DNA from: a virus
Strand: one strand, 5' to 3'
Virus record (IMG/VR): IMGVR_UViG_3300031237_000008
Location: 1 to 49,782 of that record
Length of the DNA stretch: 49,782 nt
The first letter of the stretch is position 1; each line of letters starts with the position of its first letter. This document shows, piece by piece, positions 1 to 49,782 of the stretch. The translations under genes were made by a program, and so were the position numbers. Under the pieces are notes generated by a model, which was given only the letters and a program-made list of their open reading frames with translations, was not told the DNA's origin and made no database searches.

Positions 1-27
1 TCCTGCTCCCTGTAGCCTGTCAAGGGA
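1..27. repeat. 27-nt terminal overlap; positions 1-27 are identical to 49756-49782 (circular closure or terminal redundancy)
   Basis: tcctgctccctgtagcctgtcaaggga is present at both window ends. The terminator-to-promoter module on the leftward strand (70-87, then 49749-49778) is contiguous only when the ends are joined. Confidence 0.9.
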
Positions 28-69
28 AAACGTGCATCCGCTCCAATAAATCGTCATACCAATGAAGAA

Positions 70-87
70 GGCCCGCCGTAGCGGGCC
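70..87 (-). terminator. rho-independent terminator of leftward early unit 500->115
   Basis: GGCCCGC-cgta-GCGGGCC hairpin. On the minus strand it is followed by TTCTTCATT and lies just downstream of the stop at 115. The same hairpin recurs at 49410-49427. Confidence 0.6.
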
Positions 88-114
88 TGTGAGTGTGCTG
101 GTGCGGTGTTCCCC

Positions 115-288
115 CTATACCCTGTCCTTGAAGTCCTGCACCAGCTCTGCGGCGCTCATTGGACACTCTGGGAAGTCCTGGGTAAACTCACTGGCCGCTG
201 CTGTGAGTTCGCCAATCGGGTATGCCCTCTCCGCCTGGGGGTAATTGAAGAAGCGATCACTCCATAGCGCATGTTCCATCATCGTCAT
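115..288 (-). CDS. hypothetical early protein (57 aa, below the ORF-track cutoff)
   Basis: ATG at 288 overlaps the TGA of ORF 285-500 (ATGA). AGGAG lies upstream. Stop TAG at 115-117 is followed by the terminator hairpin. Confidence 0.55.
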   Translation of the reverse strand: MTMMEHALWSDRFFNYPQAERAYPIGELTAAASEFTQDFPECPMSAAELVQDFKDRV

Positions 289-500
289 TGGGTGCTCTCC
301 TTTTTGTAGTATGCCCGCGTCCGGGCTGCACAGTTGGGGCAGAGCAGTAAATGCATCTCCGCCGGGTTGGGTTGATATGGGGTGTTATGTGGTGCAAACA
401 GGTTGATATAGCGCCAGTCATTGGGGAGCGTTGGGCCTGAACCGTGTTCGCTGCATCCTGGCGAGTCGCACGTCCAATGCTGACTCTTGCTGACGGACAT
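285..500 (-). CDS. hypothetical early protein, possible zinc ribbon
   Basis: 71-aa track ORF. GGAGGA lies upstream of ATG 500 and the promoter at 522-550 is immediately upstream. Contains C-x4-C and C-x2-C pairs. Confidence 0.65.
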   Translation of the reverse strand: MSVSKSQHWTCDSPGCSEHGSGPTLPNDWRYINLFAPHNTPYQPNPAEMHLLLCPNCAARTRAYYKKESTQ

Positions 501-521
501 TGATATTATCCTCCGCGCACA

Positions 522-550
522 ATCCTAATCCCATGCCCGCACCCTGTCAA
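522..550 (-). promoter_or_regulatory. sigma70-like leftward early promoter
   Basis: Minus strand reads TTGACA (550-545), a 17-nt spacer, then TAGGAT (527-522). The same TTGACA/TAGGAT architecture occurs at 49294-49323 and 49749-49778. Confidence 0.6.
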
Positions 551-573
551 GGAAAATCGTCATACCATTAGTA

Positions 574-624
574 GTAGTTACTATGTAGTTACCCTGCCCG
601 GCTACAGCCCGGCCATGTAGTTAC
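574..624. promoter_or_regulatory. three copies of GTAGTTAC between divergent early promoters (operator-like)
   Basis: GTAGTTAC at 574-581, 585-592 and 617-624, located between the leftward (522-550) and rightward (703-731) promoters. Confidence 0.4.
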
Positions 625-702
625 TAAGTAGTACATATATCACCCTTGTGTATACCAATTGAGTAGCCATGTATCTTGTGGTGCTGGTGCTGCATATTTT
701 CC

Positions 703-731
703 TTGACATTGGGATGGGGCGGCGGTATTAT
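703..731 (+). promoter_or_regulatory. sigma70-like rightward early promoter
   Basis: TTGACA 703-708, 17-nt spacer, TATTAT 726-731. The ATG at 741 follows 9 nt later, giving a very short leader. Confidence 0.65.
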
Positions 732-740
732 GTACTCACC

Positions 741-1202
741 ATGAACACACAGACACACACACTGAATGACGGCGGGCGGGCTGCTGCTGGCTATCGCGGC
801 GAGACCGGGGATTGCGTCTGTCGGGCGATTGCGATTGCTGCCCAGCTTCCCTATCAGGTGGTCTATGACGGCCTGAACGCTGCTGCTATCGGGGAGCGCA
901 AGGGGAAGCGCAAGCGGGGAACGTCCAGCGCCAGGACGGGCGTCTACACGCCCACGATTCGCCGCTACATGGCATCCCTGGGTTGGACATGGACCCCCAC
1001 GATGGCGATAGGCTCCGGGTGCAAGGTGCATCTACGGGCGGACGAGCTTCCGGGCGGGCGGCTAGTCGTGTCGCTCTCTAAGCACTACACCGCCGTCATT
1101 GATGGCGCAATTCACGACACGCACGACCCATCGCGGAATGGGACGCGCTGTGTCTACGGCTACTACCAGCAATCTAGACACACACAAGGGGGAAGGATAT
1201 GA
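741..1202 (+). CDS. conserved phage protein, possible Cys/His (papain-like) hydrolase fold
   Basis: Track ORF 669-1202 trimmed to ATG 741 because the promoter lies inside the longer version. Motifs GDCVCRAIAIA and KHYTAVIDG...D recall a widespread phage family (recollection, not searched). Confidence 0.7.
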   Translation: MNTQTHTLNDGGRAAAGYRGETGDCVCRAIAIAAQLPYQVVYDGLNAAAIGERKGKRKRGTSSARTGVYTPTIRRYMASLGWTWTPTMAIGSGCKVHLRADELPGGRLVVSLSKHYTAVIDGAIHDTHDPSRNGTRCVYGYYQQSRHTQGGRI

Positions 1203-1402
1203 CACAAGATAGCGCAGCAATCGAACGACTGAACGGAGCGGCAACCGAAACGGATTTGAGCGTGATGCCGGACCCCTGTTCCTACAGCGATTTTCCAATC
1301 AGGGTTTTGGGTGGACGAGGCGCTCTCTTGGCGCGCTTCGCGAAAGAGAACGATGCGGCAATCTACATCATGGGATACGCCGCAGGACGCAAGGCCAGCT
1401 AA
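1199..1402 (+). CDS. hypothetical early protein
   Basis: 67-aa ORF. The GGGGGAAGGA RBS lies inside a 28-bp repeat shared with the next gene. ATGA overlap with the upstream stop. Confidence 0.6.
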   Translation: MTQDSAAIERLNGAATETDLSVMPDPCSYSDFPIRVLGGRGALLARFAKENDAAIYIMGYAAGRKAS

Positions 1403-1539
1403 CCCCACCTGACACAGCCCGACGTGTTCCCGGAGCCGGAGCGCGGGTCGCTGAGTGTTATGGGAGCGCAGGCGGTCCGCATGAGCCTAGCGGAGATTTT
1501 CAGGACAGAGCGGGACAGACACACACAAGGGGGAAGGAT

Positions 1540-1731
1540 ATGACGGTAAAACAGCAACAGTTCCAGATGCGCGAGAACCAGGCAAAGTTCTGGCACGCCT
1601 TCGCCTTCTTGGCGGTACATGGCAAGCGCGATTGGCAATCGTACTCCATCGCCATGCTCACGGATCCGCCAGGGCCGGAGCAGGTGGCCGCGATTGTGGC
1701 AGAGGCGGCAGATTTCAAACAGGCCAGCTAA
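1540..1731 (+). CDS. hypothetical early protein
   Basis: 63-aa ORF preceded by the second copy of the 28-bp RBS/start repeat. It shares the 3' boundary aggccagctaaccc with the previous gene. Confidence 0.6.
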   Translation: MTVKQQQFQMRENQAKFWHAFAFLAVHGKRDWQSYSIAMLTDPPGPEQVAAIVAEAADFKQAS

Positions 1732-1797
1732 CCCGCTGTCCAGTGCCTACCGCTCCGGCCTACCAGCAGAGCGGGTGGCAGTAGACAGGGAGGCAAC

Positions 1798-2004
1798 ATG
1801 GCAAACATGAGCTATTGCAGATTTCAGAACACGGTCAGGGACTTGGCAGATTGCAAGCATGAGTTCTTGGGCGTTGACAGCATCGAGGAAGCGAAGGCCG
1901 CTCTCAAGATGTACCAGCTATGCCGGGACATCGCGGAGAGCTACGGCGTGGACGACTTGGCCGCACAGGTGGCCGAGATTGAGGAAGAAGCGAAGCAGGA
2001 CTAG
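1798..2004 (+). CDS. hypothetical early protein (MSYCRF... family)
   Basis: 68-aa ORF with a GGGAGG RBS. The N-terminal MANMSYCRFQNT..DL..C pattern recalls a common small phage protein family. Confidence 0.65.
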   Translation: MANMSYCRFQNTVRDLADCKHEFLGVDSIEEAKAALKMYQLCRDIAESYGVDDLAAQVAEIEEEAKQD

Positions 2005-2035
2005 CACAACCTGACGTACGAAGGAGACGCAGACA

Positions 2036-2290
2036 ATGACACGCAAAGACTACATCGCAATCGCGGAGGCGCTGAGGTTTGCACGGGAGCACGAGACGGA
2101 AGCCTATCTCCGCCTGCCAGAGCACCAGCAATCGAAGCTAGCGGTAATCGGCATCACCACGGCGGCGGAGTACATCGCCAACGCCATGCAGGACGACAAC
2201 CCCCGCTTTGACCGGGACCACTTTTTGAAAGTCGTTCGCGGGGAGCGGGAGTTGCAGAGCAGGCCGAAGCGGGCGGGGAGGGGAGCATGA
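2036..2290 (+). CDS. hypothetical early protein
   Basis: 84-aa ORF with an AAGGAG RBS. Confidence 0.65.
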   Translation: MTRKDYIAIAEALRFAREHETEAYLRLPEHQQSKLAVIGITTAAEYIANAMQDDNPRFDRDHFLKVVRGERELQSRPKRAGRGA

Positions 2291-2511
2291 GTAAGCGCAA
2301 GTTTTATCGGACGGTGTTTCAGTATGAGGTTCTATCCGAGGAGCCGCTTCCCGATTGCATGACTCTGGAACAAATCAGTTACGAAACAATGGAGGGCCAT
2401 TGTTCGGGGATGTTTCTCGAAACAACAAAGCAGGAGGTAACAGCACGGAGCATGGTAACGCTGCTCTTGGCGCAGGGGAGTGACCCGGAGTTTTTCGGGT
2501 TGCAAGAGTAG
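2287..2511 (+). CDS. hypothetical early protein
   Basis: 74-aa ORF. ATGA overlap with the previous stop; GGGGAGGGGAG upstream. Confidence 0.6.
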   Translation: MSKRKFYRTVFQYEVLSEEPLPDCMTLEQISYETMEGHCSGMFLETTKQEVTARSMVTLLLAQGSDPEFFGLQE

Positions 2512-2590
2512 CACGGCGGGGCACCTGCCCAGCCGCCCCCACTGGCGCAACAATCCAGCCGGGGCGAGTAGGCAGGACAAGGAGACAACA

Positions 2591-2722
2591 ATGAGATACA
2601 ACGTCAACACAGCAAGGATTATCTATTACATGGGTTTCCTCATGGCGTACCTTGAGGAGTACCCCGAAGCAGCGGATGAGGTACGCGCAGCCCTGGCACA
2701 GCTTGACGCGCTAGGCCAGTAA
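2591..2722 (+). CDS. hypothetical small protein (43 aa)
   Basis: Internal ATG of track ORF 2480-2722, preceded by AAGGAG. The longer version overlaps the previous gene. Confidence 0.5.
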   Translation: MRYNVNTARIIYYMGFLMAYLEEYPEAADEVRAALAQLDALGQ

Positions 2723-2758
2723 CTAACGGGTGGCAGTAGGCAGTAACTAGGAGGATGT

Positions 2759-2911
2759 ATGGCAAACATGGAGCCGGGGAAGCGTGGTGGCGGTTTGACG
2801 ACTGGCGATACCCGCTTTATCGCCACGGCAACCCTGGAGGAATTGCGGTTCCACAACGTCAACAAGCTGCTGGCCGCGCTGGGCGCGGAGAGGGAGAAGG
2901 TCAATGGCTGA
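2759..2911 (+). CDS. hypothetical small protein (50 aa, below the track cutoff)
   Basis: AGGAGG RBS. Starts ATGGCAAACATG, the same 12 nt as gene 1798. Its 3' end contains the first copy of a 35-bp repeat. Confidence 0.45.
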   Translation: MANMEPGKRGGGLTTGDTRFIATATLEELRFHNVNKLLAALGAEREKVNG

Positions 2912-3032
2912 GACGAAAGTGATGTTCTGTCCGTGTGCGGTAGCCGGGGCCATCCCGCCGAAGGAGGACTGGCCGTATATCCTGCTGTATCTAGTGGGAC
3001 TAGCGGCGATGTTGTGGTTTGGAGGGAGGTAA
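2904..3032 (+). CDS. hypothetical small membrane protein (42 aa)
   Basis: GGGAGAAGG RBS. ATG overlaps the end of the previous ORF. Hydrophobic stretch YILLYLVGLAAMLWF. Confidence 0.4.
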   Translation: MAETKVMFCPCAVAGAIPPKEDWPYILLYLVGLAAMLWFGGR

Positions 3033-3108
3033 TCATGTAGGACGAGGCCATTCTTGCGGACGATGTTGACAAGCTGCTGGCCGCGCTGGGCGCGGAGAGG
3101 GAGGGGAG

Positions 3109-3456
3109 ATGAGCGACAAGGTGGACATGGTGAAGCTGGCGCACGAGGTTTGCGGAGTGCCCGCCGAGCGCCCGCCTGCGGAGTGGGCGGTCAGGGCGCA
3201 GGTCGCAGTGCGTAATTATCGGCGCGAGGTCGGTGCAGTCGAGTCCGACTATTGGCCCACATCTATTGCCCGCATCATCGAACGCGAGGCTCCAGTCACA
3301 GAGTTGTGCGCGGTGCTGGAGGAGGCCCGCAGACTTCTCGAGAAGTGGGAACTGGCTACGCGGTCACATCCCGTTGGATTCCTGTCTGAACGCCGCGACA
3401 CAGAACGGGCACTCGAGCAGGCCGAAGCCGCCCTCAAGAAGCTGAGAGGAATTTAA
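3109..3456 (+). CDS. hypothetical early protein
   Basis: 115-aa ORF with a GGGAGGGGAG RBS, which is part of the second copy of the 35-bp repeat. Confidence 0.65.
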   Translation: MSDKVDMVKLAHEVCGVPAERPPAEWAVRAQVAVRNYRREVGAVESDYWPTSIARIIEREAPVTELCAVLEEARRLLEKWELATRSHPVGFLSERRDTERALEQAEAALKKLRGI

Positions 3457-3473
3457 CCTTTCGCGGGAAAACA

Positions 3474-3584
3474 ATGTCTATCCGGGCATGGGGTAGGGCG
3501 CTGGGAATAGACCGTACCACGATACGCGACAGAATCAACAAGCTGGGGTGGACGGTGGAAGAAGCACTTGGTACTCCAGTTTAG
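3474..3584 (+). CDS. small helix-turn-helix protein (36 aa), NUMOD1-like motif
   Basis: MSIRAWGRALGIDRTTIRDRINKLGWTVEEALGTPV matches the common pattern (W)A..LGI...TI..R...GW..E.AL..P. The RBS is weak. Confidence 0.5.
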   Translation: MSIRAWGRALGIDRTTIRDRINKLGWTVEEALGTPV

Positions 3585-3595
3585 ATGGGGGAGCT

Positions 3596-3778
3596 ATGAA
3601 CACCGTAAGGTTGTATCCGGTTCCACTGGCGAGTCGTGAGCGCCGCCTGGGTTTCAGGTGGCGCTTGGTGGGCCGCATCCGTGACTACTTCTACAGGACG
3701 AAGCGCGAGGCGATGCGGGATGCGCGGTTCTGGCAGAACGGGAAGCGGGGCAGCGGAGCCAGCTGCTTGTTGTACTAG
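3596..3778 (+). CDS. hypothetical small basic protein
   Basis: Internal ATG of track ORF 3548-3778, preceded by GGGGGAGCT. The same RBS string precedes the next gene. Confidence 0.5.
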   Translation: MNTVRLYPVPLASRERRLGFRWRLVGRIRDYFYRTKREAMRDARFWQNGKRGSGASCLLY

Positions 3779-3786
3779 GGGGAGCT

Positions 3787-3969
3787 ATGACCGAACAATG
3801 GCTGTGTATCAACTGCTGGGGCCAGGGGCCGCTACGCCCGGATGGGCGGTGCGGTAGCTGTGGCTCCTGGGCCGTGGTGCCTGCCGACCCGCACTACCCC
3901 AGCCCGGAGTGGGTGTACGTGTACCAGGCCGGGCGGCTGGGAAGCGTATTTGGGCCGTTGTACCAGTAG
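3787..3969 (+). CDS. hypothetical zinc-ribbon protein
   Basis: 60-aa ORF with RBS GGGGGAGCT. Contains CINC...CGSC Cys pairs. Confidence 0.55.
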   Translation: MTEQWLCINCWGQGPLRPDGRCGSCGSWAVVPADPHYPSPEWVYVYQAGRLGSVFGPLYQ

Positions 3970-3975
3970 CTAGAC

Positions 3976-4004
3976 TTGCGTTACTGACGCGTATATGGTA
4001 TGCT
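3976..4004 (+). promoter_or_regulatory. candidate promoter with extended -10 ahead of the HNH gene
   Basis: TTGCGT 3976-3981, 17-nt spacer, TGgTATGCT with -10 at 3999-4004. Confidence 0.5.
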
Positions 4005-4021
4005 GGTTCCGTTGGTAACGC

Positions 4022-4549
4022 ATGAAACGCACTAGGGGACATTGGGCGGTTTACGGAAGCACGGTAATCCCGAGGCAATACTGCTGGGATTGCGGAACTT
4101 GGGCCTTTGTAATTGACGGGAGATTGAGATGCTGCGGAGAAAAGACGAGCCGCGAGACAGCCGGGTTCAAGCAGATGTCAGAGGCTCCGCGTGGGCGACA
4201 CCGTCCACCACGCAAAGAACAGAAGCGTATCCTGATGGCGCAAGAGTACAGGTGCTTATATTGTTCCCGGCAGTTTGGCTCCGTGGTATGGCGAGGACGA
4301 CAACGCTCGACCCTTCGCATCAACTGGGACCACATGGTTCCGTACTCCTACTCCAGGAACAACACCACCGGCAATTTCGCTGCTGCCTGCCAGATTTGCA
4401 ATGGCATAAAGGGTGCAATCATGTTCGAGTCAATCGAGAAAGCGCGGGTGCACATTAATGGGCGCTGGAAAGAAAAAGGCATTACCGATTCCATGCCAGA
4501 AATGCGGCTTAGAGTTCCCACCGAAACGCCAGTGGCAAAAGTTTTGTAG
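4022..4549 (+). CDS. HNH homing endonuclease
   Basis: 175-aa ORF. CLYC ... WDHMVPYS...N ... CQICNGIKG gives the C-x2-C/H-N-H/C-x2-C core. Confidence 0.85.
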   Translation: MKRTRGHWAVYGSTVIPRQYCWDCGTWAFVIDGRLRCCGEKTSRETAGFKQMSEAPRGRHRPPRKEQKRILMAQEYRCLYCSRQFGSVVWRGRQRSTLRINWDHMVPYSYSRNNTTGNFAAACQICNGIKGAIMFESIEKARVHINGRWKEKGITDSMPEMRLRVPTETPVAKVL

Positions 4550-4604
4550 TCCCAAGTGTCGCCACTCGGCCTGGTTCGACAAACACTTTATCCGAAGGGG
4601 GTAG
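4458..4604 (+). CDS. hypothetical zinc-ribbon protein overlapping the 3' end of the HNH gene
   Basis: Internal ATG of track ORF 4413-4604. CQKCG...QKFCSPKCR motif. Overlaps the HNH ORF by 92 nt in another frame. Confidence 0.45.
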   Translation: MGAGKKKALPIPCQKCGLEFPPKRQWQKFCSPKCRHSAWFDKHFIRRG

Positions 4605-4610
4605 GGGGGC

Positions 4611-4811
4611 ATGGAATACCTGGCAGGGCGTGATTCGGACGATTACGGAGTAGCTCCCCGGCCCTGTGCGGTCACTGTGGCCATGTTGTGCGCCTTGGCC
4701 GAAGATTGCGACGCATTTATTTGGGCAAATGGGGATATAGATACCGCCAAGCTGGTAGCAATTGTTACCGAGTGCTGCCAAGAGGCAGGGCTGGGGGTAG
4801 GCCAATGTTAG
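4611..4811 (+). CDS. hypothetical protein
   Basis: 66-aa ORF with a GGGGGTAGGGGGG RBS. Confidence 0.5.
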   Translation: MEYLAGRDSDDYGVAPRPCAVTVAMLCALAEDCDAFIWANGDIDTAKLVAIVTECCQEAGLGVGQC

Positions 4812-4854
4812 CCCTGTTGCTGCATGTCCTGCTGGACTGGCTGCGGGGGCGGCC

Positions 4855-5223
4855 ATGAGTAACAATACCCCCAACTTCCGTCAGCAGGCCCGCCGCGTGG
4901 CTCCTCGTGGCTTGGTATGGCAACCCGAGCACTCGTTCTGCGCCGCCATGTTGATGCAATGTCTCATGGACGGCATGGTACTGAACCGGAGATACTACCG
5001 CCCAGCCGCCCGGTACTGGATGACCCAAGCCTCGGAAGAGCCGGGGGGCTTCGTGTGGTGCTGCCGGGGGGTGCTACTGGACCCGGTAGCCACCCGCGCC
5101 GCCATCTTGGCCCGCTGGAAAGAAGGGCTACCCGATGGCCGCCGCCGCCACTTCTACCGGGCCAAGTTCCAGATGCGGGGCAACTCGCCCACCACCCCCG
5201 GCGTGACCGACCCCCTCTTATAA
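4855..5223 (+). CDS. hypothetical protein
   Basis: 122-aa ORF followed directly by a strong hairpin. Confidence 0.6.
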   Translation: MSNNTPNFRQQARRVAPRGLVWQPEHSFCAAMLMQCLMDGMVLNRRYYRPAARYWMTQASEEPGGFVWCCRGVLLDPVATRAAILARWKEGLPDGRRRHFYRAKFQMRGNSPTTPGVTDPLL

Positions 5224-5234
5224 AGAGGGGGGTC
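5209..5234. terminator. hairpin terminator between convergent genes
   Basis: GACCCCCTCTT-ata-AAGAGGGGGGTC, with the TAA stop (5221-5223) in the hairpin. Lies between + gene 4855-5223 and - gene 5335-6204. Confidence 0.6.
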
Positions 5235-5239
5235 ACAGG

Positions 5240-5303
5240 AGCGGTCGCGCCTGTGAGACAAATACCTTTATTATCTACAACATCTGGGGGTGGCGCGACC
5301 GCT
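5240..5303. repeat. 12-bp inverted repeat flanking a 40-nt AT-richer loop
   Basis: AGCGGTCGCGCC (5240-5251) and GGCGCGACCGCT (5292-5303). Followed by the tandem CGGTTACGCC CGGTTACGCC at about 5315-5334. Confidence 0.6.
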
Positions 5304-5334
5304 TTCTGGAAATGCGGTTACGCCCGGTTACGCC

Positions 5335-6204
5335 TTACTCTTTTTCTTCGCCTTTTTTCCAGTCATGGAAGCCAACCGACAGCGTTTCCCAGTCCAGCTT
5401 GACCCGGAAGGCGTGGATGGGTACACCGCGCCGGATGGTGGGGACTATCTGAATGACCCCGGCAGAGCGGTTGACCACTTGGGCCATCAGGAACGAGTCA
5501 CCCTTGCCGAAGGTGTATTGTGCCCCGCGCAGGGACTCTGGATTGCCCCCGGCCTCGCCCTTCTGGGCCTTGCGGGTATGGTGGCAGATGATGCAGGCCA
5601 GCTTGTACCGCTCCCGCAGCCGGTCCAGGTTGCGGAACACGGCGCTCATCTCCTGGGTGCTGTTCTCATCTGCTCCGTGGAACTCCACCAGTGGGTCAAG
5701 CGCCAGCACGTCCGGGTGGCAGGATTCTATGACTTGGCAGAAGCGCCCCATGCCCTCGTCGGTGTCCAAGCGCAACGAGCGGTCGCAACTGGCAAAGAAC
5801 AGATTGCGGGAGGCGGGGGATTGCTTGGGTACCTCCAGGGAGTTGTATCGCTTGCGATATCGTAACTGCAAATCGTACCAGCCGATCTCCTGCTCGACCA
5901 GCAGCACGGTCACGGGCTTCTTGACCATGAAGCGCGGATAGGTACGACCGTGTTCCGTCTTGTGTGCCGCGAACAGATTGGAGCCGGTGGCCAGATTCAG
6001 CGCAATCTCACCCAGCAGGAATGATTTGTAACTTTTGGGTGCGCCGCCTATCAACATGATGCCGTTGTTTGGCAGCAGCCCCTCGCCAATGAGCGATGGG
6101 TCTTCTGTGAACTCCAGGTCAATCACTTCGCGCAATGAGAGCGGGCTATCTGACTTGGACATTCGCAAGATTACGGGGGCCGCTACGCTTGCGAACCGTA
6201 GCAA
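5335..6204 (-). CDS. RecA-fold ATPase, AAA_25/RepA-like (putative replication helicase or initiator)
   Basis: 289-aa ORF with Walker A GGAPKSYKS and Walker B-like VLALDPL. It is the only minus-strand gene in the rightward arm. The start is uncertain (TTG 6204 or ATG 6162). Confidence 0.8.
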   Translation of the reverse strand: MLRFASVAAPVILRMSKSDSPLSLREVIDLEFTEDPSLIGEGLLPNNGIMLIGGAPKSYKSFLLGEIALNLATGSNLFAAHKTEHGRTYPRFMVKKPVTVLLVEQEIGWYDLQLRYRKRYNSLEVPKQSPASRNLFFASCDRSLRLDTDEGMGRFCQVIESCHPDVLALDPLVEFHGADENSTQEMSAVFRNLDRLRERYKLACIICHHTRKAQKGEAGGNPESLRGAQYTFGKGDSFLMAQVVNRSAGVIQIVPTIRRGVPIHAFRVKLDWETLSVGFHDWKKGEEKE

Positions 6205-6236
6205 CCCCCGCGACTCAGGTGCGTACAGGAGATTCC

Positions 6237-6245
6237 ACTATACCA
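6237..6245 (-). promoter_or_regulatory. candidate extended -10 promoter for the RepA-like gene
   Basis: Minus strand reads TGgTATAGT. CCGCAACC direct repeats lie nearby (about 6250-6257 and 6289-6296). Confidence 0.4.
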
Positions 6246-6297
6246 TACCCCGCAACCATTACTACTTGGTAAACAGTAAATATAGTTGCCGCAACCC

Positions 6298-6327
6298 TTG
6301 ACACGGCCCCGTACTTTCCTTTACTAT
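6298..6327 (+). promoter_or_regulatory. sigma70-like promoter restarting rightward transcription
   Basis: TTGACA 6298-6303, 18-nt spacer, TACTAT 6322-6327. Divergent from the RepA-like gene promoter. Confidence 0.5.
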
Positions 6328-6359
6328 GGGTTCAGTCAAACAATAAACAGAGGCAAACA

Positions 6360-6572
6360 ATGGCACAGGGCAGGAATGTTGAGTGTGAGAACAGGTTTTC
6401 GTGGGACCAGATACACGCCGGGATTCTCGCCGGGATTCTCATGGACATCCGCGATGAGTTGTGCAAGCTGAACCGACTTCTCGGCTGTCCCAATTTTCTC
6501 GATGTCCCACACATCTTGCGGCGCATCTCCCAGCACACGGCCAAGCCCAAGAGAAAGAAGCGGAGCAAATAA
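6360..6572 (+). CDS. hypothetical protein with a basic C-terminus
   Basis: 70-aa ORF downstream of the 6298 promoter. Ends KPKRKKRSK. Competing minus-strand ORFs lack signals. Confidence 0.5.
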   Translation: MAQGRNVECENRFSWDQIHAGILAGILMDIRDELCKLNRLLGCPNFLDVPHILRRISQHTAKPKRKKRSK

Positions 6573-6573
6573 A

Positions 6574-6768
6574 TTGCCTGTAAAGCGCAAGTCTACCGGG
6601 AACAGTCGCCAACGCCGTTACCAACTCCGCCAGCAGAAGCTGGGCCGCTGCACCATCTGCGGCAAGAAGCCGCTGGAGACGAATGACTATTGCAAGAAGC
6701 ACGCCAGGTTGTCGCGGGAGCGCAGCTTGAAGAGATACTACGCCAAGAAGGAGGCGGGGGAACAATGA
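6574..6768 (+). CDS. hypothetical zinc-binding protein
   Basis: Track ORF 6502-6768 trimmed to TTG 6574, which has GGAG 8 nt upstream and sits right after the previous stop. CTICG...C..H motif. Confidence 0.5.
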   Translation: MPVKRKSTGNSRQRRYQLRQQKLGRCTICGKKPLETNDYCKKHARLSRERSLKRYYAKKEAGEQ

Positions 6769-6968
6769 CCGACAACGAAACCACACTGGCCGAGTTGTGC
6801 TTGGCGCTCCAGAAGATAGACGAGCACGGCAAGGCGCTGACCGAGCAAGTCAAGGGTGTCCGCGAGGAGTTGGCAGCGGCGAACCATTTCCTACGCGAGG
6901 CGCGGGTGATGTTGGTAAGGGCTGCGGGGCAGATGCCCAACAACATCCCGCTGATTGGAGAAAAATGA
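6765..6968 (+). CDS. hypothetical coiled-coil protein
   Basis: Internal ATG of track ORF 6690-6968. AAGGAGG RBS and ATGA overlap with the previous stop. Confidence 0.6.
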   Translation: MTDNETTLAELCLALQKIDEHGKALTEQVKGVREELAAANHFLREARVMLVRAAGQMPNNIPLIGEK

Positions 6969-7156
6969 CCCGCCCATTCAAGCCCAAGTTCTGCGAGCAG
7001 TGTCTGGACGGCGCACCATTCCGGCAGTGTGGCAAGTGTTCCGTGTGGCTGTGTACCCGCTGCGAGGTTGACCACAATTGCGACCAGCGGTGTGACCCCA
7101 GCGCGGAGGATTACCAAGCAGGTGGCAAGTACAGTCACGGATTCACGATTCCATAA
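6965..7156 (+). CDS. hypothetical Cys-rich (B-box-like) zinc-finger protein
   Basis: Internal ATG of track ORF 6797-7156 with an ATGA overlap. CEQC..CGKC..CTRC..H.C pattern. Confidence 0.6.
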   Translation: MTRPFKPKFCEQCLDGAPFRQCGKCSVWLCTRCEVDHNCDQRCDPSAEDYQAGGKYSHGFTIP

Positions 7157-7167
7157 GGGAGGTAACA

Positions 7168-7428
7168 ATGAAGAAGTTAGTCGAAGTCACAGAGGGCGAG
7201 GGCTTGATGGCGCTGATGGGCCAGAATGTCCTGTTGATGTGCGCCAATTACTTTTACACCGGCAAGCTGGTTGGCGTGAATGCTGATTTCGTGCAACTGG
7301 AGAACCCCGCCATTGTGTACGAAACCGGCAAGTGGGATGGCAACAGCTATGCCGATGTTCAGCGACTCCATGCCAAGCTGTGGTATGTGAAGACTGCGGC
7401 CATCGAGTCCTTCGGGGTGTCCAAGTGA
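7168..7428 (+). CDS. hypothetical protein
   Basis: 86-aa ORF with an AAGGGAGG RBS. Confidence 0.7.
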   Translation: MKKLVEVTEGEGLMALMGQNVLLMCANYFYTGKLVGVNADFVQLENPAIVYETGKWDGNSYADVQRLHAKLWYVKTAAIESFGVSK

Positions 7429-7463
7429 ACTGCCGCGCAATCAGCAAGCGACAAAGATATTTT

Positions 7464-7655
7464 CGGTCGGGGTCGGGGTCGAGGTCGTGGTCATGGTCGG
7501 GGTCGGGGTCGAGGTCGTGGTCATGGTCGAGGTCGGGGTCGAGGTCGGGGTTGAGTTCGGGGTCGGGGTCGGGGTTGAGGTCGTGGTCGAGTTCGAGGTC
7601 GAGGTCGTGGTTGAGTTCGGGGTCGGGGTCGTGGTCGAGGTCGTGGTTGAGGTCT
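7464..7655. repeat. 32 tandem hexanucleotide units (NGGTCG)n with 30- and 60-bp higher-order duplications
   Basis: Read directly: cggtcg gggtcg gggtcg aggtcg tggtca ... aggtct. Segments 7470-7499 and 7500-7529 are identical. Confidence 0.95.
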
Positions 7656-7689
7656 ATCGCAACCTCTACAAGATAATCAGGAGGCAACA

Positions 7690-7890
7690 ATGACCATCGC
7701 GGAGTGGCTAGTCACCCCCGTAGAACCCGATGCAAGAGTGCTGTCAATGTGCTGCCACGATGATTACTGTGTGGGGGCAGTCACTACCCGTTGTCCATGT
7801 TGCGAGTTGACGTTCTGCGACAACCATACGGCGGCCAGTTTGCTGTGCTTGGGCTGTGACGATTGGTGCGAAAGGCAGGATGCGTCGTGA
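7690..7890 (+). CDS. hypothetical Cys-rich zinc-finger protein
   Basis: 66-aa ORF with an AGGAGG RBS. About 10 Cys residues, including CPCC and CLGC. Confidence 0.6.
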   Translation: MTIAEWLVTPVEPDARVLSMCCHDDYCVGAVTTRCPCCELTFCDNHTAASLLCLGCDDWCERQDAS

Positions 7891-8039
7891 CTGACAGATT
7901 ACCCACTGACTACACCAACTCCGCCATCATCAAGCGGCAACTGCGCCGCGAGTTCTGGCGGGAGTTTGCCATCACCTTTGCGGAATTGGGGCTGGGTATC
8001 TTGGCGTTGATGGGGTTGATATGGCTGGGGCTGCAATGA
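7887..8039 (+). CDS. hypothetical small membrane protein (50 aa)
   Basis: GTG start overlapping the previous stop (GTGA). Its stop overlaps the next ATG (ATGA). C-terminal hydrophobic segment LGLGILALMGLIWLGL. Confidence 0.45.
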   Translation: MTDRLPTDYTNSAIIKRQLRREFWREFAITFAELGLGILALMGLIWLGLQ

Positions 8040-8815
8040 GGCTACTGGAGCCAATCCGAGAAGCTGGATTTCCCTTCCACGAGGATGTTGTGCGCGTGTT
8101 TATCGGCGGCTCTGAGTTGCACGGCGCGAAGCTAGTGGGCCGCGACGACATGGACATTTACGGAATATACGTCGAGCCACCCGGGCGAATCCTTGGCCTC
8201 CACCCCTTCGAGCATTTCGTTTGGTCAACGAGCGGACAGCACGAACGCAACGGGCCGCAGGATGTTGATATCACCCTCTACGGACTCCGCAAGTGGGCCG
8301 GGCTTGCCTGCAAAGGGAATCCATCCATCATCCATTCCATATTCGCGCCCGCAGATAACCTACCAAGTGACACTTGGTTCCATGCGGTCACGAAGTTCCG
8401 ATCAGCGTACCTTGCGAAGTCGCATCACAAAGCGTTCATGGGCTTCGCGGATGCCCAGATGGGGCGATTGCTCGGGACTCGCGGGCGGGGCAAAAAGGGC
8501 CAGCGCCCGGAACTGGAAGCCGAGTTTGGTTATGACGTGAAGGCGGGAATGCACTGCATTCGCCTGCTACATGAAGCGATTGAGCTAATCAGCACAGGCG
8601 AGATGACCTTCCCGCGCCCCGAAAAAGACCTTCTGATTTCCATTCGGCAGGGAGCATGGACATTAGATAAGCTTTCATCCGAAGCGAACCTACTCTTCGC
8701 GGAACTCAAGGCGAGGGTTGTTACTTCTCCGCTACCGGAAGATGTTGACCGGAAATGTATCTCGCAAGCGATTACCAATGGCTACCTAAGACACTGGAAG
8801 AAGTGGAAAATATGA
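8036..8815 (+). CDS. Pol-beta-superfamily nucleotidyltransferase (Nuc-transf/RlaP-like)
   Basis: Track ORF 8021-8815, with the start taken at ATG 8036. N-terminal GGSELHGAKLVGRDDMDIYGIYV matches the GS...G...SD.D..G pattern of predicted nucleotidyltransferases. Confidence 0.75.
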   Translation: MRLLEPIREAGFPFHEDVVRVFIGGSELHGAKLVGRDDMDIYGIYVEPPGRILGLHPFEHFVWSTSGQHERNGPQDVDITLYGLRKWAGLACKGNPSIIHSIFAPADNLPSDTWFHAVTKFRSAYLAKSHHKAFMGFADAQMGRLLGTRGRGKKGQRPELEAEFGYDVKAGMHCIRLLHEAIELISTGEMTFPRPEKDLLISIRQGAWTLDKLSSEANLLFAELKARVVTSPLPEDVDRKCISQAITNGYLRHWKKWKI

Positions 8816-9354
8816 AGCTCTCTTTCACCATCCCAGGCGCTCCCGTAGCGAAGGCCCGTGGCCGCATGGTTCCATTGATGCGCTGCCGCAAGTGCGGAGC
8901 CAAGACGGCGCGGCGGATGTGTCGCTGCGGCTCTACCGAGCTTGAGTTGATGACGGTGCTGAACTCACCCGCCGCCAATACAGTCAAGTACGAGTCGCTG
9001 GTGCGGCTGTGTGCATCTACGGCCATGGCCGAGCAGGGAGTCAGCATCATGGCGGGGTTGTTGCGGCTGGAGATTGTGGCGTACTTTCAGATAGCAGAGA
9101 CAAGGTTGTGTAAACGTCCGCACAGGGAACCGGAAGAGGTACTCACGCCGGAACAGCGGGCATCTTGGAATTGCAAGAAGCTCCATGATGGCGACCCCCA
9201 CGGCCAGCGTCCCGACGCCGACAACATCGCCAAGAGTATCTGTGATGGATGTAACCAAGTGGTATGGCCGGACGACTCGGCGGTGGCAGTCATGCAGATA
9301 GAGAAGCGGTGGAGCGTGCAGCCCAGGTGCGAGGTGGTCGTGTGCTCTATGTAG
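8812..9354 (+). CDS. rusA: RusA-family Holliday junction resolvase with an inserted zinc ribbon
   Basis: Internal ATG 8812 with an ATGA overlap. MKLSFTIPGAPVAKARGR ... RPDADNIAKSICDG...WPDDS motifs. CRKCG..CRCG insert. Confidence 0.85.
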   Translation: MKLSFTIPGAPVAKARGRMVPLMRCRKCGAKTARRMCRCGSTELELMTVLNSPAANTVKYESLVRLCASTAMAEQGVSIMAGLLRLEIVAYFQIAETRLCKRPHREPEEVLTPEQRASWNCKKLHDGDPHGQRPDADNIAKSICDGCNQVVWPDDSAVAVMQIEKRWSVQPRCEVVVCSM

Positions 9355-10253
9355 ATGCCAGTTCCATCAATACCTGGTTGCGCTGCCGCGAGATGTGGCG
9401 ACTGCGCTATCTGGAAGGCGGTCAGGGCATCCAGCCCGCCAAGCCAGCCATCCCACTCATCACTGGCGGGGCGTTCCACTCTGGCGTAGAGATATTCTGG
9501 CGTGGTGGCAGCTATGAGGAGGCGATGGCTGTGGCCATGGCTGACATGGAAATTGACGAAACCCTCTTGTCCATGCCCGAGCGGGAGCGGTTGCAAGAGG
9601 CCCGCGAGTATCTGCCGGATATGCTGGAGTGCTACTTTGAGAAGCAGGAGTACGCCCCGGAGAAACTGATGCTGCTGGGCATGAAGAGGGACGATACTGG
9701 CCCCGTTGTGGAATATGAGTGGCAGCACCATCCATTGGTAAGTGGGGTCTTGAGTATTGATGTGATGCTGTGCGGCAAACTGGACCGCGTAGAAGTCGGC
9801 CCCATCATCTACGACTGCAAGACCGCCTCGGAGATTGGCAAGAACTGGAAGCATGACTACCGGCAGATGCTGCTGCGGGACATCCAGTTCCAGCTATACG
9901 ATTATTACTTGACATCTATCGGGCATCCCCCTATAATGAATGTAGTCGAAGTCATCACCAAGCCATACAGGGGTAAGCCAGCGAAGTTCCACCGGATAGA
10001 GTTGCCGGAGTTGGCGTCTTATCGGACGCGGTTTCGCCAGCAACTGGACTGGGCGCTGAAAGAGATGGTGCATTATGTGGCCAAGTATCGGGAAGCGCGG
10101 CCCTGGCCGATGGCTGCTGCTACTGTGTGTGTTGGTAAGTACGGGGCATGCGACTATCTGCCCGGCTGTAATCAGGGTTGGAATGCAAAGGTATTGGAGG
10201 GCTACGGCGAAAGAGAGGAGCATCTTGCCTCGATATCTAGGCGAATTGGATAG
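9264..10253 (+). CDS. PD-(D/E)XK exonuclease, Cas4/RecB-like, with a C-terminal Cys cluster
   Basis: 329-aa ORF with IIYDCKT (D-x-K) and CVGKYGACDYLPGC. Adjacent to recT. The true start may be GTG 9340 (GAGGTG upstream) rather than ATG 9264, which overlaps rusA. Confidence 0.8.
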   Translation: MAGRLGGGSHADREAVERAAQVRGGRVLYVDASSINTWLRCREMWRLRYLEGGQGIQPAKPAIPLITGGAFHSGVEIFWRGGSYEEAMAVAMADMEIDETLLSMPERERLQEAREYLPDMLECYFEKQEYAPEKLMLLGMKRDDTGPVVEYEWQHHPLVSGVLSIDVMLCGKLDRVEVGPIIYDCKTASEIGKNWKHDYRQMLLRDIQFQLYDYYLTSIGHPPIMNVVEVITKPYRGKPAKFHRIELPELASYRTRFRQQLDWALKEMVHYVAKYREARPWPMAAATVCVGKYGACDYLPGCNQGWNAKVLEGYGEREEHLASISRRIG

Positions 10254-10281
10254 GCCGTATACCTTGGTACAGGCGCGGGGC

Positions 10282-10449
10282 ATGTGGATGTGTCCGCCCT
10301 GCCATGATGGGCTGCACAAGAAGTGCGACCGCCCGGTACTGGCCTGCGAGTGTCCATGTGACAAGCGGGAGCCACGCAAGAACTGGCGCAAGAACAAAGA
10401 GAACCAGCGCAACATAGTAGACGAGTTCGGCACAATCGAGGTGAAATGA
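10282..10449 (+). CDS. hypothetical Cys-rich small protein
   Basis: Internal ATG of track ORF 10075-10449, after the exonuclease stop. CPPCHDGLHKKC...CECPC. Confidence 0.45.
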   Translation: MWMCPPCHDGLHKKCDRPVLACECPCDKREPRKNWRKNKENQRNIVDEFGTIEVK

Positions 10450-11195
10450 TGACACCACTGGAGGCTAAATTGTCAGAGATGCAGCAGGGGGTAGATGCTG
10501 GCAAGTCACTGGCTACTATCACGGCAGAGGCCAAGGAAGTTGCTGTGTCGCGCCGCGAGGCCCAGCAAGCGGCAGTGATTGACCAAGTAGAGAGCTTTGA
10601 CTGGAAGCACGTCCCGCCGCCGCAGTTGGCTCAGGTATTGTGCCGTATCCCGTTCAAGGGTGGGGCGAACGAGCCGGACTTCTACTTGCAGCCGTGGCAG
10701 GCGCTCATCTTCGCCATGCGCTGCTTTGAGCTTGGGTTGTCGCCGTTCTCCGGCGAGGTCTGGTACAACCCCAAGGTCAACAAGGTGAATGTCACCTTGG
10801 AGGGGAAGATGAAGCTGGCGCGGGACCGGGGATATGACTTTGGGCCGCCGCACTTTACCCGCAAGACTCAGCCGTGGGCCACGCCCCAGGTAGCTGCCAA
10901 CTTTCCGGGCCGCAAAGAGGACGTGGGATATCTCTGCACCATGAAGTTGATGAAGACTGGCGAGAGCGCCGAGTACACCGCGTGGCTGTCTGAGTGGTAT
11001 GTGTCCCGCAGCCCGGTCTGGAAGGAAAAGACCGAACACATGCTGCAACTGAGGGCATACGAGAAGTGCATCTCGTTTGCATCGGGGGCGGGCACCAGTG
11101 AGATGCCGGGTGAGGCAGACATTGATGGGTCTGCGGCCCCGGCTGCTACCCTGCCCACGATTAATGTAGTGACACCGAATGTTGAACCGGAGTAG
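10446..11195 (+). CDS. recT: RecT-family single-strand annealing recombinase
   Basis: 249-aa ORF with a GAGGTG RBS. The core (GLSPFSGEVWY...VTLEGKMKLARDRGY...W...MLQLRAYEK) fits the RecT pattern. Paired with the upstream exonuclease. Confidence 0.85.
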   Translation: MMTPLEAKLSEMQQGVDAGKSLATITAEAKEVAVSRREAQQAAVIDQVESFDWKHVPPPQLAQVLCRIPFKGGANEPDFYLQPWQALIFAMRCFELGLSPFSGEVWYNPKVNKVNVTLEGKMKLARDRGYDFGPPHFTRKTQPWATPQVAANFPGRKEDVGYLCTMKLMKTGESAEYTAWLSEWYVSRSPVWKEKTEHMLQLRAYEKCISFASGAGTSEMPGEADIDGSAAPAATLPTINVVTPNVEPE

Positions 11196-11224
11196 TCGGC
11201 GGTCAACCCGCCAGGAGGTAATTC

Positions 11225-11887
11225 ATGTCGTTCTATGATTTGGTCAACACTGGCGGCAACAATACGGGTGAGCGTATCGCCCTTCCCGCCGGGAAGTACG
11301 GCACCAGCAAAGAGGCGGGGCTGAAGGTGGTGAAGTATCTGTCATCCAAGCCCTCGAAGAATGACCCCGAGTTGGTGGACCACGGGTATCTGGTGGCGTC
11401 TGACAACGAGGACGGCACCGCATTCTACCATCTGCGGGTCAAGGCGTGGTGGCTGCATGACTCGGTGGCGGCTCTGGCATTCACCAGCGACAAGCAGGAC
11501 ATGGTGGCTTCGGCCATTGCCGAGGGCAAGGCCACGCAGACCGAAGTGGATTCGGCCATCAAGATTCTGGAGGCCATCGCCCACGGCAAGGTGATTGCTG
11601 CCAATACGCCAGAGGACAAGGTGGACGAGGCCGTGGCTACCACCTACAAGAACCTGCTGACGCAGATTCGCATTGCCATCGGTGAGGTGTTCCGGTTACA
11701 GGACTGGAAGGGCGTACCGCGCAGCCTGGAGTTTGACCCGGCCAGCTTCGATGGTGTGTCATTCAGTGGGGTGGTGGAGCCGGGATACTCGGCTGGCACC
11801 TCCGAGGTAAGAAGCATCTATGGGCGCTCGAGGGCAGCAACGGCGGCCAAGGTGATTACGGCGGAGACGGCTACGGTGCCGTTCTAG
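11225..11887 (+). CDS. hypothetical protein after recT (possible ssDNA-binding accessory)
   Basis: 220-aa ORF with an AGGAGG RBS. The C-terminal ...TVPF loosely recalls SSB tails. Function unassigned. Confidence 0.7.
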   Translation: MSFYDLVNTGGNNTGERIALPAGKYGTSKEAGLKVVKYLSSKPSKNDPELVDHGYLVASDNEDGTAFYHLRVKAWWLHDSVAALAFTSDKQDMVASAIAEGKATQTEVDSAIKILEAIAHGKVIAANTPEDKVDEAVATTYKNLLTQIRIAIGEVFRLQDWKGVPRSLEFDPASFDGVSFSGVVEPGYSAGTSEVRSIYGRSRAATAAKVITAETATVPF

Positions 11888-11998
11888 CAAGGTTCTGCGG
11901 GCGGCTCAACGTGACGGCGAATGCTGTCGGCGGCCAAGTGGCTGCTGTGCTTCGGAAACGGAAGCCGGGTCGCCCGCAGAGCAGTACAAGGAGCAGCC

Positions 11999-12529
11999 AT
12001 GAGCAACCAGCGCCGCCCCGTCCACTTCCGACCAGCCCCGGTCAGCGGCCCGCCCGCCCTTTCACCGAACGGTGAAACGACACAATCCAGTGAAACCGCC
12101 CAGCCCATGTGTGCAGAAAGCCCGGGAAAGCCTAACTCAGCGCACACAGAGCAGCCCATGTCGGCGCGGGAGTGGCGCGAAACGGTTCGCAATCGGCCAA
12201 GGTATGTAGCCTGGATAGACCCAGAAGTTGACGACTTCGCCGCCCACCGCACCGCCGCACTGGAGCAGGAGCGCGACCAAGCCGTATCGAACGCCAACGA
12301 GAGTGAGCGATGCCGCCAAGAAGAGCACAGGGCGAGGGAAGCCGCCGAGCAGCGTATCACCCAGCTGCTGGGGCTGCTGCGGGAGCACGGAAGGCACGTT
12401 CTCGATTGTCCGTGTCGCCCTCGCAGACAATACGAGGCCACAATCAGGACTGACCATTGGCTTCCGGGCGATGAGCAAAAATGCACCTGCTACTTCGCGG
12501 AAGCACTTGAGTTGCGGAGGAAGCCATGA
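11999..12529 (+). CDS. hypothetical coiled-coil protein
   Basis: Internal ATG of track ORF 11921-12529, preceded by AAGGAG. Confidence 0.6.
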   Translation: MSNQRRPVHFRPAPVSGPPALSPNGETTQSSETAQPMCAESPGKPNSAHTEQPMSAREWRETVRNRPRYVAWIDPEVDDFAAHRTAALEQERDQAVSNANESERCRQEEHRAREAAEQRITQLLGLLREHGRHVLDCPCRPRRQYEATIRTDHWLPGDEQKCTCYFAEALELRRKP

Positions 12530-12816
12530 GTGACCTGCGGGAAGAACTGGCGAAGTTGCTGGACAAAGCATTTGAGGAGTATGGCGATGACCCGGCCTAC
12601 GCCGACTTTGTGGCCGACCGCCTGCTGCCCTTCGTGCAGGCCCAGGTGGACGCAGCGGTGAAGGCGGAGCGGGAGCGGTGCGCGAAGTTGATATGCCCCG
12701 GCTGCGCGGATATATACGAGTGGGGACAGTATGACGGTAAAGGGCAGCACCGGCGAGAGGGGTTGCAATCAATGGCCTGCCGCGCCGCCGCCATCCGCGA
12801 GGGGGAGGGCGAATGA
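12526..12816 (+). CDS. hypothetical protein
   Basis: 96-aa ORF with a GGAGGAAG RBS and an ATGA overlap. Confidence 0.6.
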   Translation: MSDLREELAKLLDKAFEEYGDDPAYADFVADRLLPFVQAQVDAAVKAERERCAKLICPGCADIYEWGQYDGKGQHRREGLQSMACRAAAIREGEGE

Positions 12817-12892
12817 AGGTAGTGGGTCAGTTTGAAATGGCGGGGGATGGCGGGGAGTCGCGGCGAGTGGCGGTTTGTGGCATACTTGGGGT

Positions 12893-13405
12893 ATGCCTAA
12901 ACGGTCAAGCAGGGACGAAAACCAGATTGCCGCGAATGTCGTCGCCCGAGTCACGTCGGAAGGCAAGAATCCGGCAGCTGTCAGTCTTGGCGGACTCGGG
13001 GGACTCAAGGGTGGTCGCGCCAGAGCAGCCAGGCTCTCCGAATCTAGGCGGCGACAGTATAGACGCGCCTTAGCGGAAGGCGAGGAGTATGCCAAGCGTC
13101 TACTCAGCAGGAGATTCGGCGATGGTGCTCCAGAGATAGCAGAGAAACTAGTTTGGGATTACCCTGCTCATGATTTCGTCATTGACTACGAGGAAGCAAA
13201 GAAAATCGCCCTGCCAGTGCAGCGACTGCCGATTGCGCAAGAAAAGGCACTAATCACTGCTCTGTCGGGACTTATGGAGTATGAGGCCGCATATGTTGGA
13301 TTCGCTACAAAACGAGCACCGCGCAGAGGAAAAGCAACTAAGACCAAAGCGCCAAGGAAGCTGCCTACCCCAATTGCAGCCTCCGCGCGTTCGAGCGCTA
13401 GCTGA
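12893..13405 (+). CDS. hypothetical basic protein
   Basis: Track ORF 12875-13405 trimmed to MPKRSS. The N-terminal NPAAVSLGGLGGLKGGRARAARLS motif is common in small nucleic-acid-binding proteins. The middle segment (DYPAHDFVIDYEEAKKIALPV) recalls the C-terminus of SDH/ClpP-fold proteases (recollection only). Confidence 0.6.
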   Translation: MPKRSSRDENQIAANVVARVTSEGKNPAAVSLGGLGGLKGGRARAARLSESRRRQYRRALAEGEEYAKRLLSRRFGDGAPEIAEKLVWDYPAHDFVIDYEEAKKIALPVQRLPIAQEKALITALSGLMEYEAAYVGFATKRAPRRGKATKTKAPRKLPTPIAASARSSAS

Positions 13406-13519
13406 TAGGGATCGTTCGCTCCGTCGGCTGCTCTCGCGCCTGCGCTCCATGTCGCCAAGCGAGCGGGCCCGCGTTCTCCGGGGGAAAAGAGAGAGCTTCT
13501 AGTCGCCCCTATTTTCTGC

Positions 13520-13549
13520 TTGACATCCTTGACCGCTCAAGCATAGTAT
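13520..13549 (+). promoter_or_regulatory. sigma70-like promoter in the tRNA island
   Basis: TTGACA 13520-13525, 18-nt spacer, TAGTAT 13544-13549. The ATG at 13556 is 6 nt after the -10. Confidence 0.5.
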
Positions 13550-13555
13550 ATAGGC

Positions 13556-13668
13556 ATGAACTGCTTTAATAGGGGAAACAAAGGCGGTGGCCGCCTAGCC
13601 AGAAAAAACAAAAGGCGGGGCAAAAACCCCGCCTTCTATAGAAAGTTTAAGCTTTGTAGTTAAAGCAG
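13556..13668 (+). ncRNA. candidate structured small RNA (or leaderless 35-aa basic mini-ORF 13556-13663)
   Basis: CTGCTTTAA (13561-13569) pairs with TTAAAGCAG (13660-13668). The stem encloses hairpins GGCGG-tgg-CCGCC (13583-13595) and GGCGGGG-caaaaa-CCCCGCC (13614-13633). Confidence 0.3.
13614..13633 (-). terminator. rho-independent terminator of the tRNA transcript (weaker in the + orientation)
   Basis: GGCGGGG-n6-CCCCGCC. On the minus strand it is followed by TTTTGTTTTTTCT. Confidence 0.7.
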
Positions 13669-13800
13669 AATGTTCCTCCTCAAAGCCTCACTCTCATTCT
13701 TAGGCCAAAACCACATTCGGCGAAACCAAGCCTAAGTCCTTGGAAGGTAGCTATATGAAAACACCCTGGGACTCCAGTTGTCAAGCCCATTTTCAGGGAA

Positions 13801-13883
13801 TGCGGGGGACGGGATTTGAACCCGCACGGGTTTTGCCCAGAGCCTTCCAAGGACTCCGCGGCTGCCAATTTCGCCACCCCCGC
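13801..13883 (-). tRNA. class II (long variable arm) tRNA with a Leu-like body and apparent anticodon UGG (Pro); CCA not encoded
   Basis: Hand fold: acceptor GCGGGGG/CCCCCGC, D-arm GCG-AAATTGGCAGC-CGC, anticodon arm GAGTC-CTTGGAA-GGCTC, 14-nt variable arm TGGGCAAAACCCGT, T-arm GCGGG-TTCAAAT-CCCGT, discriminator A. Confidence 0.85.
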
Positions 13884-13894
13884 ATAGCGGCGAA

Positions 13895-13903
13895 ATTGTA
13901 GCA
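13895..13903 (-). promoter_or_regulatory. candidate extended -10 promoter for the tRNA
   Basis: Minus strand reads TGcTACAAT, ending 11 nt upstream of tRNA position 1. Confidence 0.45.
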
Positions 13904-13960
13904 CCAGGGCCATAAATGGCTATTCTTTCAAACTGACCCACTACCCGAATGAAGCCACCC

Positions 13961-13989
13961 TTGACAATCCCAAGTCAAACCCGTACAAT
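13961..13989 (+). promoter_or_regulatory. near-consensus sigma70 promoter
   Basis: TTGACA 13961-13966, 17-nt spacer, TACAAT 13984-13989. Confidence 0.7.
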
Positions 13990-14016
13990 CCCCATTACTA
14001 TCCTCCAACCACAAAG

Positions 14017-14168
14017 GCAGCGAGGCCGAAGTGCTAAACCAAGCCAACCCGGCCCGCTGCTTAACCATCGGGACAGTGGGGCGGTTTCACCAGGATGCGG
14101 AGCGGTACGAGTGAACATTCCGCAAACCCTCGGCCAGCCGTAAAGAGCGTGGAATATCCCCACTGTCC
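14017..14168 (+). promoter_or_regulatory. structured leader RNA downstream of the consensus promoter (candidate cis-regulatory element or ncRNA)
   Basis: An 11-bp hairpin with one bulge spans 14017-14028 and 14050-14060. An 11-bp long-range stem GGACAGTGGGG (14071-14081)/CCCCACTGTCC (14158-14168) encloses nested helices GGTTT/AAACC and GCGGA/TCCGC. Confidence 0.35.
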
Positions 14169-14183
14169 TGATATACTGAGTCC

Positions 14184-14291
14184 ATGAAGATGCCGAAGGT
14201 CATGCCGGGTATGGATAAGAAGCAGCCCTCGCCCAAGCCCCGCAAGGCCAAGAAGGGTTCCGCGTTGTACAAGTCGTTGATGCGTCACTGA
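14184..14291 (+). CDS. possible 35-aa lysine-rich peptide
   Basis: ATG 15 nt after the leader stem. No clear RBS. Its TGA abuts the next ATG. Confidence 0.3.
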   Translation: MKMPKVMPGMDKKQPSPKPRKAKKGSALYKSLMRH

Positions 14292-14364
14292 TATGCCGCC
14301 AACCGCGATACAGTTTTGCGTCGCCAAGCCAGATGATTTTCCGTGGTATGCGGAGGCTGTATTC

Positions 14365-14478
14365 ATGCGGTGCTCATTGTGTGGCGGTAAGCTAACTAAA
14401 ACCTACTTGCCGGTTATAGAAAACATTGTGCAGACGGCATGGGAATGCAAGCAACATGGCGTGATGTTGGAACACTGA
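14365..14478 (+). CDS. hypothetical zinc-ribbon peptide (37 aa)
   Basis: Internal ATG of track ORF 14293-14478, preceded by GGAGG. CSLCG...C..H. Confidence 0.45.
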   Translation: MRCSLCGGKLTKTYLPVIENIVQTAWECKQHGVMLEH

Positions 14479-14482
14479 CCCA

Positions 14483-14713
14483 GTGGACATATCCACAGCC
14501 CGCCGCAAGGCCATCCATGACAGATACAACCACTCTGCCAAGGGCCGGGCGCGGTATCTCCGGTACCGAGCCACGGCACGGGGTCATCTGTTGCGGGATT
14601 TACAGGCGGCATTGCCGGAGCAGCGCCTGATGCGGAAGCTCAGGATGCAGGAGGTGCGGGGTGGCGGCCTATTACAACGAGATGGATGCGTTCGCGGCTG
14701 CGTGGTTGCGTGA
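14483..14713 (+). CDS. hypothetical basic protein
   Basis: 76-aa track ORF with a GTG start. RRKAIHDRYNHSAKGRARYLRY motif. Its 3' end overlaps the methyltransferase start. Confidence 0.4.
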   Translation: MDISTARRKAIHDRYNHSAKGRARYLRYRATARGHLLRDLQAALPEQRLMRKLRMQEVRGGGLLQRDGCVRGCVVA

Positions 14714-15701
14714 GTTAATCAAGGCGGGTCACATCGCTCCGGGGGATGTTGATGAAAGAAGCATATCCGACGTACAGACAGATGACCTTCGAGGATACAC
14801 CCAATGTCACTTCTTCGCTGGCATTGGGGTCTGGAGTTACGCCCTCCGTTGCGCCGGATGGACCGATGACCGTCCGGTTTGGACCGGCTCCTGCCCCTGT
14901 CAGCCGTTCTCGTCGAGCGGCAAGGGGGAGGGTTTTACCGACCCCCGCCACCTCTGGCCTGAGTGGTTCCGGCTCATCCGGGAGTATCGCCCTGTCGCAG
15001 TCTTTGGCGAACAGGTTGGAGCTGCGATTCGACATGGATGGCTCGACCTTGTTCAAGCAGACCTGGAGAGTGAGGGTTACGCCGTCGGGGCGGCAGTTAT
15101 GGGCGCACACAGCCTCGGGGCGCCGCACATCCGGCAAAGACTGTACTTCGTGGCCGACGCCGAACACGCCCAGCGGCGGCCCGAACACGAAGGCGACGGA
15201 GTCACACACGGGCGGCATGGACTTGGACGGCGCGGCGCTACTAGCGAGCTGGGCGACACCGGTAGTGTACGACGCGGAGGGAGGCGGTTCGATAACCGCA
15301 TCGAACAGGAAAGCGGCGGGGTTGGACAGGCCGAGCGGGGCATCCTACGGGACGGCGCTGCGGCACCAAGTCCTGCAAGCATCCTGGAGTACGCCGAGCA
15401 GTCGGGATTGGAAGGACACTCCGGGGATGAGCGCGACGGGAACGAACCCGGACGGCTCAGAGCAGACGCGGCTCGACCAACTTCCAAGGCAAGCCTCACA
15501 AACGGCTTCTGGCGAGACGCCATCTGGCTCCCCTGCCGCGACGGGAAAGCCCGGCCAACTCAACCCGGCCTTTTCCCGCTGGCTCATGGGTCTCCCGCCA
15601 GAGTGGGACGACTGCGCGGTTACGGCAATGCAATCGTCGCCCCGCAAGCGGAGGCGTTCGTGAGGGCCTACATGCAGCGACTCAGGGGGACTACATGTTG
15701 A
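14661..15701 (+). CDS. DNA (cytosine-5) methyltransferase, frame A
   Basis: Motif I FFAGIGV (14811), [10 protein letters not shown] (14895), VI FGEQV (15006), [14 protein letters not shown] (15126), then a low-complexity R/G/E/D stretch, then [14 protein letters not shown] (15621, motif X-like). GTG start with AGGAGG upstream. Confidence 0.85.
14746..15663 (+). CDS. overlapping +1-frame ORF (frame B) carrying W-x-T-P repeats and a motif IX-like [16 protein letters not shown]
   Basis: 305-aa ORF lying wholly inside the C5-MTase gene. SWPTP (15148), SWATP (15247), SWSTP (15382) and [16 protein letters not shown] (15559-15606) fall where frame A is low complexity. Confidence 0.5.
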
Positions 15702-17314
15702 TACGGGGTAATGCGCGCCACATCCCGCTGGCCGATGAGTCGGTGCAGTGCTGCGTTTGCTCTCCTCCATATTGGGGGTTGCGAGATTACGGGGTTCCTG
15801 GCCAGCTCGGCCTGGAGAAGACGCCAGAGGAGTACGTCGCCAACATGGTAGCCGTGTTCCGCGAGGTCAGGAGGGTGCTGAGGCCGGATGGGACGCTGTT
15901 TCTCAACCTCGGCGACTCTTACGCTGGCGGTGGGCGCGGCGGCAACCCGGACGAGTCGCCATTCCGCAAGCAGGCCACGAACACTGGTAGCGTGACGGGG
16001 CGCGCGAAAGACCCCGGCATCGTTCCACTTGGCCTCAAGCCCAAAGACCTGGTGGGCATACCCTGGCGCGTAGCTTTCGCCCTGCAACAGCCTTACTACG
16101 CCGGTCGCATTAAGCGAGTCGAGGACCGTGTCTGGCTGGCCGCCATGATTGACGCGGAGGGATGCATCTTCATCCACAAGCGCAAGGAGGGCCAGTCCAA
16201 CGGGCAGGGATATTCCAGGAAGAACGACAGCTACGGCTCCGGATTGGAAGTCGCTAACTGCTCGGAAGCTGTGGTGAGGCGCTGCATGGAGATTGCCGGG
16301 GCGGGAAGCATCTGTAGCCAGGGCTCGGAGCAGAATAGCCGCCGCAAGCAGGTACTCCACCGCTGGAATCTTCGGTCAAACGAGTGCCGCGATATTCTCC
16401 GCGAAGTGTACCCGCACCTTGTGGCCAAGCAGCAACAGGCCAGGCTGTCCATCGGCTGCCCCAGTTCCGGCGAAAAGGCGGATGCGGCCCACCGCGCTCT
16501 TATGGGACTGCACAACGGAATCGCAACTGATGTGGACTTTCCCCCGCCGGCATCCATGTACGAGCCTGGATGGTGGCTAAGGCAGGATTGTATATGGTCA
16601 AAGTTGAATCCCATGCCGGAGTCAGTGACCGACAGGTGTACCAAATCGCACGAATACATTTTCCTGCTCACGAAGTCGGCGCGGTACTTCTATGACGCGG
16701 AGGCGGTGAAGGAGCCCGGCACGCGCTATGAGTGGAACACGCAGAAGTTCAAGGGCGGCGACCTGACACGGCATCACGGCTCGACTTGCGGCAAGGAAGA
16801 AGGCGACCCGAACGCGGGTCGCAATCTCCGCTCCGTCTGGCACATCGCCACCCAGCCCTACAAGGAAGCCCACTTCGCCACCTTCCCGGAGAAGCTGGTA
16901 GAGCCGTGCATCTTGGCGGGGACGAGCGAGCGGGGTTGCTGCGCGGAGTGCGGTGCGCCGTGGGAGCGGGTGGTGGAGCGCGGACTGACGGCACACGACG
17001 GCGCGACTGATAGCGCCTACAGTCAAGGCACCACGGCAAATCGGCTGGCCCTGCTCCGGCAGGCTGCGCGTGAACGCGGAGAGGAATACTCCAGCGCCCA
17101 CAAGACCCTCGGCTGGAAGCCCACCTGCTCCTGCGGCGCGGCTACCAAGCCCTGCATCGTCCTCGACCCCTTCTGTGGCTCTGGCACGGTAGGCGTGGTC
17201 TGCGCCCGATTCAACCGGGAGTTCATCGGCCTGGAGTTGAACGAGAAGTACATCGAGTTAGCCAAGAAGCGACAGGTCGGAGTCCAGCCATTTCTCGCGG
17301 AGGCTACATGTTGA
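15695..17314 (+). CDS. beta-class N4/N6 DNA methyltransferase with an internal LAGLIDADG-like domain and a zinc ribbon
   Basis: SPPY motif IV near the N-terminus, IWSKLNPMPESV..R..KSHEYIFLLTKS, and motif I DPFCGSGT near the C-terminus. CCAECG...CSCG ribbon. Confidence 0.9.
   Translation: MLIRGNARHIPLADESVQCCVCSPPYWGLRDYGVPGQLGLEKTPEEYVANMVAVFREVRRVLRPDGTLFLNLGDSYAGGGRGGNPDESPFRKQATNTGSVTGRAKDPGIVPLGLKPKDLVGIPWRVAFALQQPYYAGRIKRVEDRVWLAAMIDAEGCIFIHKRKEGQSNGQGYSRKNDSYGSGLEVANCSEAVVRRCMEIAGAGSICSQGSEQNSRRKQVLHRWNLRSNECRDILREVYPHLVAKQQQARLSIGCPSSGEKADAAHRALMGLHNGIATDVDFPPPASMYEPGWWLRQDCIWSKLNPMPESVTDRCTKSHEYIFLLTKSARYFYDAEAVKEPGTRYEWNTQKFKGGDLTRHHGSTCGKEEGDPNAGRNLRSVWHIATQPYKEAHFATFPEKLVEPCILAGTSERGCCAECGAPWERVVERGLTAHDGATDSAYSQGTTANRLALLRQAARERGEEYSSAHKTLGWKPTCSCGAATKPCIVLDPFCGSGTVGVVCARFNREFIGLELNEKYIELAKKRQVGVQPFLAEATC
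16091..16567 (+). other. in-frame LAGLIDADG (I-CreI-like, single-motif) domain inserted into the methyltransferase core
   Basis: VWLAAMIDAEGCIFI, GLEVANCSEAVVRRCMEIAGAGSI and WNLRSNECRDILREVYPHLVAKQQQARL lie between the conserved MTase segments GIPWRVAFALQQ and GWWLRQDCIW. Confidence 0.65.
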
Positions 17315-17338
17315 CCATTGGGGTGTGGGGCGACCACC

Positions 17339-17914
17339 ATGGCATATATACACGGTAGATATCCCTTCCATAGATGCTCCAAGTGCGGAAAGCGGCGTAT
17401 AACATTCGGTGGTGGTTTGTGTTGGCAGTGTAGCGAGTTCCACGGGAAATGCGAGGCATGTGGGAATGGCTTTATCCAGACCGACAAGCAGCACATATAC
17501 TGTTCCCATTCTTGCCGGATACACACCCTGGCAAATCGCCACTACGCTAAACGCAAGAATGCCATCAATGAAAAGGGTCGCGCCAAGTATCACATTCATA
17601 TAGAAAAACAGCGGGCGCGTGGTCGCGCAAGGCAGAGGAAACTCAAGGAGGAGATGATTGCTGCGTATGGCGGCAAGTGTGCCTGCTGCGGGGAATCCGA
17701 ATATCGCTTCATGTCTCTTGACCACATCTACATGGACGGAAAGCAACATCGAGCATTGGTCGGCAGCGGCTCGGCTACATGGATGGCATTAAAACACCAA
17801 GGATGGCCGCAAGATAGATATCGTTTGCTGTGTATGAATTGCAACTTTGCTGCGCGCTTTGGGGTGGTCTGTCCGCATGAAACAAACCAAACATACGGGG
17901 TATCAGAATGCTAA
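17339..17914 (+). CDS. HNH-family endonuclease with an N-terminal zinc ribbon
   Basis: Track ORF 17318-17914 trimmed to ATG 17339. YGGKCACCG...LDHIYMDG...LLCMNCN...CPH. Confidence 0.75.
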   Translation: MAYIHGRYPFHRCSKCGKRRITFGGGLCWQCSEFHGKCEACGNGFIQTDKQHIYCSHSCRIHTLANRHYAKRKNAINEKGRAKYHIHIEKQRARGRARQRKLKEEMIAAYGGKCACCGESEYRFMSLDHIYMDGKQHRALVGSGSATWMALKHQGWPQDRYRLLCMNCNFAARFGVVCPHETNQTYGVSEC

Positions 17915-18729
17915 AAGTAGGAATTTGGGGGGATTTGCAAATACCGTACCTTTGCCCACGGGCCTGGTCTGTTGCCCTGCAAATCTTCAAGGACGCCAAG
18001 CTGGACCTACTCATTCACAACGGGGACTTCATGGACTGTCGCACGCTGACCACTCGCTACCCGGTAGCCTATGGCCCCAAGATGATGGCGGAGATGCGGC
18101 ATGAGGTAGATGCGGCGCGAGGGCGGCTGGCCGAGGCCCACAAGACCATCAAGCCCAAGAAGGCCCGCTGGAACTCGGGCAACCACGAGTTCCGTATCCC
18201 GCGCAGCTTCTGGTCGTCTCCACACGGTAGCCAGATGCTGGGGATAGATACCATCGCAGATGCGGCTGGCGTACCCGCGCTGCTGCAATTCCACAAGTAC
18301 GGCATCAAGTACAGCGGGGAGTACCCGGCAGGGACGTGGATATTGGGCGGGGAGACGCCCTCCGGCGCGAACGATTGCCTTGTTACCCATGGCATGATTT
18401 CCAGCAAGAAGGCTGGCCAGACAGCCAACCGAACCCTGGACGACACCATGGCCAATGTGGTCGTGGGTCACTGTGAGCGGCTGGCTCTGACATGGAAACA
18501 CGCCCCAGGTTGGCGCGACTTCTTTGCCATCGAGGGAGGCAATCTGTCATTGTTCTCTACCCCGCAGGGTCGGGACATCCTGACGAACTACCCGTTCAAT
18601 TCCCCTGACCACCTCAACAAGCAGCAGGGCATCACCATCTTGTACCACGATGCTGGCCAGTGGTGGCCCTTCATTATCCGCATCAACCGGGGCCGCGCCA
18701 TGTGGCAAGGCAAGTTGTATAAAGACTAG
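17908..18729 (+). CDS. calcineurin-like metallophosphoesterase
   Basis: WGDLQIP, NGDFMD, SGNHEF, THG and VGHCE motifs appear in canonical order. Confidence 0.85.
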   Translation: MLKVGIWGDLQIPYLCPRAWSVALQIFKDAKLDLLIHNGDFMDCRTLTTRYPVAYGPKMMAEMRHEVDAARGRLAEAHKTIKPKKARWNSGNHEFRIPRSFWSSPHGSQMLGIDTIADAAGVPALLQFHKYGIKYSGEYPAGTWILGGETPSGANDCLVTHGMISSKKAGQTANRTLDDTMANVVVGHCERLALTWKHAPGWRDFFAIEGGNLSLFSTPQGRDILTNYPFNSPDHLNKQQGITILYHDAGQWWPFIIRINRGRAMWQGKLYKD

Positions 18730-20418
18730 CTACTTGTCCCTGGTCAAGTAGGCCCGCATGGCTTCTTTGCCGCCGTAGTATCCAGAGATGGGATGTCCCA
18801 CCGCAGCGCCTACTCCGGCCCCAGCTATGCCACCCAGAAACACCTTCAGCCGCGAGGGCTTGGGGACAACGCGCTTGGCGGATACGGGCGGCTTGGCCTT
18901 CATGGCCTTCAGTGCTGCCTCGCGGGCACTCAGTCCTGCCAGTTCCTGAACAAGTACCGGGTTGCCACCGTGGGGCTTGTTGCGCCCCATGATTTGCGCG
19001 AAGCGGGCGTAGGTGTCACCAGTAGCCCTACGAGTCACCTTGGGCAAGTCCTTGGCGCGGAGTGCTTGCGCTACCGGGCTGTCGGCATTGTAGAAGTCCT
19101 GCATGTATTGCGACCAGTCGCCCTTGAGCGCCGAGTATTCCCCGGCAGCGCCCTTGCGCTCGGCTATGGACTGTAGCTCTGCCCCGTAGCCGTCGCGTAC
19201 TTGCTCCAGGGCATGGTAGACATCGCCCTCCAGCCCACCCTTGGCCAACACCTCTCCCAGTCGCGTGTACCGTGCGCGCAAGTCACCAAAGGTTCCAGTG
19301 GTAGCTTCCGGTGGCTGTACCGCACCCTCGGCCTTCAGCCGTTCGACCAGGCCATTGAATACATCCGCGCCGACCTTGCCACGCGCCACATCTGCCGCAC
19401 TCTTGCCAGCCTTTCCGGCAGCCTTGTAGCCGTAGGCCTCGGCCACCTGGTTCTCCATGGCGGCCTGGGCAGATACCTCCGGTTCCCGCACCCTGGCCAT
19501 GGTCTTTTCGAACTCAGCCAAACTGGCAGGGGTAGCGTTGGACAAGTTTCCCGAGCGGGCAGACTCCTCGATGGCAGCCAAGCTGTCCGGGGATGCCTGG
19601 ATGTCGTTGCCTACCTTTTCTTTCAGGGCACCCCATCGAGCATCCAGTGACTGCTTGGCTGCTGCATGGGTTTCCTTGATGTTCTCAGCGATGCGCTCAG
19701 TCAACTGCTGGCGCGCAGCAGCAATCGGCTCCGCGCTGGGCTTTGGCTTGGCGGCAGTGATGCGCTCCCGCAATGCGGCAACATTGGGAGCATACTCGGA
19801 GCGGGCAGCCAACTCTCGAGGCGTAGGCTTGGGCTGCGGCTTCATGCCCTCCAGCTTTGCAGCAATACGCTTGACCACCGGCATCTCTGGTGCAGCCAGG
19901 GTTGCGATGAGCGCCTGCCCCTGGCCCATACCCTGTCCCGGCTCCCCCGCCAGCGCCTTGTCATAGATGGCAGCAGCGGCTGGCCCCAGCATGGGCACCG
20001 TAGCAGCCACACTCTTGAATCCGGCCTCGGGGATAAGCCCTGCCTTGCTGGCGCGGTTAGCCTGGGCCTGAGTCTCAATCATCGGCTCAACCACCATCTT
20101 CCTGAATTGTCCAGAGGGCAGCATCTCATCCACGCTGCGCGGAATCATTCCCTGGACAGCACCCATGGCAAACTGGCCGATACCCTTGATGTTCTCGATG
20201 GGGTTGAATGTGTCCACCAGGTCTGTCAGCGACTGCTCGGCACCGCTGCGGACAGTGGTGTATTTGCGTTCCGGCATGGTAGCGCGCTGTTTCAGTATGC
20301 GCCGCAGCTTGTCGGCGTTGGACTCTGCACCAACTACTTCTGCCCCCTCGGGCAAATCGGAGTAGCCGGGGGCGTGTAGTACCTCGGCATCTTGTGGGAC
20401 ATCAGAGAACTGCGGCAT
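18730..20418 (-). CDS. putative internal virion/ejection protein
   Basis: Track ORF 18730-20433 trimmed to ATG 20418 (TAATG overlap with the upstream stop). Long Ala/Lys/Glu-rich helical protein with a Gly-zipper C-terminus. It is the last gene of the late operon. Confidence 0.75.
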   Translation of the reverse strand: MPQFSDVPQDAEVLHAPGYSDLPEGAEVVGAESNADKLRRILKQRATMPERKYTTVRSGAEQSLTDLVDTFNPIENIKGIGQFAMGAVQGMIPRSVDEMLPSGQFRKMVVEPMIETQAQANRASKAGLIPEAGFKSVAATVPMLGPAAAAIYDKALAGEPGQGMGQGQALIATLAAPEMPVVKRIAAKLEGMKPQPKPTPRELAARSEYAPNVAALRERITAAKPKPSAEPIAAARQQLTERIAENIKETHAAAKQSLDARWGALKEKVGNDIQASPDSLAAIEESARSGNLSNATPASLAEFEKTMARVREPEVSAQAAMENQVAEAYGYKAAGKAGKSAADVARGKVGADVFNGLVERLKAEGAVQPPEATTGTFGDLRARYTRLGEVLAKGGLEGDVYHALEQVRDGYGAELQSIAERKGAAGEYSALKGDWSQYMQDFYNADSPVAQALRAKDLPKVTRRATGDTYARFAQIMGRNKPHGGNPVLVQELAGLSAREAALKAMKAKPPVSAKRVVPKPSRLKVFLGGIAGAGVGAAVGHPISGYYGGKEAMRAYLTRDK

Positions 20419-21764
20419 TACTGGGCCACCCACTGCCCGCCCTTCTTGATGCGGGTGCTGCCGTCTTTCATCTTGATGATGGTGCCCTCGGGGGCAGCAC
20501 CACCACTAGCCCCACTGCCGCCGCCCTGAATACCGATACCCTGACGGATGGCCTTCTCCTGCTCGACCAGTGCACTATGCCGGTTAGCCATGTCCTGCTT
20601 AAGAATGGCAGCAACCCGCTTGGTCTGGTTAAAGGTAGCACTCGTAGGGTTGAACTCGGAAATCTCCTTGCGGGCGTTATCGCTCAGTACACCAACCAGA
20701 TTGGGGTTAGCCACCACGCGGGCAATCTCTGTCAGGGCCACTTGGCGAGCAGCCTTGTAGGCGGAGATGTTGGCATTGCCGACTGCTCCCTCGCTCAGAG
20801 TACGCAGGGCTAAGTTAGCCCACGGCACTCCGGTATCCGGTACCTTGGAGGCCTGCTCCAGGAATAAGTCCAAGTTCTTGCCCGCCGTATTGGAATACGC
20901 CTCCACGGCATTCTTCATCTTGACTACCTGAGTCAGCGACTGGGAACTGGCGGTGAATCCGGCTTGGTTGGTAGCCAAGTCAACTCCGGGAAACAATTCT
21001 CCAGCCCTGTTCATAATCTGCTGGCGCAACCCTACGGCGGCCTGTCCCATGCCAAGTGGGGGCATCTTCCCGGTAGTGGCGTAGAAGGTCGCGGCTTGGT
21101 CAATGGCGGCGGGTGTCAGTCCACCCGCTACCGCTGCCTTACTGCCAGTGCCAGTGCCACCACCCTGCCCACGTTTCGCAACAACTTGTGCCACCTTGTT
21201 GGCGGCCTGTTCCGCAACAAACTTCTGCTGGTCTTCTTGGCGGGCAGTAATGGCGGCCTGAGTCCCGGCAACACGTTCTGCTACCGGCTCGCCGCGCAGC
21301 CGTGCCTTGATGGCCTCCATGCGCAGTTCTCTCTGTTCCTTGCGGGACAACAGCACACCCTGCGGTAGCCCCTTGAACATGGGGTCATTGGTGTCTACCG
21401 GGACTGGCGTATCGTCCACGCGCTGTTCGGCTTTGCCCTGTGCGGCCTCGGCCAGAAGCTGCTCCCGGAGCCTGAGATTGCGCTCCTCGAAGTCGGCTTG
21501 GCGCGCAACCATCTGCGACCGTTCCTCATCCCTGCGATAGTCGTAGCTGGTCTTGAAGCCTTGGCTGGCGGCCACAGTATCCAGTACCCCCAGTAGGATG
21601 CGTTTCAGGGTAGAGGGTTTCTTGCCGCCGCCAACGGGGGCAGACTGGGGCGGCGGTACTTGAGCGGGCGCACCCATGCCCGGTATCTCCCCGCTGAATC
21701 CACCAAAGTCAGATATGGACTGGTCTCCGGGGAAGGCTACCGGGGGTGCAGTCGGGTCAGCCAT
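20418..21764 (-). CDS. putative internal virion protein
   Basis: 448-aa ORF with a TGATG overlap to the upstream gene. Gly/Ala/Gln-rich with coiled-coil segments. Confidence 0.75.
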   Translation of the reverse strand: MADPTAPPVAFPGDQSISDFGGFSGEIPGMGAPAQVPPPQSAPVGGGKKPSTLKRILLGVLDTVAASQGFKTSYDYRRDEERSQMVARQADFEERNLRLREQLLAEAAQGKAEQRVDDTPVPVDTNDPMFKGLPQGVLLSRKEQRELRMEAIKARLRGEPVAERVAGTQAAITARQEDQQKFVAEQAANKVAQVVAKRGQGGGTGTGSKAAVAGGLTPAAIDQAATFYATTGKMPPLGMGQAAVGLRQQIMNRAGELFPGVDLATNQAGFTASSQSLTQVVKMKNAVEAYSNTAGKNLDLFLEQASKVPDTGVPWANLALRTLSEGAVGNANISAYKAARQVALTEIARVVANPNLVGVLSDNARKEISEFNPTSATFNQTKRVAAILKQDMANRHSALVEQEKAIRQGIGIQGGGSGASGGAAPEGTIIKMKDGSTRIKKGGQWVAQ

Positions 21765-22465
21765 CAGCTTTTCTTGTCCCTTCCGAGGTAAGAGGAACCA
21801 ACGGACGCACCTGCCCCGATTACGCTACTCAGTACACCCCACAACGGGCTGGGCCTATTCTCCTGCGTGGCCAACTGGGATGCGTTACCCAAATTACTGG
21901 CCGCGATGTTACCAAACCCCGTAGCTGTTTGCGCCTGCGTCCCAGACAATGCCCCATACAGCGTCCCGGCCTGCAACTTGCGCCGAGCATTCTCCTCGCC
22001 AGCCCAGATGCGTATCCCCAAGTCCCCAGCCGCAGCCGTGCGGGCCTGATTGGCCTCAAAGCCCGCCAGCCTGCCAATGTCAGTCCCGCCAAACCCACCG
22101 GGCTGGTAGCCGCCCCGCTGGGCAATCTGTTGCTTGACTCCGCTGTATGCCGAGCCATAGTTGGCACTCAGAGTATTGCGGAACTGGGAGACGCGCAGGG
22201 CAATCTCCTCGGGCGACACCCCTTGGCCCTCCAACTCCTTCTTGAAGTTGGCGGTCACCGCATCAATCAGCGCGTTGGACTTGGTGAGCTGCGCCTGCGA
22301 AATCTTCTGGTTCAGGGCATACGCCTCGTTGTCCCTCTTGCGCTGGTCAGCCACGGCTTTGTCCTTCTTGCAGAGCGACCATTCGCCGTTGTACTCCTCG
22401 GCCACGGCGCACAGCAGCCGCCCTGTCTCCATGTCGTACTCTATGTGGGTATACGCAAGCGCCAT
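21764..22465 (-). CDS. putative internal virion protein
   Basis: 233-aa ORF in operon register with its neighbours. Confidence 0.7.
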   Translation of the reverse strand: MALAYTHIEYDMETGRLLCAVAEEYNGEWSLCKKDKAVADQRKRDNEAYALNQKISQAQLTKSNALIDAVTANFKKELEGQGVSPEEIALRVSQFRNTLSANYGSAYSGVKQQIAQRGGYQPGGFGGTDIGRLAGFEANQARTAAAGDLGIRIWAGEENARRKLQAGTLYGALSGTQAQTATGFGNIAASNLGNASQLATQENRPSPLWGVLSSVIGAGASVGSSYLGRDKKS

Positions 22466-22836
22466 AGTCTCATCTCCACTTTCTCGAATCCGACATACTC
22501 AGCCACCTTACAAGTAGCCTCATCCGTGCCCCAGAATACCAACTCCTTAGCGCCATTCGCAGCAGCCAGATTCGCCGCCGCCACCACCAGTGTCTTGAGC
22601 GCATGAGTCATCTCGAATGCGGTCACGCCGGGTTTTGGTGCCAGCGATTCCAGCATGATGACCGGAACAACCGGCATATAGCATATTGTAGCACCCTTGC
22701 CATCTACGGCTTCCAGCACCGTGGCGGCATTGCGGGCCTGTTCGTCTGGTGCGCCACGCGGGTTAGAATCCAGCCACTCGTGGAACTGGGCGTGGTCACG
22801 GCACGGGATGGCGAGATACATGGTGCGTAGACTCAC
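22441..22836 (-). CDS. hypothetical protein, possibly GNAT-like
   Basis: 131-aa ORF with a GTGA overlap to the upstream stop. The C-terminal ...NGAKELVFWGTDEATCKVAEYVGFEKV weakly recalls the acetyltransferase fold. Confidence 0.6.
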   Translation of the reverse strand: MSLRTMYLAIPCRDHAQFHEWLDSNPRGAPDEQARNAATVLEAVDGKGATICYMPVVPVIMLESLAPKPGVTAFEMTHALKTLVVAAANLAAANGAKELVFWGTDEATCKVAEYVGFEKVEMRLWRLRIPT

Positions 22837-23846
22837 AGTCTCGACTTGAACCCCACATTATGCGCGGCAATGTTGGGCGCATGACGACCGCACCAGAAGC
22901 GGTGGGATGGCGCGCAAGCCATCACCGCCCTCTTCCCGTCCGGTGCATCCACAAACTCCAGCGCAGAGATGTACCCACTACCCCCACCCGGCTGCCGCAC
23001 CATCACCCGGTCACTGAGGGAAAGTAATGCAGCAGCCCGGTTCTCGTCAGAGAACAAGGGCTGCGGTGTCTCCGGGCTAATCTCTATCTCATCTCCAGCA
23101 TCCGTGCGTATCAGGATGAAAGAGTCGCAAGGGGTTATCTCCACGCCCACTACCTCCGTCCATCCATCTCCATCTGGCGACACTATACGCTCTCCTACAG
23201 ACAACTCGTAGCACGGGATGACGCCACGCTCCACCGACTCTACTACCATGTAGTCACGAGGGCAGCCGCCGGGGCGCGTAGCTCCCACAATATCACCCTC
23301 GGAGCCGCCTCCGTACACCGTGGAACTGCCTGCTCCGGGCAATGTGTCCGCATACATGGCCCCCAACGACAGCGGTTCCCGGTCTTGCAGCATCTGTTGA
23401 TGTGCTGCCGCATCCGTCACTGCCGAGTGAGCGAACATGGGTGTTCCGCTGTTGCCCGACACGAACCCCACGCCGCATCCCTTGGTGGCATTGAACGGGA
23501 AGAAGTAGTAGCGGGTAGATGGTGCCAGCCCATTCACGGTCAGTGATGACGCATTGATGACCGTGATGCTGCCATCGGCGCGCCGCAATGGCCCGCCCCA
23601 GTCCCAGCGGATGGATGTACTGGTCACTGTCCCGGTGAATGACGGGAACAGCGTCGGCGTCAACGACCCGGATGTCTCGAATGCCCGTGCTCTCGGGTCA
23701 ACCCTGCCATCATTCAGGATGGAGTTCAGGGGGCGTCCGCGCAACCCGCTGGGGGTCACTTGTGTCCCGCGCCGCATCTGTGCCTCGCCACGTTCCAGCC
23801 GCCGCAGCCGTGTCTCCTGCTTGCGCTTCCAAATCTCATCCATCAT
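22833..23846 (-). CDS. tail-associated protein with a C-terminal Hint/bacterial intein-like domain
   Basis: Track ORF 22833-23912 trimmed to ATG 23846 (ATGA overlap). The Hint-like segment starts at CPRDYMVV and ends SHRFWCGRHAPNIAAHN, followed by 7 residues. Confidence 0.75.
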   Translation of the reverse strand: MMDEIWKRKQETRLRRLERGEAQMRRGTQVTPSGLRGRPLNSILNDGRVDPRARAFETSGSLTPTLFPSFTGTVTSTSIRWDWGGPLRRADGSITVINASSLTVNGLAPSTRYYFFPFNATKGCGVGFVSGNSGTPMFAHSAVTDAAAHQQMLQDREPLSLGAMYADTLPGAGSSTVYGGGSEGDIVGATRPGGCPRDYMVVESVERGVIPCYELSVGERIVSPDGDGWTEVVGVEITPCDSFILIRTDAGDEIEISPETPQPLFSDENRAAALLSLSDRVMVRQPGGGSGYISALEFVDAPDGKRAVMACAPSHRFWCGRHAPNIAAHNVGFKSRL

Positions 23847-25714
23847 CTGCCCACCGAGTGGAACGCCACGCCAATCCCGTAGACCATGAAGTTGCTGTCC
23901 GCAGCAGCCCAACTCAGCTTGAACGCCACGCGCCGCGCCGCCGGTGTATTGAACTTGTAATACTTCTCTGTCAGGTTGACTCCCTGAGTCCGCAGGTCGG
24001 CGGTCACTCCGGCAACGGGAGACTGGAATGTAGCCACTGTCGGGTCATCGTCAGTCACTATCTGTACCGAGGTGGGTTGGGTGGCATCGCCCTCTACCGA
24101 GATGTGGTCACACACTCCGCGCCAGTTGGGCTTCTGGTCGGGAGTCATGTCGAACAGATTGCTGACGACATAGGCCGTATAGGTTGCGCCATTGTCATTG
24201 TAGGTGCCCGGGGTCATCTTCAATACCTTGCCGCTGGAATGTCCGATGGCCAGTTCCCATGTCCCCGCCGCCATCTCTCCGCTGTATATGGCATGGGCCG
24301 TGATGAGTCGCGGCGGCATCCACGACTTGGTATCCAGGTCGAAGGTGAACAGCTTGCCACCAGCCCCATCCATCAGCACCAGCCAGCGGCGCGGCCCGTT
24401 GATGTGGAACGCCAGGGCAGCCTTTGAGTGGTCAATGGTTTCCAGGTCAGGCCGGATGGGCAATCCAATCTCGCCCAGTCCCAGCATCCATACCGTGTTG
24501 GCCGAGTCCAGCCAAGCGGCCAGTACCGTCCCCGGCTCCAGAGACACCGCAGAGATGTTGGTAGAGTTCCTGACTCCGTTGCGCACTGACACGGTATAGC
24601 GCCTGAAGGTATCCAGCGAGTCGCCATCTATCCCGAACAGGGTGTCACTGGTAGCCACGGCCACCATCGTATCCAGCCCCGCCAGCCCGGTCACTTGCGA
24701 CGGATACGGGTAGTGGTTGCCGTCCCCGCCACTAGGCCAGCACTCCTCGGCCACTCCATTCACTATCTCCTCGAAGCCGGAGAAGTACACCATGTTGGCC
24801 GCCTTGGACCATATCCGGTTGGCGAATGTAGTGAAGCCATCTGATGCCGTGGGTGGGTCATTCCGCAGGGCGGCAGGAGCGAATCGCAGCCCCAGCAACT
24901 CGTCTGTAGTGGTATCCACTACTGTTTGGTTGGTATTGGTGAATGGGCTGCCAGCAATCTCGGCGCAGTCTTCGGGCGCTTGGGAGCCGCCATCAGTGGA
25001 ACGGTAGATGCGTATCTGGTTGACTTGGGTGTCGGCACTGGCGGCCACCGTCACCGACACAGAGCTACTGGTAAACAGTCCCGTACAAGTAGAGATGGGC
25101 GATGGCGATGACTCGTTGGCGTTCGAGCTGTTGCAGTATGTGTAGTAGTAGAAGTACCCCACATATGCAATCAGCGTAGAGCCGCCATTGACTACCCAGG
25201 TGGGCGCAGCAGCGGGTGCATCAATACCCCACAACCGCGAGGTGGTAGTCCCGCTGATGCCATCAAACGCCCGCATATTGGTGCGGGTAGTCCCGTTGCC
25301 GAACAGACAGGTATTGTTTCCCACCACGAAGTCAAAGGGGCGGCTGGAGGTGGCGTCTGTGTATATCAGTACGAAGTTGGCATCCACCCCAATCTCCATC
25401 TTGTAGACTTTCGAGGTATTCAGGGTGGCGTCTGTCTCGCACATCATCCAGTAGTAGCTGCCTGCGGTGCTGGATGTATCCCACTTCTTCCATGAGAATA
25501 CCCTGGCCACGATGGCCGTAGTCGCCGCTACTGATGGTGTCGCCTCGATGCCGGATGCGAAGCCTGGATACCGCTCCAATATCTCCCCGATGGATGTCAT
25601 CACGTTCTGCCCGGCGTGGTACTGAGGGTCACGCGATGTCGGGCTGCCCAGTGTGTCATAGGGCAGGGACGGGTTCGTGATGTTTCGGTGCCCGGTCTGT
25701 GATGCGAGGGACAT
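23843..25714 (-). CDS. putative tail (nozzle/tubular B-like) protein
   Basis: 623-aa ORF between the receptor-binding proteins and the Hint protein. Composition looks beta-rich. Confidence 0.8.
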   Translation of the reverse strand: MSLASQTGHRNITNPSLPYDTLGSPTSRDPQYHAGQNVMTSIGEILERYPGFASGIEATPSVAATTAIVARVFSWKKWDTSSTAGSYYWMMCETDATLNTSKVYKMEIGVDANFVLIYTDATSSRPFDFVVGNNTCLFGNGTTRTNMRAFDGISGTTTSRLWGIDAPAAAPTWVVNGGSTLIAYVGYFYYYTYCNSSNANESSPSPISTCTGLFTSSSVSVTVAASADTQVNQIRIYRSTDGGSQAPEDCAEIAGSPFTNTNQTVVDTTTDELLGLRFAPAALRNDPPTASDGFTTFANRIWSKAANMVYFSGFEEIVNGVAEECWPSGGDGNHYPYPSQVTGLAGLDTMVAVATSDTLFGIDGDSLDTFRRYTVSVRNGVRNSTNISAVSLEPGTVLAAWLDSANTVWMLGLGEIGLPIRPDLETIDHSKAALAFHINGPRRWLVLMDGAGGKLFTFDLDTKSWMPPRLITAHAIYSGEMAAGTWELAIGHSSGKVLKMTPGTYNDNGATYTAYVVSNLFDMTPDQKPNWRGVCDHISVEGDATQPTSVQIVTDDDPTVATFQSPVAGVTADLRTQGVNLTEKYYKFNTPAARRVAFKLSWAAADSNFMVYGIGVAFHSVGR

Positions 25715-25717
25715 GGC

Positions 25718-27226
25718 TTAGTACCCTGCCGTGACGCTTTTTCCAGTAGCCCGGAACAGGTGAGCATCGAAACTCTTGATGGCAGCGGCCAGTGTCTTGA
25801 CTTGGAAGAATGGGGTCAAAAGCGTTGCATCAGCCGGTATGGTGGCAGAGTTTGTGGCCAGCGCCGTGGCGCTACCCGCCTGATATACCTTAACGTTGGT
25901 AGTCCCATTCTTCACTACTATGAATCCAATCTTGCCAGCAGCATGGGCAATGGCGGTATTGCTTCGGGTTTCTGCGGCGGCGGCCCTCGTAACCAGGAAC
26001 CAGTTGGCGTCTGCCCCAAGTCGCTCTAGATAGATACCGTTGGCGGGCGGGTCGGTACTGGCACCGTCCGAGGTAAACCCGACACGCTGCGTGGTATTGG
26101 CATCACTCTGTACCGGGTCGCAGACGAACCAGAAACATTGCAGGTCGCTTCCCAGTATGCCCTCAGTGGCGGTGAATGCCTCTATGAACTGAACATCATT
26201 GGCCCCGGCAATGGTTGTGATTCTCAGCGCCCCATTGGGTGCTGTGTACAGGGCATAGTTGGCCCCACCGCCCCATGGGCGCTCCGCATAGAAGCGGTCA
26301 TTGGTGGTGTCTGGGTAATGGTTCCTGAAGTCTGAGTTGAATCTGTACCCTGGCTGTACATCTTGCAGCCAAGTGGTTATGGTCGAATCGAACAACTCCC
26401 ACCGCTTGTTCGAGGCAGAGTATGTATACCCTGTCCCAGAGATGGTCTGCCAAGAAGCCGCCGTAGCGGAACTGGCTTGCAATACCTGATTGGCTGTCGG
26501 GGCAACAGCCGAGACAGCAACTGCGTTCAGCAGGGCAACGCTCAGGTTGGGTACAACCGTGGTAGAGGTGATGGCAAGGGGCGCAGTCCCTGTGGCCAGA
26601 GTGGAAGTCAGCACACCACTCATGGACAATGTAGTGATGCCACTCAGCGCCCCGGAGAATGACAGTGGCCCACTGACAGACACGCCCCCAACATCTCCCA
26701 GTACCACCACGTTCCCGCTCATGGATACCAGATTCAGGTCGGCAGTATTGCCACTGTTCCGTACCTTGATGGCGTCCGAGTTGGCCAGCCGGAATTGCCC
26801 CGTGGCCGACACGTTGGCGGTATTCGATGCCGCAGCAGCCATGATGGTGACGCCAGCATCATTGACCTGCCACGCCGGGCTGGATATCGAGTAGTTGGTG
26901 AACCACTTGGGATACCCTGCCCGCAAGTCCAAGATGCTCTTGCCTGCGGCAATGGCCGAAGCATTCCCCGCGCCCATGGTCGAGGGCACCAGAACCGCCA
27001 CAGTGGCCGCAGCTCCCAGCGCCGCATCAATCTTTGCGGTGACGCTGGCCCCGGCGGCATTGTCGGCAAACTGGATGCCTTCCAGTGATGTCAGGGTCAG
27101 GGTCGAGAACGTAGCTGTCCCGCTGACATCAAGATTCTGCGCGTAGATGTCCCAGCGTTGCAGGGCCGCACCCAGGTCGTACCCGCTAGCGGAAGGCAAC
27201 AAGTTGTCAGCGAAAGTCTGGCTCAT
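25718..27226 (-). CDS. tail fibre/receptor-binding protein 2
   Basis: 502-aa ORF. The N-terminal MSQTFADNLLPSASGYDLGAALQRWD is shared with the upstream tailspike. Confidence 0.8.
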   Translation of the reverse strand: MSQTFADNLLPSASGYDLGAALQRWDIYAQNLDVSGTATFSTLTLTSLEGIQFADNAAGASVTAKIDAALGAAATVAVLVPSTMGAGNASAIAAGKSILDLRAGYPKWFTNYSISSPAWQVNDAGVTIMAAAASNTANVSATGQFRLANSDAIKVRNSGNTADLNLVSMSGNVVVLGDVGGVSVSGPLSFSGALSGITTLSMSGVLTSTLATGTAPLAITSTTVVPNLSVALLNAVAVSAVAPTANQVLQASSATAASWQTISGTGYTYSASNKRWELFDSTITTWLQDVQPGYRFNSDFRNHYPDTTNDRFYAERPWGGGANYALYTAPNGALRITTIAGANDVQFIEAFTATEGILGSDLQCFWFVCDPVQSDANTTQRVGFTSDGASTDPPANGIYLERLGADANWFLVTRAAAAETRSNTAIAHAAGKIGFIVVKNGTTNVKVYQAGSATALATNSATIPADATLLTPFFQVKTLAAAIKSFDAHLFRATGKSVTAGY

Positions 27227-27229
27227 TGT

Positions 27230-29824
27230 CTAAGTAGCTACATAGGGAATCTTTTTGGCAGTTCCGGCAATGTTCACGATGATGTATCCATCCACATTGG
27301 CTTTCATGGCTTCGCCGCCGCCATTGGTCGCGGTCGCTGCCGTGGTACTGCCAAAACCTACCTGGGCAGCGGCAACCGTGGGAGCCGCAACTGTGTATAC
27401 ACTGTTGCCCATCGTGGTGGTGCCAGTGCCCAACAGATTATTGGCAGCCCCGGCATTGTAGAATGCCCAATTCGTTCCCGCCCCTGTCAGCGCCGGGCAG
27501 TAGAAACCGTACTGCGTGGTAATTGTGCTTCCGCCTCCGATGGTGGGAGCTTCTATCTTGTAATGGTAAAGAGAGGCCAGGGTGAAGGCGGCGGCCTGCG
27601 TTTTTGGGAAACTTTGGAAGGTCACGCCAGCCGTGGTCGCCGCGCTCGAATAGGTCGGGCGCGAGGAAATCCCGTTTTGCGTGGCGGTGGTCGAGGTGGT
27701 GGTCTCCGCCATTATCATGGTGTTGGCGTTGGCTGGCGTGCCGATGCCGATGGGGCCGGTGAACTGTGGGGCAGTAGCTAAAACCGGCGTGCCGGTGCCA
27801 GTGGGCGTCACGGCCACAAAGTTAGTCCCATCGCCCTGGAGCATGGCGTTGCTCGCGGCGGCCCCGCCAATCTGGAGCTTAGACACGCTCACGGTTGCGG
27901 GATTTGCTGCTGTCCCGAAGGTGTACGGCCCACCCAGGAAGGTGACCTGGCTGCCCCGCATGTCCAGGAAATGCCAACCTGCGGGGATGGTGGCAGGGAA
28001 GGATGCTCCAGCCGCCCCGGCAGTATTTCCGGGGACCATGGTAATGGCATTCTTGTTTGCCAGATTCGTGGCTACGCCATAGAGCGCGTCGGCCAGAGTA
28101 CCCAAGCCGCTGCTGCTCTCGAGGTAGTTGATGAATGGATGGCTCCATTGCGGGACATAGTTGGCGGTTGTGTCTGCCACCAGCCCCGGAGCCAGAGCTA
28201 TCGTGCCGCCCTCGGAGGTGGCCCCAGCGGCAGCCGCATTCACCACCGTCAGGGTGGGAGTAGTGGAAGTGACAACCTTGAAGATGCCATTCCATGTGGC
28301 ATCCGCGATGCCCAGCAGCGCTACATAGTCCCCGACTCGATAGGCGTGGGCCGTGGTTGTAGTCAGTGTCAGGGTAGTCCCGCTGCGGGTCAGACTGCCC
28401 ACGGTCGGGTCCAGTGTCTTACCATACGCCGGGAACGGGCCGCTCGGCCCCAGTGATACATGGTTGCGGGTAATCTTTGCCCCGGCATTGCACAGCATGG
28501 TCAACCCCGAGTGATAGAACCCGCTGAATATCATGGTGGGCGTTCCATCAATGACCATGGCAAAGTGCGGGGTAGTAGTGGCTTGTTGACGCACCGCGCA
28601 CTGCCGGAAGTCGTAGAAGTCCCCGGCGGCATCATGCAACATGTACCCGTTCTCGTCGTAGCAGTTGTCGAATGTCCAGCGGTTCCCCGCCAATACATAC
28701 ACACTGGAGTACACCCCGGCGGCCAGCGGCGCGAAGTAGTAGTTATCAAAGGCCACATTGTGGCCCGAGTACCCATACACGTGATGGTTGCCATTGACCC
28801 CGCCAATGCCGATGAATCCCGTATTGAACTTCAACTGGAAGTTCCCGGTGCCGAACCTCAGAAAGATGTCGCCGCCACCCACAATGCTGCTCTCGGCCAC
28901 TGCCGTATTGGGTACACCATTCCCGCCAGTCATAATGCTGTTTATCTGGCACTCGCCGTAGTTGGAACCCTGGTCGGCCCCAGTCCCGCCGAACACGAAC
29001 CCCCACTGGGCAGCGTATCCGGCGTTGACGCGGCTGACGCTCCAGTCGAACGAGGAAGAAGCCGCAGTCCCGCCCACCTGTACACAGTGGCTGGCTAACT
29101 GGCTGCCGCAGAATGCAATGTCCTCCAGCAGGAACTGTCCGCTGACTTGCAACATGACATTCTCGTTGACTGCCCCGGTAGTCCCGCCAGCAGAGCCTAC
29201 CCACACCAACTCTGTCCCGGTAGCGCGCTGGGCAGTAAGATTGTAGCTACCCAGGCTGGCCGCGCTGCCCGCTCCCTCGCCCGAGATAATCAGGCCCTGA
29301 CAGTTGGTGAATACGAGTGGCGTAGCCATCAGGAATATGCCCTGCGGAAAATGCAGCCTGCTGACATTGCCACGTGCGGTGATGGCGGCAGCAGCGTTGG
29401 CTATGGCCGTAGAGTCATCCGTGCCCCATACCGCATTGCACGACCCGGACAGGGTAGGCGCAGCAGTCAGAACGATATGTGCCGAGTCGGTGAAGCTGGC
29501 GATGGTGGTGACAAAGCCGGGCGAGTAGGTTTGGCCATATAACACGATGGTCTTGCCAACATCAGCCGCCACCCATGGAGAGGCCGTGGTGTCTACCAGA
29601 GTGGTATTCGATGCCGTGGCTACGGCGCTGGTAACGGCCCTGCCGTCGCCCACTGCCCCATAAGTGGCCGGGTATACCACCCCTAGCCCGGAAATAGCTC
29701 CGGCCAGGGACAGCGTACCGGATATGTCCATGTTCTGGAAGTAGCCATCCCAGCGGGCGGTCGCGCTACCCAAGTCGTACCCGGTGGCGCTTGGTATCAG
29801 GTTATCTGCGAAGGTCTGGCTCAC
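27230..29824 (-). CDS. tailspike, pectate-lyase-like beta-helix receptor-binding protein 1
   Basis: 864-aa ORF with a GTG start. YGAVGDGRAV motif typical of pectate-lyase-superfamily tailspikes. Shares its N-terminal anchor with 25718-27226. Confidence 0.85.
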   Translation of the reverse strand: MSQTFADNLIPSATGYDLGSATARWDGYFQNMDISGTLSLAGAISGLGVVYPATYGAVGDGRAVTSAVATASNTTLVDTTASPWVAADVGKTIVLYGQTYSPGFVTTIASFTDSAHIVLTAAPTLSGSCNAVWGTDDSTAIANAAAAITARGNVSRLHFPQGIFLMATPLVFTNCQGLIISGEGAGSAASLGSYNLTAQRATGTELVWVGSAGGTTGAVNENVMLQVSGQFLLEDIAFCGSQLASHCVQVGGTAASSSFDWSVSRVNAGYAAQWGFVFGGTGADQGSNYGECQINSIMTGGNGVPNTAVAESSIVGGGDIFLRFGTGNFQLKFNTGFIGIGGVNGNHHVYGYSGHNVAFDNYYFAPLAAGVYSSVYVLAGNRWTFDNCYDENGYMLHDAAGDFYDFRQCAVRQQATTTPHFAMVIDGTPTMIFSGFYHSGLTMLCNAGAKITRNHVSLGPSGPFPAYGKTLDPTVGSLTRSGTTLTLTTTTAHAYRVGDYVALLGIADATWNGIFKVVTSTTPTLTVVNAAAAGATSEGGTIALAPGLVADTTANYVPQWSHPFINYLESSSGLGTLADALYGVATNLANKNAITMVPGNTAGAAGASFPATIPAGWHFLDMRGSQVTFLGGPYTFGTAANPATVSVSKLQIGGAAASNAMLQGDGTNFVAVTPTGTGTPVLATAPQFTGPIGIGTPANANTMIMAETTTSTTATQNGISSRPTYSSAATTAGVTFQSFPKTQAAAFTLASLYHYKIEAPTIGGGSTITTQYGFYCPALTGAGTNWAFYNAGAANNLLGTGTTTMGNSVYTVAAPTVAAAQVGFGSTTAATATNGGGEAMKANVDGYIIVNIAGTAKKIPYVAT

Positions 29825-30469
29825 CTACCACCCCCAGATGTTCCAGCCGCCGCTACTCCCGGAGCCTATGCTGCCCTCGCCGGGGAAGATTGTATCTATT
29901 GCCCCAAAGTCCTCGGCGCGGGCCATTTGCTCTACTGCTTGCCGGTACTCGTTCAGCTGGACACTGGCGCGTGGGTCGTCACCCAGCTTGTAGGCCCAAT
30001 ACATCAGCCCCTTCAGGAATACATGGACGTGCTGGTCGTCGAACCACAGCTGGTCAGTCAGGGCAGTAATCTTGGCTGGGTTCATCTGGTACTGGCCGGA
30101 CAACTCCAGCAATGTCCCGGAGGGAACCTGCACCGCAGACTCCAGCCGTATCTTGCCGATGCCACGCTGGAGCGCCGCTGACCGGATGGACTGGTAGCTT
30201 TGCGATACCATGTTGTCTGACAAGTCCTGAACGACATTCAGTTCCCGGTTGTCGTCTGGCGTGGTATCTGTCCGGGTGATGGATATCTTCAGCAGCCGGT
30301 AGATGTTGGTAGGGGCAGAGTAGTCCTGCTGCCCATCCACCAGGGGTATCAGCCCGGCGGCAATATTGGTAATGGATACCCGCCACGGGTAGATGCCCCA
30401 TATCTCCGCAGACACCATGTCGGCAAGCTGGGGGGTGATGGCCGCCAGCCCGCCGACATTCTTCAGCAA
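29825..30469 (-). CDS. putative tail tubular A-like/adaptor protein
   Basis: 214-aa ORF with a TTG start (GGAG upstream), immediately upstream of the tailspike. Confidence 0.65.
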   Translation of the reverse strand: MLKNVGGLAAITPQLADMVSAEIWGIYPWRVSITNIAAGLIPLVDGQQDYSAPTNIYRLLKISITRTDTTPDDNRELNVVQDLSDNMVSQSYQSIRSAALQRGIGKIRLESAVQVPSGTLLELSGQYQMNPAKITALTDQLWFDDQHVHVFLKGLMYWAYKLGDDPRASVQLNEYRQAVEQMARAEDFGAIDTIFPGEGSIGSGSSGGWNIWGW

Positions 30470-30518
30470 TGGCTCCAGGACATTGGCTACATCGGAGACA
30501 AGATAAGTTTGCGCGATG

Positions 30519-30980
30519 TTACACCGCCACCGGGTGCTGGCGCTCGGCCATCCGCTCCAGTGCAGCCATGTCCAGAGTCTTGTAGTTCACCAGGTTGATG
30601 CCCTGAGTGACTTGCTCGACCGAGCATTCAATCTTGGCCAACTGGGTCTGGCACCGCTGACAGGTAGGGACGAAGTACGGCTTGACCCCGGCCGGGGTGT
30701 GCGCCTGGGCTACCCAGGTATGGCTCTTGCCGTTGTGGTGAGGACAGTTACGCTTGCGCATGGCCTTGGATTCCTCTTCGGCCTTGCCGCGCTCCAGTGC
30801 CTCATTCTTGTTCCGCGCCCTGAGTGCCTGTTTCTCGTCAATGGCCTCTTGGTCCAACTGTGACGGCTTCTTGGCCGCAGCCACTACCGCCTCCAGTAAC
30901 TGTTGCAACTGCTCCGCCGACAACCCCACCGCCGGGGGTGCCGCCACCGCCTGTTCGTCTTTGCTGAATACTCCCATCAC
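30519..30980 (-). CDS. hypothetical virion-module protein
   Basis: 153-aa ORF in operon register. Contains C..HH...C..C. Confidence 0.65.
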   Translation of the reverse strand: MMGVFSKDEQAVAAPPAVGLSAEQLQQLLEAVVAAAKKPSQLDQEAIDEKQALRARNKNEALERGKAEEESKAMRKRNCPHHNGKSHTWVAQAHTPAGVKPYFVPTCQRCQTQLAKIECSVEQVTQGINLVNYKTLDMAALERMAERQHPVAV

Positions 30981-31231
30981 GCATCTCCTTTGTACAGATT
31001 GGGTTTGTCTTCTTTGGTCATGCGGCGCGAGTTGTCGCTGCCCGCCTCCGCTGCTTCCTTCAGGATATTGGTCATTCTCGCCCGCGACATCCCGTCATTG
31101 TTCAGGAACTGGATGCTGTTATCGTTCTCGTTAAAGGCCACAGCCACGACCACGAAACCATCTTCCCGCGCCATGCCCAGCGCCTCGCGAAGCAGCATCT
31201 TGTTGCTGTCAGAGAACTCCATGATTACCAA
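30977..31231 (-). CDS. hypothetical virion-module protein
   Basis: 84-aa ORF overlapping its downstream neighbour by 4 nt. Confidence 0.6.
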   Translation of the reverse strand: MVIMEFSDSNKMLLREALGMAREDGFVVVAVAFNENDNSIQFLNNDGMSRARMTNILKEAAEAGSDNSRRMTKEDKPNLYKGDA

Positions 31232-31245
31232 CTATATCACAGCCA

Positions 31246-31791
31246 TCACTGGGTCAGCGCCTGCCACTTTTCGCTGTCATGCGAGGGCGGGCCGAACAGC
31301 GCAGCCACCTTCGACTCCGCGACATACCTGCCCCGTATCAGCCGGGACAATACATTCCGCCATCCCGGTATGACTGTCGCCCCCAGTAGCTCCCCCGTCT
31401 CTTCATCCGTGCGTCCAGTAACGAATTCTCGGCACATTCCTCTGGGCATTCCGCAAATGAATCTTCGCCCCCCTGGCGTTCCTGGGTCGAGCAGATACAC
31501 CCCGTATTGCTTGTCGCTGGCATGGGACACCTCGAACCATAGATTTGGGTTCAGCTTGATGAGTCTCCGCATGATGATGTCAGAGTGGAGTGGCAGCCCT
31601 GTTTGCTGCTCCACGTTGTGCATGGAGCGGCCCGCGTCAGGGGCAACAGCGGCTTTCCGTTTGGCCTCTGCCGAGGCGTAGGCGGTTCGGCTGCGGGCTA
31701 CCGCTTCGTCCCGCTCCCTGCGCTTGGCATGGCGAGCTTGTAGCTCTGAGTCGAATACGGCGGGTGCCTTGACTCGGTGCAGTCGTGACAT
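31246..31791 (-). CDS. hypothetical virion-module protein
   Basis: 181-aa ORF. Confidence 0.65.
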   Translation of the reverse strand: MSRLHRVKAPAVFDSELQARHAKRRERDEAVARSRTAYASAEAKRKAAVAPDAGRSMHNVEQQTGLPLHSDIIMRRLIKLNPNLWFEVSHASDKQYGVYLLDPGTPGGRRFICGMPRGMCREFVTGRTDEETGELLGATVIPGWRNVLSRLIRGRYVAESKVAALFGPPSHDSEKWQALTQ

Positions 31792-31808
31792 ATCGAGATG
31801 GTAACACA

Positions 31809-31827
31809 GGGGGCTGGTTGGCCCCCC
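31809..31827 (-). terminator. hairpin (possible attenuator) after structural gene 31840-32292
   Basis: The minus strand reads GGGGGGC-caacca-GCCCCC followed by tgtgtt. Confidence 0.4.
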
Positions 31828-31839
31828 GTGTCGGTCTAG

Positions 31840-32292
31840 CTATGAACGCTCGAACCCAGTACCGAGAACAGACAGATGGATGTTCACGGTGAAGCTGGGG
31901 TTGGTGCCGCCAATGGTGGATTTCACCTTGATGGCGGCAGGGTCGAACAGGCAGTTCTTGGTCAGGATGCCGCCAGTATCGGCAACAACCTGGCTCAAGG
32001 CTACTTCGCTGTCACCCAGGCCCAGCTTGAACGTGAGGTATTCCACGCGAGCAGCCGTAATCTGGGATGAGCGGATAGGCAGGTTTACATACGTCCCTGC
32101 GCTGCCGTTGAAGCTGGTCTGCAACACGATGTCGAGCGTCGGGGAGGTACCCGTGACCGACGTAATGTCCAGTACCAGTTGGTAGCATTCCCCGACATAC
32201 ATCTCCAGTGCCGAGGAGGTTGTGGTGGATGCCAGCGCCCCGCCAGCATACCAGTTGCGCTTGTGGTAGATGGGAACGAGTCCTTGGCTCAT
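31840..32292 (-). CDS. virion structural protein, paralog of 45506-45943
   Basis: 150-aa ORF. Shares the VTGTSPTL(D/N) and GGTNPSF motifs with the 145-aa ORF at 45506-45943. Confidence 0.7.
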   Translation of the reverse strand: MSQGLVPIYHKRNWYAGGALASTTTSSALEMYVGECYQLVLDITSVTGTSPTLDIVLQTSFNGSAGTYVNLPIRSSQITAARVEYLTFKLGLGDSEVALSQVVADTGGILTKNCLFDPAAIKVKSTIGGTNPSFTVNIHLSVLGTGFERS

Positions 32293-32819
32293 TACAGCAC
32301 CTCCAGGGACAGTTCGTCCAGGTATCCGTTGTCACCGCCGCCGGTGGCGATGGTGATTTCCACCGACAGGGCATTGCCCGCCGTGGACGAGGACAAGTCA
32401 ACAGAACTGACAGTATTCGTCAGCACCGCAAACGCATCCAGTACCGAGGTTGCGCCGTTCAGGGCGGAAAAACACCCCTTCAGGACTTGCGAGGTTGAGT
32501 CCCAGAACAGGTCGCCCCAGATGGCCCATACCGCCTGCGTGGTGCTGACCGCCCGTGCGGTAGCAGCAGCAATCACGGTATTCGAGGCTGCGGTGATAGA
32601 GCTGCCGTAGCTGACCTTGGGGGTCACGTTGTGGGACGCGGAGTTGAGTGCGCGACCGACGGCGCGGAACTTGAACGCGGCGGAGCTTCCCGAAATCTGC
32701 GGGAAGTAGACCACACACGCCTTGGTGGCGTCATCGGCCTGAAGGAACGTCGCGGCAGAGGTCGGATTCAGCCTCGCACTGGCCCGCTTCGCCCTGTAGG
32801 TTGTATTGGCATTGCCCAT
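32292..32819 (-). CDS. virion structural protein (possible decoration/head protein)
   Basis: 175-aa ORF directly downstream of the capsid gene, with an AAGGAG RBS. Confidence 0.7.
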   Translation of the reverse strand: MGNANTTYRAKRASARLNPTSAATFLQADDATKACVVYFPQISGSSAAFKFRAVGRALNSASHNVTPKVSYGSSITAASNTVIAAATARAVSTTQAVWAIWGDLFWDSTSQVLKGCFSALNGATSVLDAFAVLTNTVSSVDLSSSTAGNALSVEITIATGGGDNGYLDELSLEVL

Positions 32820-32867
32820 GTTGTGTTCTCCTTGTCGAGTTCACCGCTCGACTCGGGTTAGTGGTTG

Positions 32868-32886
32868 CGGCTGTTTATCGCAGCCG
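32868..32886 (-). terminator. hairpin immediately after the capsid gene stop
   Basis: CGGCTG-n7-CAGCCG. A second hairpin GTCGAG-n7-CTCGAC lies at 32834-32852. Confidence 0.4.
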
Positions 32887-32889
32887 TTG

Positions 32890-33787
32890 TTATATGGCGC
32901 TCGCATCCGCTTTTATAGTCTTGAAGCGCAGATTCACCGTATCCAGCGTCTTGGCCGCGAATGCGAACCAGTACGAGGCGAAGGTTGCAATCTCGCCCAC
33001 CGGGTCAGCAGCCGACCTGCCAGGATGGAAGACATGGATGCTGAACTTCTGGTTGCGCGGGTCTTCGATGCGGTCAGGCCCACGACCAGCCAGGTCAACG
33101 ATTCCAAGTCCGCCCTCACCGAAGATGTAGGTGTAGTACTTCTTGTTGGGGGCAGCACCACCGTCGTCTCCGACGTTGGTGGTTTCCAGCAGCCGGACTC
33201 CACCCACCATGCCCACCTCGCCCTGCAACACCGCGTTGCCGTTCGAGTACTTCATGGCCTCGATGAAGCCACCGGCGGTATTGTCGGAGATGAGGTCGAA
33301 TACGACATAGGGATGGATGATGCCCAGAAACTCGTTGCCGCTGCGGGGGCGTACGTTGATGCCCTTGAGCAGCGCAACTTGCTTCTTAAAGTCCGAGGCA
33401 GTCAGGGTTGCGCCGATGGTGGAAACCATGGCGGCGGTGTTCGAGTCAACCTCGGTGCGAATCATGGTGTCTACTGAGCCAGCAGCCCGATAGCTGAGGT
33501 TATCAACCATGCGGGTGCGGGGTTCATTGATGTCGGTCAGGTCGAGCAACTGGGAGCTGGACGTGAAGTCCGAATATTGCTCGACAGTGGCCGATACGGT
33601 CGAGGTGGTTTCAGAGACCGGAGCGCCAATCACGCCTTCCGCTGACGGGACAGTATTGAATCCGGGCAGCGTAGAGCGGAACATCTGAATGGTCTTGCCG
33701 GAACCCTGGGGCATCGAAAACGTGTCCGCTACTTGAGCGAAACGGAACATCGCTTCCAGTCGGTCCAGCGGGCGCTTGTCATAGAAG
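32890..33787 (-). CDS. major capsid protein, exon 2 (HK97-fold, N4-gp56-like family)
   Basis: Track ORF 32890-33750 extended in frame to the proposed 3' splice site. ...FAQVADTFSMPQGSGKTIQMFR... fits the N4-gp56-type coat pattern but lacks its N-terminus. Confidence 0.85.
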
Positions 33788-34470
33788 CATCTACTCCGCC
33801 TACTTTCGCGGCGGTGTGGACTATATCATCTTGGGACGACCAGGACGCATCTTGTAGTCCTTATCGCACCAAGGAGAACGTGTAGTCTCTGGGGACTTCC
33901 CATTGAGTATGATGAACTGCTTTAACAGTTCCATCTCCCGATTGTTGTATCTTCCATTTTCGGGTACTGGGTGGCTGAGGCGCGACCGACAGAACTCCAA
34001 TACGAGTACCGCCTTCTGTCGCTTTACCGTATGCGTGTCCCATAATGGCAGCAGGTTCGGTAGTAACCGTTCCAGCCTCTTTATGCCATTCACATGGACA
34101 TCCATCCGGTCTTTCCAGTGGGCCTTCTTTCCCGACATCTTGTGGTGGTAGAAATAGTGCCCCACCCCAAGTTTGCCAAGAATCTTGCCGCACTTTTCCA
34201 GTAGGGGGCGCTCGGTGTTCACGAACACCATCGAGGGATATATCTGTTTCCGTACCTTGTTCCAGTACAGACCCAAGCTTCCCTCGCCCTCTAGAAATGC
34301 CATCAACCAACCCAATTCAAACTGGGTTGCCTGCTGATTGACCATTTCGCCATCGGCAAAATGCTGCCTGTCGATGATGCTCATCTGTCCCATTTATCAC
34401 CTCGTCAGTATGGGAAGCTTTAGGTTATTCCAGCAAATAGTTCTCTTTTACAACCGCCTTCTATCTGTTG
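33788..34470 (-). mobile_element. group I intron (683 nt) carrying a LAGLIDADG homing endonuclease
   Basis: 5' exon ends in U (34471). P1: exon CAACCGU pairs with intron GCGGUUG (34457-34451), with a U-G wobble at the splice site. P10: intron AUAGAAG (34464-34458) pairs with the first 7 nt of exon 2, CUUCUAU. The intron ends in G (33788). Splicing restores one frame. Confidence 0.7.
33821..34393 (-). CDS. LAGLIDADG homing endonuclease (intron-encoded)
   Basis: 190-aa ORF with a GAGGTGA RBS. LMAFLEGEGSL LAGLIDADG motif. Confidence 0.9.
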   Translation of the reverse strand: MGQMSIIDRQHFADGEMVNQQATQFELGWLMAFLEGEGSLGLYWNKVRKQIYPSMVFVNTERPLLEKCGKILGKLGVGHYFYHHKMSGKKAHWKDRMDVHVNGIKRLERLLPNLLPLWDTHTVKRQKAVLVLEFCRSRLSHPVPENGRYNNREMELLKQFIILNGKSPETTRSPWCDKDYKMRPGRPKMI

Positions 34471-34532
34471 ACGGTTGCCAAATGGGCGAGAGTGGCTGTT
34501 TGTGTAGTCAACCCCGCCGGTGCATAAGCCAT
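34471..34532 (-). CDS. major capsid protein, exon 1 (first 20 codons plus 2 nt)
   Basis: AGGAG RBS 7 nt upstream of ATG 34532. MAYAPAGLTTQTATLAHLAT(V) joins in frame to FYDKRPLDRLEAMFRF... Confidence 0.65.
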
Positions 34533-34689
34533 ATTTTGCTCCTGTGTTACGAGATTTTGTGGAACAGTGGCAGCCGAACGAGCAGCTCGGTTGAGCCTTG
34601 GCTGCGGGGGCGGGAGCACCGCTTGGCAGGGTTACTACAGCGCGGGAGCACCGCGACAACTAGAACTTAGCAGAATGGGATAGTGGGTG

Positions 34690-35322
34690 TCAAGTGGTTA
34701 TCTCTGCCGACTTGCCGGTGCCGATGTGCCACTCCATGCCGGGGGCTTGGAACACGGCCAGTCCATAGGTGGTATGCAGCACAATGTTGGGCCACCCCGT
34801 CTCCTGCATGGCGTAGTACACCCCCTGGTAATTCTGGCAGACATCATGGAGGCATACCAGCCCTCCGGGGTTCATCCAGTCCCGCAGCTTGCGGACTTCA
34901 GCCACGCGGACTGGTGTCCACCAGGAGTCTATGAATGCGAAGTCCCAGCGGTGGCAGGACAACTCTACCTCGGACCATGCGGATGTATCATCGGGACCGA
35001 TGAGCGATATGCCCTCTTGCTGAAATACCTGAACAGGCAGACCGCTACACCGTTCCCGCGTCTTTTCGCACATGGCTGGGTCAGTATCGCAGGTATACAA
35101 GATGCCTCGCCCATTGTCGTGCAGGGCTTCTCCTATGGCTTCAGCCGTGTCTCCGTGGGCGCATCCTGTTTCCAGCACCCGCTTGGGCTTCTGGTGGCGC
35201 ACCATGGCAGCCAGCAGCGTCGAGGTTTCATTCTCAGCGCCCTCCAGGGTACTCTTGTGCCACAGGCCATCGGCTAACACGGTAGATACTCCGCCAGGGT
35301 GGGAAAATGTTCCCGTAACCAC
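34690..35322 (-). CDS. class I SAM-dependent (O-)methyltransferase
   Basis: 210-aa ORF with motif I VLETGCAHGDTA and downstream acidic motifs. Confidence 0.85.
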   Translation of the reverse strand: MVTGTFSHPGGVSTVLADGLWHKSTLEGAENETSTLLAAMVRHQKPKRVLETGCAHGDTAEAIGEALHDNGRGILYTCDTDPAMCEKTRERCSGLPVQVFQQEGISLIGPDDTSAWSEVELSCHRWDFAFIDSWWTPVRVAEVRKLRDWMNPGGLVCLHDVCQNYQGVYYAMQETGWPNIVLHTTYGLAVFQAPGMEWHIGTGKSAEITT

Positions 35323-35389
35323 GCCCTGTCAAGTGGAGCTGTCAGCCAGTAGTGATTCAGGATTAACGCGGTGAACTTGAAGTTATACA

Positions 35390-36115
35390 TCATGCTGGTA
35401 TCCCTTCCTTGTGGAACGTGGCCCGCAACCGTGGCAAGTCCGGCCCCAGCCGCTCCAGTGCCATGGCGTAGTTGTCGTGATTAATAGTCTTGTCGTACCC
35501 CCGCTGGTCAGCGCGGGCAGAGAAGTGATGTACCACTACGCGAGGGTCAATCCATACCCCGTGGCCCCGCGACCACGCATACAGGTCAAAGCTGGCCTCC
35601 TCGCCCCCGAAGCCCACATAGCTGTCCCAGTAGCCGCCCAAGTCATGCCATACATCTCGCTGCACCGCCATGATGCCAGAAGGGGCCGAGGCGCAGCGAT
35701 AGGGCCACGGGAAGCAGGGTTGCTTGGAATAATCGCCCTCTACATCACTGACCGTGCCGAAGAAGTGGTAATAGGTCATGCAGTTACCCACCGATGGCTT
35801 GTAGGCACAGTGCCATACCGGAACAACCAGTTCCAGGATACTGGCGGGCAGGCCCGGTGGGATGATTACATGGTCATCCAGAAATAGCAGATAGTCGCCG
35901 CTGGCGCGGGACGCGGCCAGATTGCGCGCTGCCGGGGCATTCAGTTCATGGCCATAGACTATGTCTATACCGTAGTCCTGCATGACCCTGTGTGGCTCCG
36001 AGGACTCACCCGACACAACCACATGGATGTCAGTCAGCCCGGCATCCTCGCAGGATGCGATAGTAGCCCACAGGCCCAGTGCGGGACCACGCGAAGGGAT
36101 ACAGACGCTAATCAT
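35390..36115 (-). CDS. family 2 glycosyltransferase
   Basis: 241-aa ORF with an N-terminal ISVCIPSRG and a DxD-type YLLFLDDH. Confidence 0.85.
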   Translation of the reverse strand: MISVCIPSRGPALGLWATIASCEDAGLTDIHVVVSGESSEPHRVMQDYGIDIVYGHELNAPAARNLAASRASGDYLLFLDDHVIIPPGLPASILELVVPVWHCAYKPSVGNCMTYYHFFGTVSDVEGDYSKQPCFPWPYRCASAPSGIMAVQRDVWHDLGGYWDSYVGFGGEEASFDLYAWSRGHGVWIDPRVVVHHFSARADQRGYDKTINHDNYAMALERLGPDLPRLRATFHKEGIPA

Positions 36116-36290
36116 TGCCCTTGCGGTTCGTGGTCAATCGTCCCACTACTCGCCGCAGCCGCAACACCTCTCCCCAGATGGCCGCTTCCCGTGTACCCTC
36201 TTTCGCCGCAGATGCCATGCGGCGTATCTCCGCGTCGTCATATTGACGAAGGTCACGCGGTGGTGCGCTGTTATCATATGAAATAGACAT
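36108..36290 (-). CDS. hypothetical small protein
   Basis: Track ORF 36108-36377 trimmed to ATG 36290, downstream of the preceding stop. Confidence 0.4.
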   Translation of the reverse strand: MSISYDNSAPPRDLRQYDDAEIRRMASAAKEGTREAAIWGEVLRLRRVVGRLTTNRKGND

Positions 36291-36306
36291 GTCCCAGCCA
36301 CTCCAG

Positions 36307-36906
36307 CTACAGGGTAGAGAAGCCCTCTCCCAGATGGATGCATTGCTTGTTTGTGAGAAGCCCGACTCGCCAGCCATGTTCCCTTAGCCAGTCCGCCTGC
36401 GTCCGGTCGTACCAGTTGCCCTCTTGCGGGGGCCACTCTGCCTGCGCCCCCTTGCGGACAAACCTAATCCCGCCGACCGAGACGTGCTCCTCGATGTCCG
36501 GCCCATGATGGGCGCGGTATCCTTCTGGAGTCCATCGCTGGATGTCACAGTTGGATGGCCAGGCTGACAGGATGGCGAAATCAGGATATGCTCGAAATAG
36601 TCCGATAAGGTCATCAACCGATGAAAATCCGGGCAAGCAGTCGTCATCGGCGCAACAATACACTTCGCCCGTTGCGCGAGATTCCGCTTCTTGCCGCCGC
36701 TTGCTTTGCCACTCCCGGCCTTTGCCACTCAGCACCTCCACGGTAACGCCCGGCATCAACTCCCATGCGGCATGGCACGTATTGGCCATGTTGTAGCGAA
36801 GCCGCGACAAGCGCGGACACACTGCCCAGTAATCTGCGACACAGAAGAAGACTTCCATCCTAGAAAAACCCGTACCGTAGTCCGCGCCATAACCATCGCG
36901 GGACAT
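36307..36906 (-). CDS. putative glycosyltransferase (GT-A-like)
   Basis: 199-aa ORF. CCADDDC acidic motif and neighbourhood with GT2. The assignment is weak. Confidence 0.65.
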   Translation of the reverse strand: MSRDGYGADYGTGFSRMEVFFCVADYWAVCPRLSRLRYNMANTCHAAWELMPGVTVEVLSGKGREWQSKRRQEAESRATGEVYCCADDDCLPGFSSVDDLIGLFRAYPDFAILSAWPSNCDIQRWTPEGYRAHHGPDIEEHVSVGGIRFVRKGAQAEWPPQEGNWYDRTQADWLREHGWRVGLLTNKQCIHLGEGFSTL

Positions 36907-36994
36907 CTATAAATAGCCCACAAAGGCAAATCTGTGGTTGCATGAATGAGCAGCAGGTGTCTTCCATCTCCCGGTGCTTGGTGGTAGAACCACA

Positions 36995-37003
36995 CTTATA
37001 ACA
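36995..37003 (-). promoter_or_regulatory. candidate extended -10 promoter ahead of the glycosyltransferase cluster
   Basis: The minus strand reads TGtTATAAG, in the 174-nt gap between the scaffold gene and 36906. Confidence 0.3.
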
Positions 37004-37080
37004 CATGGACCTCACTCGGCACAGTCCAGCATCATGGACGTGGCTTGCCACTGGCACTGTTGCAATATGTAGATACACGA

Positions 37081-38040
37081 CTAACCGCCCTGTTGCTTGA
37101 CCCTCCGATACTCTGCTGCAATCTGGTCACTGGTCATGTTGGCGAAGTTGGTGGTGGCCGGGGCCGCCTCGTTCTGCGGGGCCAGCATGGGGGGTATATT
37201 GGGAGCAGGCGCAGCCGCCACCTTGGCCCCGCCACGAGATGCTGTAATCTGTTCTGCCGAGCGGGGTGTATACAGCTTGTTCTGGACACAGAAAGCATGG
37301 GCCAGCTTCAGGTTTCCCAGCGTCTCTGGCAGGTTGTTTGACTGCATGACCTCATACAGCTTTTCAGTGGCCTCTTGCGTGAACGGGAACTCGGGACACT
37401 CCCGCTCGAAGGATGCCGCAGTCTGAGTGGCCCGCTGTGTTTCGGTGGCCGACTTCATGTCAATGAAGTCCTGCTTCATCTCATCCACGTTGTCATAGCC
37501 CATCAGCCGCGCCATTGCGATACCAGTAGCCTGCGCGGGGTCATCCAGCTTTTGATAGTACAACTCAGCAAACTTGTCAGGGGGCAACTGGGACAGCGTG
37601 GCTGCTACCTGTTCTCTGTGTTCCACCACCCGCTCGACCGGGGCGGCGGGAGTCAGCGCCTCCAGCTTCTTCGTGGCTTCCTTGTAACTGTTGTTGGTGG
37701 CAACCTTGGATGCGGCCAGCTTCTGGGCTACCTCCAGTGGCTGCCCATCAAACACCTCGCCAGTGACCAGCATGGTATGGATGGTTCCGTCCGGGCGCAC
37801 CTCGTACTCCTTGAAGCCCTCAGGCAGTGGCGCGGCCACGGGGGCAGGCGGGGCCATCCCATCCGGCATCCCGGCAACATCATCGGGGGCGCGCACGGGG
37901 GCTTCGGGCGGTGCAGCATGAATCTCTGCCCGTACCGCGTTACTGGCGGCTACCAGCTCATCCGCCGACATCTGCTCCGGAGGCTTTGATTCTTGGTTGG
38001 AGGATAGCGGGAGGTTTGGAACTATGATTGGTGCGCTCAC
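37081..38040 (-). CDS. putative scaffolding protein
   Basis: Track ORF 37081-38118 trimmed to GTG 38040 (AAGGAG upstream; GTGA overlap with the upstream small ORF). Helical, Ala/Glu/Pro-rich. Lies between the portal and capsid genes. Confidence 0.6.
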   Translation of the reverse strand: MSAPIIVPNLPLSSNQESKPPEQMSADELVAASNAVRAEIHAAPPEAPVRAPDDVAGMPDGMAPPAPVAAPLPEGFKEYEVRPDGTIHTMLVTGEVFDGQPLEVAQKLAASKVATNNSYKEATKKLEALTPAAPVERVVEHREQVAATLSQLPPDKFAELYYQKLDDPAQATGIAMARLMGYDNVDEMKQDFIDMKSATETQRATQTAASFERECPEFPFTQEATEKLYEVMQSNNLPETLGNLKLAHAFCVQNKLYTPRSAEQITASRGGAKVAAAPAPNIPPMLAPQNEAAPATTNFANMTSDQIAAEYRRVKQQGG

Positions 38041-38180
38041 CTTGTCTCCTTGATGTGCCGATTCTTCATGGCATTCAGCTTGGCAGCCATGGCCCGCTCT
38101 GCCCACTTCTTGTACCACATAGGGGAAGGGTTGGCGAGCCGCACATACTTGTGGGGGTCAACCAGCGGTTGCTTCACCAT
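38037..38180 (-). CDS. hypothetical small basic protein (47 aa, below the track cutoff)
   Basis: ATG 38180 overlaps the upstream stop. Its TGA overlaps the scaffold GTG. Confidence 0.4.
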   Translation of the reverse strand: MVKQPLVDPHKYVRLANPSPMWYKKWAERAMAAKLNAMKNRHIKETR

Positions 38181-38482
38181 TGTTCTCCCTGTTGGTTATT
38201 GACTGTATCCATCATCTGCCGTCTGTCTTCGACTCTGCTGTCCACAAACCCAATGACTGCCTGCATCATAGCCCTGCGGGCCTGCCATGTCAAGCGAAGG
38301 GCGTGGGATACTGCTGGGTCGCTGGACAGACAATCCGCCAAGTCATGCTCGGCATCCGCCACCAAGTCCCGCATGAACGCTACCAGTTGCTTCCACTCCT
38401 CGCCTTCGGACAACTGGAAGTAGCCCTCGCACTGCATCAGGTAGACGGTTTCTTCCTCGGTCAGTTGCGGGAATGGTGTCAT
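38174..38482 (-). CDS. hypothetical head-module protein
   Basis: 102-aa ORF overlapping the portal stop by 4 nt. Confidence 0.6.
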   Translation of the reverse strand: MTPFPQLTEEETVYLMQCEGYFQLSEGEEWKQLVAFMRDLVADAEHDLADCLSSDPAVSHALRLTWQARRAMMQAVIGFVDSRVEDRRQMMDTVNNQQGEQW

Positions 38483-40575
38483 TTCTTGGCCGCCTTGGGT
38501 TTGGGCTTGGGCCGATTCTTGGCCTTGGTTTCTTCCTGCGGGGGCAACCCCAGTGCAGCATGGGCCGCATCCGGGGTAATCAGCTTGCTAATCATGCCAC
38601 CCATCAGGTCGGTGTCCTGCTGCGCAGCCTGTCCTTCGGACTCGGCAGCCAGCCGCTCTTGCTGCATCTGTTGCCGTATCACTTGGTCAGCCGTGGGCTG
38701 GTTCATGGCCTGCTGTACTTCCGGCTGGATGGGTACGAACCAATCCATAGCGCGCATATTCAGGCCGTCCGCTAGCACCTCGGACAGCGTGGGCGTATTC
38801 AGCTGGAAGCCCTGCTTGGCCTGCATCTCCAAGAAGGCGGGATTAGCCACCGACTCCAGTACCATCTGCAATCCGCCACTCTGTACTGCCTGCCGCGTCT
38901 TCATCTTCGAGGATGCCCGGAACTCAAACTTCACACTGGCATTCAGCACATTCAGCGGGTCAATCTCCAACTGCTGGCCATTCTGCCCGATGATGGCGAT
39001 TATCTCCTCGGGGTTCAGGAACCGCTTGTCAAGTGCCAGCAAGATGTTGCACAGCGGCTCCATCAACTGGTCTTCCAGTGTCTCTACCAGGAACTGTACC
39101 CGGCGCGATGCCGCAGCACTCTGAGTGTTGATGCCCGTGGCTGTCCGGTTAGCTGAGTTGCCCCCGGCGGTGGCAATCCCCATCATGCCGGTATCGGTCA
39201 CGCCAGTAGTCTTTTGTACGCGGCGCTCCCCGGCGTCTGCCTCGATATGGACATCTTGGGTAACGTTGCCCATGGGCAGCCGCATGATACTCTTGCTGGG
39301 TTCTCCATCCGTCTCCCAGACCACTCCGGGCCGCATGCGCCGCGCCGAGGGCGGGATATTCGATGACCCTCTCTGCCGCACTATGGGAGCATGGATGTTC
39401 AGGCTGACTTCGTCCAGCCGCCCCTCCAGCAAGTCCGCAATCATGTCCTGGTCGCCCTCGACCAAGTCACAGATACTGAGTCCGTAGAAGCGCCCCGGCA
39501 CGTTGACGTAGTTGATGTTCAGGAATGGCAGGGCCATGTAGCAGTTGGGCTGGTTGTGCGCCACCCACTTGCGGTTTAACAGCCACACATGGCGGTCTTT
39601 CCTCCAGCCGCGTATGACTTCGATGCGCTTCTGCGAGGGGTCTTCGGTGTAGTCCTGCTGGGGCGAATAGCTGTTGCCCCGCATGGATTCCTGTTGGGCC
39701 TTGGTATTGTCACCCTGCCCGGTGGACTTCTCCTCGGCCATCTTGCGCAGTACATCATCTTCCGGGATATCAAACCCCGGCTGGCCGCGCCACGAAGCTA
39801 CTTGTTCCACCGTACGCCAGTGTCTGGTGAAACAGTACCGGGCGTCCTGCACGTTGGAACTGTGGCAGTGCGGGTCTATGTAGAAGTCCCGAATGTCGGT
39901 GAGTTGTATCTGGGGACGGTTGATGGTGTGCTCTACTTGTTGCTGGGATACGGACAGGTCGTACTCACCTGTCGGCAAGAACGCGGGCTGTCCGTCCGGC
40001 CCCATCATGGCCGACATCCGGGGATTCATGCGCCGGGTATATTCTATGCGCTGAATCTTCTTGGCTAACCAGCCCCACTCCAATATGCCGTTGCCGTAGA
40101 TGAGGGCGAAGTCCAGCAAGTCCGACACCAACTGGCGCAGGGACATGATGCCGCGCTCGTCCAGTCCTTGCATCTGGTGGCGGATTAGTTCTCGTACTTG
40201 GCCGACCTGTTGCCACGTTCCGTCCCCGTGTGGCACTACTCCGAATGGCGGGTCATCGGCAAACAGCGCATCCATGATGGCTGGCTTGAGGGCCTGGACC
40301 TGGCCGAATGCCAGATACACCGGCATCGAGGCGCGGGGTATCTTGGTGCCCTCCCATGTTTTTCTGGGGCGGAACGCCAGATACACCCGGTCGGCGGAGC
40401 GGAACCTGGAGTCGTGGTTCTGATTGCGCCACTGCTCGGCAAACTCGAAGTCGCGCTTCATTATGTCCAGCGCGGCCTTGTCGCTCCACGGCTCCAGCGG
40501 GGATACGACCCGCTCCTTTTCTTCGGTGGAGCGTTCTTGCTGCGTAACGTTGGTCAGTTGGGCGGGAGTGGACAT
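38479..40575 (-). CDS. portal protein
   Basis: 698-aa ORF immediately downstream of the large terminase. Size and position are typical. Confidence 0.85.
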   Translation of the reverse strand: MSTPAQLTNVTQQERSTEEKERVVSPLEPWSDKAALDIMKRDFEFAEQWRNQNHDSRFRSADRVYLAFRPRKTWEGTKIPRASMPVYLAFGQVQALKPAIMDALFADDPPFGVVPHGDGTWQQVGQVRELIRHQMQGLDERGIMSLRQLVSDLLDFALIYGNGILEWGWLAKKIQRIEYTRRMNPRMSAMMGPDGQPAFLPTGEYDLSVSQQQVEHTINRPQIQLTDIRDFYIDPHCHSSNVQDARYCFTRHWRTVEQVASWRGQPGFDIPEDDVLRKMAEEKSTGQGDNTKAQQESMRGNSYSPQQDYTEDPSQKRIEVIRGWRKDRHVWLLNRKWVAHNQPNCYMALPFLNINYVNVPGRFYGLSICDLVEGDQDMIADLLEGRLDEVSLNIHAPIVRQRGSSNIPPSARRMRPGVVWETDGEPSKSIMRLPMGNVTQDVHIEADAGERRVQKTTGVTDTGMMGIATAGGNSANRTATGINTQSAAASRRVQFLVETLEDQLMEPLCNILLALDKRFLNPEEIIAIIGQNGQQLEIDPLNVLNASVKFEFRASSKMKTRQAVQSGGLQMVLESVANPAFLEMQAKQGFQLNTPTLSEVLADGLNMRAMDWFVPIQPEVQQAMNQPTADQVIRQQMQQERLAAESEGQAAQQDTDLMGGMISKLITPDAAHAALGLPPQEETKAKNRPKPKPKAAKK

Positions 40576-40585
40576 TGGTGATTAG

Positions 40586-40594
40586 ATAGTACCA
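40586..40594 (-). promoter_or_regulatory. candidate extended -10 promoter just upstream of the portal gene
   Basis: The minus strand reads TGgTACTAT, 10 nt before ATG 40575. The portal gene has no SD. Confidence 0.4.
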
Positions 40595-40597
40595 TGT

Positions 40598-42322
40598 TCA
40601 GTAGGTGTGGGTGGTATTTACGCCAGCATCCTCGTCTTCCTTGCCGAACAGTTCCCGCTCCAGCATGTTTCTGGCCGGGATGTCGGTTCTCGTGCCATCT
40701 GGCCGGATGACGCCCAGAGTATTGAACCTCTCGATATCGAATGCGGCAGGCGCTACGTCGGGATTGGCCCCAGTCCCGTCCCTGTTCTGCATGGCATCCG
40801 CCAGAGTGTCCAGTATGTCATCATGCGAGTATTTGGGGAAGCGCAATATCTCGTTGATAAGATGCAACCGGCAGGGCAGGTTGGCGGCGAACCGGATGGC
40901 CTTTTGCTTCAGCCAGGGCTGGAGCGACCGGATGCGCTGCTGCTTGGAAGTGCGGTTGTCGCGCTTGATGACATCTATGGGCAGCCACTTCGAGCGCCGC
41001 GCCATCTCCCGCCTCAGGAACGGCAACAGTACCCGCGAGTGCGCTTCCTTTTCCATCTTGATGCTGGAGAGCCATGGGTAGTCCTTGGCTACCTGGAACA
41101 GTATGTTGATGACCTCCTCGGGCGAGTACCGCCCATGCCATATCATGGGGACATACATCACTCCCCCGGTGAAGCCGTGCAGGGTCATGGCAGTGTAGTC
41201 ATTGTCCCTGCCCTTGGCATCAGTCTCCATGCCCGCCAAGTCTACTGTCAGGTGCAGGCTGCGGGACAATCTGTCCACCAGTAACGACATCTCCTCAGCA
41301 GGCACCCATACCAAGTCCTTGTCCGAGTCTACCAGCCCGCTCTTGCCCACGATGGGATTCATCAGATACTGGGGATACAACACCGCCGGGCCACGCACCG
41401 GGTCATCCTCGATAGCCTTCAGGGCAGCCAGTGGCATCCGCTCCGGCCACATCACCGGACCTTCCGGGTAGTTAGGGGCGGCACTGCGCATCAGTATCGA
41501 GTAGGCGCGTTTCTCCGGGGGCTTGGCCATCTCGGCTTCGTAGATGGAATAGTGCAAATCAGAGTAGTCATAGATTGTGCCCGTGATATCCTCCCAGCCA
41601 TGGTGCGGGGGCAGGCGGTGTGTTTCCAGCAGCGGCCCCATCTCCCCGAAGTGCCGCTTGATGGTATCTATGCGCCCCGGAGTACGCGCCCCAATCTCGT
41701 CCTGTAAGTCGTCATGCTTGATGACATCGAAGTGGCCGCCAGCCGTTACCTTGTCCACCGAGCACGTTGACACCGTGGGTTCGCGCAATACCCGGTCATC
41801 GGGGCCGTATGTACGGCAGGGCACGGTGAATTGCTCTTGTGTGCCCCAGTCTTTCACGTTCTTGGCCGGAGGGCAGAACTCAGGGAATATGCCGCGAAAG
41901 CGAGGATTGAACTGGAAGTGTTGCTTTATCTCCGTCAGGAACTTGCCCATCTGGTCGCCGGTTCCGGTACTAATCAGTATCCTGACATTGGGGTAATTGA
42001 TTATCCATTGGATGGAGTGGGCGGCAGTGACGATGCTGGTCTTCAAGTGGCCGCGAGGGATAAGTATCATGCGGCGGCGCGGGCCTTCCAGTTCCCACAT
42101 GGAGCAGGCGGGAGTATAGCCCTTGCCCTTCACTACATCTTCGATGGCTCCGTCTATGCCGCCCCGGAACTTTTGCAGATGGTTAATCATCTCGCCATGG
42201 ACTACTTTGGATACGTCCATGTAGCCCAGTCCCTCGGTACACAGATATCCCAGGTTGACGCGGCACCTCTGGCGCTGCGCCTTCCAGAGTTCTATGGATG
42301 CCTGGTCACTGGACTTCGGCAC
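40598..42322 (-). CDS. terL: terminase large subunit
   Basis: 574-aa ORF. ILIPRGHLKTS (Walker A-like), FDVIKHDDL (Walker B), and the nuclease-domain motif YSHDDILDTLADAM. Confidence 0.9.
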   Translation of the reverse strand: MPKSSDQASIELWKAQRQRCRVNLGYLCTEGLGYMDVSKVVHGEMINHLQKFRGGIDGAIEDVVKGKGYTPACSMWELEGPRRRMILIPRGHLKTSIVTAAHSIQWIINYPNVRILISTGTGDQMGKFLTEIKQHFQFNPRFRGIFPEFCPPAKNVKDWGTQEQFTVPCRTYGPDDRVLREPTVSTCSVDKVTAGGHFDVIKHDDLQDEIGARTPGRIDTIKRHFGEMGPLLETHRLPPHHGWEDITGTIYDYSDLHYSIYEAEMAKPPEKRAYSILMRSAAPNYPEGPVMWPERMPLAALKAIEDDPVRGPAVLYPQYLMNPIVGKSGLVDSDKDLVWVPAEEMSLLVDRLSRSLHLTVDLAGMETDAKGRDNDYTAMTLHGFTGGVMYVPMIWHGRYSPEEVINILFQVAKDYPWLSSIKMEKEAHSRVLLPFLRREMARRSKWLPIDVIKRDNRTSKQQRIRSLQPWLKQKAIRFAANLPCRLHLINEILRFPKYSHDDILDTLADAMQNRDGTGANPDVAPAAFDIERFNTLGVIRPDGTRTDIPARNMLERELFGKEDEDAGVNTTHTY

Positions 42323-42488
42323 TGGGTGGTGGCGGAGCCTCGGTATTTGGTTGCGCCCCGGTCGTATCTGCCACTACTCCCGGAGTCAAGTCAGCAATGC
42401 GTGCTTGCAGTTGCTCGATGCGGGCATGGGACGCCCGCAGGTCTACGAACAGCCTGCCGATGAGGGAATACAGCATGTCTTCTGTCAT
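42306..42488 (-). CDS. hypothetical coiled-coil protein
   Basis: Track ORF 42306-42530 trimmed to ATG 42488 (AAAGGA upstream). Confidence 0.45.
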   Translation of the reverse strand: MTEDMLYSLIGRLFVDLRASHARIEQLQARIADLTPGVVADTTGAQPNTEAPPPPSAEVQ

Positions 42489-42712
42489 TGGAACAATCCT
42501 TTCATGTAGCTGTATGCACGTTGATACCACGGTTGCGGTGGAGGTTCCGGCGCGGGGAATGCCAGCAGGAAGCGCCCATTCACCACGGAGATGAATACAT
42601 CATCCTTCAACTCGAACCACACACTCGGTACTGATTCGCACTGGCGCAGTAGAATCATCTCCAAGACATCGCGGCGGCGGGTAACGCGACCCCCACTGAC
42701 CAGGCGTTTCAT
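42485..42712 (-). CDS. hypothetical protein
   Basis: 75-aa ORF with 4-nt overlaps on both sides. Confidence 0.5.
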   Translation of the reverse strand: MKRLVSGGRVTRRRDVLEMILLRQCESVPSVWFELKDDVFISVVNGRFLLAFPAPEPPPQPWYQRAYSYMKGLFQ

Positions 42713-43200
42713 TTGCCACCACTCGGCGGTTTGATGTAAACACGGTAATAGAGTTCCACTGCCAGATTCACGTCACTGTCGCGGTATGGCAGGACTCGCT
42801 CCTTCAGCCATATCTTGGCCCACTCGCAAGCTTCGTCCCGGTGCCAGTTGTTGCCCAGAGTGCGCCCGCCGGGAGGGTGGGACGGGTCACGCTGCACCTT
42901 GCGGCAGCCAAACCGCGCCGCTTCTTGGATGTTGACGTGCAGCTTGGCCAGTAGTTCTGATTCCAGCGTGGGGTCTACGGGGATGTCTGAGGGGAACTGG
43001 TCGCCGCCCGTGACCGGCTCCGGGGGATTCTTGGACTCGATGATGGCCACTACCAAGGCAGCATCCACTTGCTTGCGGATGTCTTCTGACAAGATGCGGG
43101 ACAACCCCACCATGTCGAAGTTTACCGTGGTAGGGTGAACATCCAGCACCACCTGCTCCGATACCAAGTCACGAAACCATGCTCTCAGTCGTTTTCTCAT
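42709..43200 (-). CDS. hypothetical protein (position compatible with a small terminase, but no motif support)
   Basis: 163-aa ORF with an AGGA RBS. Confidence 0.6.
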   Translation of the reverse strand: MRKRLRAWFRDLVSEQVVLDVHPTTVNFDMVGLSRILSEDIRKQVDAALVVAIIESKNPPEPVTGGDQFPSDIPVDPTLESELLAKLHVNIQEAARFGCRKVQRDPSHPPGGRTLGNNWHRDEACEWAKIWLKERVLPYRDSDVNLAVELYYRVYIKPPSGGK

Positions 43201-43212
43201 AAAGTCATCCTA

Positions 43213-43818
43213 TCAGATGCCGCAGCCAACCATCATCAGGCTGTTTGTAGCGACTATCACCGGCTCGGCCTTGAATGTCACCGTCTCCGCGATGTTGAAG
43301 AAGCTGTCCCCCGTGGCGGCATCGGCGGCATCGTAAGTCAGGGTGCAAGTGCCATTTCCCATCGTTCCCACGTTGTTGATGTAGACCTTCAGAAGAATGC
43401 GGTCATCCTCTGCGAATGCCTGGTCCGTGACGTTTCCTGCCCATGTCATCTCAGTAGGAGTGGTTTTGGTAAACTCCACCCCATCGTCGAATGGCCCTCC
43501 GCCAAGTTCCGTTTCTACCCCCGCCGCCGTCCTGATGAATACCCTGTATCGCCCACCGGCATTGGTAGCCGACGCAGACTCATGTGCCCAGATGGAGATG
43601 TCGGTTGTGGTAAGCGTGAAGCCTCCGGCGGGCGTTCGACCACTGACCCACTGAATCAACGTACCCCCAGCAGTCTGTGTCCACTGGATGTTGCTCCCGC
43701 CAGAGGTAGCGGTGACGGCGGCAGTCGTGGAACCCGACCCCGCCGAAGTCACCATGTCGAAGTAGGTGGCCCCGATAAGATTGGCTTGCGTGCTGCGGAG
43801 AAACAATTTGGTGGCCAT
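43213..43818 (-). CDS. hypothetical beta-rich structural protein
   Basis: 201-aa ORF with an AAGGA RBS. Thr/Gly/Ala-rich composition. Confidence 0.7.
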   Translation of the reverse strand: MATKLFLRSTQANLIGATYFDMVTSAGSGSTTAAVTATSGGSNIQWTQTAGGTLIQWVSGRTPAGGFTLTTTDISIWAHESASATNAGGRYRVFIRTAAGVETELGGGPFDDGVEFTKTTPTEMTWAGNVTDQAFAEDDRILLKVYINNVGTMGNGTCTLTYDAADAATGDSFFNIAETVTFKAEPVIVATNSLMMVGCGI

Positions 43819-43994
43819 CAGTCCTTACCGTACCAGCGACCCACCCTCCACGGATGCCAGCCGCACAAAGTGAACCATGCCCTGCGCCATGGCGGAGTCG
43901 CCAGAACATCCAGCAATTGCCATGTATCCCGGCTGCGGTTACGCAGGGACTCTACTTGGCGTTTCAGCACATCTATCTCCTGCTCGACATTCAT
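43818..43994 (-). CDS. hypothetical small protein (58 aa, below the track cutoff)
   Basis: ATG 43994. TGATG overlap with the next gene. N-terminal coiled coil and a Trp/Arg-rich C-terminus. Confidence 0.4.
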   Translation of the reverse strand: MNVEQEIDVLKRQVESLRNRSRDTWQLLDVLATPPWRRAWFTLCGWHPWRVGRWYGKD

Positions 43995-44131
43995 GGCTAC
44001 AGGTTCTTTGCTAGGTACGCAGTTAGTCTAACGGCAGACGTTATATCATCACGAACAAAACCAAGCGCCCTGTTGCAATGAACACACAAAATATACTTCA
44101 GTTCTCGCCTTGTTCCTATGGCCACAATCGG

Positions 44132-45133
44132 TCATAAGTTTTTGACAAAAACCACATTGCAATCCACAGTTATACTGCCCGCAGATAGGGTAAGGGTCCA
44201 GGGCTTCGCGGCCACGGCCTGCGGCATAGGCGGATTGAAGTCAATCGCCAATCCGCCATTGGCGGCGAGGTCGTAAATGGCCCGAGTCGTCCCGGCGGTG
44301 TCATCCTTCAGGGTCACAAAACACGCCGTTGCGGTACGGTTGGTTATTACAAGGCTGGAAATATCGTTGAACACCCCGGCTCCGCCCGCTGTCACGATGG
44401 TAGTTTCCGCAGTGGTTGTGATGTTGGTGGTCTGTACCCCCACCAGGTCGCGGGTATGGCCGATGGTTGTGACCAGACGCCCAGCCTTGTCCGCCATGAT
44501 GCCGACCATATTCCCGCCAGTCGCGGAAGTGGGATTGGCGGTAGCGGCCCTGGCACCATTGAAAAGGGCGTTGGCAGGAACAGCCGCCCCGGTAGCAGCA
44601 TCGAAGATTGCCCCGGCATTGCCCAGCGCCCGCACAGTACCGATGACCTTGGTAGTCTCTGCCGCCAGAGTTGCGGCAGATTGCACAGCAAAAGTACCAG
44701 TGCCTACTACTTCGGCCTTCAGGTTGACGGCTGTCCCGGAGATGGCCGTGACTGTTCCGCTTACGGGTTGTGTTGCTTGCCAGAACGTGCCACTGACCGG
44801 CAAGGCAGTACCACTGGCGATACCCTGCACGGCCAGCACCGTGCCTGCCGTAGGAGTACCGGCAGCATCCCCGCCCGCAACGCGCAGGCTGGTGGCGGTA
44901 GCTTGGGTTGCGGTTACAGTGCCGCTGACGGGCTGGGTGGCCTGCCAGAATGTCCCGGATACAGGTTGCGTGGCCTGCCAGAAGGTTCCCGACACAGGAA
45001 CCGCGCTCTGGTTGCTGGCGATGACTACGGGCAGGGATGCGGCCATCAGTTGCTGGCCAGGAGTGTATTGGTCGAGGGAGGCTACATCTACCTTGCCCAA
45101 GTCGCGCAGGGCGCGGTCGGAGGGGTTGGTCAA
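44132..45133 (-). CDS. fibre-like structural protein with VSGTFWQATQP repeats
   Basis: 333-aa ORF from TTG 45133. The frame stays open upstream to 45304, and a strong AAGGGAG precedes ATC 45292. Two tandem 11-aa repeats plus one distant copy. Confidence 0.7.
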   Translation of the reverse strand: MTNPSDRALRDLGKVDVASLDQYTPGQQLMAASLPVVIASNQSAVPVSGTFWQATQPVSGTFWQATQPVSGTVTATQATATSLRVAGGDAAGTPTAGTVLAVQGIASGTALPVSGTFWQATQPVSGTVTAISGTAVNLKAEVVGTGTFAVQSAATLAAETTKVIGTVRALGNAGAIFDAATGAAVPANALFNGARAATANPTSATGGNMVGIMADKAGRLVTTIGHTRDLVGVQTTNITTTAETTIVTAGGAGVFNDISSLVITNRTATACFVTLKDDTAGTTRAIYDLAANGGLAIDFNPPMPQAVAAKPWTLTLSAGSITVDCNVVFVKNL

Positions 45134-45505
45134 CAGGCCGTTGGTATTGTCGGCGGTGAGTGCTGTGGCGGAACCAGCAGTAGCGATAGCCAGTTTGACT
45201 ATCTGTACATGGCCAGCCGCTACAGCATCATCAGTGGCAACCTTTGGGGTTGCATCACCAGAACCAGTCGCCGGTATTGTGACAGTTGAGATTGCCTTGC
45301 TCCCTTACTCCAGATTCTACGATATCTTACACGACGAGGCGAATCCATGTTCATCTTGCGGCGCATCAGGAATGGTCCGGTGGATGCCGGAGGGGGCGGC
45401 GGGCCACCACCACCTGCCCCGGCAAACAACAGTAACAGGCTCACAGAGAACCACCACGATTGCTGCGGCGGCTATCCCTCCGTGTTCCGCGTCTATGTTT
45501 CATGG

Positions 45506-45943
45506 TTATTCATAAAACGAGGCGTACACGACAGTGTTGCCGAAGCTGGGGTTCGTCCCGCCAACCACGGCCCTTACCCTCAGAAAGCAACCAAGTCCGA
45601 TAGCCTTGATACTGCCTGCGGCCAGGGCTTCTGTCTGTACAGCGGCGATGGAAGCTGCCCCGGTAACGAAATGGGCTATCTGGTTCGAGGTTGATGCAGT
45701 CACCTGAGTAAACGAAACGATATCCTGCCAGGTAGTGTTGTCGGGCAACAGTGTCTGGATATAGCAGTTCAGGGTAGGAGAGGTTCCGGTGACGGTTCCC
45801 ACGGTAAGCTGGAACAGCGCCGAGGTATATTTCTCGATGCCGGGAATCTTCGCTCCACTGGCAGACGCGGTCAGCGTGGCCGTAGTAAACAGGGTTGCAT
45901 TGAAGGATGCGGGGCTGCCAAGAGATACGGTTTCACCGGCCAT
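45506..45943 (-). CDS. virion structural protein, paralog of 31840-32292
   Basis: 145-aa ORF with a GAGGTGA RBS. Shares the VTGTSPTLN and GGTNPSF motifs. Confidence 0.7.
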   Translation of the reverse strand: MAGETVSLGSPASFNATLFTTATLTASASGAKIPGIEKYTSALFQLTVGTVTGTSPTLNCYIQTLLPDNTTWQDIVSFTQVTASTSNQIAHFVTGAASIAAVQTEALAAGSIKAIGLGCFLRVRAVVGGTNPSFGNTVVYASFYE

Positions 45944-46084
45944 CTTTCACCTCACGATACCAGCGCAGAGTGCTGTCACTCCACACTATACCACACAGTA
46001 AAGTGGCCGTGGCGGTATTCATCTCATTTGCAGCAATCCACCGGCAATCAGGATGGCTGACAGCCAGAATACAAAGCCCCACGC

Positions 46085-46507
46085 TTGGGCGGAGTAGAGA
46101 TACGCGCCGCTGTTTTGGAAACCGGGCAGCGCGTCTTGACGCAAAGTGACTTCATGCGCGCCCTTGGGCGTGCTCGCCAGGCCAAAGGGCGCGAGTATTA
46201 TGCGGGTGACGTCAACTTGCCCGCATTCTTGACGGCCCAGAATCTCAAGCAGTTTGTTTCCAAGGGCTTGGAGGTGACGTCTAGTCAGGTCGAATTCAAG
46301 CCGCTCAAGGGAAGCCGCGCCTTTGGCTATCCGGCCGAGTTGCTCCCCAAGGTCTGCGATGTTTTCTTGGACGCGGAGGAATCTGGCGTCCTGTTGCCAA
46401 ACCAAAAGCACATCGCCGCCCGCGCCAAGATCCTCATGCGTGGCCTGGCCCATGTTGGCATCATCGCGCTCGTTGATGAGGCTGCGCACCAATCTTGCGG
46501 AAGCTGA
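46085..46507 (+). CDS. P63C-domain protein, probably C-terminally truncated
   Basis: NLPAFLTAQNLKQFV...GYPAELLPKVCDVFLDAEESG...VGIIALVDEA matches the P63C pattern as I recall it. It lies opposite to the late operon and the reading frame ends right after ALVDEA. Confidence 0.45.
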   Translation: MGGVEIRAAVLETGQRVLTQSDFMRALGRARQAKGREYYAGDVNLPAFLTAQNLKQFVSKGLEVTSSQVEFKPLKGSRAFGYPAELLPKVCDVFLDAEESGVLLPNQKHIAARAKILMRGLAHVGIIALVDEAAHQSCGS

Positions 46508-46744
46508 CATCGAGGCCCTCTTTCGGGAAGCCCAGACCAAAGACGCTGCATACGCCTCCGGCTGTGGGATCGTTCACAACGTCAAGGATGTTAAGATCCC
46601 CAAGGACGCGACCATAGTGTCGCTGGTATTCGAGCGGCGGTAATGCATTCATCTCATTCATGCGTGCCTCGTATTTAACCCCCTGACACATACAATTGTA
46701 CAGTGAATCCGGGAATGCTCCCCAAACTAGGACATTCCGTTATC

Positions 46745-46978
46745 TTATCCCTTTCCGCGTATCAGTTGCCACGCTACTCCGAACATTGCGCTTAATGCGC
46801 CGATGACAGCCCCCCACATGCGCCCCTCCACCCGGTCCAGGCGGTCATTGGTCAACTTGACAAATCCCGTTTCCTCGTCCAACAACTTGACCTCCATCCG
46901 CAGGGTTCTCCGGTCAATCGCCGCAACCATATCCAGCAACTCTGACCTGGATTCGCTATCGCGGCGGTCGGGATTCAT
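46745..46978 (-). CDS. hypothetical membrane protein in the lysis cassette
   Basis: Track ORF 46745-47146 trimmed to ATG 46978 (ATGA overlap). C-terminal TM segment WGAVIGALSAMFGVAW. Confidence 0.55.
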   Translation of the reverse strand: MNPDRRDSESRSELLDMVAAIDRRTLRMEVKLLDEETGFVKLTNDRLDRVEGRMWGAVIGALSAMFGVAWQLIRGKG

Positions 46979-47163
46979 TTGGCCACGCCGCCGGGTTTGT
47001 CTGCCGAAACCGCCCGGACAGTCACCAGTCCCTGGATGATTGCGGCGAATCCCACATATGTGGCGTCCAGACGATGGGCGATAGCCAGCCCCGTACCGAC
47101 CACCAACAGCAACAGCGCCAGAAACATTGACCGCCCCCCGAACCACTCATAGACGCCGTTCAT
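46975..47163 (-). CDS. holin-like protein (two TM segments)
   Basis: 62-aa ORF with MFLALLLLVVGTGLAIA and YVGFAAIIQGLVTV. 4-nt overlaps with both neighbours. Confidence 0.6.
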   Translation of the reverse strand: MNGVYEWFGGRSMFLALLLLVVGTGLAIAHRLDATYVGFAAIIQGLVTVRAVSADKPGGVAK

Positions 47164-47813
47164 GGTAGCCGCTCCAATGTTGCCGGGTCCGGCAAATCCA
47201 TCTTGCGGTCTTTCAATAACCCGAAGGTGAGTATCTTGAGGATGAGTGGCCGCCTCTTCTGATTGGCATTGTACGCTTTAGTATACAACACAACAACTTT
47301 GTTGTAGGAAGCTATAGCGGCATCGCGCTGATGCTCGATGGCATCTATGCGCTGGTCTTGTGCGGAGACTTTGGCTTCGAGGGCGGTGACTTGCTCTTGG
47401 AGATTCTGGGAGTCAGCAAGAATCCCGTCCAGCCGCCTGAGTTGCGCGGGAGAGAGTGACGGCGCGGGCGCTTCTCCAAGTCTCTCAAGAATGTCAGCAA
47501 CGATTTTCTCATCTGGAAGGCTACGGATGGTCCCAGCGACAGTAACGCGCCGGGCGCGCAGGGTCGAAAGTTCGGCGTCTTTCTGGGCAATCTCGGCTTT
47601 CGCGGCATCATCGCGCTCCTGGTACTTTTTGAGTTCGGCCAGAAACAGCTGGCGGTCCTGCTCAAACTGCTGGCGGTCGGTTTCCAGTTGTTCCCGCGCA
47701 CCCTCGACCCGGCCAATCTCTTTGCCCTTGTTGTAGATGGACAGGGCGATGCCCGCCAAGATGATGACAACCACCGCCGCGCCAATCAACTTGGCCTGTA
47801 AGGAGGTAAACAT
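47160..47813 (-). CDS. spanin-like protein (N-terminal TM plus long coiled coil)
   Basis: 217-aa ORF with the LIGAAVVVIILAGIALSIY anchor followed by heptad-rich sequence. Directly after the endolysin. Confidence 0.7.
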   Translation of the reverse strand: MFTSLQAKLIGAAVVVIILAGIALSIYNKGKEIGRVEGAREQLETDRQQFEQDRQLFLAELKKYQERDDAAKAEIAQKDAELSTLRARRVTVAGTIRSLPDEKIVADILERLGEAPAPSLSPAQLRRLDGILADSQNLQEQVTALEAKVSAQDQRIDAIEHQRDAAIASYNKVVVLYTKAYNANQKRRPLILKILTFGLLKDRKMDLPDPATLERLP

Positions 47814-48283
47814 CAGACTACCCTCGCAAACGATTCGCCAGCCTTGGGGTCGAACTCGACATGGAGATGTTCATTGGTTTCACCGGGGGATTCCAAGACA
47901 ACATCATAGCCCATCGGCTCCAGCGTGATATCCATGAAATTGTAGAATAAGTCGCGCTGTATCCCGGAAAGGTGTTTGGTGCGCAAATCCACCGCCTCGC
48001 ACTGGCCGCTTGTGTTGTTGCGGGCATAATGTTTAGACTGGGCGGAGTGGCCGGAATCATCCAGGGACGTAATGACACAATCGAAGCCCCGCTGGGACAG
48101 CCAAGCCTGTGCCACGCCGCAGACAAGCGCCGTGTGGGCATTCAGTTGCTTGATAGCAACATGCGGTTTGTATCCGAGTGCCATTCCAATCCCATGGCCA
48201 GGCCGCGCTAGTGGGTAGTCAGCCCAGGCGGGAGCGCACTTTCGGGCGGAAGCCGCCACACCTGGCCATTTGCATTCTACCAT
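47813..48283 (-). CDS. endolysin, peptidase M15 family (zinc D,D- or L,D-peptidase)
   Basis: SGHSAQSKHY...CEAVD...EHLHVEF fits the H..D...H zinc-site pattern. ATG 48283 lies 6 nt after a -10 element (leaderless candidate). An alternative start is ATG 48184. Confidence 0.8.
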   Translation of the reverse strand: MVECKWPGVAASARKCAPAWADYPLARPGHGIGMALGYKPHVAIKQLNAHTALVCGVAQAWLSQRGFDCVITSLDDSGHSAQSKHYARNNTSGQCEAVDLRTKHLSGIQRDLFYNFMDITLEPMGYDVVLESPGETNEHLHVEFDPKAGESFARVV

Positions 48284-48289
48284 TATGGT

Positions 48290-48298
48290 ACTATATCA
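48290..48298 (-). promoter_or_regulatory. candidate extended -10 promoter of the late/lysis operon
   Basis: The minus strand reads TGaTATAGT, followed by accata and then ATG. Confidence 0.5.
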
Positions 48299-48603
48299 CC
48301 AAGATGGAGTTGCTCATCACCATATTACTCGGCGCAGTCATCCTGGCGCTGCTCGCACTCTACGCAGAAAAAGCAGGGCCACAACCATGATGTCAAGGAA
48401 AGTGAAAAGTACCACAAGTGAGCGGGGACGCCTTGCCACTTCCGTTGCGTGGCGCGCCCGGCGGGATGCTGGCCGGCCCGCGATTCTGGGACTCCCGAAC
48501 TTCGCGGCTACTTTGCGGCGTGCTATATATCAATGTGCAGCAACGCCATTGTGCATACATGGTGATAATGCAGCACGGGGAGGGGTGTGCATGAGGTATA
48601 TCA

Positions 48604-49062
48604 ATGAGTGATACACCACGCGCACGCGCAGTCAAGGGGCGCAAGGGCTTTCAGCCCGTGGCTATTGAGGAAAGACACCGTATAGCTGCGCGCAAGCTGG
48701 CCAATGGCGCGGCCATCATGCCCACAATGATAGAAGCCGGCTACTCGCCACATACTGCGGCGCATGGGGTAAATGGTATCAAGCGGTGCGGTCCACTGGC
48801 GCGGGCGGTCCAGGAACAGCTTATGTCTCAAAGTGATACAGTGGCACTACCGCCCGATCGGCAAGCCGTGTATATCCAGAATAAGCTGATGGAGAACGTA
48901 GCCCTCGGACGGGACCGGGCAGTGGGGTCTCTCACCACGCTAGCGCGCATCCGAAATATGCTCCAGCCCGAGGCTACTACCCTGGTACAGATCAACGTGG
49001 CTGCGCCCTCTGCTGCTGCTGGCCAATGGGATGATGGGGACAATGAGAAGGGGACGCCGTAG
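48604..49062 (+). CDS. HTH DNA-binding protein, terminase small subunit-like
   Basis: 152-aa ORF with a GAGGT RBS. ...MIEAGYSPHTAAHG... resembles the AGYS HTH of small terminases and regulators. The assignment is tentative. Confidence 0.7.
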   Translation: MSDTPRARAVKGRKGFQPVAIEERHRIAARKLANGAAIMPTMIEAGYSPHTAAHGVNGIKRCGPLARAVQEQLMSQSDTVALPPDRQAVYIQNKLMENVALGRDRAVGSLTTLARIRNMLQPEATTLVQINVAAPSAAAGQWDDGDNEKGTP

Positions 49063-49069
49063 CGTCCCC
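49050..49069. terminator. bidirectional hairpin terminator
   Basis: GGGGACGC-cgta-GCGTCCCC. The TAG stop of 48604-49062 overlaps the loop-to-3'-arm junction. On the minus strand the hairpin is followed by TTCTCATTG and lies after ORF 49091-49270. Confidence 0.55.
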
Positions 49070-49090
49070 GGTGTGAATCCCCGCTGTGGC

Positions 49091-49270
49091 CTAGTGAAGG
49101 CCGGGACAGAGCGGATCGCCTTGTTCCTGTATCATCCAGAACAGGGCACGCTGTAGGCAATGCATCCCGGCGCTCGACATCTTCATGCCGCCGATGTTCA
49201 AGCTGCACATGAAATGACGCATCCAGTGGACCGGGTGAGTTGCCGAGGGACAATTGAACGGGTTTTCCAT
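49091..49270 (-). CDS. hypothetical early protein (59 aa, below the track cutoff)
   Basis: AAGGAGGA RBS upstream of ATG 49270. Promoter at 49294-49323 upstream and a terminator downstream. Cys/His-rich. Confidence 0.5.
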   Translation of the reverse strand: MENPFNCPSATHPVHWMRHFMCSLNIGGMKMSSAGMHCLQRALFWMIQEQGDPLCPGLH

Positions 49271-49293
49271 GTATCCTCCTTGTAACTATGGCT

Positions 49294-49323
49294 ATCCTAG
49301 TCCCACCCCCTACCCCCTGTCAA
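49294..49323 (-). promoter_or_regulatory. sigma70-like leftward early promoter
   Basis: Minus strand reads TTGACA (49323-49318), an 18-nt spacer, then TAGGAT (49299-49294). Confidence 0.6.
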
Positions 49324-49409
49324 GGGAAAACCGCCCTCCGCTCCCATAAATCTTAGTAGATACCCTGCCAGCTGCTGCTGGCCAGTGGGATGACCAGGAC
49401 AATAAAGAA

Positions 49410-49427
49410 GGCCCGCCGTAGCGGGCC
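49410..49427 (-). terminator. rho-independent terminator
   Basis: GGCCCGC-cgta-GCGGGCC. On the minus strand it is followed by TTCTTTATT, downstream of ORF 49448-49726. Confidence 0.65.
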
Positions 49428-49447
49428 TGTGGTGTGTCGGTGCGTTC

Positions 49448-49726
49448 TTATGCGCAGATGCAGGCTTCCCGCGCGCTCCGGTCATTCGCCTTAGTGCAGG
49501 CGGGAGAGTGGGACGGTTGGGCGGCGATGCGCTCGGCATCCGCTACCGTTTGCAGGTGTGGATTGCCTTCGCCATACCGCGCCATGTACTCCGCGCCGCG
49601 CCTTGTGCGGAACGGTCCGATAACCGCGTTATAGCTTACGCCGATTCCCTCGACTGGCGTGCGGGCAGAGCGGAACACTTCCCGCCCCGTGGTGTCTAAC
49701 CCGACGTAGTACCTCATCTTCGCCAT
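49448..49726 (-). CDS. hypothetical early protein
   Basis: 92-aa ORF with an AAGGAGGA RBS. Promoter at 49749-49778 and terminator at 49410-49427. Confidence 0.65.
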   Translation of the reverse strand: MAKMRYYVGLDTTGREVFRSARTPVEGIGVSYNAVIGPFRTRRGAEYMARYGEGNPHLQTVADAERIAAQPSHSPACTKANDRSAREACICA

Positions 49727-49748
49727 ATATGTATCCTCCTTGACTGCT

Positions 49749-49778
49749 ATCCTAGTCCTGCTCCCTGTAGCCTGTCAA
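49749..49778 (-). promoter_or_regulatory. sigma70-like leftward early promoter (its -35 lies inside the terminal overlap)
   Basis: Minus strand reads TTGACA (49778-49773), an 18-nt spacer, then TAGGAT (49754-49749). Confidence 0.6.
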
Positions 49779-49782
49779 GGGA

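Follow-up and report, generated by a model that had tools for sequence, protein, structure and literature searches.

Two overlapping reading frames at one locus

In the window (the whole 49,782-nucleotide stretch of viral DNA that was analysed), a C5 cytosine methyltransferase gene, frame A, holds a second long open reading frame, frame B, on the same strand:

14650..14654, + strand: GGAGG Shine-Dalgarno sequence of frame A, 6 nt 5' of the GTG at 14661 (read from the sequence)
14661..15701, + strand: frame A ORF, GTG start, 346 aa (from the ORF list)
14746..15663, + strand: frame B ORF, ATG start, 305 aa, +1 relative to A (from the ORF list)
15695..17314, + strand: downstream N6/N4 DNA methyltransferase gene, its ATG overlapping the frame A stop (ATGTTGA)

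Base-by-base checking finds both ORFs at these coordinates, which bears out an earlier note on this DNA that had described two overlapping same-strand frames, with their motifs, both open over 918 nt. Frame B is nested entirely within frame A and spans 88% of it. Frame A runs from catalytic motifs through a middle region rich in G, R, E and D to a 14-residue motif X-like segment; frame B has S-W-x-T-P at 15148, 15247 and 15382 and a 16-residue motif IX-like segment at 15559-15606. The length of frame B is beyond chance: when the codons of the window's frame A were shuffled synonymously, a +1 ORF of that length appeared in 0.4% of trials.

Conservation of the arrangement

The arrangement was followed through about 130 related loci (48-71% GC) from phages, viral contigs and bacterial genomes; these loci are phylogenetically related, and because they share ancestry, counts of loci overstate independence. 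It is nearly constant among them, one frame holding motifs IV, VIII and X, and the +1 frame the W-x-T-P elements and QLNPAxSRWLMGxPxEW. Of the 73 genome loci, which were collected by means of the catalytic domain alone, 44 have motifs VIII and X in frame 0 with the IX-like motif in +1, another 16 fit save for one motif missed by the regular expression, and only 3 have another frame relation. The 52 viral-contig loci and the phage records show the same arrangement, the overlap is conserved in phages of Proteobacteria and of other phyla, and frame B never occurs without frame A among the loci sampled. Checking homologues for the openness of both frames, as the earlier note had proposed, found dual openness in nearly every one examined. 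Its suggestion of a family-wide dual-frame architecture, with homologues deposited in either frame, proved sound: PHROG 363 corresponds to A and PHROG 1008 to B, and GenBank phage records annotate one frame or the other. It would appear that thousands of related phage genes share the dual-frame arrangement.

This conservation bears on the idea that the overlap is an artefact of two compensating assembly indels or a pseudogene, with B open merely through G+C-rich composition. The gene does have 64% G+C, a composition where long spurious ORFs are common, and PGAP (NCBI) calls an E. coli prophage homologue as two pseudogene fragments. In that "pseudogene", however, both the 400-codon ORF and its 334-codon frame B are intact. 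The frame relation is constant from 48% to 71% G+C, in isolate genomes and cultured phages (epsilon15, Vibrio phage Marilyn) as well, while the +2 frame in the same genes is open for just 40-140 codons, and the shuffle nulls are rejected. An artefact or decay is hardly credible; paired indels or decay, one of three options offered at the outset, are refuted by about 130 loci with the same architecture, isolate genomes included.

Frame A, a proposed catalytic chain

Frame A is proposed to be the catalytic (alpha-like) subunit, in which a linker separates motifs I-like to VIII from a C-terminus that is motif X-like. Its parts are as follows:

14661..15158, + strand: frame A catalytic region with the YYNE N-terminus, where A is the selected frame
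15159..15503, + strand: frame A linker, rich in G, R, E, D and A, stop-free, protein sequence unconserved
15504..15551, + strand: conserved 16-residue segment of frame A, A third position most variable (per-site diversity, 48 loci)
15609..15662, + strand: motif X-like segment of frame A, A third position most variable, GNA invariant (48 loci)

PHROG 363 matches frame A over its full length (E 1e-82). The match to PF00145 scores 64.5 bits (cut-off 22) and covers only residues 75-168, or 66-163 of the 324 profile positions; TIGR00675 scores 47 bits, under its cut-off of 100.65. Significant alignment to PF00145 or M.HhaI is limited to residues 70-165, spanning motifs IV-VIII, where pairing with M.HhaI 71-170 (PCQpFS/PCQaFS, GEQV/MENV, HIRQRLY/QKRERIY) places catalytic motifs IV (PCQ), VI (ENV-like) and VIII (QxRxR) in order. 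The canonical order and spacing once claimed for the frame A motifs fail on spacing, FFAGIG lying only about 20 residues before PCQ; the distance from motif I to PCQ is about 40-60 residues in M.HhaI-type enzymes. The alignment of FFAGIG to LFAGLGG of M.HhaI is weak and non-significant. A strand-helix-strand (YYNE...) precedes FFAGIG in the model of a homologue, and the motif order in frame A may be permuted.

The model in question is an AlphaFold2 prediction for the homologue P0124 rather than for the window protein. It has pLDDT of about 90 over residues 1-170, and its best Foldseek matches are M.HhaI, M.HaeIII, DNMT2 and DNMT1 (E about 1e-7), so that the family is predicted, via this homologue, to have the large-domain fold of C5 methyltransferases. 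Across 14661-15158 the most variable site is the third codon position of frame A (24 loci). In the linker (15159-15503) it is the first codon position of A that varies most, and the sequence is alignable in frame B only.

Frame B, a proposed recognition chain with its own start

Frame B is proposed to be the recognition (beta-like) subunit, made up of modules and the motif IX-like segment:

14741..14784, + strand: start region of frame B, with GGGGGA and then ATGs at 14746, 14752 and 14782, inside the conserved GDVDERSI..D of frame A
14746..14976, + strand: frame B N-terminal extension, aa 1-77, rich in S, T, P and G; open, sequence unconstrained, predicted disordered
14977..15135, + strand: doubly constrained stretch, where B aa 78-130 (predicted helix and beta-hairpin, SLANRL...ASGRRTSG) lie over motifs VI-VIII of A
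15148..15246, + strand: frame B module 1, 33 aa, same module sequence in unrelated loci
15247..15381, + strand: frame B module 2, 45 aa, same module in P0054 and P0001
15382..15500, + strand: frame B module 3, 38 aa, the most widespread module
15552..15606, + strand: frame B motif IX-like segment, overlapping A coding sequence, near-invariant at all three codon positions

By sequence analysis, frame B possesses conserved initiation signals of its own. Frame-B ATGs recur at fixed offsets (+6, +24 and +36) across 93 loci. In the E-R-S of frame A, 37% of loci use AGG for the arginine (8% in the rest of A) and 75% use AGY for the serine (41% in the rest of A); the AGG-AGY codon choice creates an AGGAG 8 nt before a frame-B ATG. 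A Shine-Dalgarno sequence with an ATG for frame B is present in 77 of the 93 loci, and the window's own is a weaker version (AGA AGC). B-type database proteins begin at the same place as the predicted frame-B start.

PHROG 1008 matches frame B with E 6e-25, and 11,410 cluster representatives (50% identity clusters) match it, a count that takes in frame-fused chimeras. Frame B has no match by HMMER in Pfam, NCBIfam or PDB sequences. The number of W-x-T-P modules per frame B ranges from 1 to 7 across the family. In the AlphaFold2 model of frame B, aa 1-77 have pLDDT of 40-50, and synonymous variation of A is not lowered there (observed/expected 1.2-1.36); aa 78-130 reach 83-90. The confident parts are only this helix-hairpin and short C-terminal helices. 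The modules are poorly modelled (pLDDT 42-55), with 85 at aa 230-240 in the module 3 region, and Foldseek gives no meaningful fold match against the PDB. AlphaFold2 of a naturally fused homologue likewise gives pLDDT of 30-45 over the module region, too low to be informative on a docking of the modules on the catalytic domain.

Over 15552-15606 the third position of frame B is the most variable, many sites are invariant (48 loci), and amino-acid identity is.74 in B vs.59 in A. Over 15609-15662 frame B is a mere basic tail, ending in TGA at 15661-15663. Going by patterns, the motif X-like GNAIV (frame A) and the motif IX-like NPxxSRWLMGxPxxW (frame B) are thus not in one chain. For both labels, which the earlier note had introduced, the resemblance of pattern stands, and HMMER confirmation does not: profiles of the two short segments find no matches in PDB or Pfam.

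Selection on each frame

Stop avoidance was measured against nulls made by synonymous shuffling of the other frame. Frame B is stop-free over the catalytic region in 60 of 67 loci (15.3 expected), and frame A, with B shuffled, over the module region in 66 of 67 (3.4 expected). The N-terminal part of B (14746-14976) is free of stops in 64 of 66 loci vs 28.9 expected, and 14977-15135 is without a frame-B stop in 66 of 66 vs 27.9. A control stretch directly upstream of the B start is stop-free in 17 of 66 (28.2 expected); stop avoidance in frame B sets in at its predicted start. Each frame is held stop-free even where only the other is conserved.

Substitutions give the same kind of map. Frame A is selected at 14661-15158 and 15609-15660, frame B across the modules and at 15552-15606, and both frames at about 14975-15135. 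Global protein alignment of the middle region failed in either frame because the modules are mosaic, and it was replaced by frame-agnostic blastn pairs, in which module-region mismatches at B codon positions 1/2/3 are.20/.13/.40 and.09/.06/.29. The stretch of B that is modelled with confidence (pLDDT 83-90) is the very one in which synonymous differences in A are down to 0.38-0.78 of expectation. A synonymous-constraint check, proposed earlier for 14950-15620, came out positive, though mainly at 14900-15135 instead of over that whole span. A plot of GC by codon position is uninformative at 59-64% G+C, since G-rich first positions of frame A mimic a GC3 signal for B.

These patterns can be set against recoding, in which ribosomes would shift +1 into B once past motif VIII and might shift back by -1 before X, to make one polypeptide with the order I-VIII, recognition region, IX, X. 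Along the DNA the canonical motif order is indeed obtained only by reading A, then B, then A, and databases hold one-frame proteins with catalytic part and modules, with a clean junction right after YWVA in P0197 (RefSeq MULTISPECIES), P0124 and P0133. Yet B is stop-free for about 130 codons 5' of the would-be shift site, where it has its conserved Shine-Dalgarno sequence and ATG, and A is stop-free through the entire module region and open downstream, which a shift does not need. A shift site would have no space, since the first WPTP and motif VIII's YFVA strand share nucleotides; a canonical -1 slippery heptamer between IX and X is seen in just 2 of 67 loci, and the boundary of motif VIII is free of homopolymers. 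At the 3' end, constraint switches from A to B and back to A within 150 nt. Fusion junctions fall at arbitrary positions, some before motif VIII, as random indels in a doubly open gene would give. Two compensating recoding events, the second of the options first listed, are disfavoured by the upkeep of both frames and by the lack of a conserved slippery site, and we consider recoding very unlikely.

Two related ideas were tried and set aside. The fused database proteins were considered as a sign of a single-chain ancestor or of frameshifting; their junctions are scattered, many of them contain the A linker, and just 3 of the 73 genome loci deviate. The other idea, phase variation through slippage of a homopolymer at the boundary of motif VIII, was dropped, as no runs are found there.

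A probable two-subunit enzyme

Both ORFs are under selection, with the constrained segments of each mapped. The locus probably encodes two polypeptides from overlapping same-strand genes, a catalytic A and a recognition B, that form one enzyme. An overprinted second gene or subunit, the first of the three options in the earlier note, is the one favoured by selection on B and by its own initiation signals. Frame A would supply the catalytic large domain of a C5 methyltransferase (motifs I-like to VIII plus the motif X-like C-terminus), its two conserved parts bridged by a linker of about 115 residues without conserved sequence. It is proposed that this linker exists because the same DNA codes for something else in the +1 frame. 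For frame B, a ribosome-binding site of its own about 30 codons inside A would direct the synthesis of a chain of four parts: a disordered extension of about 75 residues, the conserved helix and hairpin, three W-x-T-P modules of about 36 residues each, and the IX-like segment. It would correspond to the canonical small domain (target-recognition region and motif IX), with the modules setting sequence specificity and the helix-hairpin a candidate A-B interface. Assembly of A and B into a single active enzyme would follow the example of M.EcoHK31I, for whose alpha and beta it was shown by experiment. We infer a recognition role for B, an association of B with A, and a need for both chains in methylation.

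Points against the two-chain reading are the 75-residue N-terminal extension of B, which is unconstrained, and fusions in which catalytic part and modules share one frame, present at a minority of loci and in many database proteins. A single-chain form may also work.

Frame B might also be translated and yet be no methyltransferase subunit, being instead a DNA-binding, regulatory or anti-defence protein overprinted on the methyltransferase gene. In favour of this, B is plainly under selection, and the searches of Pfam, NCBIfam, PDB sequences and PDB folds offer no match to place it. Against this, B is located exactly where canonical enzymes have the recognition region and motif IX, frame A is without conserved sequence in that region, and B is always accompanied by A in the loci sampled. 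Frameshift variants that link the C-terminal half of B to the catalytic domain persist in genomes, and M.EcoHK31I provides a precedent of like layout. A function apart from the methyltransferase is unlikely.

Comparison with known systems

M.EcoHK31I was reportedly first described by Lee, Kam & Shaw in 1995, with a beta chain said to have 176 aa. Its alpha chain bears motifs I-VIII as well as X, its beta chain motif IX, and neither chain is dispensable; the N-terminal portion of beta is important for association, and internal beta-frame ATGs are usable as starts (PMC2836561, PMC3404938). The window gene, as likened to the published description, is also a C5 cytosine methyltransferase in which a smaller chain is coded wholly inside the gene of the larger one, on the same strand and in another frame. 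It too has a separate predicted start for the embedded chain, and the placing of its X-like pattern with I-VIII in the large chain and of its IX-like pattern in the small one, patterns to which profile and structure searches gave no match, would fit the same division of motifs. Unlike M.EcoHK31I, which belongs to a restriction-modification system, it sits in a phage-like contig beside another methyltransferase, and its frame B has 305 aa, unlike the beta chain (reportedly 176 aa), and bears a variable array of 1-7 W-x-T-P modules. The recognition domain of M.EcoHK31I was published as part of alpha, whereas here B holds the sequence under selection between VIII and X, and A has an unconstrained linker there.

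The earlier note had offered M.AquI as the split-enzyme parallel. It holds as a two-chain C5 methyltransferase, a natural enzyme split into two polypeptides within the variable region, but M.EcoHK31I, with beta inside the alpha gene, is closer. M.AquI is split linearly, its beta chain having the rest of the variable region and motifs IX-X; in the window, I-VIII share their frame and ORF with the motif X-like segment, and the second chain lies inside the first gene in an alternative frame.

M.SPRI, M.Phi3TI and their relatives are multispecific C5 methyltransferases of Bacillus phages with tandem target-recognising modules between VIII and IX, the number and type of which vary between phages. 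Unlike the window gene, each of these is a single polypeptide read in one frame, with a module consensus other than W-x-T-P. In the Rz/Rz1 spanin genes of lambdoid phages, one gene is nested, in the +1 frame, within a second gene of the same strand, and their products act in one complex. Rz1 is short and covers part of Rz, whereas the overlap here is about 300 codons; and unlike in Rz/Rz1, folded and unfolded segments alternate between A and B, as predicted, save at 14977-15135, which is constrained in both. A search of the literature on overlapping genes or frameshifts in phage cytosine methyltransferases found no account of a dual-frame family, only M.EcoHK31I. Relative to that enzyme, the new features are the scale, which is that of a whole family, an overlap that is nearly complete, and the array of modules in the embedded frame.

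Significance

Gene callers allow one frame, and as a result databases hold three kinds of product from this family: A proteins named DNA cytosine methyltransferase, thousands of B hypothetical proteins, and A/B chimeras made by indels. Recognising the dual-frame architecture would correct the annotation of a very large family, and it turns M.EcoHK31I from a single curiosity of 1995 into a common design. For the question of how a single stretch of DNA can serve two proteins, this same-strand overlap of about 300 codons, with its thousands of natural variants, is rich test material. Should specificity be set by the modules, the phage methylation patterns that evade restriction could be predicted and engineered through them.

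A broader reading, for which the odds seem to us a little under even, is that a large clade of phage and prophage C5 methyltransferases consists of obligate two-chain enzymes, in which a swappable array of 1-7 W-x-T-P modules in the +1 frame is the specificity subunit and the variable region of A is the array's shadow. If so, the clade would comprise at least 11,000 clusters (50% identity) matching frame B, fused chimeras included, and the recognition domain assigned to M.EcoHK31I alpha would need to be revisited. Shuffling of frame-B modules would then let phages change or multiply their methylation specificities while the catalytic chain is left untouched.

Two open frames in one methyltransferase gene

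The C5 cytosine methyltransferase gene of the window can be read in two frames that overlap by 918 nt, the whole of frame B being contained in frame A:

14661-15701, + strand: frame A, GTG start after GGAGG, 346 aa, open
14746-15663, + strand: frame B, ATG start, 305 aa, +1 relative to A, open

Checked on the window sequence, the motif strings and coordinates listed in the earlier note are all right. The Pfam DNA_methylase match in frame A covers residues 75-168 only, which align to M.HhaI 71-170 (motifs IV to VIII). Two PHROG families, both labelled "DNA methyltransferase", match frame A at full length (PHROG 363, E 1e-82) and frame B over residues 10-298 (PHROG 1008, E 6e-25), so proteins of each frame are already in phage databases; database protein P0122 is identical to frame A.

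By tblastn, frame B matches 225 GenBank phage records, with hosts that include Vibrio, Salmonella, Burkholderia and a cyanobacterium, and a single alignment spans at least 80% of it in 91 of the 225. The two frames are open alike in epsilon15, Vibrio phage Marilyn, Cylindrospermopsis phage Cr-LKS3 and Pseudomonas phage PMG1, although the PMG1 frame A lacks any start codon before residue 113 of its open stretch. Of the four deposited annotations, two give frame A and two frame B. Among 50 loci from phage records and IMG/VR contigs (48-71% G+C), nearly all have a +1 open stretch of 230-380 codons; in +2 the open stretch is just 40-140 codons. For a sample favouring neither C-terminus, 80 genome loci were fetched by catalytic-domain patterns alone. 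Motif IV is recognisable in 73 of them: 44 place motif VIII and an X-like motif in frame 0 with an IX-like motif in +1 (labels IX and X denoting pattern-level resemblance), 16 more fit except for one motif missed by the regular expressions, and only 3 have another frame relation. Exhaustive HMMER searching matches frame B to 11,410 cluster representatives at 50% identity, a total that counts frame-fused chimeras too (8,361 have E ≤ 1e-10); most of the best 150 of the 11,410 share the start position of the window's frame B. The earlier note had put forward a family-wide dual-frame architecture with either frame deposited, and this is borne out by the homologous loci, nearly all of those examined having both frames open, and by the GenBank annotations. 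Two Xenorhabdus loci, L077 and L096 (51-52% G+C), are minimal members, with a single W-x-T-P repeat module in B and an A linker of only ~50 residues.

Selection on both frames

In 67 distinct loci, synonymous codons of each region's conserved frame were shuffled and stops counted in the other frame.

Stop-free loci, observed vs expected (the counts overstate independence because the loci are related)
Catalytic region, frame B: 60/67 vs 15.3
Module region, frame A: 66/67 vs 3.4
N-terminal part of B: 64/66 vs 28.9
Stretch of B that lies over motifs VI-VIII: 66/66 vs 27.9
Control, the 25 codons preceding the B start: 17/66 vs 28.2

The effect is large, and module content varies between the loci. 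Frame B, which might have proved broken by stops in most homologues, is stop-free over the catalytic region in 60/67. Selection keeps A and B both open, and decay of the gene is a poor explanation. Just upstream of the frame-B start (window ~14661-14740), +1 stops exceed the null (1.21 vs 0.76 per 25 codons, 66 loci), which could reflect selection against earlier frame-B initiation, or chance.

At 14664-15158 the most variable position is codon position 3 of frame A, which makes A the coding frame that purifying selection acts on there. The middle region is a mosaic of modules, which makes global alignment impossible, and it was compared by nucleotide-level blastn pairs with no frame assumed. 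Module-region mismatches at B codon positions 1/2/3 are.20/.13/.40 in pairs of 65-80% identity and.09/.06/.29 in pairs of 80-97% identity, so B is the selected frame in this region; A varies most at codon position 1 and so does no more than stay open. Constraint along the 3' end switches from A to B and back to A in the 48 loci measured, whose spacing is identical:

15504-15550, + strand: A-like constraint
15552-15606, + strand: B-like constraint, nearly invariant
15609-15660, + strand: A-like constraint

A synonymous-site test of frame A in 58 loci gives observed/expected ratios of 1.2-1.36 at 14667-14900, and down to 0.38-0.8 from ~14900 to 15135; the reduction lies mainly at 14900-15135 and not across 14950-15620, the range proposed earlier for such a test. 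In the frame-B model only one long element is confident, at pLDDT 83-90: a helix (aa 78-97) plus β-hairpin (aa 103-125). The low-synonymous interval coincides with this helix-hairpin, which makes 14977-15135 a stretch under apparent constraint in both frames. Model residues 1-70 have pLDDT 40-50, and the N-terminal 75 residues of B are unconstrained in sequence.

The frame-B start

The window has three candidate starts:

14746, 14752 and 14782, + strand: ATGs of frame B

Across loci, GAT-Gxx codon pairs give rise to B ATGs at fixed offsets (+6, +24, +36) from a conserved 11-residue frame A segment. In E-R-S, the Arg is coded AGG in 34/93 loci, vs 8% of other Arg codons in A, and the Ser after it AGY in 62/83, vs 41% elsewhere; this choice yields AGGAG 8 nt ahead of the +24 ATG. 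A Shine-Dalgarno-like element precedes a frame-B ATG in 77/93 loci, and the window's is weaker (GGGGGA; AGA AGC). These signals indicate that frame B has its own start and, with selection on both frames, support the earlier suggestion of an overprinted second gene or subunit.

Recoding and fused proteins

A ribosome shift from A to B is a poor explanation. It needs neither B open upstream nor A open downstream, and both are selected; the YFVA strand of motif VIII and the first WPTP lie on the same nucleotides; and between the IX-like motif and the X-like one a canonical -1 heptamer is present in only 2/67 loci, which disfavours the two compensating recoding events once suggested. No homopolymers were found at the motif VIII boundary.

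Many database proteins cover, end to end, a chimeric query made of the catalytic part of A and the C-terminal half of B. Their junctions are scattered, some ahead of motif VIII and some after frame-A linker stretches, as expected of random indels, real or sequencing, in a doubly open gene. Any indel in such a gene gives a long ORF, and chimeras therefore contaminate protein databases. P0135, P0129, P0177 (21 member sequences) and others combine both frames at arbitrary junctions, P0135 reading A, B, A in succession. A few fused proteins are clean and recurrent in RefSeq (P0197). In fused loci L057, L058 and L059 (of P0197, P0133 and P0124), catalytic part and modules share one frame, the -1 frame, with linker and X-like motif, keeps 165-230 codons open, and the +1 frame, that of the B N-terminus, is open as far as the first GWPTP. 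The clean fused proteins may have arisen recently by frameshift or may work as single chains; alternatively, the motif X piece may be made separately.

A probable two-subunit methyltransferase

The canonical C5-methyltransferase, as outlined in a section of PMC3404938, has a large domain that contains motifs I-VIII as well as X, plus a small domain with the variable (recognition) region and motif IX. Frame A contains the large-domain elements, connected by an unconstrained linker, and the only conserved sequence at the small-domain position lies in B: the helix-hairpin, the W-x-T-P modules (1-7 per locus, mode 3, three in the window, spaced ~36 residues) and the IX-like segment. No PDB fold match was found for the frame-B model, and the module region came out with no confident fold in both AlphaFold runs, one on frame B and one on a fused homologue. 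Experimental precedent comes from M.EcoHK31I, whose smaller β chain, carrying motif IX, is encoded inside the gene of the larger α chain in another frame, and for which passages of PMC2836561 describe that both chains are needed, that the N-terminal part of β affects association and that internal ATGs of the β frame are able to initiate.

Given this precedent and the split of domains between A and B, the locus most likely encodes a two-subunit methyltransferase of M.EcoHK31I type. We infer that A would be the catalytic chain and B the recognition chain, translated from its own start, and that the two would associate, with methylation dependent on B. The likeness is one of arrangement. The published description of M.EcoHK31I puts the recognition domain in the large chain; here the selected, putative recognition sequence is in the embedded frame.

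Neighbourhood and N-terminal order

15695-17314, + strand: N6/N4 DNA methyltransferase, with three separate stretches matching Pfam PF01555
9264-10253: PD-(D/E)XK nuclease, neighbouring gene
17908-18729: metallophosphoesterase, neighbouring gene
14715-15218, 15077-15523 and 15345-15770, - strand: antisense ORFs, three in all and 141-167 aa long, across the gene of frames A and B

Antisense ORFs of such size are common at this G+C content. The ATG of the N6/N4 methyltransferase gene overlaps the frame A stop (ATGTTGA), which suggests that the two genes are translationally coupled. A ~160-aa insert interrupts the downstream gene. The WLAAMIDAEGCIFI within this insert resembles a LAGLIDADG homing-endonuclease motif; no such motif is detected there by Pfam.

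At the frame A N-terminus (14661-14900), the motif I-like FFAGIG stands just ~20 residues ahead of PCQ. In the model of the homologue P0124, FFAGIG is preceded by a strand (YYNE), then a helix and another strand, so elements that usually follow motif I (motifs II-III) seem to precede it, and the phage/prophage family may have a permuted N-terminal order.

Novelty and annotation

For a single restriction-modification enzyme, the embedded-subunit principle reportedly goes back to 1995. In the literature searched, we found no description of the dual-frame arrangement for the phage/prophage C5-methyltransferase family. What appears to be new is the scale (thousands of genes), the near-complete overlap of A and B, the evidence for a selected recognition sequence in the embedded frame instead of the large chain, the array of modules, which varies, and the doubly constrained stretch.

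In the prophage of E. coli ECCTRSRTH03 (chromosome NZ_CP041110.1; positions 753-1955 of locus L141), PGAP calls two "incomplete" pseudogene fragments in a copy that is intact, with a 400-codon ORF in frame A and a 334-codon ORF in frame B. The same double annotation occurs in at least 8 complete E. coli genomes among the matches listed. The consequences for annotation are apparently new as well: either frame is deposited, indels give chimeras, and an intact gene is called a pseudogene.

Follow-up and report, generated by a model that had tools for sequence, protein, structure and literature searches.

A probable mobile group I intron in a phage major capsid gene, with an I-CreI-like endonuclease frame that extends into the ribozyme core

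We analysed a 49,782-nt stretch of viral DNA (IMG/VR record IMGVR_UViG_3300031237_000008; hereafter the window) and found its major capsid gene interrupted by a 683-nt insertion. We conclude, with a probability of about 90%, that this insertion is a mobile group I intron. This identification is supported by the sequence comparison, in which all core helices of the insertion can be placed and nine related introns show compensatory changes. The original prediction had proposed a group I intron with a LAGLIDADG endonuclease at this place, and the covarying helices, an ORF-less relative above the Rfam threshold and the I-CreI-like predicted fold of the encoded protein agree with it. What is unusual in the window intron is that more than half of the ribozyme doubles as endonuclease code. 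The positions of all features are given in Table 1.

Table 1. Features assigned to the interrupted capsid gene and its insertion (window coordinates)
Feature	Position	Strand	Remarks
Capsid exon 1	34471..34532	-	ATG at 34532 to the first two bases of Val21
P1 5' strand CAACCGU, end of exon 1	34477..34471	-	Ends in U34471, the U of the splice-site U-G wobble
Group I intron, 683 nt	33788..34470	-	GC 0.50, against 0.59 in the whole window
Internal guide	34451..34464	-	P10 guide AUAGAAG 34464..34458, then P1 3' strand GCGGUUG 34457..34451
UAG closing the exon-1 frame	34461..34463	-	9 nt into the intron, within the P10 guide
P3 5' strand GAGAAC	34440..34445	-	Partner 33879..33874
P4 5' strand UGCUGG	34430..34435	-	Partner 34337..34332 (UCAGCA)
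P5a hairpin UCCCAU/AUGGGA	34388..34415	-	Loop: Shine-Dalgarno GAGGUG 34403..34398; 3' strand: endonuclease start codon 34393..34391
Homing endonuclease ORF (predicted), 190 aa	33821..34393	-	One LAGLIDADG motif (LGWLMAFLEGEGSL), I-CreI-like
Extra peripheral hairpin in L5	34351..34376	-	Pairing verified by eye
5' overlap of core and ORF	34323..34345	-	P5 3' strand 34343..34341, J5/4, P4 3' strand 34337..34332, P6 5' strand (GG 34331..34330, CCCA 34326..34323)
L6, endonuclease gene body	33903..34322	-	420-nt loop closed by P6
3' overlap of core and ORF	33874..33902	-	P6 3' strand UGGG 33902..33899, J6/7, P7 5' strand G-A(bulge)-GACUA 33889..33883, P3 3' strand GUUCUC 33879..33874
P8, extended hairpin closed by CUUGG/CCAAG	33830..33873	-	Codes for the endonuclease C-terminal tail
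J8/7 AUGAUA, then P7 3' strand UAGUCC	33818..33829	-	P7 3' strand opens with the endonuclease stop UAG 33823..33821
P9 hairpin, GAAA tetraloop	33796..33814	-	
Omega G, last intron base	33788	-	
Capsid exon 2	32890..33787	-	Opens with CUUCUAU (7 nt), partner of the P10 guide; stop codon 32892..32890

The interrupted capsid gene

Exon 1 has a ribosome-binding site (AGGAG) ahead of its ATG and translates as MAYAPAGLTTQTATLAHLATV before it runs into the UAG inside the insertion, as had been predicted. The start codon, the frame and the ribosome-binding site of exon 1 are kept in every intron-bearing relative. An in-frame stop stands at intron codon 3 or 4 in 8/10 introns (TAG in seven, TGA in L013). 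Cuts after U34471 and after G33788 join exon 1 to exon 2 on the minus strand in one frame, yielding a capsid protein of 319 aa which crosses the junction as ...HLATVFYDK... (LATV-FYDK). The gene had been described as split after codon 20; the split itself is confirmed, but it lies inside codon 21 (Val), between GU and C. The joined protein was aligned with N4-gp56-type capsid proteins, a check that had been suggested with the prediction. It aligns over its whole length with many 318-aa proteins and is collinear, free of indels where the exons meet, with more than 100 intact homologues about 318 aa long. One such match is the 318-aa protein P0002, MSYAPAGLTTQTATLPHLATVFYDKRPLDRLEAMFRF. The exon junction is far beyond chance.

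The capsid protein scores 32 bits against Pfam Phage_capsid_4, above the cut-off of 27. Homologues are named 'N4-gp56 family major capsid protein' at JGI, and relatives in phage records are annotated as major capsid protein. The product is an HK97-type (N4-gp56 family) major capsid protein. The ORF at 33750..32890, which has its own ATG (Met34 of the joined protein), is the capsid protein lacking its N-terminus, as anticipated; the 33 residues ahead of Met34 are kept in all intact homologues. Gene callers shorten the capsid protein to 274 aa (the recorded P0001) or 286 aa (the longest ORF), and 45 or 33 N-terminal residues are lost. The corrected gene model is 34532..34471 joined to 33787..32890.

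The relatives compared are metagenomic contigs throughout. Uninterrupted capsid genes were found in 21/21 of the IMG/VR relatives. An 82% identical relative (L017) has an empty site, in which TTGGCAACCGT is followed directly by CTACTATGACAAG at the insertion point of the window. The intronless site of this type reads TTGGCAACCGTCTACTATGACAAGCG, and the ligated-exon junction expected in spliced RNA reads GGCAACCGTCTTCTATGAC. Truncated capsid calls in two other contigs (L001 and L002) were traced to a frameshifted assembly and a missing ATG and are not introns. A search of GTDB genomes for prophage relatives found none.

Covariation and placement of the core helices

We compared the window intron with nine further introns of the same family, all from metagenomic phages. 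A U before the 5' splice site and a final G are present in all ten, the G being read in the relatives from complete 3' ends. The predicted P1 pairing of GCGGUUG with CAACCGU, its U-G wobble, the P10 pairing of AUAGAAG with CUUCUAU (33787..33781) and the terminal G were all recovered on the minus strand. P1, P3, P5, P5a, P6, P7, P8, P9 and P10 hold their pairing through compensatory changes. P4 is invariant, and the comparison is therefore uninformative on this helix. The number of variants among the ten introns is five for P1, seven for P3, nine for P6, three for P7 and nine for P8. Strands paired with their own partners score 0.92 to 1.00, against 0.35 to 0.90 when partners are swapped among introns, with P7 at the high end. 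The P1 guide tracks the exon (CAACCGU/GCGGUUG, GACCGU/GCGGUC, GGCGGU/GCCGCC, GACGGU/GCCGUC and GUUGAU/GUCAAC), and all five variants are fully paired with U-G at the splice site. In P7, G-A(bulge)-GACUA pairs with UAGUCC; the helix is conserved or compensated in 10/10 introns and fits a putative guanosine-binding site, for which a G-C pair beside a bulged base is expected.

Six of the introns were aligned by MAFFT, with no use of structure. In this alignment, 92 to 94% of the cells of the proposed structure are paired, against 29 to 46% in slid controls, and 13 to 14 pairs are changed on both sides. In two runs of 500 shuffles, none reached the observed values on four of five measures in either run; the fifth, further pair types, was reached by 0/500 shuffles in one run and 2/500 in the other. 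RNAalifold recovered P1, the long-range P3, P5a, P8 and P9 unaided. It also offered another partner for the P4 5' strand (columns 42-49 with 536-543), which is invariant, lacks covariation and conflicts with the Rfam-supported P4; we took it as a chance pairing. The extra hairpin in L5 is confined to the window, L005 and L006, and it folds in all three from different sequences.

The P6 5' strand has a competitor, a local hairpin at 34329..34308 which would place the body of the ORF in J6/7. Among the first six sequences this hairpin is conserved as well as the long-range P6, and the preference for the latter comes from the more distant relatives only. These include an ORF-less intron (L012b) and compensated P6 variants (CCGA/UCGG in L016, CCCC/GGGG in L013 and CACC/GGUG in L014), in view of which the local hairpin was dropped.

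A search with the Rfam model Intron_gpI (RF00028) had been proposed as a check of the original prediction. It gave two half matches in the window, of 13.5 bits (34435..34305, model 60-139) and 13.6 bits (33905..33797, model 126-253), in the correct order and on the correct strand. The match is split into halves because the 420-nt ORF body occupies L6. At the gathering score of 50 bits, the Rfam run on the window returned tRNA only and no Intron_gpI, and a scan of four related loci as whole sequences gave no group I match. A natural ORF-less relative of 216 nt (L012:3208-3423; L012:3184-3416) scored 50.6 bits over the full model (1-253, E 3e-12), above the gathering score, and its core strands can be aligned with those of the window intron.

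The intron family occupies two sites of the capsid gene, with a guide sequence matched to each site. The two sites of one capsid gene both end in GACGGU, and the two introns there share the guide GCCGUCUU. One phage (L012) has both an ORF-bearing and an ORF-less copy within a single capsid gene. DNA pattern scans for further copies gave a chance match (L004) and, beyond it, one contig already known (L011) or nothing. Motif matches at 7437, 7673 and 24806 in the window flank a hexamer repeat array or fall in coding sequence and are not further introns.

The endonuclease frame, its overlap with the ribozyme and the proposed mechanism

The predicted LAGLIDADG ORF has its own ribosome-binding site, GAGGUG, 5 nt upstream of the ATG, in keeping with the original prediction. 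An alternative start at 34345 (Met17) is the counterpart of the start in L003 and L008. The LAGLIDADG motif, E35-G-E-G-S39 with its conserved acidic residue, is invariant in six proteins. Pfam LAGLIDADG_3 matches 5/6 members of the endonuclease family (best E 1.8e-5); the window protein, at 19.5 bits, falls below the cut-off of 22.5. The AlphaFold model (pLDDT 76, pTM 0.75) has an alpha-beta-beta-alpha-beta-beta-alpha core. In a Foldseek search of the PDB, every one of the top 47 matches is an I-CreI-type enzyme or was engineered from one, including I-CreI, I-MsoI, I-CvuI, I-Vdi141I and the I-DmoI/I-CreI chimera E-DreI (probability 1.0, E about 2e-6 for the top matches, TM 0.45 to 0.67, identity 17 to 21%). 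The predicted fold thus matches the I-CreI family of LAGLIDADG enzymes. Gene callers label the endonuclease a hypothetical protein, and its protein database entry carries no name and no Pfam domain. A tblastn search with the endonuclease against 50,697 phage records (E up to 1) gave no match, nor did a blastn search of phage records with the 1.9-kb region.

The endonuclease gene lies in loop L6, and its frame enters the catalytic core, in which P2 is absent, for 71 nt on the upstream side and 82 nt on the downstream side. Only 77 nt of the intron on the 5' side and 33 nt on the 3' side lie outside the ORF, as counted earlier, and the core had been expected to overlap the coding sequence or be unusually compact. 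The overlap is borne out: of the 263 nucleotides of the ribozyme, 153 serve as codons too. In the L6 body, 14% of third codon positions are invariant, compared to 70 to 100% in the overlaps. The conserved CCCCAGAGACUACACG is read in another frame by L007. Across the family, the endonuclease starts in P4, P5a or P5 and stops in P6, P8, J8/7, P7, P9 or the 3' tail. The ribosome-binding site is in the loop of a covarying hairpin, the start codon is in its stem and the ORF passes through the core. Endonuclease translation and ribozyme folding would therefore probably be mutually exclusive on a single RNA molecule.

We propose that the late capsid transcript would carry the intron, and that ribosomes starting at exon 1 would halt at the early UAG. 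The RNA would fold as a P2-less group I core made up of P1 and P3 to P9, in which P3 and P7 form a pseudoknot and a GAAA loop caps P9. Free guanosine would attack after U34471 in the U-G wobble of P1, and exon 2, aligned by P10, would be joined to exon 1 after G33788 to give the mRNA for the 319-aa capsid protein. Capsid supply might then depend on splicing, as had been suggested. The endonuclease frame has extended on both sides into the ribozyme ('core creep'), taking in strands of P5a, P5, P4 and P6 on the 5' side, and on the 3' side strands of P6, P7 and P3, then P8 and J8/7 up to the first bases of the P7 3' strand. The endonuclease may cut intronless capsid alleles of co-infecting relatives near the junction of GCAACCGT with CT(A/T)CTAT, and repair would then copy the intron into the cut allele (homing). 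A homodimeric enzyme usually prefers some symmetry in its target; no pseudo-palindrome is evident at the putative homing site, which has at most 5/11 symmetric positions.

Several LAGLIDADG proteins, including I-AniI and several of yeast mitochondria, act as maturases. It is conceivable, if unlikely, that the window intron self-splices inefficiently and that its LAGLIDADG protein doubles as a maturase which aids the RNA fold. The absence of P2 and the short P8 in several family members indicate a lean core, and the ORF overlaps 153 nt of it; a review of 'core creep' ties such overlap, and LAGLIDADG proteins especially, to the evolution of maturases (PMC3073962). However, the catalytic motif is invariant, indicating that the endonuclease function is kept, and an ORF-less intron exists in the L012 capsid gene, although the endonuclease from the second intron of that gene could still act on this copy in trans. 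Very improbable is the view that the insertion stays in the RNA, leaving a dead or split capsid gene, with capsid protein made from Met34 (33750) or as two polypeptides and with a free-standing endonuclease. The capsid ORF does have its own ATG, and free-standing endonuclease genes adjoin capsid genes in relatives, such as an HNH_3 ORF in L002. Against this stand the conservation, in all intact homologues, of the residues ahead of Met34, the intact exon-1 signals of the intron-bearing relatives, the RNA-type covariation in the endonuclease flanks, the guides that track their exons and the relative above the Rfam threshold.

An intein, a group II intron or a translational bypass would also interrupt a coding gene, which is all that speaks for them, and we give them almost no weight since the sequence already contradicts each. 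An intein does not fit an exon-1 frame that meets a stop 9 nt into the insertion or an ORF with its own start. A group II intron is at odds with the 5' end CAACAG, which is not GUGYG, with an ORF that is a LAGLIDADG gene and not a reverse transcriptase, and with the lack of an Rfam group II match. As for bypass, the 683-nt length is too great, far exceeding the known hops.

With the mobile group I intron as the preferred reading, a broader interpretation is possible but doubtful. It would combine extreme dual coding, in which about 58% of the working ribozyme, to either side of the inserted gene, is translated as well, with a switch between endonuclease translation and folding with capsid production. 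It would also have the lineage move between two capsid sites, whose common GACGGU ends and shared guide form the pattern expected of reverse-splicing transposition and not of the endonuclease. The window, from an uncultured lineage of phages of roughly 50 kb, adds a well-supported case in which a group I intron sits in the late gene that a phage expresses most heavily. The nine relatives amount to a small natural experiment, with intron-plus and intron-minus alleles, two sites with retargeted guides, an ORF-less copy and varied ORF ends. This set directly bears out what the 'core creep' idea predicts for homing endonuclease genes settling into introns, and it could be used to ask how one sequence serves an RNA fold and a protein together.

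Comparison with known systems

Group I introns in capsid genes have been published before, one of them with a LAGLIDADG-type gene, and the window does not present a new kind of element. As in the window, the intron of mycobacteriophage LittleE lies in a phage major capsid gene with a U at the end of exon 1 and a G at the end of the intron, and its gp14 is described as related to the LAGLIDADG enzyme I-CreI (PMC3706429). Pope et al. (2013, PMC3706429) proved splicing in LittleE by RT-PCR and N-terminal protein sequencing and described the type of the intron as 'unclear, most likely group I'. The LittleE endonuclease gene is on the opposite strand (PMC3706429) and therefore shares no codons with the ribozyme, whereas that of the window is on the intron strand and overlaps the core. 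The two capsid proteins belong to different families.

The td, nrdB and nrdD introns of phage T4 are likewise phage group I introns in protein-coding genes, and td and nrdB carry homing endonuclease genes. In the T4 introns, the exon frame soon meets a stop once past the 5' splice site, and RNA structure sequesters the ribosome-binding site of the endonuclease. Their endonucleases are of the GIY-YIG or HNH type, with ORFs looped out with little or no core overlap, in contrast to the overlapping LAGLIDADG ORF of the window. The T4 host genes serve nucleotide metabolism, whereas the host gene of the window encodes a capsid protein.

The best structural match to the window protein is I-CreI, a single-motif homodimeric enzyme from the intron of the chloroplast 23S rRNA of Chlamydomonas reinhardtii. 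The I-CreI ORF occupies a loop at the periphery of its group I intron. Its host gene is an organelle rRNA gene and not a phage protein-coding gene, and its sequence is 17 to 21% identical to the window protein.

A parallel in architecture is with 'core creep' introns, in which, as in the window, the endonuclease ORF reaches into ribozyme helices (PMC3073962). In the LSU intron of Synechococcus lividus, a LAGLIDADG ORF overlaps P6/P7/P3/P8/P9.0/P9 by 81 nt (PMC3073962, Table 1). Edgell, Chalamcharla and Belfort (2011, PMC3073962) predict that the length of the extension varies among relatives, and the variable starts and stops in the window's family agree with this. The overlapping examples in that table span 9 to 81 nt, whereas the overlap in the window is on both sides and totals 153 nt. 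A further difference from these cases is that the ORF-less relative in the present family keeps the core sequence, including the stretch used as the endonuclease start in L003.

The capsid gene and its exon junction

The major capsid gene of the window is divided by an intron that carries an endonuclease gene on the same strand. The original prediction described an upstream frame led by a ribosome-binding site and running into a stop, a free-standing LAGLIDADG ORF with its own ribosome-binding site, and a capsid ORF lacking its N-terminus; all three are found, the last by comparison with intact homologues (table). The proposed cuts after U34471 and after G33788 bring GU and C together, and one frame reads ...LATV|FYDKRPLDRLEAMFRF... 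across the join. The intron interrupts codon 21 (GU|C); it had been placed after codon 20.

A protein search with the joined 319-aa capsid protein returned 339 homologues. Among the 120 listed, most are 318-319 aa long with 100% query coverage, and the alignment is collinear and gap-free at the junction, where the intact homologue P0002 (81% identical) reads MSYAPAGLTTQTATLPHLATVFYDKRPLDRLEAMFRF. In tblastn, matches of the joined protein to phage records already start before Met34, at residue 21 or 22, so the Met at 33750 is not the true capsid start. The capsid gene is uninterrupted in 21/21 IMG/VR relatives. The related contig L017 (82% identical) carries an empty allele, TTGGCAACCGT|CTACTATGACAAG, in which one base nearby differs from the exon junction of the window. 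Judged from these sequence comparisons, the junction formed by removal of the 683 nt is real.

Terminase and portal genes lie upstream of the capsid gene, and the window seems to cover most of the genome of a tailed phage of ~50 kb. Elsewhere in the window, two stretches of a 539-aa ORF match DNA methyltransferase families, and residues 144-254 of the same reading frame match an HNH endonuclease. This ORF may represent an in-frame HNH insertion like the 'ShiLan' element of phage methylases (PMC11855218). An intergenic hexamer array flanked by two small ORFs and a tRNA gene were also observed.

Positions of the intron, its relatives and other features (window coordinates unless a contig is named)
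Feature	Position	Strand	Details
Exon-1 start	ATG 34532	-	AGGAG just before; opens MAYAPAGLTTQTATLAHLATV, then UAG 34463..34461
Intron	34470..33788	-	683 nt
Endonuclease ORF	34393..33821	-	190 aa; GAGGUG 5 nt upstream of ATG
P6	CCCA 34326..34323 with UGGG 33902..33899	-	
L6 (endonuclease gene body)	34322..33903	-	420 nt
Local hairpin	34308..34329	-	CAACCCAG-UUUGAA-UUGGGUUG
N-terminally incomplete capsid ORF	33750..32890	-	Pfam Phage_capsid_4, 32 bits (cut-off 27)
Methyltransferase/HNH ORF	15695..17314	+	539 aa
GGTCGA array	7465..7654		31.7 copies (or 15.8 of a 12-mer), 78-79% matches
tRNA gene	13801..13883	-	48.6 bits
Introns L003, L005, L006, L007, L008, L016, L014			site 1, as window; endonuclease ORF present
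Intron L012a	L012 2463..3108		site 1; endonuclease ORF present
Intron L012b	L012 3208..3423		216 nt; site 2, 33 codons downstream; ORF absent
Intron L013			site 2; endonuclease ORF present

Group I identity and the ribozyme core

Against the Rfam Intron_gpI model (gathering score 50), the proposed check gave a divided result. Because the 420-nt gene sits in L6, the window intron alone stays below the gathering score, with two half matches of 13.5 bits (P4-P6 half) and 13.6 bits (P6'-P9 half) that are correct in both order and strand. The ORF-less L012b, the second intron of the related contig L012, scores 50.6 bits (E 3e-12) with the full model, and its fold is more stable than those of shuffled sequences (z = -3.0). 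Since the core strands of L012b line up with those of the window intron and the helices covary, the window intron is assigned, by homology and covariation, to the group I family.

A core could be modelled with P1, P3, P4, P5, P5a, P6, P7 (a pseudoknot with P3), P8 and P9; the family has no P2. In a six-intron MAFFT alignment built without structure information, 92-94% of cells were paired and 13-14 pairs changed on both sides, while control structures slid by 1-3 columns were 29-46% paired. In both runs none of 500 shuffles reached four of the five measures, and the fifth, further pair types, was matched by 0/500 and 2/500 shuffles. RNAalifold independently recovered P1, long-range P3, P5a, P8 and P9 with its GAAA loop. 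When strands were exchanged among ten introns, pairing with the own partner compared with a swapped one was 1.00 vs 0.71 for P1 (5 distinct variants), 0.95 vs 0.62 for P3 (7), 0.92 vs 0.65 for long-range P6 (9), 0.93 vs 0.90 for P7 (3) and 0.96 vs 0.35 for P8 (9). P4 is invariant and agrees with the Rfam consensus; as it never varies, the comparison speaks neither for nor against it.

The guide strings AUAGAAG and GCGGUUG are present where originally placed, and both guides track the exons. P1 pairs as CAACCGU/GCGGUUG, GACCGU/GCGGUC, GGCGGU/GCCGCC and GACGGU/GCCGUC, and at site 2, the second insertion point, as GUUGAU/GUCAAC; P10 pairs as AUAGAAG/CUUCUAU, AGUAG/CUACU, AAUAG/CUAUU, ACUGG/CCAGU and UCAU/AUGG. 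In all ten introns U precedes the 5' splice site and the last base is G.

An initial model, in which P6 was a local hairpin and the body of the ORF lay between it and P7, was dropped. The ORF-less intron reads GG-CAA-CCCGG-loop-UCGGG-AG-UCC, P6 variants are compensated (L016 CCGA/UCGG, L013 CCCC/GGGG, L014 CACC/GGUG) and the Rfam alignment of L012b puts P6 at the same place; P6 is therefore long-range, with the gene body as L6. A local hairpin competes with the P6 5' strand and is conserved in part among the closest relatives; the RNA might adopt it as an alternative fold until transcription has reached the distal P6 strand, 420 nt further downstream.

The endonuclease ORF enters the core by 71 nt upstream (P5a 3' strand, peripheral hairpin, P5 3' strand, J5/4, P4 3' strand, P6 5' strand) and by 82 nt downstream (P6 3' strand, J6/7, P7 5' strand, P3 3' strand, P8, J8/7, start of the P7 3' strand); the P7 3' strand opens with the three bases of the ORF's stop codon. 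The earlier counts of 77 and 33 intron nucleotides outside the ORF were correct, and the guess that the core overlaps coding sequence holds for 153 of the 263 ribozyme nucleotides. Invariant third codon positions make up 14% of sites in the L6 body vs 70-100% in the overlaps. In L007, a 4-nt insertion changes the frame in which the conserved CCCCAGAGACUACACG is read, and the ORF-less intron keeps AUGGACAAUCAGCAGGCAACC, the endonuclease start sequence in L003. The position of the ORF start varies among relatives (P4, P5a or P5), as does that of the stop (P6, P8, J8/7, P7, P9 or the 3' tail). Conservation in the overlaps, as read from the sequences, is driven by RNA.

Endonuclease, intron family and second site

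The endonuclease carries the motif LGWLMAFLEGEGSL, with E-G-E-G-S invariant. Pfam LAGLIDADG_3 matches 5/6 family members, and the window protein scores 19.5 bits (cut-off 22.5). Its AlphaFold model (pLDDT 76) has an alpha-beta-beta-alpha-beta-beta-alpha core. The best 47 PDB matches of the model are all I-CreI-type enzymes or engineered derivatives (I-CreI, I-MsoI, I-CvuI, I-Vdi141I, chimera E-DreI); the modelled protein is therefore a single-motif enzyme, presumably a homodimer. No clear pseudo-palindrome was found at the insertion site.

Nine further introns were reached through endonuclease homologues and truncated capsid calls; the L006 intron is cut at its 3' end, and L008 is the same as L009, L010 and L011. 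For L012, L014 and L016, excision of the proposed introns recovers capsid proteins that align collinearly with intact ones. No relative of the element was detected among 50,697 phage records or in GTDB genomes. L012 (2401..4225) holds two introns of the family in a single capsid gene, and removing both yields a full-length capsid protein.

The introns of L013 (site 2) and L014 (site 1) are nearest relatives, with 65% nucleotide identity vs 50-58% to others. Both have the guide GCCGUCUU and follow GACGGU, which fits relocation by reverse splicing, with the guide sequence pairing at the new site; an endonuclease of relaxed specificity may be another route to site 2.

Other capsid loci also showed irregularities. 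At site 1 of L013 (~492..513), an insertion of 7 nt (GTAT-AAATGCT-GGTAT) puts the capsid gene out of frame; it contains AUGCUGG, which is similar to the P4 strand of the intron. The insertion may be the trace left when an intron was lost imprecisely or a break was repaired, or else a misassembly of this single short contig. The L001 capsid gene (2840..3000) has no intron; its apparent frameshifts and stop codon are likely errors of long-read assembly. The intronless relative L002, whose capsid gene has no obvious ATG start, bears a free-standing HNH_3 endonuclease gene (2200..2661, minus strand) on the opposite strand, ~250 nt before the capsid coding sequence. In L003, the intron-bearing capsid gene is preceded by a tRNA gene (330..401) at a distance of ~200 nt.

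Proposed mechanism and comparison with known introns

The intron would be transcribed as part of the capsid mRNA, ribosomes on exon 1 would be halted by the early stop, and the RNA would fold before guanosine initiates splicing. The covarying P5a hairpin holds the endonuclease ribosome-binding site in its loop and the AUG in its stem, and a ribosome translating the ORF would also unwind P4, P6, P7, P3 and P8. Because of this arrangement, endonuclease synthesis and splicing are likely alternatives on any single RNA molecule. During co-infection, the endonuclease would let the intron home into empty alleles; the protein might also act as a maturase, with low probability.

Phage capsid genes are already known to contain group I introns (PMC3706429). 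In mycobacteriophage LittleE, where splicing of the capsid intron was proven by RT-PCR, the LAGLIDADG-type gene lies on the opposite strand (PMC3706429), whereas that of the window shares the strand of its intron. Lactococcal phage Tuc2009 is a further example, as cited there. ORF-core overlap has also been described: 'core creep' (PMC3073962), in which endonuclease ORFs extend into the ribozyme core, predicts such overlap and shifting ORF ends, matching the window family. The tabulated overlaps span 9-81 nt (PMC3073962), whereas that of the window is two-sided and unusually large at 153 nt. To this known intron type, the window intron adds that overlap and an informative set of relatives.
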